This document shows, piece by piece, positions 1 to 17,487 of a DNA stretch of 17,487 nt (the stretch's first letter is position 1; every line of letters starts with the position of its first letter). The position numbers were made by a program, and so were the translations under genes. Below the pieces are notes generated by a model that saw only the letters and a program-made list of their open reading frames with translations, did no database searches and was not told the origin of the DNA. The DNA is taken from NCBI RefSeq assembly GCF_006345805.1, contig NW_021824812.1, positions 1-17,487 on the forward strand. The letters run 5' to 3'. Source of the DNA: Octopus sinensis. Its lineage: Eukaryota.

Positions 1-257
1 CTGTTTTGAGAAAGAATATGATTAATCAGAAATTCTCTGACAAAGCTATGGTTTGCACTTAGAAGTGCTCAAGAGGAACTTGAGACAAAAGATAAAATTA
101 TATATAATATGAAGAAACATAAGACCAGGTAATTTAATCCAGAAACATGACACGGATTTCAGATTAATTTAAAGAACAAGTATATGCATGATACATTAGA
201 AATAAATGAATACATAGACGTTTTTTTTTTAAATCTATAAATAAATTAATGTATTAA

Positions 258-288
<31 letters not shown>

Positions 289-375
289 ATTATTCGAGAC
301 AAAACCACTATATTTGCAAAACAACAAGGAAAGACTTAAGTAATACATAAAATTTTAATAAAGTCAAAAAAACCG

Positions 376-417
376 CCACTACAATCGTTCTTGTCTTGAT
401 CGACAATCTTCAGGTGG
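376..417 (-). ncRNA. Mirror copy of hammerhead-like motif (degenerate, one A of GAAA missing)
   Basis: Minus strand reads CCAC CUGAAGA UUGUC GAUCAA GACAA GAA C GAUU GUA GUGG. Confidence 0.45.
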
Positions 418-471
418 ACTTCCAATAATTCAGTGTCAAATTACTCATATTTGACACTGAATTATTGGAGT

Positions 472-516
472 CCACCTGAAGATTGTCGATCAAGACAAGA
501 AAAGATTGTTTAGTGG
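472..516 (+). ncRNA. Minimal type I hammerhead ribozyme-like motif
   Basis: CCAC CUGAAGA UUGUC-GAUCAA-GACAA GAAA AG-AUUG-UU UA GUGG: stem I CCAC/GUGG, intact CUGANGA and GAAA boxes, 5-bp stem II (closing pair U-A instead of the usual G-C), weak stem III, UUA triplet. Confidence 0.65.
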
Positions 517-680
517 CGGTTTTTTTGACTATTTATTAAAATTTTATGTATTAATGAAGTCTTTCCTTGTTTGTTTTGCAAAATAGTGGTTTTGTCTCGA
601 ATATATTTTATAATATTTTAATATAAAATCGATTTAATCCTAATTTTTTCCCTGTAAATTTGGATTTATTCCCTAATATT

Positions 681-717
<37 letters not shown>

Positions 718-748
718 CATAGACATACGCACACACACACACACACTT

Positions 749-896
749 GATGGGTTCTTTCAGTTTCCACGTACTAAATCCACTCACAAGGCTTTGGTCA
801 GCAGAAGACACTTGCCCAAGATGCCACGCAGTGGGACTGAACCCGGAACCATGTGGTTGGTTAGCAAGCTACTTACCACACAGCCACTCCTGCGCC
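749..896 (-). mobile_element. SINE family A, 5' half
   Basis: Reverse complement of the head ggcgcaggagtggctgtgtggtaagtagcttgc...ggttccgggttcagtcccactgcgtggc seen at 15050. Confidence 0.9.
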
Positions 897-948
897 TATA
901 TATATTATATTTATATATGAATATATATTCATACACACATTAGGTGCA

Positions 949-1017
949 GGTGCAGGTATGGTTGTGTGGAAAGAAGTTTGCTTCCCAACCAGATGGTTCT
1001 GGGTTCAGTCCCACTGC
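949..1017 (+). mobile_element. SINE family A, tRNA-head fragment
   Basis: ggtgcaggtatggttgtgtgg...ctgggttcagtcccactgc matches the family A head. Confidence 0.8.
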
Positions 1018-1535
1018 TTACCTCTTCCTGTCTCTTGTCTGGATAGTTGACATTCTCAATTGCTTTGTCTTCTTAAGATTATTTTGATCATCCATAACAT
1101 CTGCAATTCTGACTGTAATCCTATCTTCTGCTCTTCTCTCTCTGCTTTTTCTCTCCCCCCCCTTTTCCTTTCATCTTACGTTGGAGACATTCTTTCCTCT
1201 TCCTCTTATCCTGGCTCTTAAGATTTCATTTCAAAAATCATTTATTGATATACATTTTCAAGCCGAATCCAAGTTTGTAATTCATTTATTTCAGAAAGAT
1301 TTTATAAAAATCTTACAGCGATTTAACGTTTGATCAATTTTACCCAATCTGAAAATAGGATTTGTGCATAATAGTTGTGATAAAATTAAAATAAACATTA
1401 GAAGACAAAGTTTTTAACAAAATGAAAGCAATGCGTGAGAGATAATACATATAAGTAGAGAGAGGGTGATAAAAAGTTGGGTAAATATATTGAGAGGGAG
1501 AGATTTATGAAGACTGATATAGAATTATATATAGT

Positions 1536-1838
1536 GGAGGCGCAATAGCCTAGTGGTTAGGGCAGCGGACTCGCGGTCGTAGGATCGCGGTTTGATTCCC
1601 AGACCAGGCGTTGTGATTTTTATTGAGCGAAAACACCTAAAAGCTCCACGAGGCTCCGGCAGGGGGTGGTGATCCCTGCTGTACTCTTTCACCACTCTTT
1701 CTCTCACTCTTTCTTCTGTTGGCCTGCTCACTTAGCCAGCGGGGTGGCGTCATTTGAAGGCTAAAACAATGCGAAGCGCATTGTGACCAGCGATGTGTAA
1801 CAACATCTGATGGCCTGGTCGGTCACGGTGATCACGGT
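1536..1838 (+). mobile_element. SINE family B, full length, tRNA-derived
   Basis: A-box-like tagcctagtgg and B-box-like ggtttgattccc; ends in a cacggtgatcacggt repeat; flanked by 11-bp repeat atatagaatta (1517-1527, 1840-1850); second full copy at 10742-11052. Confidence 0.9.
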
Positions 1839-1850
1839 AATATAGAATTA

Positions 1851-2055
1851 AGGCGGCGAAATGCTTAGCGGTATTTCGTCTGTCATTACGTTCTGAGTTC
1901 AAATTCTGCCAAGGTTGACTTTGCCTTTCATCCTTTCAGGGTCGATTAAATAAGTACCAGTTACACACTGGGGTCGATGTAATCAACATAATCCATGTGT
2001 CTGTCCTTGTTTGTCCCCTCTGTGTTTAACCCCTTGTGGGTAGTAAAGAAATAGG
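1851..2055 (+). mobile_element. SINE family C (B-box gagttcaaatt, central gttgactttgcctttcatcctttc.gggtcga..aaataagtaccag)
   Basis: Same central segment recurs in reverse at 15505-15658 and 17347-17487. It resembles conserved central domains of metazoan SINE superfamilies (exact superfamily not assigned). Confidence 0.85.
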
Positions 2056-2312
2056 TATAGAATAGGAGAGTTGTGAATCTAAAAGTTGAGTTATTTCTCA
2101 TAACAAATTACATTCTGTTGATTTCTTTGGGTGGTGGGACTTCATATCACCAGTCTTCCACATGCTTTTTTTCCTACTTATCGGCCCATTTGGTGTTTAA
2201 GGGGCTCTGACACTGCTACCCTCGCTGTACTTCATGCCAGGGCATTGGTTCACTTGCTATGATGGATAGAAGACTATCAAGTTTCATTTTGAAGACATTC
2301 ACATCCACATTG

Positions 2313-2736
2313 CTCTTTACTCTTTTACTCTTTTACTTGTTTCAGTCATTTGACTATGGCCATGCTGGAGCACCACCTTTTTAGTCGAGCAAATCGACCC
2401 CGGCACTTATTCTTTATAAGCCTAGTACTTATTCTATTGGTCTCTTTTTGCCGAACCACTAAGTTACAGGGATCTGAACACACCAACATCGGTTGTCAAG
2501 CAATGTTGGGGGAGACAAACACAGACACACAAACACACACACTCACACACACATATATATATATACATATATACGATGGGCTTCTTTCAGTTTCCGTCTA
2601 CAAAATCCCCTCACAAGGCTTTGGTCTGCCTGAGGCTATTGTAGAAAACACTTGCCCAAGGTGCCATGCAGTGGGACAGAACCCGGAACCATGTGGTTTG
2701 TAAGCAAGCTACTTACCACACAGCCACTCCTGTGCC
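2313..2736 (-). mobile_element. SINE family A, full length
   Basis: Head, CORE-like gcaccttgggcaagtg, internal (TA/TG)n, and 3' tail ...ccagcatggcc...gtcaaatgactgaaacaagtaaaagag. Confidence 0.95.
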
Positions 2737-3219
2737 ACGTTATGTAGGTTTCTTAATTCTTTTGACAAAGCATTGAAAAGAAAAGCTGTGGGCCTTTCGA
2801 TTCCAAGCCGTTGCAATACCTGGTACTCACTTTAGTTCTCACTTTTATTATACTATGGAAGACTGAAGGGAATAAATGACTTAGTTACATATGTAGGTAT
2901 TGGTTATTGATTTACTTATTAATTTTTTACAGATACTGTGGTATATAGTTTAAATGGGTTTGGAAGTTGTGGTTTCTTTTGTATGTTTGTTCCCCAACAG
3001 CACTTCTTTTAGTGCTGTTAACACTGCTGGATTGAATAGTCCTGACCAAGTGTCGAAACCATAATGATATCCGTGAGGCAGCTGATGATGGAGGTATATT
3101 GGATTGTTGGTATGGCTGTTTTTGTATATGTGGAATAATGTTATAACACATCCTTTGGACAGAGCAGATGATAACTTTAGTACTACACAATGGCAACCAG
3201 TAAAGACATTTTCATCTTT

Positions 3220-3430
3220 CTTCTATTTGTTTTAGTCATTAAACTGTGGCCATGCTGGGGCACTGCCTTGGAGAACTTTTAGTCAAATGAAACAGCTCCA
3301 GGACTTTTTTTTAAAGCCTTACTCTATCAATCTCTTTTGGTGTGCCATTAAGTAATGGGAACATAAACATGTCAACACCAGTTGTCGAGCAGTATGTGGG
3401 GACACAAGCACAGACACAAAGACACACATA
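3220..3430 (-). mobile_element. SINE family A, diverged 3' half
   Basis: tttgttttagtcattaaactgtggccatgctggggcactgcc...gacacaagcacagacaca. Confidence 0.8.
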
Positions 3431-3535
3431 TACTCTTTTACTTGTTTCAGTCACTTGACTGCGACCATGCTGGAACACCGCCTTTTGTCGAACAAATCGA
3501 CCCCAGGATTTATTCTTTGTAAGCCCACTACTTAT
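3431..3535 (-). mobile_element. SINE family A, 3' tail fragment
   Basis: ctcttttacttgtttcagtcacttgactgcgaccatgctgg...tattctttgtaagccca. Confidence 0.85.
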
Positions 3536-3818
3536 GAGAACATTTTTAATAGTTCCTTTAAGACTTGCTTCCGGGTCACAAACGGAGATGAACCTATCTC
3601 ATTATCACTGGGGACAAAGTCCCCAGACTGAGCGTAGAGATTAATGATTTGAGGAATCGTATCAAACCTATCAGCTGCCTCCAGTTGATGCAATGATGCC
3701 ATTTGGCGGCGCTGGGAGTTGTTGGTAGGTATCTTCGTCATAGTACAGACTGATGCAAGTGGCACTTCAGTGTTAACTAAATAGGGATTACTCTAAAGGA
3801 ATTTCTTTCTCTTTTATA

Positions 3819-4270
3819 GGCACAGGAGTGGCTGTATGTTAAGTAGCTTGCTTACCAACCATATGGTTCCGGGTTCAGTCCCACTGCGTGGCACCTTGGA
3901 CAAGTGTCTTCCATTGTAGCCTTGGGCTGACCAAAGCCTTGTGAGTGGATTAGGTTGACAGAAACTGAAAGAAGCCCGTCGTATATATGTATGTGTGTGT
4001 ATGTATATATATATATATATATGTGTGTGCGTGTGTGTGTGTGTGTGTATATGTTTATGTGTCTGTGTTTGCCTCCCCAACACTGCTTGACAGCTGATGT
4101 TGGTGTGTTTATGTCCCAATAATTTAGCAGTTCGGCAAAAGAGACCAATAGAATAAGTACTAGGCTTACAAAGAATAAGTCCTGGGTGCGATTTGCTCAA
4201 CTAAAGGCGATGCTCCAGCATGGCCACAGTCAAATGACTCAAACAAGTAAAAGAGTAAAGAGTAAGAGTA
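3819..4270 (+). mobile_element. SINE family A, full length
   Basis: Collinear with 13534-13939 and 15050-15460. Confidence 0.95.
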
Positions 4271-4291
4271 ATAAAGGAAGTTAGTTGGTAT

Positions 4292-4459
4292 TTTACAGAA
4301 CTAATGAAAATTTCGAACATGGGATAGCTGTGAAAACAATGTAGAAAGTTGGGTAAACAGACTAGAAAACGTTTTTCTGTCTTTTAAGGGTATTTATCCA
4401 ATTTTCTGACCTGTTTTCAAAGCTATCCTGTGTTTGAAACTTGCTTCATTTTCTGTAAA
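4292..4459. repeat. Diverged inverted repeat (old MITE or fold-back remnant)
   Basis: 4292-4359 vs reverse complement of 4391-4459 share tttacagaa, aatgaa, ggatagct.tgaaaaca, agaaa.ttgg.taaa. Confidence 0.6.
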
Positions 4460-4524
4460 TTACATATATGTATTATATGGCCTGACAAATGAAGTGAGTT
4501 CATGGCCTGCAGGATGGCCGGCTG

Positions 4525-4847
4525 TGCTTACCTTGGATCGTAGGGCAATCTGCTGTGCTTGAGGAGACCTATTGAGTCAAGTACAACCACATCAAAATAA
4601 AATTCAAATGGAAATTGAAGTTGTGATACCCAGTGGTCGATGCCAGCAGCACCTTGACTGGAACATAAAAAGCACCCACTAAACTCTTGGAGTGGTTGGC
4701 GTTAGGAAGGGCATCCAGCTGCAGAAACACTGCCAGATCAGATTGGAGCCTGGTACAGCCTCCTGGCTTTCTAGACCCCAGTTGAACCGTCCAACCCATG
4801 CCAGTATGGAAAACGGACGTTAAATGATGATGATGATGATGATGATG
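4525..4847 (+). mobile_element. 3' end of retroposon with (GAT)n tail (RTE-type LINE/SINE tail, inferred)
   Basis: ggttggcgttaggaagggcatccagctg...ccgtccaacccatgccag...ggacgttaaa(tga)n; related copy at 12017-12180. Confidence 0.75.
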
Positions 4848-5008
4848 TGTATGTGTAGTAAGAAGCTTGCTTCCCAACTATGTGGTTCCAGGTTCAGTCC
4901 CACTGTGTGGCACCTTGAGCAATTGTTTTCTACTATAGCCATGGACTGACTAAAGCCTTGTGAATGGATTTGGTACACACAAAATTAAAGAAGCCTGTCA
5001 CATATATA

Positions 5009-5060
<52 letters not shown>

Positions 5061-5267
5061 ATGTATGTGTATATGTTTGTGTGTGTTTTTGTCTCCCCAT
5101 CACCACTTGACAGCTGATGTTGGTGTGTTTATGTCCACATAACTTAGCAGTTCAGTAAAAGAGACTGATAGAATATGTACAAGGCTTAAAAAATAAGTAC
5201 TGGGGTGGATTCAAGGTGGTGCTCCAGCATGACTGCAGTCAAATGACTGAAACAGATAAAAGATAAA
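4848..5267 (+). mobile_element. SINE family A, near full length, diverged
   Basis: Head (agaagcttgcttcccaac...ggttcagtcccactg), internal (TA)n, tail cagtcaaatgactgaaac. Confidence 0.9.
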
Positions 5268-5310
5268 CATACATATACATACATACATATATACATATAA
5301 ATATATATAT

Positions 5311-5366
5311 GCGGTGCCCCAGCATGGCCACAGCTCAAGAGCTGAAACTGGAAAACAACAAACAAC
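5311..5366 (+). mobile_element. Very short 5'-truncated retroposon 3' tail related to the SINE A tail
   Basis: gcggtgccccagcatggccacagctcaagagctgaaac followed by an A/C-rich tail; sister copy at 8906-8962. Confidence 0.7.
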
Positions 5367-5413
5367 ATATATATATACATACATACATATATATGTATGT
5401 ATGACCATACACA

Positions 5414-5525
5414 GTTTTGGTCAGTAGAAGACATTTGCCCCCAAGGTTAGTACTGTGCAGTGGGACGGAACCCAGAACTATGTGGTTGGGAAGCAAACTC
5501 CTTACCATACAGTCATGCCTGTGCC
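5414..5525 (-). mobile_element. SINE family A, diverged 5' part
   Basis: ttggtcagtagaagacatttgccc...gtgggacggaacccagaactatgtggttggg...gcctgtgcc. Confidence 0.8.
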
Positions 5526-5598
5526 TATCCACACAGCCATACTTGTGCACTGAAGTTAGGTACAAACCCTTCCAGAATTTTCTACCTGTCAATTATTA

Positions 5599-6165
5599 TT
5601 GGGTTGTCCGGAAAGTTTGTGCCGATTTATAGTATCTTACCTTTCGACTTATTTTAGAACATGGTTGAGTCCATAAAATAGGATTTGACTACACCTCCAT
5701 TTAGAACACAGTTTAAGCTATATTTTCATGGAAGAAGGTTTATGTTCCTATAACCTGTGTTAATTCTGTAATCCTTTAAAATGGAAGATAAGAAAGTTCA
5801 TTTTCGGCACTTGAGGCTTTTGGGAACCAGACAAAAATTGCTACAGCTCAGCTGGGATGTGTTACCCCACCCTCCATATTCACCAGATATTGCTCCTTCG
5901 GATTTCCACTTATTCAGGTCTCTGCAGAATAGTCTTAATGGTAAAAATTTCAATTCCTTGGATGACGTAAAAAGATACCTTGATGAATTCTTTGCCATGA
6001 AACCACCTCAAATCTGGGAAGAGGGTATTTTCAAGTTAAAGGAAAGATGGAGATGCATTGTGCAACAAAATGGTTTATATTTAGTTGATTAAAAATGTAA
6101 TGGCAAGTATTTATTGACCTTTTTCTTTCCTTTAAAAATCGGCATGAACTTTCCGGACAACCCAG
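5599..6165 (+). mobile_element. Internally deleted mariner (Tc1/mariner) transposon, mellifera-subfamily-like
   Basis: 30-bp TIRs ttgggttgtccggaaagtttgtgccgattt (5599-5628) and aaatcggcatgaactttccggacaacccag (6136-6165), 27/30 complementary; TA on both sides (5597-5598, 6166-6167); transposase remnant inside. Confidence 0.95.
5781..6092 (+). pseudogene. Mariner transposase remnant: N-terminal ~11 aa fused in frame to C-terminal ~90 aa
   Basis: MEDKKVHFRHL (mariner N-terminus) joined to TRQKLLQLSWDVLPHPPYSPDIAPSDFHLFRSLQNSL...ERWRCIVQQNGLYL. The YSPDLAPSD-type motif is present; the HTH and the first two catalytic Asp regions are absent. Confidence 0.9.
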
Positions 6166-6797
6166 TAAAATTCAAAAGTGTCTTCCCTCCAGAGAAATTG
6201 TTACCAGCAACCATCCAGCTTCTTCCATTCCAAAAAATTAATATTTTTAGACAGCAATGCTCCACATTCCATAAAAGGAGAAAACAAGAGCTTACAGTCT
6301 AGAAAATTAGTGAAATTTGCTATTTCTGGTTTTAATGTGGCAAACTTGATCGAGTGTCTACTGATGGGAATTTCCAAAATTATGTCTGATGGCACTAATT
6401 TATTAATAACGACATTAATATTGATAAAAGAAACATTATATGGAACATTGCCATTACATACAACAAAATGCACAACAAGGGAAAATATTCTAGGCTCTAT
6501 ATCTATATTTAGATAATGTATATATCTCATCTTTCCCCTGTCTACTGTATTCTTATTGTTATTCTACTGTTCTTTATCCCCTACCCGTTTTCCGCACTGT
6601 CAGTCATCACCTACTCTCCCCTGCTTCTCTTTGAATTCATTTGTATCTGAAGCCATCCTCACACCTTTTCCATCCTTCAACTTACCAGATTTCTGCAGTT
6701 GTCACCTACACTCCCCTCTTCCCTTCTTATTTCCACAAACATTGTTCATCATTCATTAGATGCCACCACCACCCCTTCATCCATTCCCATCTCTCGT

Positions 6798-7030
6798 CTT
6801 TTATTATTTACTTGTTTCAGTCATTAGACTGCGACCATGCTGGGGCACCACCTTGAAGATTGTTTAGTCATAAAAAAAAACTGCCCCTCCCCTAACCACC
6901 AGTACATTTTTGTTTTAAATCTGGTACTTCGTTTATCAGTCCCTTACCAAACGGCTAAGTTACAAGAACGTAACCAAACCAACACTGGTTGTCAAGCAGT
7001 GGTGGAGGACAAACACAGACACATACACAC
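6798..7030 (-). mobile_element. SINE family A, diverged 3' half
   Basis: tacttgtttcagtcattagactgcgaccatgctggggcacc...ggttgtcaagc...gacaaacacagac. Confidence 0.85.
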
Positions 7031-7046
7031 TCGCATATATATGGTC

Positions 7047-7270
7047 TTTTATTCTTTTACTTATTTGTCATTTGACTCTGGCCATGCTGGAGTACCACCT
7101 GAAAGGGTTTTTTTAGTCAAAGAAATCAACCCCAAGACTTATTCTTTGTAAGCTGAGTACTTATTCTATCGGTCTCTTTGCCGAACTGCTAAGTTACAGG
7201 GACACAAAAGCACCAGCATTGGTTGTCAAGCGAGGACAGTGGAGACAAACACAAACACACATATACCAAA
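7047..7270 (-). mobile_element. SINE family A, 3' half
   Basis: cttttacttatttgtcatttgactctggccatgctggag...ttattctatcggtctctttgccgaactgctaag...gacaaacac. Confidence 0.9.
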
Positions 7271-7508
7271 TATATACATACATATATATATACATACAAA
7301 GGGGTTTGTATGATTGTGTATAGAGGGATATATATTATTCAAAGGAATTCCAATTCTGTCTGTTTTTTATGTTTTATTTATATTCTTATGATATTGATAT
7401 TGGATATTGGATATAGAATATATAGTAAGAAAGAAATGAAATGAAGTATTGATTGTCTTATTGAACAAATGAAATATTGAAAATTAAATATTAAATGTCT
7501 ATTCTCAT

Positions 7509-7551
7509 TGAACTAGTATACTTCCTTGCATGTAAGCATTCATCAGGTTCA
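7509..7551 (-). ncRNA. Minimal type I hammerhead ribozyme-like motif (two apparent point defects)
   Basis: Minus strand UGAAC CUGAUGA AUGC-UUACAU-GCAA GGAA G-UAUA-C UA GUUCA: perfect 5-bp stem I, perfect CUGAUGA, stem II UGC/GCA with basal A.A mismatch, GGAA for GAAA, palindromic stem III AGUAUACU. Confidence 0.6.
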
Positions 7552-7582
7552 GATTGTGACAGGAATGCTTCGACTGTGTTTT

Positions 7583-7625
7583 ATATATATATATATAAAC
7601 ATATATATATGTATATATATGTTTA

Positions 7626-7717
<92 letters not shown>

Positions 7718-7720
7718 TAT

Positions 7721-7794
<74 letters not shown>

Positions 7795-7900
7795 TATATA
7801 TATATGTATATATATGTATGTATATATATATATATGTATATATGTATATATATAAACATATATATACATATATATACACATATATATATATATATATATA

Positions 7901-7939
<39 letters not shown>

Positions 7940-7963
7940 CATATATAAACATATATATACATG

Positions 7964-7994
<31 letters not shown>

Positions 7995-8002
7995 CACATA
8001 TA
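7583..8002. repeat. Long interrupted (TA)n microsatellite
   Basis: Direct reading; source of the poly-IY ORFs. Confidence 0.98.
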
Positions 8003-8167
8003 CACGATGGGCTTCTTTCAGTTTCTGTCTACCAAATCCACTTGCAAGGCTTTGGTTGGAATGATGCTATAGTAGAAGACACTTGCTCAAGGTGCCACTC
8101 AGTGGGACTGAACCCAGAACCATGTGGTTAGTAAGCAAGCTTCTTACCATATAGCCAAGCCTGCACC
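8003..8167 (-). mobile_element. SINE family A, 5' half
   Basis: cgatgggcttctttcagtttc...gtgggactgaacccagaaccatgtgg...cctgcacc. Confidence 0.9.
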
Positions 8168-8182
8168 TATATACATACAAAA

Positions 8183-8430
8183 AAGAATAAAGGCCCTTCC
8201 TGGGTCATATAGACTCATAGGGCCGGTTTCCTGGTTTTTCTGGTTCCTCTGTATCCCTCTCCAGAAGGGACACTGGCCCATCACAGGATTACTTCTTTTC
8301 CCCAGCTGATTGGACTGGAGCAACATGAAGTGTTTCGCTCAAGAACAAAATGCTTCGCTTGGGCGAGTATTTGAAACCACAATCTTATGAACACAAGTCC
8401 AACACCCTAACCACTGAGCCATACACCTCC
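8183..8430 (-). mobile_element. SINE family D, tRNA-derived
   Basis: Minus strand ggaggtgtatggctcagtggttagggtgttggac...ggtttcaaatac (A/B boxes), then ttgctccagtccaatcagctgg...cctgtgatgggccagtgtccc (V-domain-like, from memory); partial copy at 11849-11940. Confidence 0.8.
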
Positions 8431-8715
8431 CTACATGTCCATAGATTTAAACAAAGTGTGTGTGTGTATGTGTATGCATGTGCCATTTCTTTTAGAGCTT
8501 TATAATTCATAATATATTTGTATTGTTTTTATAAAAAGCTTTCAGCCTCATTATATAATAAAAATAAATTATTTATACATCCATAATTCTCCATTTTTTT
8601 CTTTCATCATCATCAACAATATATATTACTATTTCTCGTTATATGATAGTGATTAATCAGTGAAATTTTTGGATTATTTAATCCCTAATGAGGACCTGAC
8701 ATCCTCAAATTGACT

Positions 8716-8838
8716 ATCACCGTGATCACCGTGACCGACCAGGCTATCAGATGTTGTTACACATCGCTGGTCACAATGTGCTTCGCATTGTTTTAGCCTT
8801 CAAATGATGCCACCCCGCTGGCTAAGCGAGCAGGCCAA
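8716..8838 (-). mobile_element. SINE family B, 3' fragment
   Basis: Reverse complement of ~1719-1838. Confidence 0.9.
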
Positions 8839-8856
8839 TATATATATATATATATA

Positions 8857-9265
8857 TAGAAAAAAACACCTTTTTATCAATTCAAAATTAACTTTTATTT
8901 AAAATGGCGGTGCCCCAGCATTGCCACAGCTTGTGAGCTGAAACTAGATAAATAAAAAAATAAATTAAATTACACCATCTAGAAAATTACATATAATAGA
9001 AGTAGTAAAATTATATATGTTTTTATTTTTTTTTTTTGCAATTTACTTAATCATTGATATTTTATTGTTATTTTAATTTTAATACTTCTATTATATGTAA
9101 TTTTCTAGATGGTGTCATTTAATTGTTCATTTTGAATTGATAGAAGGTGTTTTTTTTCTAATTTTTTATGTATATATATTATATTGCATGAAATTTGATT
9201 TAGTATTTCTAAATTGAATTTTTTTTCCCTGTAAGTTTGGATTTATATTCCCTCAAATAATAATT
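8857..9265 (+). mobile_element. Fold-back element 2 with unpaired 3' tail shared with element 1, flanked by (TA)n
   Basis: Arms 8857-9013 (interrupted by a ~70-bp insert at 8893-8962) and 9074-9160 are reverse complements; tail 9217-9253 aatttttttt ccctgtaagtttggatttatattccct matches 642-674. Confidence 0.7.
8906..8962 (+). mobile_element. Short retroposon 3' tail inserted in the left arm of fold-back 2
   Basis: ggcggtgccccagcattgccacagcttgtgagctgaaac plus A-rich tail; absent from the mirror arm. Confidence 0.75.
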
Positions 9266-9278
9266 ATATATATATATA

Positions 9279-9498
9279 CTGGAGTAAGCACATAAATGTG
9301 AAACAAGGTGGGAAAAAGAGTACTCAAATACCAGAGGTAGAGTTATATGCTTTATTTAAAAGCAGCAGAAATATAACAAAAGCTGTTACTCAGAGTTTCA
9401 CATTCCCGTTCATCGGACAATTTTGTTAACAAAACTGTCCGACGAAAAGGAGCATGAAACTCTGAGTAACAGCTTTTGTTATATTTCCGCTGCTTTAA
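9279..9498 (-). mobile_element. Fold-back element 3: loop-less palindrome 9357-9498 with hammerhead-like motifs, AATAAA and tail ending at (TA)n
   Basis: Symmetry centre ttttgtt|aacaaaa (9427/9428), ~70-bp arms; the unpaired tail 9279-9356 reads aaataaagcatataactc...ctccag(TA)n on the minus strand. Confidence 0.7.
9383..9420 (-). ncRNA. Minimal type I hammerhead ribozyme-like motif, U4C core variant
   Basis: Minus strand UUGU CCGAUGA ACG-GGAA-UGU GAAA CU-CUG-AG UA ACAG; GUA triplet. The mirror copy at 9435-9472 (+) has CCGACGA and GAAAC but a decayed stem II. Confidence 0.55.
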
Positions 9499-10396
9499 TG
9501 CTTACAGCTTAGTTTTTTTTCTTGGGGCTGGCCGAGTTGGAGCAAATATCAGAATTGAACAGCCAAAATTTGCTATGATGATTCGGTGTCTGACTGAAGA
9601 TTGAAGGCTTCGAATGATTGTCTGTGTTCCGTGTTCGTCCTTCCTGTATTTCACGTTCATTATATATAAAAACATTCATTCTTATATTATTGCGGCGTTA
9701 CGTGCACCCCCCGTTTGTTTGTCCAATTTTAAACCCTGCACGACTTCTATACACACTGTCTTTTACTACCCGCCATTGCTTCTTCACCAAACTTTTTTGG
9801 CGCCCTCCGATTCTTCCCCTCTCTTCCTCCCATCCTCCTCCCCTCTTCCTCCCATCCTCCTTAATCCCTTCTTTCTCCTTCTCTCTTGGTCACTGATTCT
9901 GTCCCCTGCCTTCCACCCTCTTTGATTCCCTCTCTCTCTGTCTCTCTTCTCTCTCTCCTGACCTGCTGCTTCTTCAACCATTCTGTTGGCCTTCGTATCT
10001 CGACCAACATGTGTCCCCGCTACCGAAACGGTAATTATTCTTTACGCCAGCTGCTATGTTGTTGTTTTGTCTCATTTGGTCTAAAGTCGTATGACAACCA
10101 CCGTTATATACATTTTGTTTTTTCATTACTGTTTTCATTTCGTTTTCGTCTCTTGTATTCACATCCGTCTTGTGCGTTCACATTCCTGTCTTCTACCAAG
10201 AAATCTAATGCTTACAGCTTAGTTTTTTTTTTCTTGGGGCTGGCCGAGTTGGAGCAAATATCAGAATTGAACAGCCGAAATTTGCTATGATGATTCGGTG
10301 TCTGACTGAAGATTGAAGGCTTCGAATGATTTGTCTGTGTTCCGTGTTCGTCCCTTCCTGTATTTCACGTTCATTATATATAAAAACATTCATTCT
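9496..10396. repeat. ~900-bp element with ~190-bp near-identical direct repeats (9496-9682, 10206-10396), unclassified
   Basis: Both copies read taatgcttacagcttag...ggggctggccgagttggagc...aaaacattcattct; the interior contains a pyrimidine-rich tract at ~9805-9965. Confidence 0.85.
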
Positions 10397-10403
10397 CATT
10401 ATA

Positions 10404-10442
<39 letters not shown>

Positions 10443-10456
10443 TACATATATATATA

Positions 10457-10735
10457 TATATAATTAAATATAATTAAGGGGTAAGCAACAAGTTGCTTCA
10501 CCACATACCGAAAATTTAGAAATAGCAGCCAAAGACAGCCCATTCCTTTTTACTACTTTGGCTGCTATTTCTAAATTTTCGGTATGTGGTGAAGCAACTT
10601 GTTGCTTAACCCTTAATTATATTTAATTATATGTAAAAGTTTCTACCGATAATGCTTCTCTTTCCATACCAAAACTACTTGGTAAAATTTATTAATTATT
10701 AAATTAATAATTCTTTACCCTATATCTGTAATAAT
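10457..10735 (+). mobile_element. Fold-back element 4: ~77-bp near-perfect inverted arms plus unpaired tail, between (TA)n tracts
   Basis: 10457-10534 vs 10556-10632 (21-nt loop); tail 10633-10735; no hammerhead core in the retained part. Confidence 0.65.
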
Positions 10736-10741
10736 ATATAT

Positions 10742-11052
10742 ATCACCATGATCACCGTGACCGACCAGGCTATCAGATGTTACTATACATCGCTGGTCAC
10801 AATGCGCTTCGCATTGTTTTTAGCCTCAACTGACGCCACCCCGCTGGCTAAGTGAGCAGGCCAACAGCAGAAAGTGTGAGAGAAAGTTGTGGTGAAAGAG
10901 TACAACAGGGGTTGCCACCACTCCCCTGCTGGAGCCTCATGGAGCTTTAGGTGTTTTCGCTCAATAAACACTCACAACGCCCGGTCTGGGAATGAAAACC
11001 GCGATCCTACAACCACGAGTCCACTGCCTAACCACTGGACCATTGTGCCTCC
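10742..11052 (-). mobile_element. SINE family B, full length
   Basis: Reverse complement collinear with 1536-1838. Confidence 0.92.
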
Positions 11053-11081
11053 ACAATAATACATATATATACATATATATA

Positions 11082-11123
<42 letters not shown>

Positions 11124-11488
11124 CGTATTTTGGGATGGTAATTTTTTTCTTTTTGCCAAATAAACACACGCACTATATTTTTTTTTCTCTCACATATTAC
11201 TGTTCTTAATTTATTATTTTGACTCATGTCCATTGTCCAGAAATCTTTTGTTACATATCTTTGACCGCTTCAGCGATACTTTTCATTTTCATGCATGATC
11301 TTGCTCCACTCATACCATTCTGTTCTTCGAAGACGTGTATCCTTATGTGTATATATATGTATATATGTGTGTGTGTTTGCATTGCAATTCTTAGCATTTA
11401 TGTATTAGCCTTTTGGGTACTTCACTGGCAGTATATTGGATAAATGATATCCCATAGTGGGTTACTCATAACCCCTATCTCACTTGTA

Positions 11489-11523
<35 letters not shown>

Positions 11524-11650
11524 ATATATATTATATATATATAGATGAGTGTTATTTTTACCTTGTTAACAATAACGGAAAAAAAAATAAATAGTTACCA
11601 GGGCAGCAAAAATATTTGATTACACCTGCGTTAACTCCATTTTTTTATTC

Positions 11651-11652
11651 AA

Positions 11653-11687
<35 letters not shown>

Positions 11688-11729
11688 GTATATGTGTGTG
11701 TAAATTCATAGATATATATTTATATTCAC

Positions 11730-11770
<41 letters not shown>

Positions 11771-11848
11771 TGTTTATATATACATACTTATATATATATA
11801 CATGTTTATATATACATACTTATATATACATACTTTTATATATATATA
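11651..11848. repeat. Interrupted (TA)n/(TG)n microsatellite
   Basis: Direct reading. Confidence 0.9.
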
Positions 11849-11940
11849 TTGCTCCAGTCCACTCAGCTGGCAAAAATGAGTTATCTTGTGATAGACCAGT
11901 GTTCCATACAGAGGAACCAGGAAACTGGTTCAATGAGTCT
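11849..11940 (+). mobile_element. SINE family D, internal fragment
   Basis: ttgctccagtccactcagctgg...cagaggaaccaggaaactgg matches the reverse complement of ~8210-8323. Confidence 0.75.
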
Positions 11941-12016
11941 CTTTCTCTATATATGTGAGTGTGTGTGTGTGTGTGTGTGTATGTATATGTTTATGTACAT
12001 GTATGTATACATTTCT

Positions 12017-12180
12017 GGATGGTTGGTGTTTGGAAGACCATCCAGCTGTAAAAATCCTGATAAAGCAATCACAGAAGTTTGGTGCAGGCTTCTGCCTGGC
12101 TGGTTCCTGTCAAACTGTCCCACCCATACCATCATAGAAGGCAGATGGTAAATGATGATGATGATGATGATGATGATGAT
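12017..12180 (+). mobile_element. Diverged retroposon 3' end with (GAT)n tail
   Basis: ggttggtgtttggaagaccatccagctgtaaaaa...ctgtcccacccatacca...taaa(tga)n; homologous to ~4690-4847. Confidence 0.75.
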
Positions 12181-12354
12181 AGGTTTAACGAAAGTGCTCA
12201 CGCACTAGAAAAAAAATTCTTCTCAAAAAAGAGGTTAGTAAGTTCCTCATAAAAAAATTCATAACATTTTTTTAAAAACATCACCTTTACACTTCAAAAA
12301 ACTCATAGGCTTTCAGATATATATATACACACACAACACATAATATAGGCTTTT

Positions 12355-12537
12355 ATCTATAGATATATTATATATATATATATAGTATATGAGATACTAT
12401 ATATACTAGATATATAATATAGATATATATATAGATATATATAGATATATATATATGATCTTATATATATATATATGTATATAGATATATATATATATGT
12501 ATCTATATATATATATATATATAGTATATATATATTA

Positions 12538-12583
<46 letters not shown>

Positions 12584-12663
12584 TATCTATATATATATAT
12601 ATATAGTATATATATATATATAGTACTATATATATATATGTATGATATATATAGTATATATAT

Positions 12664-12753
<90 letters not shown>

Positions 12754-12830
12754 GGTATATATATACATATATATTATGTATAGATATATATATATATATA
12801 TACATATATAGTATATATATATATATTATA

Positions 12831-12879
<49 letters not shown>

Positions 12880-12889
12880 ATATATATAC

Positions 12890-12923
<34 letters not shown>

Positions 12924-12928
12924 TATAT
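12355..12928. repeat. Long interrupted (TA)n microsatellite
   Basis: Direct reading. Confidence 0.98.
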
Positions 12929-13533
12929 GCACACAAACACAGATATATTTGAGTATGTGTATTTATAATGTATACTCATGTACACATCTACATCTGCACT
13001 TACACACACACACAAACACACATACACACAGGTACATTATACATATACACACATATATGTATCACTATTTCTGCCACAATTGTCACTTACCAAACATCAT
13101 CTCGTGATCTCTTCTGTTTTCTCTCTCTCTCTCTCTCTCTCTTTCTCCATCATTTCACCCCCCCCCCCGAACAATCCCATGTTTCACTCTTTCACATATC
13201 AGCTGGCCTTCATGTTGGAAAACGAAGCACATGGCTTAACGACCCTTCATCTGCTCTTCACCTTTTCATCTTCTATATATGGCACTTTCGCTTTACCACA
13301 AAACATACCATCTCTCACTGAATCATGGCATTGCTTTCCCAAGATTCTTCATAACCAAAGACTCTAAGAAAAATGTCTATCATTCAATTTCTTTCTCATA
13401 TTTATCTTCCAGATATTAAAACTTTTTTACTAATTCCATTTTATTACTAATTTATATGGAAATTCCCTTTTGTTACCAATTTATATGGAAATACAATGTA
13501 GTTTCCATATAAATTTCTAACTATACGTATATA

Positions 13534-13939
13534 GGTGCAGGAGTGGCTGTGTGGTAAGTAGCTTGCTAACCAACCACATGGTTCCGGGTTCAGTCCCACT
13601 GTGTGGCATCTTGGGCAAGTGTCTTCTGCTATAGCCCCGGGCCGACCAATGCCTTGTGAGTGGATTTGGTAGACGGAAACTGAAAGAAGCTTGTTGTATA
13701 TATGTATATATATATATATGTATGTGTGTGTGTTTGTGTGTCCGTGTTTGTCCCCCTAGCATTGCTTGACAACCGATGCTGGTGTGATAACGTCCCCGTC
13801 ACTTAGCGGTTCGGCAAAAGAGACCGATAGAATAAGTACTGGGCTTATAAAGAATAAGTCCTGGGGTCGATTTGCTCGACTAAAGGCGGTGCTCCAGCAT
13901 GGCCGCAGTCAAATGACTGAAACAAGTAAAAGAGTAAAG
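13534..13939 (+). mobile_element. SINE family A, full length, young
   Basis: Very similar to 15050-15460 along its whole length. Confidence 0.97.
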
Positions 13940-14330
13940 CGTATATATATATATATATATACACTTGTTCATACACTTTTTTATACTCCTTTATTTTTTT
14001 TATTATACATATATATATAATTAATAATGTCAGAGTAATAAAGATTTTAGTAATTTTTACTACCTGTGGCCTAGCGTGTAGAAAAATTAGTCAATAGACT
14101 ATATATTATTCATATGAATACACTGTACATCTCAACACATAATAGGATTCCTTTCATGCTAGAAAGAACAGCTAAAGTCCAAACCACTATTAGGGATAAA
14201 AATTCTTGAGGGGAATGAAAAATAAAAACAATTATCATCTATTTCCTGGACCATGGTTTCTGACTTATTTTAGTAAATAAAATAATTTGTTAGGCAAAGT
14301 CTTCATCAACAGCATGAAAGGAATCTTGTG

Positions 14331-14870
14331 AACCACCACTACCACCACAACCACCATCACTACCACCACCACAACCACAACCACCATCACTACCACAACC
14401 ACCATCACTACCACCACAACCACAACCACCATAACAACCACCACAACCACCACCACAATTACCATCACTACCACTACAACCACCACCACAACCACAACCA
14501 CTTCCACTACCATAACCACCACCACTGCCATTACCACCACAACCACCACTACGACTATTCTCATCATCACCATAAGTAATATTACCACCATGTCAACGAC
14601 AACAACGCTGACCACCACCACCACCACCACTGCTACCACCATCGCCACTAGCACCACCAACACCACAACCAGCACTATAACATTAACACAGCATTAACAC
14701 CACCATCACTGCCACCACTGCTATCACCACCACCACCATCCCCACCACCACCATCACTACCATCACCACCACACCATCACCACCACCACCACCATCACCA
14801 ACCAACATCACCGCTGCCATCCTCAATACCTCCACTGCTACCACCACCACCACCATCGCCACCACCATTT
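14331..14870. repeat. Degenerate (CAC/CAA/CAT)n trinucleotide repeat
   Basis: Direct reading; gives the poly-His, poly-Thr and poly-Val ORFs. Confidence 0.95.
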
Positions 14871-15049
14871 TTCTACTGCTGCTACTACTGCACTCAGATG
14901 CTGCGGTTTGTTGCATTTGGTGTGTTGCAGCTGCGCGCAGGAAGTGCAATGACAATCTAAAGCAACTACAGAAAGAGAAAGAGAGAGAGAGAGAGGACTT
15001 TTAGAGTAGCATTCGACTGCATACATAGATATATGTATGTATGTATATA

Positions 15050-15212
15050 GGCGCAGGAGTGGCTGTGTGGTAAGTAGCTTGTTTACCAACCACATGGTTC
15101 CGGGTTCAGTCCCACTGCGTGGCATCTTGAGCAAGTGTCTTCTACTATAGCCTCGGGTCAACCAAAGCCTTGTGAGAGGATTTGGTAGACGGAAACTGAA
15201 AGAAGCCTGTCG

Positions 15213-15243
<31 letters not shown>

Positions 15244-15459
15244 GTGTTGTGTGTCTGTGTTTGTCCCCTAGCATTGCTTGACAACCGATGCCGGTGTGTG
15301 TTACGTCCCCATCACTTAGCGGTTCGGCAAAGAGACCGATAAATAAGTACTGGGCTTACAAAGAATAAGTCCCGGGGTCGATTTGCTTGACTAAAGGCGG
15401 TGCTCCAGCATGGCTGCAGTCAAATGACTGAAACAAGTAAAAGAGTAAAAAGAGTAAGA

Positions 15460-15460
<1 letters not shown>
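15050..15460 (+). mobile_element. SINE family A, full length, young
   Basis: tRNA-like head with A/B boxes, CORE-like segment, internal (TA)n, stem-loop tail, gagtaaaa terminal repeats. Confidence 0.97.
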
Positions 15461-15495
<35 letters not shown>

Positions 15496-15504
15496 AATAT
15501 TGGC

Positions 15505-15658
15505 TACTAATTTTGGTGCAAAACCTGCAATTTTGTGGGGAGGGGCTAAGTTGATTACAACGGCTCCCTAGCGTTTGACAAGTACTTATATCTTATTGAC
15601 CCCGAAAGGATGAAAAGCAAAGTCAACCTCGGCAGCATTTGAACTTTAGAACATAAAG
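15505..15658 (-). mobile_element. SINE family C, diverged partial copy
   Basis: ttgaccccgaaaggatgaaaagcaaagtcaacctcggcagcatttgaact is the reverse complement of ~1896-1945. Confidence 0.8.
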
Positions 15659-15673
15659 ATGGAATGTGAAAAA

Positions 15674-15823
15674 TGTGACTGGATGGTAAGAAGCTTGCTT
15701 CCCAATCACATGGTTCTGGGTTCAGTCTCATGCATGCCTCCTTGTGCAAGTGTCTTCTACAATAGCCTCGGGCCAACCAAAGCCTGATGAGTGGATTTGG
15801 GAGACACAAACTGAAAGAAGCCC

Positions 15824-15825
<2 letters not shown>
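15674..15825 (+). mobile_element. SINE family A, diverged 5' half
   Basis: ggtaagaagcttgcttcccaatcacatggttctgggttcagtc...aactgaaagaagccc. Confidence 0.85.
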
Positions 15826-15857
<32 letters not shown>

Positions 15858-16110
15858 ATCAGCAACAATTTAGATTCAAATGAAAATGGTACTTAATTTA
15901 GATGCACCAGAATTTTGTATGGTGTTACCCATAAAAATTTGCGGGGTGATTATAATAAAAAATAAGCAACAACGGAATCATTCTTGTTGCTTGTTTTTAT
16001 ATATATATATATAATATATTTATATTATATATATATTAATACTAATGGTAAGACAATAAAAAGATGGATTTGAGATCGATATTATGTAAACAGAGAAATT
16101 ATAGATATCT

Positions 16111-16141
<31 letters not shown>

Positions 16142-16590
16142 ATATATATAATAATATATATTAGAAGAAATATATAATACCTGTACATCATCTCCAAACC
16201 TTCCAATATATATATATATTATATATATACATAAATAATATTCACCTTACTTCAAGCTGTGCAGATAGTACCAGACTAACTTGGTGCTTCAATTTAAGTA
16301 CCTAATTCAATTGAATCTCCTTATATATATATATATATATCGTTGTTATTATGTTAAACTGTTGTATGTCCAAATTTGGCCAAATGCGTTTTTTTCCATA
16401 TTTACTTTTACTTGCAATAGCCAGTTCTTTTGGTGAAAGTATCGTATCTCCAGCTGCTTCAGATGCCAAGATATCAAAAATTGTCAAAGTGTAGTACAAC
16501 GGTTTTTCTATGGAATGGTGAAATTATTTTTTTCATTTTCTGAAAAAGCAACATTTTGGACTTATGACACTTTTGCATAATAGCAAGGAT

Positions 16591-16878
16591 TTATTCTATT
16601 GACCTTTTTTGCCAAACCGCTAAGTTACAGGAACATAAACACACCAACACCGGTTGGTGTATGTGTGTCTTTGTGTCTGCGTTTGTTCCCAACCACTGAT
16701 TGACAACCGGTGTTGGTTTGTTGACATTCCCGTAACTTAGCGGTTTGGCAAAAGTGATTAATAGAATAAATTCCAGGCTTAAAAAAATGTATTTGCATTG
16801 ATACATTTGACTAAAATTCTTCAAAGTGGTGCCCCAGCATGGCCACAGTCTAATGACTGAAACAAATAAAAGAATAAA
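16591..16878 (+). mobile_element. SINE family A 3' half preceded by an inverted SINE A internal fragment
   Basis: 16657-16878 is the 3' half on +; 16591-16656 is the reverse complement of 16704-16769. Confidence 0.85.
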
Positions 16879-16921
16879 AAACTGTGCTTTATATACATGC
16901 AAATGCATTTATAAATATATA

Positions 16922-17083
16922 GGTGCAGGAGTGGCTGTGTGATAAGTAGCTTGCTTACCAACCACATAGTTCCTGGTTCAGTCCCACTGCGTGGCACCTT
17001 GGGCAAGTGTCTTCTACTATAGCCTTGGGCTGACCAAAGCCTTGTGAGTGGATTTGGTAGACAGAAACTGAAAGAACCCTATC

Positions 17084-17115
<32 letters not shown>

Positions 17116-17335
17116 GTGTGTGTATATATACATATATATATATTTATGTGTTTGTATATGTACATGTTTGTGTATAATTCCTTGACAACTGATGTTGGTG
17201 TGTTTACATCCTTGTAACCTAGTGGTTCAGCAAAAGAGCCCAATAGAATAAGCCCCTGGGTCAATTTGTTTGACTAAAGGCAGTGCTCCAGCATGGCTGC
17301 AGTTAAATGACTGAAACAACTAAAGGAAAAAAAGA
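16922..17335 (+). mobile_element. SINE family A, full length with small internal deletions
   Basis: Collinear with 15050-15460. Confidence 0.93.
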
Positions 17336-17346
17336 ATATATATTAG

Positions 17347-17487
17347 TTTCAGCTTTTGGCACAAGGCCAGCAATTTCATGAGAGGAAGTACATCATCTAC
17401 ATTGACCCCACTGCTCAACTGGTCCTTATTTCATTGCCCCCGAAAGGATGAAAGGCCAGGTCAAACTCCAGCAGCATTTGAACTCAG
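17347..17487 (-). mobile_element. SINE family C, diverged, cut by window end
   Basis: ccccgaaaggatgaaaggccaggtcaaactccagcagcatttgaactcag. Confidence 0.8.

What the first reader, a model, noticed from the sequence alone, without database searches (positions are those of the whole stretch)
291..684. Hammerhead-bearing fold-back element embedded in (TA)n
Seen: a ~310-bp hairpin whose arms each carry a hammerhead-like core. The more intact copy (472-516, +) is followed by an unpaired tail running into (TA)n. Comparing the two arms suggests an ancestral GAAAC-GAUU-GUA stem III. Established: Penelope-like elements carry minimal type I hammerheads in their terminal repeats and often have inverted 5' truncations. 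Inference: this is a truncated PLE terminus or a small non-autonomous ribozyme retroelement. In a read-through transcript the long hairpin would sequester the ribozyme, so cleavage could only be co-transcriptional or in monomeric units.
Basis: partly seen in the sequence, partly recalled or inferred. Interest (0 to 1): 0.75.

Follow-up and report, generated by a model that had tools for sequence, protein, structure and literature searches.

The report
Hammerhead retroposon inserted as inverted dimer
This 313-base hairpin between two (TA)n tracts is a worn copy of a repeat found thousands of times in this animal genome: two head-to-head copies of a small non-coding unit carrying a minimal hammerhead ribozyme motif, most likely pasted in by the enzymes of Penelope-like retrotransposons, so it is a new example of a known kind rather than a new kind.

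Summary
Window 291-603 is a 313-nt near-palindrome with a one-sided ~80-nt tail (604-683), flanked by (TA)n. Both arms carry a hammerhead core.

The element belongs to a large family: 7,122 copies of the tail motif and 2,545 of this hammerhead's 3' half, against 0 in reversed controls. Sister subfamilies keep the catalytic boxes, helix I and a palindromic helix III, but carry different, still base-paired helix II sequences.

The palindrome is most likely made at integration and not inherited. Paired hammerheads are always head-to-head (50 pairs against 0 tail-to-tail). Their junctions vary and are often asymmetric. Subfamily variants sit in both arms (23 of 23 pairs concordant). Monomers and 5'-truncated copies also exist.

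These traits, plus the one-sided tail and the (TA)n at 3' ends, are the published hallmarks of Penelope-like element (PLE) insertions. Intact RT + GIY-YIG PLEs are abundant in this genome.

Three things remain open. The autonomous partner was not identified. Rfam models do not recognise the motif. Self-cleavage and expression are untested.

Verdict: a real, non-autonomous PLE-type hammerhead retroposon, and a new member of a known kind.

The parts
259..290 (.). Left (TA)n tract plus an A/T-rich junction abutting the 3' end of the inverted (left) arm
   Evidence: TA run at 259-282. The same (TA)n...TAAAATAT junction is seen in 17 other copies.
291..446 (-). Left arm: an inverted copy of the unit, read on the - strand from the centre to the arm end ...GTCTCGAATA. 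It has no tail.
   Evidence: Self-match of 291-603 at 91.6%. Alignment with 17 paralogs.
376..417 (-). Hammerhead motif of the left arm. It is decayed: one A of the GAAA box is deleted.
   Evidence: The reverse complement reads CCAC CTGAAGA TTGTCGATCAAGACAA GAAC GATTGTA GTGG. Contigs of other runs put a T back after 387.
442..448 (.). Centre of the palindrome, the 5'-to-5' junction of the two arms. It is shortened relative to the fullest copies.
   Evidence: Centres differ from copy to copy while the arms are near-identical.
447..603 (+). Right arm: the unit in direct orientation, made of leader, hammerhead, spacer and a conserved 3' part
472..516 (+). Hammerhead motif of the right arm. The catalytic boxes CUGAAGA and GAAA are intact, helix I is CCAC/GUGG and helix II is UUGUC/GACAA. 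Helix III is altered (C15.2>A and a TT insertion), so the family's palindromic octamer is lost. The predicted cleavage site is after A512.
   Evidence: Descriptor hit. The family form is GAAAC GATT GTA. Self-duplex energy of the octamer region is -0.2 kcal/mol here against -5.8 for the family form.
604..683 (+). One-sided tail, conserved across subfamilies A, B, D and E
   Evidence: The 29-mer from the tail has 7,122 genome hits against 0 in the control. Exactly one tail in 16 of 18 (A), 16 of 21 (B) and 5 of 5 (D) fold-backs. Alignment A1.
684..713 (.). Right (TA)n tract abutting the tail
   Evidence: A (TA)n run starts 34-52 nt after the start of the 29-nt tail motif, that is just past the tail end, in 30 of 30 tail-ascertained loci.

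Best explanation
Window 291-683 is a decayed copy of a high-copy, non-coding repeat built from two head-to-head copies of a ~155-nt unit whose intact relatives carry a complete minimal type I hammerhead motif. It was most likely inserted by target-primed reverse transcription by Penelope-like element (PLE) enzymes acting in trans, with the palindrome likely formed anew at each integration.

Shown:
- The unit is leader (~30 nt), hammerhead (43 nt), spacer, a conserved ~75-nt 3' part, then optionally an ~80-nt tail, then (TA)n.
- Copies occur as monomers, as 5'-truncated monomers, joined to a 2.7-kb non-coding body, and as 5'-to-5' inverted dimers whose junction differs from copy to copy.

Inferred:
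- A ~245-nt RNA is reverse-transcribed from a (TA)n DNA end that pairs with the RNA's UA-rich 3' end.
- The other DNA end primes a second copy at the UA-rich stretch between arm end and tail, on the same RNA or a sister RNA.
- The two cDNAs, each truncated to its own extent, are joined head to head.
- The hammerhead would act as a dimer through its palindromic helix III (ACGAUCGU, ACGAUUGU or ACAAUUGU) on multimeric or read-through transcripts, cutting after GUA.
- In a transcript running through a whole fold-back it would be locked in the long hairpin.
- In this window's copy both motifs are damaged.
For: Family size and age:
- At least 1,435 first-look candidates for the hairpin. All 40 scored places (80 matches, both strands) cover the full length.
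- 2,545 exact hits for the 26-mer running from the helix II 3' strand to the helix I 3' strand, against 0 in the control.
- 7,122 tail motifs against 0.
- The 17 best copies differ from L007 at 0-3 sites confined to one arm each.

Hammerhead supported across subfamilies:
- Subfamilies A, D, E, B and B' share CCAC-CUGANGA, GAAAC-GAUY-GUA-GUG and the 3' part with tail. Helix II differs but stays paired: UUGUC/GACAA against AUGUC/GACAU, and AUGACUGC/GCAGGCAU against AUGACUGU/ACAGCCAU.
- On six representatives, 87.7% of cells pair against 81.7% in shuffles (3 of 500 shuffles reach it). Three pairs change on both sides. Sliding the register gives 17-62% pairing.
- A pattern that requires no pairing gives 111 hits against 3. 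Helix I, which lies outside that pattern, has 4 or more contiguous pairs in 24 of 30 loci against 1.3% in controls. Helix I sequences include GCAUU/AAUGC, UUUUAG/CUAAAA and GUCAC/GUGAU.

Helix III as a dimer helix:
- Among the first 100 family A hits, 71 are CGAUUG, 29 are CAAUUG, and none is the mismatched CAAUCG.
- Two 43-mers cofold at -21.4 kcal/mol with an 8-bp intermolecular helix III, against 2 x -6.5 for separate monomers.

Palindrome made at integration:
- 27 (family D) plus 23 (family A) close pairs are in (-,+) order and none in (+,-) among the 2 x 100 listed hits.
- Spacing varies: 37-129 nt for 26 of the 27 D pairs (one at 514), and 85-138 nt for 22 of the 23 A pairs (one at 284).
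- Junctions are often asymmetric, with either arm the longer.
- All 23 of 23 family A pairs are concordant for the CGAUUG/CAAUUG haplotype. About 6.6 discordant pairs would be expected if arms were paired at random.
- In family B, variants seen in 3 or more copies sit in both arms in 148 instances and in one arm in 28.
- Site 110 A>G is in both arms in 5 of 5 carriers.

Retroposon hallmarks:
- A monomer starting at the palindrome centre (L118), a shorter monomer (L123), and fold-backs truncated 3' of the hammerhead at different points.
- A 2.7-kb ORF-less long form with variable 5' ends that shares the same 3' module.

PLE context:
- At least 5,029 GIY-YIG candidates.
- ORFs of 775-883 aa. Two were scanned and match RVT_1 plus a C-terminal GIY-YIG domain. 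One RVT_1 score, 27.9, is below Pfam's 29.6 cut-off.
- Those PLEs end in (TA)n and carry a U3-A8 minimal hammerhead.
- Passages of PMC8557442 list pLTR hammerheads, an adjacent inverted 5'-truncated copy, a one-sided tail and a (TA)n bias as PLE traits.
- PMC4209133 reports dual min-HHRs 100-700 bp apart on opposite strands.
Against: - No Rfam hammerhead model matches the window, an intact copy, or subfamily B, even at E <= 10.
- Two features that PMC4209133 lists for PLE min-HHRs are absent in subfamilies A, B and D: a G10.1-C11.1 pair and an unpaired base between positions 9 and 10.1. These subfamilies have U-A or A-U there.
- No sequence similarity was found to the one autonomous PLE family whose 3' end I compared. 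The local alignment score was 27 against a shuffle mean of 26.6, and 232 of 500 shuffles scored at least as high.
- None of the 30 best GIY-YIG loci carries the arm end or the tail, apart from a nested copy. The link to PLEs therefore rests on architecture, not homology.
- The tail is ~80 nt, not the 30-40 nt described for PLEs.
- Relatives without a hammerhead that share the same tail also spread, so the ribozyme is not needed in every inserted copy.
- PMC4209133 (part 2) reports only low in vitro cleavage for such motifs.
- The 5' flanks of monomers L118 and L123 are not (TA)n. The (TA)n could therefore be made at, or carried by, the 3' end and need not mark a target preference.
- The covariation statistics rest on six representatives and are modest. 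For pairs with a change on both sides, 28 of 500 shuffles reach the observed count.
Confidence: 0.78

Rival explanations
1. The fold-back itself is the heritable transposing unit. A hairpin-forming master, moving as RNA or DNA, is copied as a whole, and arm identity is kept by gene conversion or by the youth of the family.
For: The commonest family A centre is shared by 7 of 18 copies. Spacing has a mode: 96 nt in 7 of 27 family D pairs, and 126-128 nt in 6 of 23 family A pairs. A local 3.1-unit tandem array shows that whole fold-backs can be duplicated.
Against: Junctions vary widely and are often asymmetric. Monomers and arms of unequal length exist. Variants that define subfamilies are found in both arms, 148 instances against 28, and 23 of 23 pairs are concordant. 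A unit copied as a whole would not mirror mutations from one arm to the other.
Confidence: 0.1
2. It is a non-LTR retrozyme. Tandem repeats are transcribed, cut by the hammerhead, circularised by a tRNA ligase and reverse-transcribed from the circle.
For: It has a type I hammerhead, is AT-rich, is a few hundred nt long and is non-coding. Head-to-tail pairs do occur: two (+,+) pairs at 406 and 456 nt in family D, one at 331 nt in family A, and the 476-bp array of 3.1 units. A 2026 preprint derives retrozymes from PLE pLTRs.
Against: Tandem arrangement is the exception, 3 head-to-tail pairs against 50 head-to-head pairs in the listed hits. Ends are defined, with a constant 3' end and variable 5' truncation. 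No run on record as RNA was on hand to look for circles.
Confidence: 0.07
3. It is a MITE-like fold-back DNA transposon that inserts at TA, and the hammerhead-like core is a chance match.
For: It is a near-perfect palindrome of ~313 bp with identical termini, flanked by TA-rich DNA, so a TA duplication could hide there. No Rfam hammerhead hit.
Against: Reversed-pattern controls give 0-3 hits against 111-2,545. Helix I and helix II are paired in unrelated families. The tail is one-sided. The centre varies, and there are monomers and 5' truncations. The same 3' module sits on a 2.7-kb element that has no inverted terminus.
Confidence: 0.03

Closest known systems
Minimal hammerheads of Penelope-like elements (min-HHRs; Cervera and De la Pena 2014, PMC4209133, parts 1-2 read)
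   Same: Type I topology. CUGANGA and GAAA boxes. Short helix I (4-5 bp). A small palindromic helix III that points to action as a dimer. Many sequence families per genome with compensatory changes. Mostly scattered single motifs, plus pairs 100-700 bp apart on opposite strands. A U3-A8 core variant is present in this genome's autonomous PLEs.
   Different: Subfamilies A, B and D lack the G10.1-C11.1 pair and the unpaired base before helix II. Helix II is only 5 bp in A and D. The motif sits in a short non-coding unit, not in the pLTR of a coding PLE.
Insertion architecture of EN+ PLEs (Craig, Yushenova, Rodriguez and Arkhipova 2021, PMC8557442, passages read)
   Same: 5' truncation, an adjacent inverted 5'-truncated copy giving inverted repeats, a tail at one end only, and association with (TA)n microsatellites.
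   Different: There is no RT/EN ORF. The tail is ~80 nt instead of 30-40 nt. No terminus homology to a coding PLE was found. The inverted dimer is the dominant form, not an occasional one: 15 of 30 tail-ascertained loci.
Non-LTR retrozymes of animals (Cervera and de la Pena 2020, PMC7229834, passages read; Li, Clavereau and Pollet 2026 preprint, abstract and section 14 read)
   Same: Small, AT-rich, non-autonomous repeats with type I hammerheads, thought to depend on PLEs. Helix III is 2 bp plus a tetraloop.
   Different: Retrozymes are head-to-tail tandem arrays expressed as circular RNAs. Here tandem pairs are rare, copies are dispersed with defined 3' ends, and circles are untested.
MITEs and fold-back DNA transposons
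   Same: A short, non-coding, palindromic, high-copy element in TA-rich DNA.
   Different: The centre varies, the arms are unequal, the tail is one-sided, and there are monomeric and 5'-truncated relatives. None of this fits cut-and-paste of a fixed unit.

Membership tests
Hammerhead ribozyme, type I, PLE-type minimal variant | Catalytic boxes CUGANGA and GAAA in the order helix I 5' strand, box 1, helix II, box 2, helix III, H17, helix I 3' strand | tested here: met
   Intact in the family. In the window, the + strand copy keeps both boxes and the - strand copy lacks one A of GAAA.
Hammerhead ribozyme, type I, PLE-type minimal variant | Helices I and II base-paired and kept by compensatory change | tested here: met
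   87.7% paired and 3 pairs changed on both sides, in six sequences only; helix I has 4 or more bp in 24 of 30 loci against 1.3% in controls. One search shows unrelated paired helix II sequences.
Hammerhead ribozyme, type I, PLE-type minimal variant | Small palindromic helix III (positions 15.2-16.2 and loop 3) | tested here: met
   ACGAUCGU, ACGAUUGU and ACAAUUGU. 0 of 100 are the mismatched form. An 8-bp dimer helix forms in cofold. The feature is lost in the window's own + strand copy.
Hammerhead ribozyme, type I, PLE-type minimal variant | G10.1-C11.1 pair and an unpaired base between 9 and 10.1 (features listed in PMC4209133) | tested here: not met
   U-A in subfamily A and A-U in B, D and E, with no bulge. 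Family C of the same genome has G-C.
Hammerhead ribozyme, type I, PLE-type minimal variant | Match to an Rfam hammerhead covariance model | tested here: not met
   No hammerhead hit at E <= 10 on the window, on L007 (541 nt and 65 nt stretches) or on L028.
Hammerhead ribozyme, type I, PLE-type minimal variant | Self-cleavage after H17 | not testable with these tools
   No run on record as RNA was listed, and only contigs could be laid.
Penelope-like element, non-autonomous derivative | RT + GIY-YIG ORF inside the element | tested here: not met
   The short units are non-coding. The 2.7-kb long form has no ORF of 150 aa or more. It is therefore non-autonomous at best.
Penelope-like element, non-autonomous derivative | Autonomous PLEs present in the same genome | tested here: met
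   At least 5,029 GIY-YIG candidates. ORFs of 775-883 aa. Two ORFs were scanned and match RVT_1 + GIY-YIG; one RVT_1 score is below Pfam's cut-off.
Penelope-like element, non-autonomous derivative | Variable 5' truncation with a constant 3' end | tested here: met
Penelope-like element, non-autonomous derivative | Inverted 5'-truncated copy joined head to head | tested here: met
   50 (-,+) pairs against 0 (+,-). Variable junctions.
Penelope-like element, non-autonomous derivative | Tail at one end only | tested here: met
   37 of 44 fold-backs have exactly one tail and 1 has two. The length is ~80 nt, not 30-40 nt.
Penelope-like element, non-autonomous derivative | Association with (TA)n | tested here: met
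   (TA)n follows the tail in 30 of 30 loci. The 5' flanks of two monomers are not (TA)n, so a target preference cannot be told apart from (TA)n added at the 3' end.
Penelope-like element, non-autonomous derivative | Sequence homology of the unit to the terminus (pLTR) of a coding PLE | tested here: not met
   One PLE family was compared: score 27 against a shuffle mean of 26.6. No arm-end or tail motif in 34 PLE loci apart from a nested copy. The long form also has no match. Other PLE families were not sampled.
Non-LTR retrozyme | Head-to-tail tandem arrays, each unit carrying a type I hammerhead | tested here: not met
   3 tandem pairs against 50 inverted pairs in 200 listed hits, and one 3.1-unit array.
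Non-LTR retrozyme | Unit-length circular RNA | not testable with these tools
   No run on record as RNA was listed.
MITE / fold-back DNA transposon | A fixed unit with terminal inverted repeats and a target-site duplication | tested here: not met
   Variable centres, unequal arms, a one-sided tail and monomers. A duplication cannot be read inside (TA)n.

The most novel reading that the evidence does not exclude
Each fold-back is a fossil of one integration in which both DNA ends of a break primed on the same RNA or on two sister RNAs. The hammerhead's palindromic helix III is what holds two template RNAs together near their 5' ends, as a dimer linkage. The 'ribozyme' would then serve Penelope-type retrotransposition as a pairing device and would explain why these elements so often land as head-to-head dimers joined about 30 nt upstream of the hammerhead.
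Probability: 0.1. Interest if true: 0.7.

Novelty: new member of a known kind. Interest (0 to 1): 0.4.

Why it matters
What hammerheads do in Penelope-like elements, and how these elements produce their odd tandem and inverted insertions, are both open questions in the papers I read (PMC4209133, PMC8557442).

This family is young, numerous and short. It gives thousands of natural integration products in which junction position, arm concordance, tail use and hammerhead state can all be read directly.

The counts here argue that the inverted dimer is made at integration from one template sequence. They also argue that helix III evolves as a self-complementary, dimer-forming helix. Both ideas could be tested at the bench with a 245-nt unit.

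For annotation, it matters that such fold-backs score as microRNA precursors in Rfam scans below the gathering score and are missed by the hammerhead models.

Tried and rejected
- Rfam scans. There was no hammerhead hit. The only matches were sub-threshold microRNA-hairpin hits caused by the palindrome, such as mir-580 at 50 bits against a gathering score of 83. I treat these as artefacts of any long hairpin.
- Expression. No RNA holder was listed; the kinds of all listed runs are guesses.
- Laying contigs of four runs. This gave only short repeat fragments. They confirm that the family consensus differs from the window copy (T put in after 387, 2 nt left out at 509, G599T). They say nothing on transcripts, ends or circles.
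- Autonomous partner. 34 PLE loci were scanned for the arm end, the tail and the helix III/I motif, and only a nested copy was found. Local alignment of one PLE 3' end with the arm was not above shuffles. The long form against PLE loci gave nothing meaningful. The partner remains unidentified.
- Simple snap-back model, in which the second arm copies the first cDNA, so the tail-bearing arm should always reach further into the centre. It does not fit. The tail arm is longer at 3 distinct centres, the other arm at 6, and they are equal at 2-3.
In 39 of 42 recovered family B arms, core sites deviate from the majority at 0.015 against 0.050 elsewhere (0.045 for non-CpG sites). The recovery pattern included the first box and the numbers are small. 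I give this little weight.
- Earlier notes of this scan. Nothing was found for this genome or this sequence.
- Literature searches. Judging by the titles and abstract starts listed, no paper describes this family. One cephalopod genome paper lists 235 Rfam 'hammerhead 1' hits without further analysis. I searched cephalopod terms on a recalled, untested impression that the window's SINE-like repeats look cephalopod. The organism was not determined.
Full report
THE OBSERVATION

Window 291-603 is a 313-nt near-palindrome centred near 445. Its two arms are 91.6% identical to each other. As RNA, 285-610 folds to -218.7 kcal/mol against -55.4 +/- 4.8 for shuffles.

Each arm holds a hammerhead-like core.

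- On the + strand, 472-516 reads CCAC CUGAAGA UUGUC-GAUCAA-GACAA GAAA, then a helix III region, A512 and GUGG.
- On the - strand, 376-417 is the same motif with one A of GAAA missing.
- An unpaired tail (604-683) follows the right arm only.
- (TA)n runs flank the whole element (259-282 and 684-713).

A LARGE, YOUNG FAMILY

The window's genome is 2.72 Gb in 13,516 contigs. It holds at least 1,435 first-look candidates for the hairpin. All 40 scored places (80 matches, both strands) cover it end to end.

Aligning 17 of them shows that the window copy is the odd one out. The exact 43-mer is present in 15 of 17 copies on one strand and 16 of 17 on the other.

Those 17 copies differ from copy L007 at 0-3 sites confined to one arm. 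The window copy differs at 9.

Homology between copies runs on through the tail to the (TA)n.

A 29-nt motif of the tail occurs 7,122 times, allowing one mismatch, against 0 for the reversed pattern. The 26-mer spanning the 3' half of this hammerhead occurs 2,545 times against 0.

IS THE HAMMERHEAD REAL OR A CHANCE MATCH?

Rfam says nothing. No hammerhead model reaches E <= 10 on the window, on an intact copy given as 541 or 65 bases, or on a sister subfamily. Membership by covariance model is therefore not met.

Comparison between subfamilies is nevertheless clear. A nested copy beside a PLE fragment (L028) turned out to be a sister subfamily, B, with at least 886 candidates at 80-94% identity. 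It has the same termini, tail and (TA)n flanks. It has a different hammerhead in both arms: CCAC CUGAUGA AUGACUGC...GCAGGCAU GAAAC GAUC GUA GUG.

Thirty loci taken in genome order by the tail motif add subfamilies D (CUGACGA AUGUC-AUUGAA-GACAU), E, F and B'. Family D alone has 353 hits against 0.

In an alignment of six representatives, several parts are conserved:

- the CUGANGA box;
- GAAAC-GAUY-GUA-GUG;
- helix I;
- the last ~75 nt and the tail.

The leader, the interior of helix II and the spacer have diverged, with insertions and deletions.

Counting pairs on that alignment gives the following.

- 87.7% of cells pair, against 81.7% in shuffles (3 of 500 shuffles reach it).
- Three pairs change on both sides: U-A to A-U at 10.1/11.1, and C-G to U-A at the eighth pair of helix II in B against B'.
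- Pairing falls to 17-62% when the register is slid.

With six sequences this is modest support.

Stronger support comes from a pattern that demands no pairing, CTGANGAS-N(8-38)-GAAACGATYGTA. It has 111 hits against 3 in the control. These fall into families with unrelated but complementary helix II sequences, such as GAUUUACU/AGUAAAUC, GAACAGUAAUG/CAUUACUGUUC and GCAGAAG/CUUCUGU.

In the 30 loci fetched from that search, helix I lies outside the pattern. It has 4 or more contiguous pairs in 24 of 30 loci, against 1.3% in controls. Helix I sequences differ by family: GCAUU/AAUGC, UUUUAG/CUAAAA and GUCAC/GUGAU. Twenty-five of the 30 belong to one family, so the number of independent families is small.

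My own structural descriptor finds 128 motifs in the 614 kb of fetched loci and none in the reversed sequences. That sample is enriched for these elements and contains overlapping loci.

HELIX III

The octamer from 15.1 to 16.1 takes three forms:

- ACGAUCGU in B and in many other families;
- ACGAUUGU in the main form of A;
- ACAAUUGU in a younger form of A.

Positions 3 and 6 of the octamer are too close to pair within one strand. They do pair when two copies form a duplex.

Among the first 100 family A hits in genome order, 71 are CGAUUG (G-U), 29 are CAAUUG (A-U), and none is CAAUCG, the A-C mismatch. CpG decay of CGAUCG should reach the mismatched form as easily as the G-U form.

Two 43-mers cofold at -21.4 kcal/mol with an 8-bp intermolecular helix III, against -13.0 for two separate monomers.

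This is the 'small and palindromic helix III' that Cervera and De la Pena describe for PLE hammerheads and take to mean action as a dimer (PMC4209133, parts 1-2 of 4 read).

The window's own + strand copy has lost this property. Its self-duplex energy is -0.2 kcal/mol against -5.8 for the family form.

WHAT THE PALINDROME IS

Four kinds of count say that it is made at integration from a single-arm template.

1. Orientation. Among the first 100 hits of the family D core there are 27 close (-,+) pairs, 2 (+,+) pairs and no (+,-) pair. Among the first 100 family A hits there are 23 (-,+) pairs within 300 nt and no (+,-) pair. The two hammerheads always have their 5' sides facing each other.

2. 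Junctions. Start-to-start spacing runs 37-129 nt for 26 of the 27 D pairs (one at 514), with a mode of 96 in 7 of 27. It runs 85-138 nt for 22 of the 23 A pairs (one at 284). Read base by base, the junctions are often asymmetric: one arm complete and the other cut back by 5-12 nt, and in one case a short stutter copy. In family A either arm can be the longer. The tail-bearing arm is longer at 3 distinct centres, the other arm at 6, and they are equal at 2-3. Other fold-backs with the same tail are cut back beyond the hammerhead, at a different point in each copy and each arm.

3. Concordance. All 23 family A pairs carry the same helix III haplotype in both arms (19 G/G, 4 A/A). About 6.6 discordant pairs would be expected from random pairing. 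In family A, a variant at site 110 is in both arms of all 5 carriers, and a variant seen only in L013 is also in both arms. In the older family B, variants seen in 3 or more of 21 copies are in both arms in 148 instances and in one arm in 28. The one-arm cases are mostly at CpG sites. The end-gap settings of that alignment were faulty, but the variant calls inside the aligned blocks are consistent.

4. Other forms. L118 is a monomer that starts at the palindrome centre. L123 starts a little further in. Four loci join the same hammerhead and 3' module to a different 5' body. That body is a 2.7-kb, GT-rich, ORF-less element with internal duplications and variable 5' ends, and it has at least 1,359 candidates at 98-99% identity.

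Of the 30 tail-ascertained loci, 15 are fold-backs of some size taken together. The other 15 are monomers or unresolved.

THE TAIL AND THE (TA)n

Fold-backs have exactly one tail in 16 of 18 (A), 16 of 21 (B, one of them with two tails) and 5 of 5 (D).

Some long-form copies end at the arm end, without a tail. Two 3' ends are therefore in use, both in UA-rich sequence.

A (TA)n run starts just past the tail in 30 of 30 loci. The 5' flanks of monomers L118 and L123, and of a truncated long form, are ordinary sequence. I therefore cannot separate a preference for (TA)n targets from (TA)n that is carried or made at the 3' end.

THE PENELOPE CONNECTION

Passages of Craig et al. 2021 (PMC8557442) list the following for EN+ PLEs:

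- hammerheads in the pLTRs;
- strong 5' truncation;
- often an inverted 5'-truncated copy at the 5' end;
- a 30-40-bp tail at one end only;
- a bias to microsatellites, with (TA)n named.

The 2014 paper also notes pairs of min-HHRs 100-700 bp apart on opposite strands in Schistosoma.

All of this matches, except that the tail here is ~80 nt.

The genome holds at least 5,029 GIY-YIG candidates. ORFs run to 775-883 aa. [quoted passage not shown] One RVT_1 score, 27.9, is below Pfam's 29.6 cut-off.

The 3' untranslated regions of those PLEs end in (TA)n. In 9 of 34 PLE loci they carry AUUU UUGAUAA GGUUC...GAACC GAAA CAUGU A AAAU. That is the U3-A8 core variant that the 2014 paper describes.

The link is by architecture only. 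That PLE's 3' end shows no similarity to the family A arm above shuffles. None of the PLE loci carries the arm end or the tail, apart from the nested copy. The autonomous partner is therefore unidentified.

HOW IT MOST LIKELY WORKS

Shown: the anatomy and the counts above.

Inferred, in order:

1. A ~245-nt RNA (leader, hammerhead, spacer, 3' part, tail, UA-rich end) is used in trans by a PLE RT/EN.
2. One DNA end of a break in or next to (TA)n pairs with the UA-rich 3' end and primes the tail-bearing arm.
3. The other DNA end primes at the UA-rich stretch between arm end and tail, on the same RNA or a sister RNA.
4. Both cDNAs run towards the 5' end, stop at their own point, and are joined head to head.

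The hammerhead would cut only when two copies in the same polarity can form the extended helix III, that is in multimeric or read-through transcripts or between two RNAs.

- In the monomer RNA the hammerhead fold costs 3.3 kcal/mol over the minimum free energy (-33.9 against -37.2).
- In a transcript through the whole fold-back it costs about 80 kcal/mol (-191.0 against -271.4).

Relatives with the same tail but no hammerhead also spread (window ~8840-9278). The motif is therefore not required in each inserted copy. The 2014 paper reports only weak in vitro cleavage for such motifs. What the hammerhead contributes remains open here, as it does in the literature.

RIVALS

- A MITE with a chance motif is contradicted by the controls, the one-sided tail, the variable centres and the monomers.
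- A retrozyme of the tandem, circular-RNA kind is unlikely. Head-to-tail pairs are rare: 3 against 50, plus one 3.1-unit array of 476 bp at 98% identity. Circles, however, could not be looked for.
- A fold-back that is copied as a whole would not mirror subfamily variants in both arms, nor vary at its centre.

NOVELTY AND VERDICT

The kind is known: minimal PLE-type hammerheads, PLE insertion architecture, and non-autonomous relatives.

I found no description of this family in four full-text searches, judging by the titles and abstract starts listed. One cephalopod genome paper merely lists Rfam hammerhead hits.

What is new here is limited to three points:

- a very abundant, young family in which the inverted dimer is the main product;
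- direct counts showing that the two arms come from one template sequence;
- a wobble-mediated compensatory path in the self-complementary helix III.

I rate it a new member of a known kind, of moderate interest. The window's own copy is a decayed example.

Noticed in passing
window 3550-3803 (+): RNase MRP RNA gene. Rfam RF00030, 93.9 bits against a gathering score of 50, E = 1.9e-25, full model length. It marks the window as nuclear DNA of a eukaryote.
   Followed up: no
window ~8840-9278 (+): A second, more distant fold-back between (TA)n runs. It has a related tail (CCCTGTAAGTTTGGATTTATATTC at 9227-9250) but no CUGANGA...GAAA motif: a hammerhead-less relative of the same tail family.
   Followed up: partly
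window 749-1020: Two inverted copies (828-914 / 931-1017, 78% complementary) of a tRNA-like SINE-type repeat next to the element. Similar sequence turns up in several fetched loci.
   Followed up: no
L051:5663 (+) and 8 other PLE loci (L027, L036, L039, L040, L041, L042, L049; L032 is a variant): The autonomous RT + GIY-YIG PLEs of this genome carry a minimal hammerhead with the U3-A8 core covariation (UUGAUAA...GAAA-CAUGU). It lies ~110 nt before a 3' end that runs into (TA)n.
   Followed up: partly
L147:321-2623; L156+L153 joined, 9805-12536: A ~2.7-kb GT-rich, ORF-less element with internal ~1.2-kb and ~0.4-kb duplications. It has at least 1,359 candidates at 98-99% identity and variable 5' ends, and it ends in the same hammerhead and 3' module (CAAUUG form). 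It looks very recently active.
   Followed up: partly
L084-L112 (family C), e.g. L085:1501-1541: Another abundant hammerhead retroposon: GCAUU CUGAAGA GAUUUACU...AGUAAAUC GAAAC GAUC GUA AAUGC. It is not a fold-back, shows variable 5' truncation, and ends ~130 nt after the motif in (TA)n, sometimes with its own ~100-nt tail.
   Followed up: partly
L053:8021 (+), 9098 (+) and one - strand motif: Further hammerhead types with 6-bp helix I and palindromic helix III (ACUCGAGU, ACAUAUGU) and a GUC cleavage triplet, lying near a second PLE family.
   Followed up: no
window 397-490; L007:1611-1710; L028:866-1054: The palindrome centre scores as many different microRNA precursor families in Rfam, below their gathering scores (for example mir-580 at 50-62 bits, MIR7533 at 92 bits). 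This is a likely source of false miRNA calls in such genomes.
   Followed up: no
L161 (G000:C1:20345214-20345370): A family D junction that contains an extra forward copy of the leader through the first bases of the hammerhead core before the full arm restarts. This looks like a template-jump stutter.
   Followed up: no

Follow-up and report, generated by a model that had tools for sequence, protein, structure and literature searches.

Palindromic insertions in (TA)n of Octopus sinensis as probable short PLE copies made by priming at two sites on one sense RNA

The palindromes investigated here are probably short copies of pLTRs, the ends of Penelope-like retrotransposons (PLEs) that bear the hammerhead; they come from several PLE families and are inserted in (TA)n, and in each of them one sense RNA was probably copied twice and the copies joined head-to-head. 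It is likely that the protein nicked both (TA)n strands and copied a single sense RNA from two fixed sites, and that the two cDNAs were then joined. On the basis of sequence, the palindromes are assigned as PLE pLTRs, with family A of Hydra type and a further element, F, of Neptune type. An earlier note had read these features as ribozyme-carrying retroelements, and this is borne out by the connection of A and F to ORFs, by a single degenerate connection of that kind in C, and by intron loss in A.

The window is the whole stretch of DNA analysed, 17 487 nt of O. sinensis contig NW_021824812.1. Self-alignment showed that four tailed palindromes, at 291-684 (family A), 8857-9265 (B), 9279-9498 (C), and 10457-10735 (D), are real, and that each has an unpaired tail on one side only, as had been described, measured here at 75-100 nt and ending in (TA)n. 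The inverted arms aligned at 240-649 in A (87 % identity, flanking TA included), 9359-9496 in C (88 %), 10455-10635 in D (89 %), and in B at 8963-9124 plus 8837-8892/9125-9180. All four are repeat families, with approximately 1900-5100 first-look candidates each (by family, A 1930, B 1874, C 3574, and D 2562), and therefore they are not chance palindromes. They had been thought unrelated in sequence; this does not hold for all four, because A and B have homologous tails, with a mean column identity of 79 %. Genome copies were sampled from exact-match lists in coordinate order, therefore older copies were missed.

In family A, a (TA)n tract (258-290) lies at the outer end of the tail-less inverted arm (291-444, minus strand), which runs from an internal priming site, site 2, back to approximately +7 of the spliced RNA and carries a minimal hammerhead motif with its core at 413-407. 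The tailed arm (445-608, plus strand) has a 24-nt exon 1 fused to exon 2, the intron having been lost, a second minimal motif with its core at 476-482, and site 2 near 601-612; the tail (609-684, plus strand) spans site 2 to site 1, and (TA)n follows at 685-714. Single-base deletions in this copy are of the kind that assembly errors typically leave. In family B, the tail-less arm (8857-9007, minus strand; (TA)n at 8838-8858) is split by a SINE-like piece of 70 nt (8893-8962), and the tailed arm (9008-9265, plus strand) starts approximately 11 nt past the family's predicted hammerhead cut, its tail, homologous to that of A, lying at approximately 9181-9265. The sense strand of the C copy is the minus strand, on which the tailed arm (9279-9427) has a hammerhead motif with a variant, U4C-type core, site 2 near 9355, and a tail at 9358-9279, beside (TA)n at 9265-9278. 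The outer end of the C tail-less arm (9428-9498, plus strand) is joined not to (TA)n but to a fifth element, E (9496-10399, plus strand), a partial tandem of a non-coding unit of approximately 700 nt. In family D, the tail-less arm (10457-10547, minus strand) comes after (TA)n at 10400-10462 and extends approximately 25 nt further 5′ than the tailed arm (10548-10735, plus strand; tail 10636-10735), which is 5′-truncated downstream of the family's hammerhead and is followed by a short (TA)n.

Inverted pLTRs, tails, hammerheads, and (TA)n targeting have all been published for PLEs, and a Hydra family from Octopus bimaculoides is among those for which insertion into TA repeats and this architecture have been reported (Craig et al., 2021; PMC8557442); here and below, published systems are compared as they appear in excerpts of the papers cited. 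As in EN+ PLEs, an ORF with PLE-type RT and GIY-YIG is joined to the repeat in A and F, and in one degenerate copy in C; the pLTRs are partial tandem or inverted copies with an optional tail, here of 70-100 nt rather than 30-40 nt; and copies are found 5′-truncated and, at the pLTR, with an intron in the 5′ UTR, the intron being shown for A only.

A 24-mer from the A tail had 3161 exact matches. Long A copies continue for approximately 60 nt beyond the tail and then enter a Hydra-type RT/endonuclease ORF, the pLTR running on into the ORF in L198+L199, L194+L195, and L278, and 15 full-length-type relatives were found at E<=1e-10. Neither RT nor GIY-YIG was matched by Pfam on the frames of A. 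The ORF (alignment A1) contains RIKWK, SDKT, CTCRDKSNC, CYLC, and CRH, with K for R at the first motif position. Family A resembles the Hydra clade, as characterised in the excerpt: the endonuclease is C-terminal, there are RWK-like and DKT motifs and a CxCX5C linker, CxxC and CxH stand around E and N, CCHH is absent, and hammerhead and (TA)n insertion are shared (Craig et al., 2021; PMC8557442). Compared with Hydra-1_Obim in that source, A is a separate family, differing by eye in its N-terminus and hammerhead, and has a 1.8-kb 5′ intron, an asparagine-rich insert in the ORF, a tail of 80-85 nt rather than 30-40 bp, and thousands of spliced, pLTR-only palindromes, whereas Hydra-1_Obim is annotated there as 'no pLTR'. 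The A intron (1811-1828 nt, GT..AG) is on the strand that reads into the tail and is gone from the short copies.

Element F (7295-7580, minus strand) is the 5′-truncated 3′ end of a Neptune-type PLE, TA-rich on both sides and with no inverted arm. A third hammerhead had been placed in this TA-flanked insert, and the motif is present on the minus strand (7551-7509), with one A of GAAA missing. The ORF-bearing copies L134, L136, and L140 match F at their 3′ ends with 74-79 % identity, and RT and GIY-YIG frames are present, GIY-YIG (PF01541) being at the cut-off (E 1.3e-4) and RVT_1 weak. The Neptune-clade linker, CX2-5CxxC, precedes the C-terminal GIY-YIG as CKDSRCGTC in L189 and CNDNRCCTC in L183; C possibly belongs to this clade as well, the clade being assigned by motifs only. 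The coding link for C is one degenerate copy, L407, with a degenerate form of this linker. A search of approximately 8 kb on the upstream side of retrieved long copies (8 of B and 6 of D) gave no ORF for B, D, or E, and none in line with the element for B and D.

Tandem units were found for D (L402 and L403; unit of approximately 500-550 nt) and for E (29 loci). In the window, the E repeats (9496-9685 and 10206-10399) are 97 % identical, with hammerhead-like, non-canonical cores at 9594 and 10306; the 5′ end of E is variable and its 3′ end is fixed in (TA)n. Both D and E are candidate non-LTR retrozymes, which in animals are reported as tandemly arranged, non-coding units that carry type I hammerheads and for which mobilisation by PLEs has been proposed (PMC7761336; bioRxiv 10.64898/2026.07.22.740005, excerpts). 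Unlike the tandem-circle retrozymes, the short A copies are copies of the 5′ UTR of a coding element.

Targeting of TA is supported, with (TA)5 within 20 nt of 69/70 A tails compared with a background of 3.2 % in 20 arbitrary 10-kb stretches (11 % in the window). The (TA)n is at the tail end as had been noted, but not there only; 31/33 tail-less A ends also adjoin (TA)5. Target-site duplications are not readable inside (TA)n.

The families have two fixed 3′ ends 70-100 nt apart, and the tail is the distance between them. Across insertions, the tail may be on either side, both, or neither, and the palindrome centres are variable and often lopsided. In some insertions the end of the tailed arm coincides exactly with the start of the other arm: A tailed arms end at +153 to +190 in L047, L050, L052, L094, and L115, and in C the tailed arm ends within approximately 10 nt of site 2 in 6/19 copies (four after collapsing neighbours). 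Paired arms were never discordant at four diagnostic variants (0/24, 0/26, 0/58, and 0/34) or in splicing state (0/10), and their end zones matched, with 14 pairs both at +1-30, 11 both at +72-100, and none mixed (p=2e-7). Two-site, two-strand priming fits the fixed outer ends in (TA)n, the variants common to both arms, and the tailed arms abutting the other arm.

In L1 twin priming, the second target strand primes internally on the RNA, and an inverted 5′ part is joined to the 3′ part. L1 has a variable internal site and no overlap between the two parts, whereas here each family has one fixed site and the two parts usually overlap, which produces a palindrome. By the proposed mechanism, the GIY-YIG endonuclease would nick both strands within (TA)n and each nicked 3′ end would prime at an AT-rich RNA site. 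The site-1 cDNA would either halt at site 2, giving no overlap, as in L1 twin priming, or displace the site-2 cDNA, giving a palindrome. Both cDNAs would extend towards the RNA 5′ end, set in A by transcription initiation and in approximately 40 % of B arms by hammerhead cleavage, and would be joined with 0-4 nt of overlap or a few added bases. Speaking against this, microhomology at the A junctions is scant, mostly 0-1 nt. Because both A sites lie within the 5′ UTR, copying of a full-length, spliced A mRNA would give approximately 250 nt of product, and this would account for the thousands of short palindromes. For the Poseidon PLE of Anolis carolinensis (PAc), the protein is reported to nick and extend both target strands in vitro, starting at two RNA sites that form the borders of the tail, and is predicted to be a dimer (Frangieh et al., 2024; PMC11167929). 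The excerpted account shares with the octopus families two RT start sites, AT-rich targets, and internal initiation in the 5′ pLTR region, but does not invoke the second site to account for the inverted arm.

Integration had previously been suggested to end by cDNA fold-back. As stated, this is not supported: tested on 36 well-aligned A insertions and 19 one-tailed C insertions, it fits only 9/36 and 1/19, and fails for 27/36 and 18/19 and for the window's own D copy, because the tail-less arm often holds element sequence absent from the tailed arm. Fold-back of a tail-primed cDNA cannot supply sequence found in the tail-less arm only, which in L194+L195 includes approximately 1 kb of ORF. A modified version, where the tail-primed cDNA reaches its 5′ limit and self-copies to site 2 and later centre deletions make the arms lopsided, is considered unlikely. 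It predicts the identical variants and matched end zones of the two arms, and the nine A insertions and the window's B copy fit it without deletion; loss of the centre is known from long perfect palindromes, and such deletions after insertion could create arm asymmetries. However, the failing A and C insertions would each need this second event, several tailed arms end right at site 2, and the model offers no reason why an inverted arm should end at a single TA-like site within (TA)n; tail-less single arms and pairs with two tails or none are not accounted for. Such pairs (L097, L370/371, and L377/378) are easily explained if the two strands were primed on two RNAs, held by a dimer and both from one active source locus. 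This reading, which ranks behind modified fold-back and is likewise improbable, does not need strand displacement, and minimal hammerheads are considered to cleave in dimeric form (PMC4209133, excerpt). Against it, a start-site arm is never combined with a +72-100 arm (0/25), nor a spliced with an unspliced arm (0/10), and the tailed arms halting at site 2 suggest collision on one RNA.

Two further explanations are less probable still. Self-priming on an antisense template, proposed for rotifer Penelopes (Arkhipova et al., 2013; PMC3846280), is a published account of head-to-head palindromes and intron retention, and the intron is indeed retained in 9/70 tailed A arms; it is very unlikely here, given the precise, sense-direction GT-AG intron loss in 9 tailed and 16 opposite A arms and the ends at a sense-strand initiator-like site (17/100) and at a sense-strand ribozyme cut. 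All of these features need a sense RNA, and for the spliced copies the antisense reading is contradicted. The Adineta vaga elements in that excerpt are otherwise similar, with head-to-head inverted pLTRs, an optional tail, an initiator TCACT, N-rich ORF inserts, and captured host genes, but intron retention is proposed there, whereas the short copies here are spliced and a captured HERC1-like stretch is without evident introns. That the palindromes are ordinary MITEs or long-read palindrome artefacts is the least probable explanation and hardly credible, even though they are short, abundant inverted repeats in TA and the window copy has assembly-error-like deletions. The fixed, symmetrical TIRs of MITEs are not found; the tail is one-sided and, decisively against MITEs, the centres are variable, as is the length. 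There is also 5′ truncation, intron loss, continuity with RT ORFs, and family-specific fixed ends at thousands of loci. Two-strand priming on one sense RNA remains the preferred reading.

Minimal type I hammerhead motifs are predicted in A, B, C, D, and F, the motif in B and D lying upstream of the truncated window copies. The motifs in A, C, and F fold no better than shuffles (z -0.66 to 1.15), and an Rfam scan listed no hammerhead family. Rfam miRNA matches over the palindromes were below the gathering score and reflect the hairpins. It had been suggested that the better-preserved ribozyme is on the strand reading into the tail, but this is not characteristic of the family; the two A arms in the window each have lesions, and among the best A copies in the genome the motif is intact on either strand in 24/29.

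In family B, 37/93 arms stop exactly at the predicted cut, or 52 % of those reaching it, compared with 8-15 % at neighbouring positions with any stop. An added A is present in 33/37 of the exact-cut arms. The stops span five tail variants, which are also seen in read-through copies, disfavouring a single truncated master copy as their source, but the tail was not scorable in 19/37 exact-cut arms, and the same three letters follow in 24/37. It is likely that in B the RNA was copied after the ribozyme had cut it. As judged from the aligned arms, exact-cut stops are a result for this one family: C had no stops at the predicted cut among the first 100 of 1016 matches, and no A arms ended at +72 to +78, the end cluster being 7-26 nt past the cut, with the core intact in 51/62 A arms spanning the ribozyme. 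B arms reading through the ribozyme had a core lesion in 14/17, but this enrichment was not used as decay explains much of it, a neutral stem II CpG being changed or absent in 7/17. No report of such a pile-up was found in the PLE papers compared here. In the excerpt on PAc, cleavage is dispensable in vitro and no RNA reads end at the cut (PMC11167929), whereas the genomic arms of octopus B pile up there.

How PLEs form inverted ends and the role of the minimal hammerhead are both called open (PMC8557442, excerpt), and the activity and role of the hammerhead in vivo 'still a mystery' (PMC7761336, excerpt). The thousands of countable junctions separate sense from antisense templates, fold-back from two-strand priming, and cut from uncut RNA. 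There is perhaps an even chance that the short PLE insertions of octopus type, in their thousands, preserve a record of the complete integration reaction, by a PLE dimer, one sense RNA, two fixed sites, and both nicked (TA)n strands, and that in vivo cleavage of its RNA by the B hammerhead defines the insertion's 5′ end with single-nucleotide precision. If so, two-strand copying would account at once for both the tail and the inverted pLTR, and the B arms would be the first genomic read-out of PLE hammerhead function. In family B there is a defined ribozyme, with a predicted cut that can be assayed at the level of the nucleotide. During annotation, copies of this kind are easily mistaken for MITEs.

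Among the A arms ending at +1, C is the next base in 11/17 by hand count, which the other arm could supply in 10; that the extra base at the start of A is cap-derived is suggestive only.

The four palindromes, their one-sided tails and the TA tracts of the earlier note were all found in the window, and each palindrome represents a repeat family: A (291-684), B (8857-9265), C (9279-9498) and D (10457-10735). The arms had been described as four unrelated sequences; the families are present, but A and B share homologous tails. Two further elements are F (7295-7580), which has no inverted arm, and E (9496-10399, missing from that note's list). In the 2.72 Gb genome, where SINEs and (TA)n are abundant, a 24-mer from the family A tail has 3161 exact matches and its reversed control none. 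The elements are very probably ordinary in kind, being ends of Penelope-like elements (PLEs). PMC8557442 already describes inverted 5′-truncated pLTRs (PLE ends), a tail of 30-40 bp, hammerheads and a bias towards (TA)n for PLEs, and its supplement includes Hydra-1_Obim and three Octopus Naiads that prefer (TA)n; hammerhead pairs on opposite strands, 100-700 bp apart, are noted in PMC4209133. The present families vary from this in their long tail and in the high-copy, spliced palindromes consisting only of 5′ UTR.

Family A was sampled as the first 70 distinct tail sites retrieved from the 3161 matches. In 69 of the 70, a (TA)5 run begins no more than 20 nt from the tail. The background is 3.2 % (2520 of 79,680 positions) in 20 stretches of 10 kb chosen arbitrarily, and 11 % in the window; the enrichment at A tail ends is therefore upheld. 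It is not confined to the tail side: such a run starts equally close to 31 of 33 tail-less A arm ends. Rough counts in best-match loci gave 26/29 for C and, with imperfect anchors, 15/22 for B and 7/19 for D. The tail is bounded by two fixed 3′ ends, 70-100 nt apart, the putative RNA priming sites 1 and 2, and in the A precursor both site 1 and site 2 are AT-rich and TA-like. In families A and B, ATT/AAT triplets in varying number separate the tail from (TA)n (in L031, L048, L053 and L337, for example), which suggests slippage while priming.

Integration by cDNA fold-back, as previously proposed, requires the tail-less arm to be contained within the tailed arm. From the 70 A sites, 51 with an inverted arm starting no more than 520 nt away were reduced to 37 well-aligned and 36 distinct insertions; only nine of these 36 are compatible with fold-back, and in the same comparison the tail-less arm extends at least 25 nt further 5′ in seven and the opposite is seen in two. 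For C, the first 30 of 1016 matches yielded 19 scorable one-tailed, two-armed insertions; among these 19, the tail-less arm is longer 5′ in 16, equal in two and compatible with fold-back in one, and the tailed arm ends about 10 nt or less from site 2 in six of the 19, or four once neighbours are collapsed (L387/388 and L392/393 duplicate each other). The window D copy likewise has approximately 25 nt of family sequence in the tail-less arm only. Fold-back is thus not supported by most insertions and, although subsequent deletions could account for the lopsided arms, that combination is unlikely.

The two arms of one insertion show no differences at four diagnostic variants, and both A arms of an insertion end at +1-30 (14) or at +72-100 (11), never mixed. 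Taken with the arm asymmetry, these findings are consistent with a single sense RNA that is copied by both target strands, each from a fixed site; priming of both strands on two RNAs from one locus, which differs in the number of templates, is unlikely. Antisense self-priming, as in PMC3846280, disagrees with the junction pattern and is very improbable. Two-strand priming on one sense RNA probably makes the palindrome: both target strands would prime on this RNA, at the two fixed sites. This reading agrees with anole PLE behaviour in vitro (PMC11167929).

Core and stems identify the hammerheads as minimal type I motifs, which neither an Rfam search nor folding energy recognised. In the window, the better ribozyme had been noted on the strand reading into the tail; this is not general, the motif being intact on both arms in 24 of the 29 best A copies. 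The 72 A arm ends (positions along the family RNA) form two clusters, 35 of them between -3 and +28 and 24 between +79 and +98; the stretch from +29 to +78 has none, and the other 13 lie further on. The +1 site is initiator-like (TCA+1CTT), with 17 arms stopping there among the 100 matches listed of 703 (hand count). As the predicted A cut comes directly after +71, the second cluster lies close to the cut without coinciding with it. For B, 119 matches were obtained with the pattern immediately downstream of the predicted cut, and a hand count gave 40 exact stops at that cut among the 100 listed. A scripted count of 93 arms, from loci retrieved for the first 94 of the 119, gave 37 exact stops, 22 short by 1-3 bases, 11 beyond by 1-4 bases and 23 that read through; the predicted bond is the end point of 52 % of the arms that reach it. 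The exact-stop arms cover five tail variants, and 33/37 have an added A. C has a variant hammerhead core, with ends clustered 2-20 nt upstream of it and no stops at the predicted cut among the 100 matches listed of 1016. Cleavage-defined ends are therefore indicated in one of three families tested, and it is likely that the hammerhead defines 5′ ends in B, not generally.

The value of these data lies in junction evidence on two open questions of mechanism, two-strand priming and hammerhead-defined 5′ ends in B. The accessible literature gave no account that explains inverted arms by two-site twin priming, nor any of genomic ends at a PLE hammerhead cut; subscription papers, Repbase/Dfam and supplements may contain them. 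In the available text of an octopus repeat annotation counting Penelope families (PMC13282606), 'hammerhead' and 'palindrom' are absent.

In long A copies, a 24-nt exon 1 is followed by an 1811-1828-nt intron with GT donor and AG acceptor and then by exon 2, which carries the hammerhead, site 2 and the tail. In a subfamily with a shorter intron (1122-1161 nt), the donor is GA in 4/4 copies (L033, L204, L205, L212); it is likely unspliceable yet amplified. Nine of the 70 tailed arms are spliced, nine unspliced and 52 too short or diverged to score; 16 opposite arms are spliced and three unspliced, with none of the 10 scorable pairs mixed. The tail runs on approximately 60 nt into an ORF in L198+L199, L194+L195 and L278. 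This ORF, unrecognised in a Pfam search, has 15 relatives (identity up to 41 %), and its motifs match the Hydra clade. In L195:69-1862 it carries, after the RT thumb, an asparagine-rich insert of ~100 residues, not present in four relatives, resembling the N-rich inserts of Adineta Penelopes. In L196+L197 (G000:C1:78168500-78184000), two inverted 4.2-kb A arms enclose a HERC1-like coding sequence of ~5.7 kb, at about 5106-10770 when the two loci are joined. This sequence contains RCC1 repeats, its frames measure 819, 609 and 525 aa, HERC1 is the best PDB match (E 1e-97), and no introns are evident. It is likely a spliced host mRNA taken up by template switch.

Element F aligns with the 3′ ends of elements in which the ORF combines RT, cysteine linker and GIY-YIG domain, and is by this similarity a putative Neptune type; upstream of one C copy there is a decayed Neptune-type ORF. 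No ORF could be linked to B, D or E, and D and E are present as non-coding tandems. The E unit is ~700 nt, with 5091 candidates in the genome and 97-99 % identity over its 200-nt repeat; it is a young family. Its fixed 3′ end is followed by TA in 26/29 loci, its hammerhead-like core has GAAU instead of GAAA, and inverted arms were not found among its best matches. Pieces of other Hydra-type and Neptune-type PLE families were seen in L313:880-1290, L344, L128, L409/L410 and L413, some as head-to-head inverted pairs.

Elsewhere in the window, 13449-13521 is a local inverted repeat, those at 828-1017 and 16589-16771 are head-to-head SINE pieces, and 14332-14867 is a degenerate (ACC)n tract of ~540 nt. 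Inverted ends (5591-5631 and 6133-6172, 88 %) surround a 106-aa frame (5772-6092) without a Pfam match, which we take to resemble a mariner transposase C-terminus. An RNase MRP RNA gene lies between SINEs at 3550-3803 on the plus strand (93.9 bits, where the gathering score is 50).
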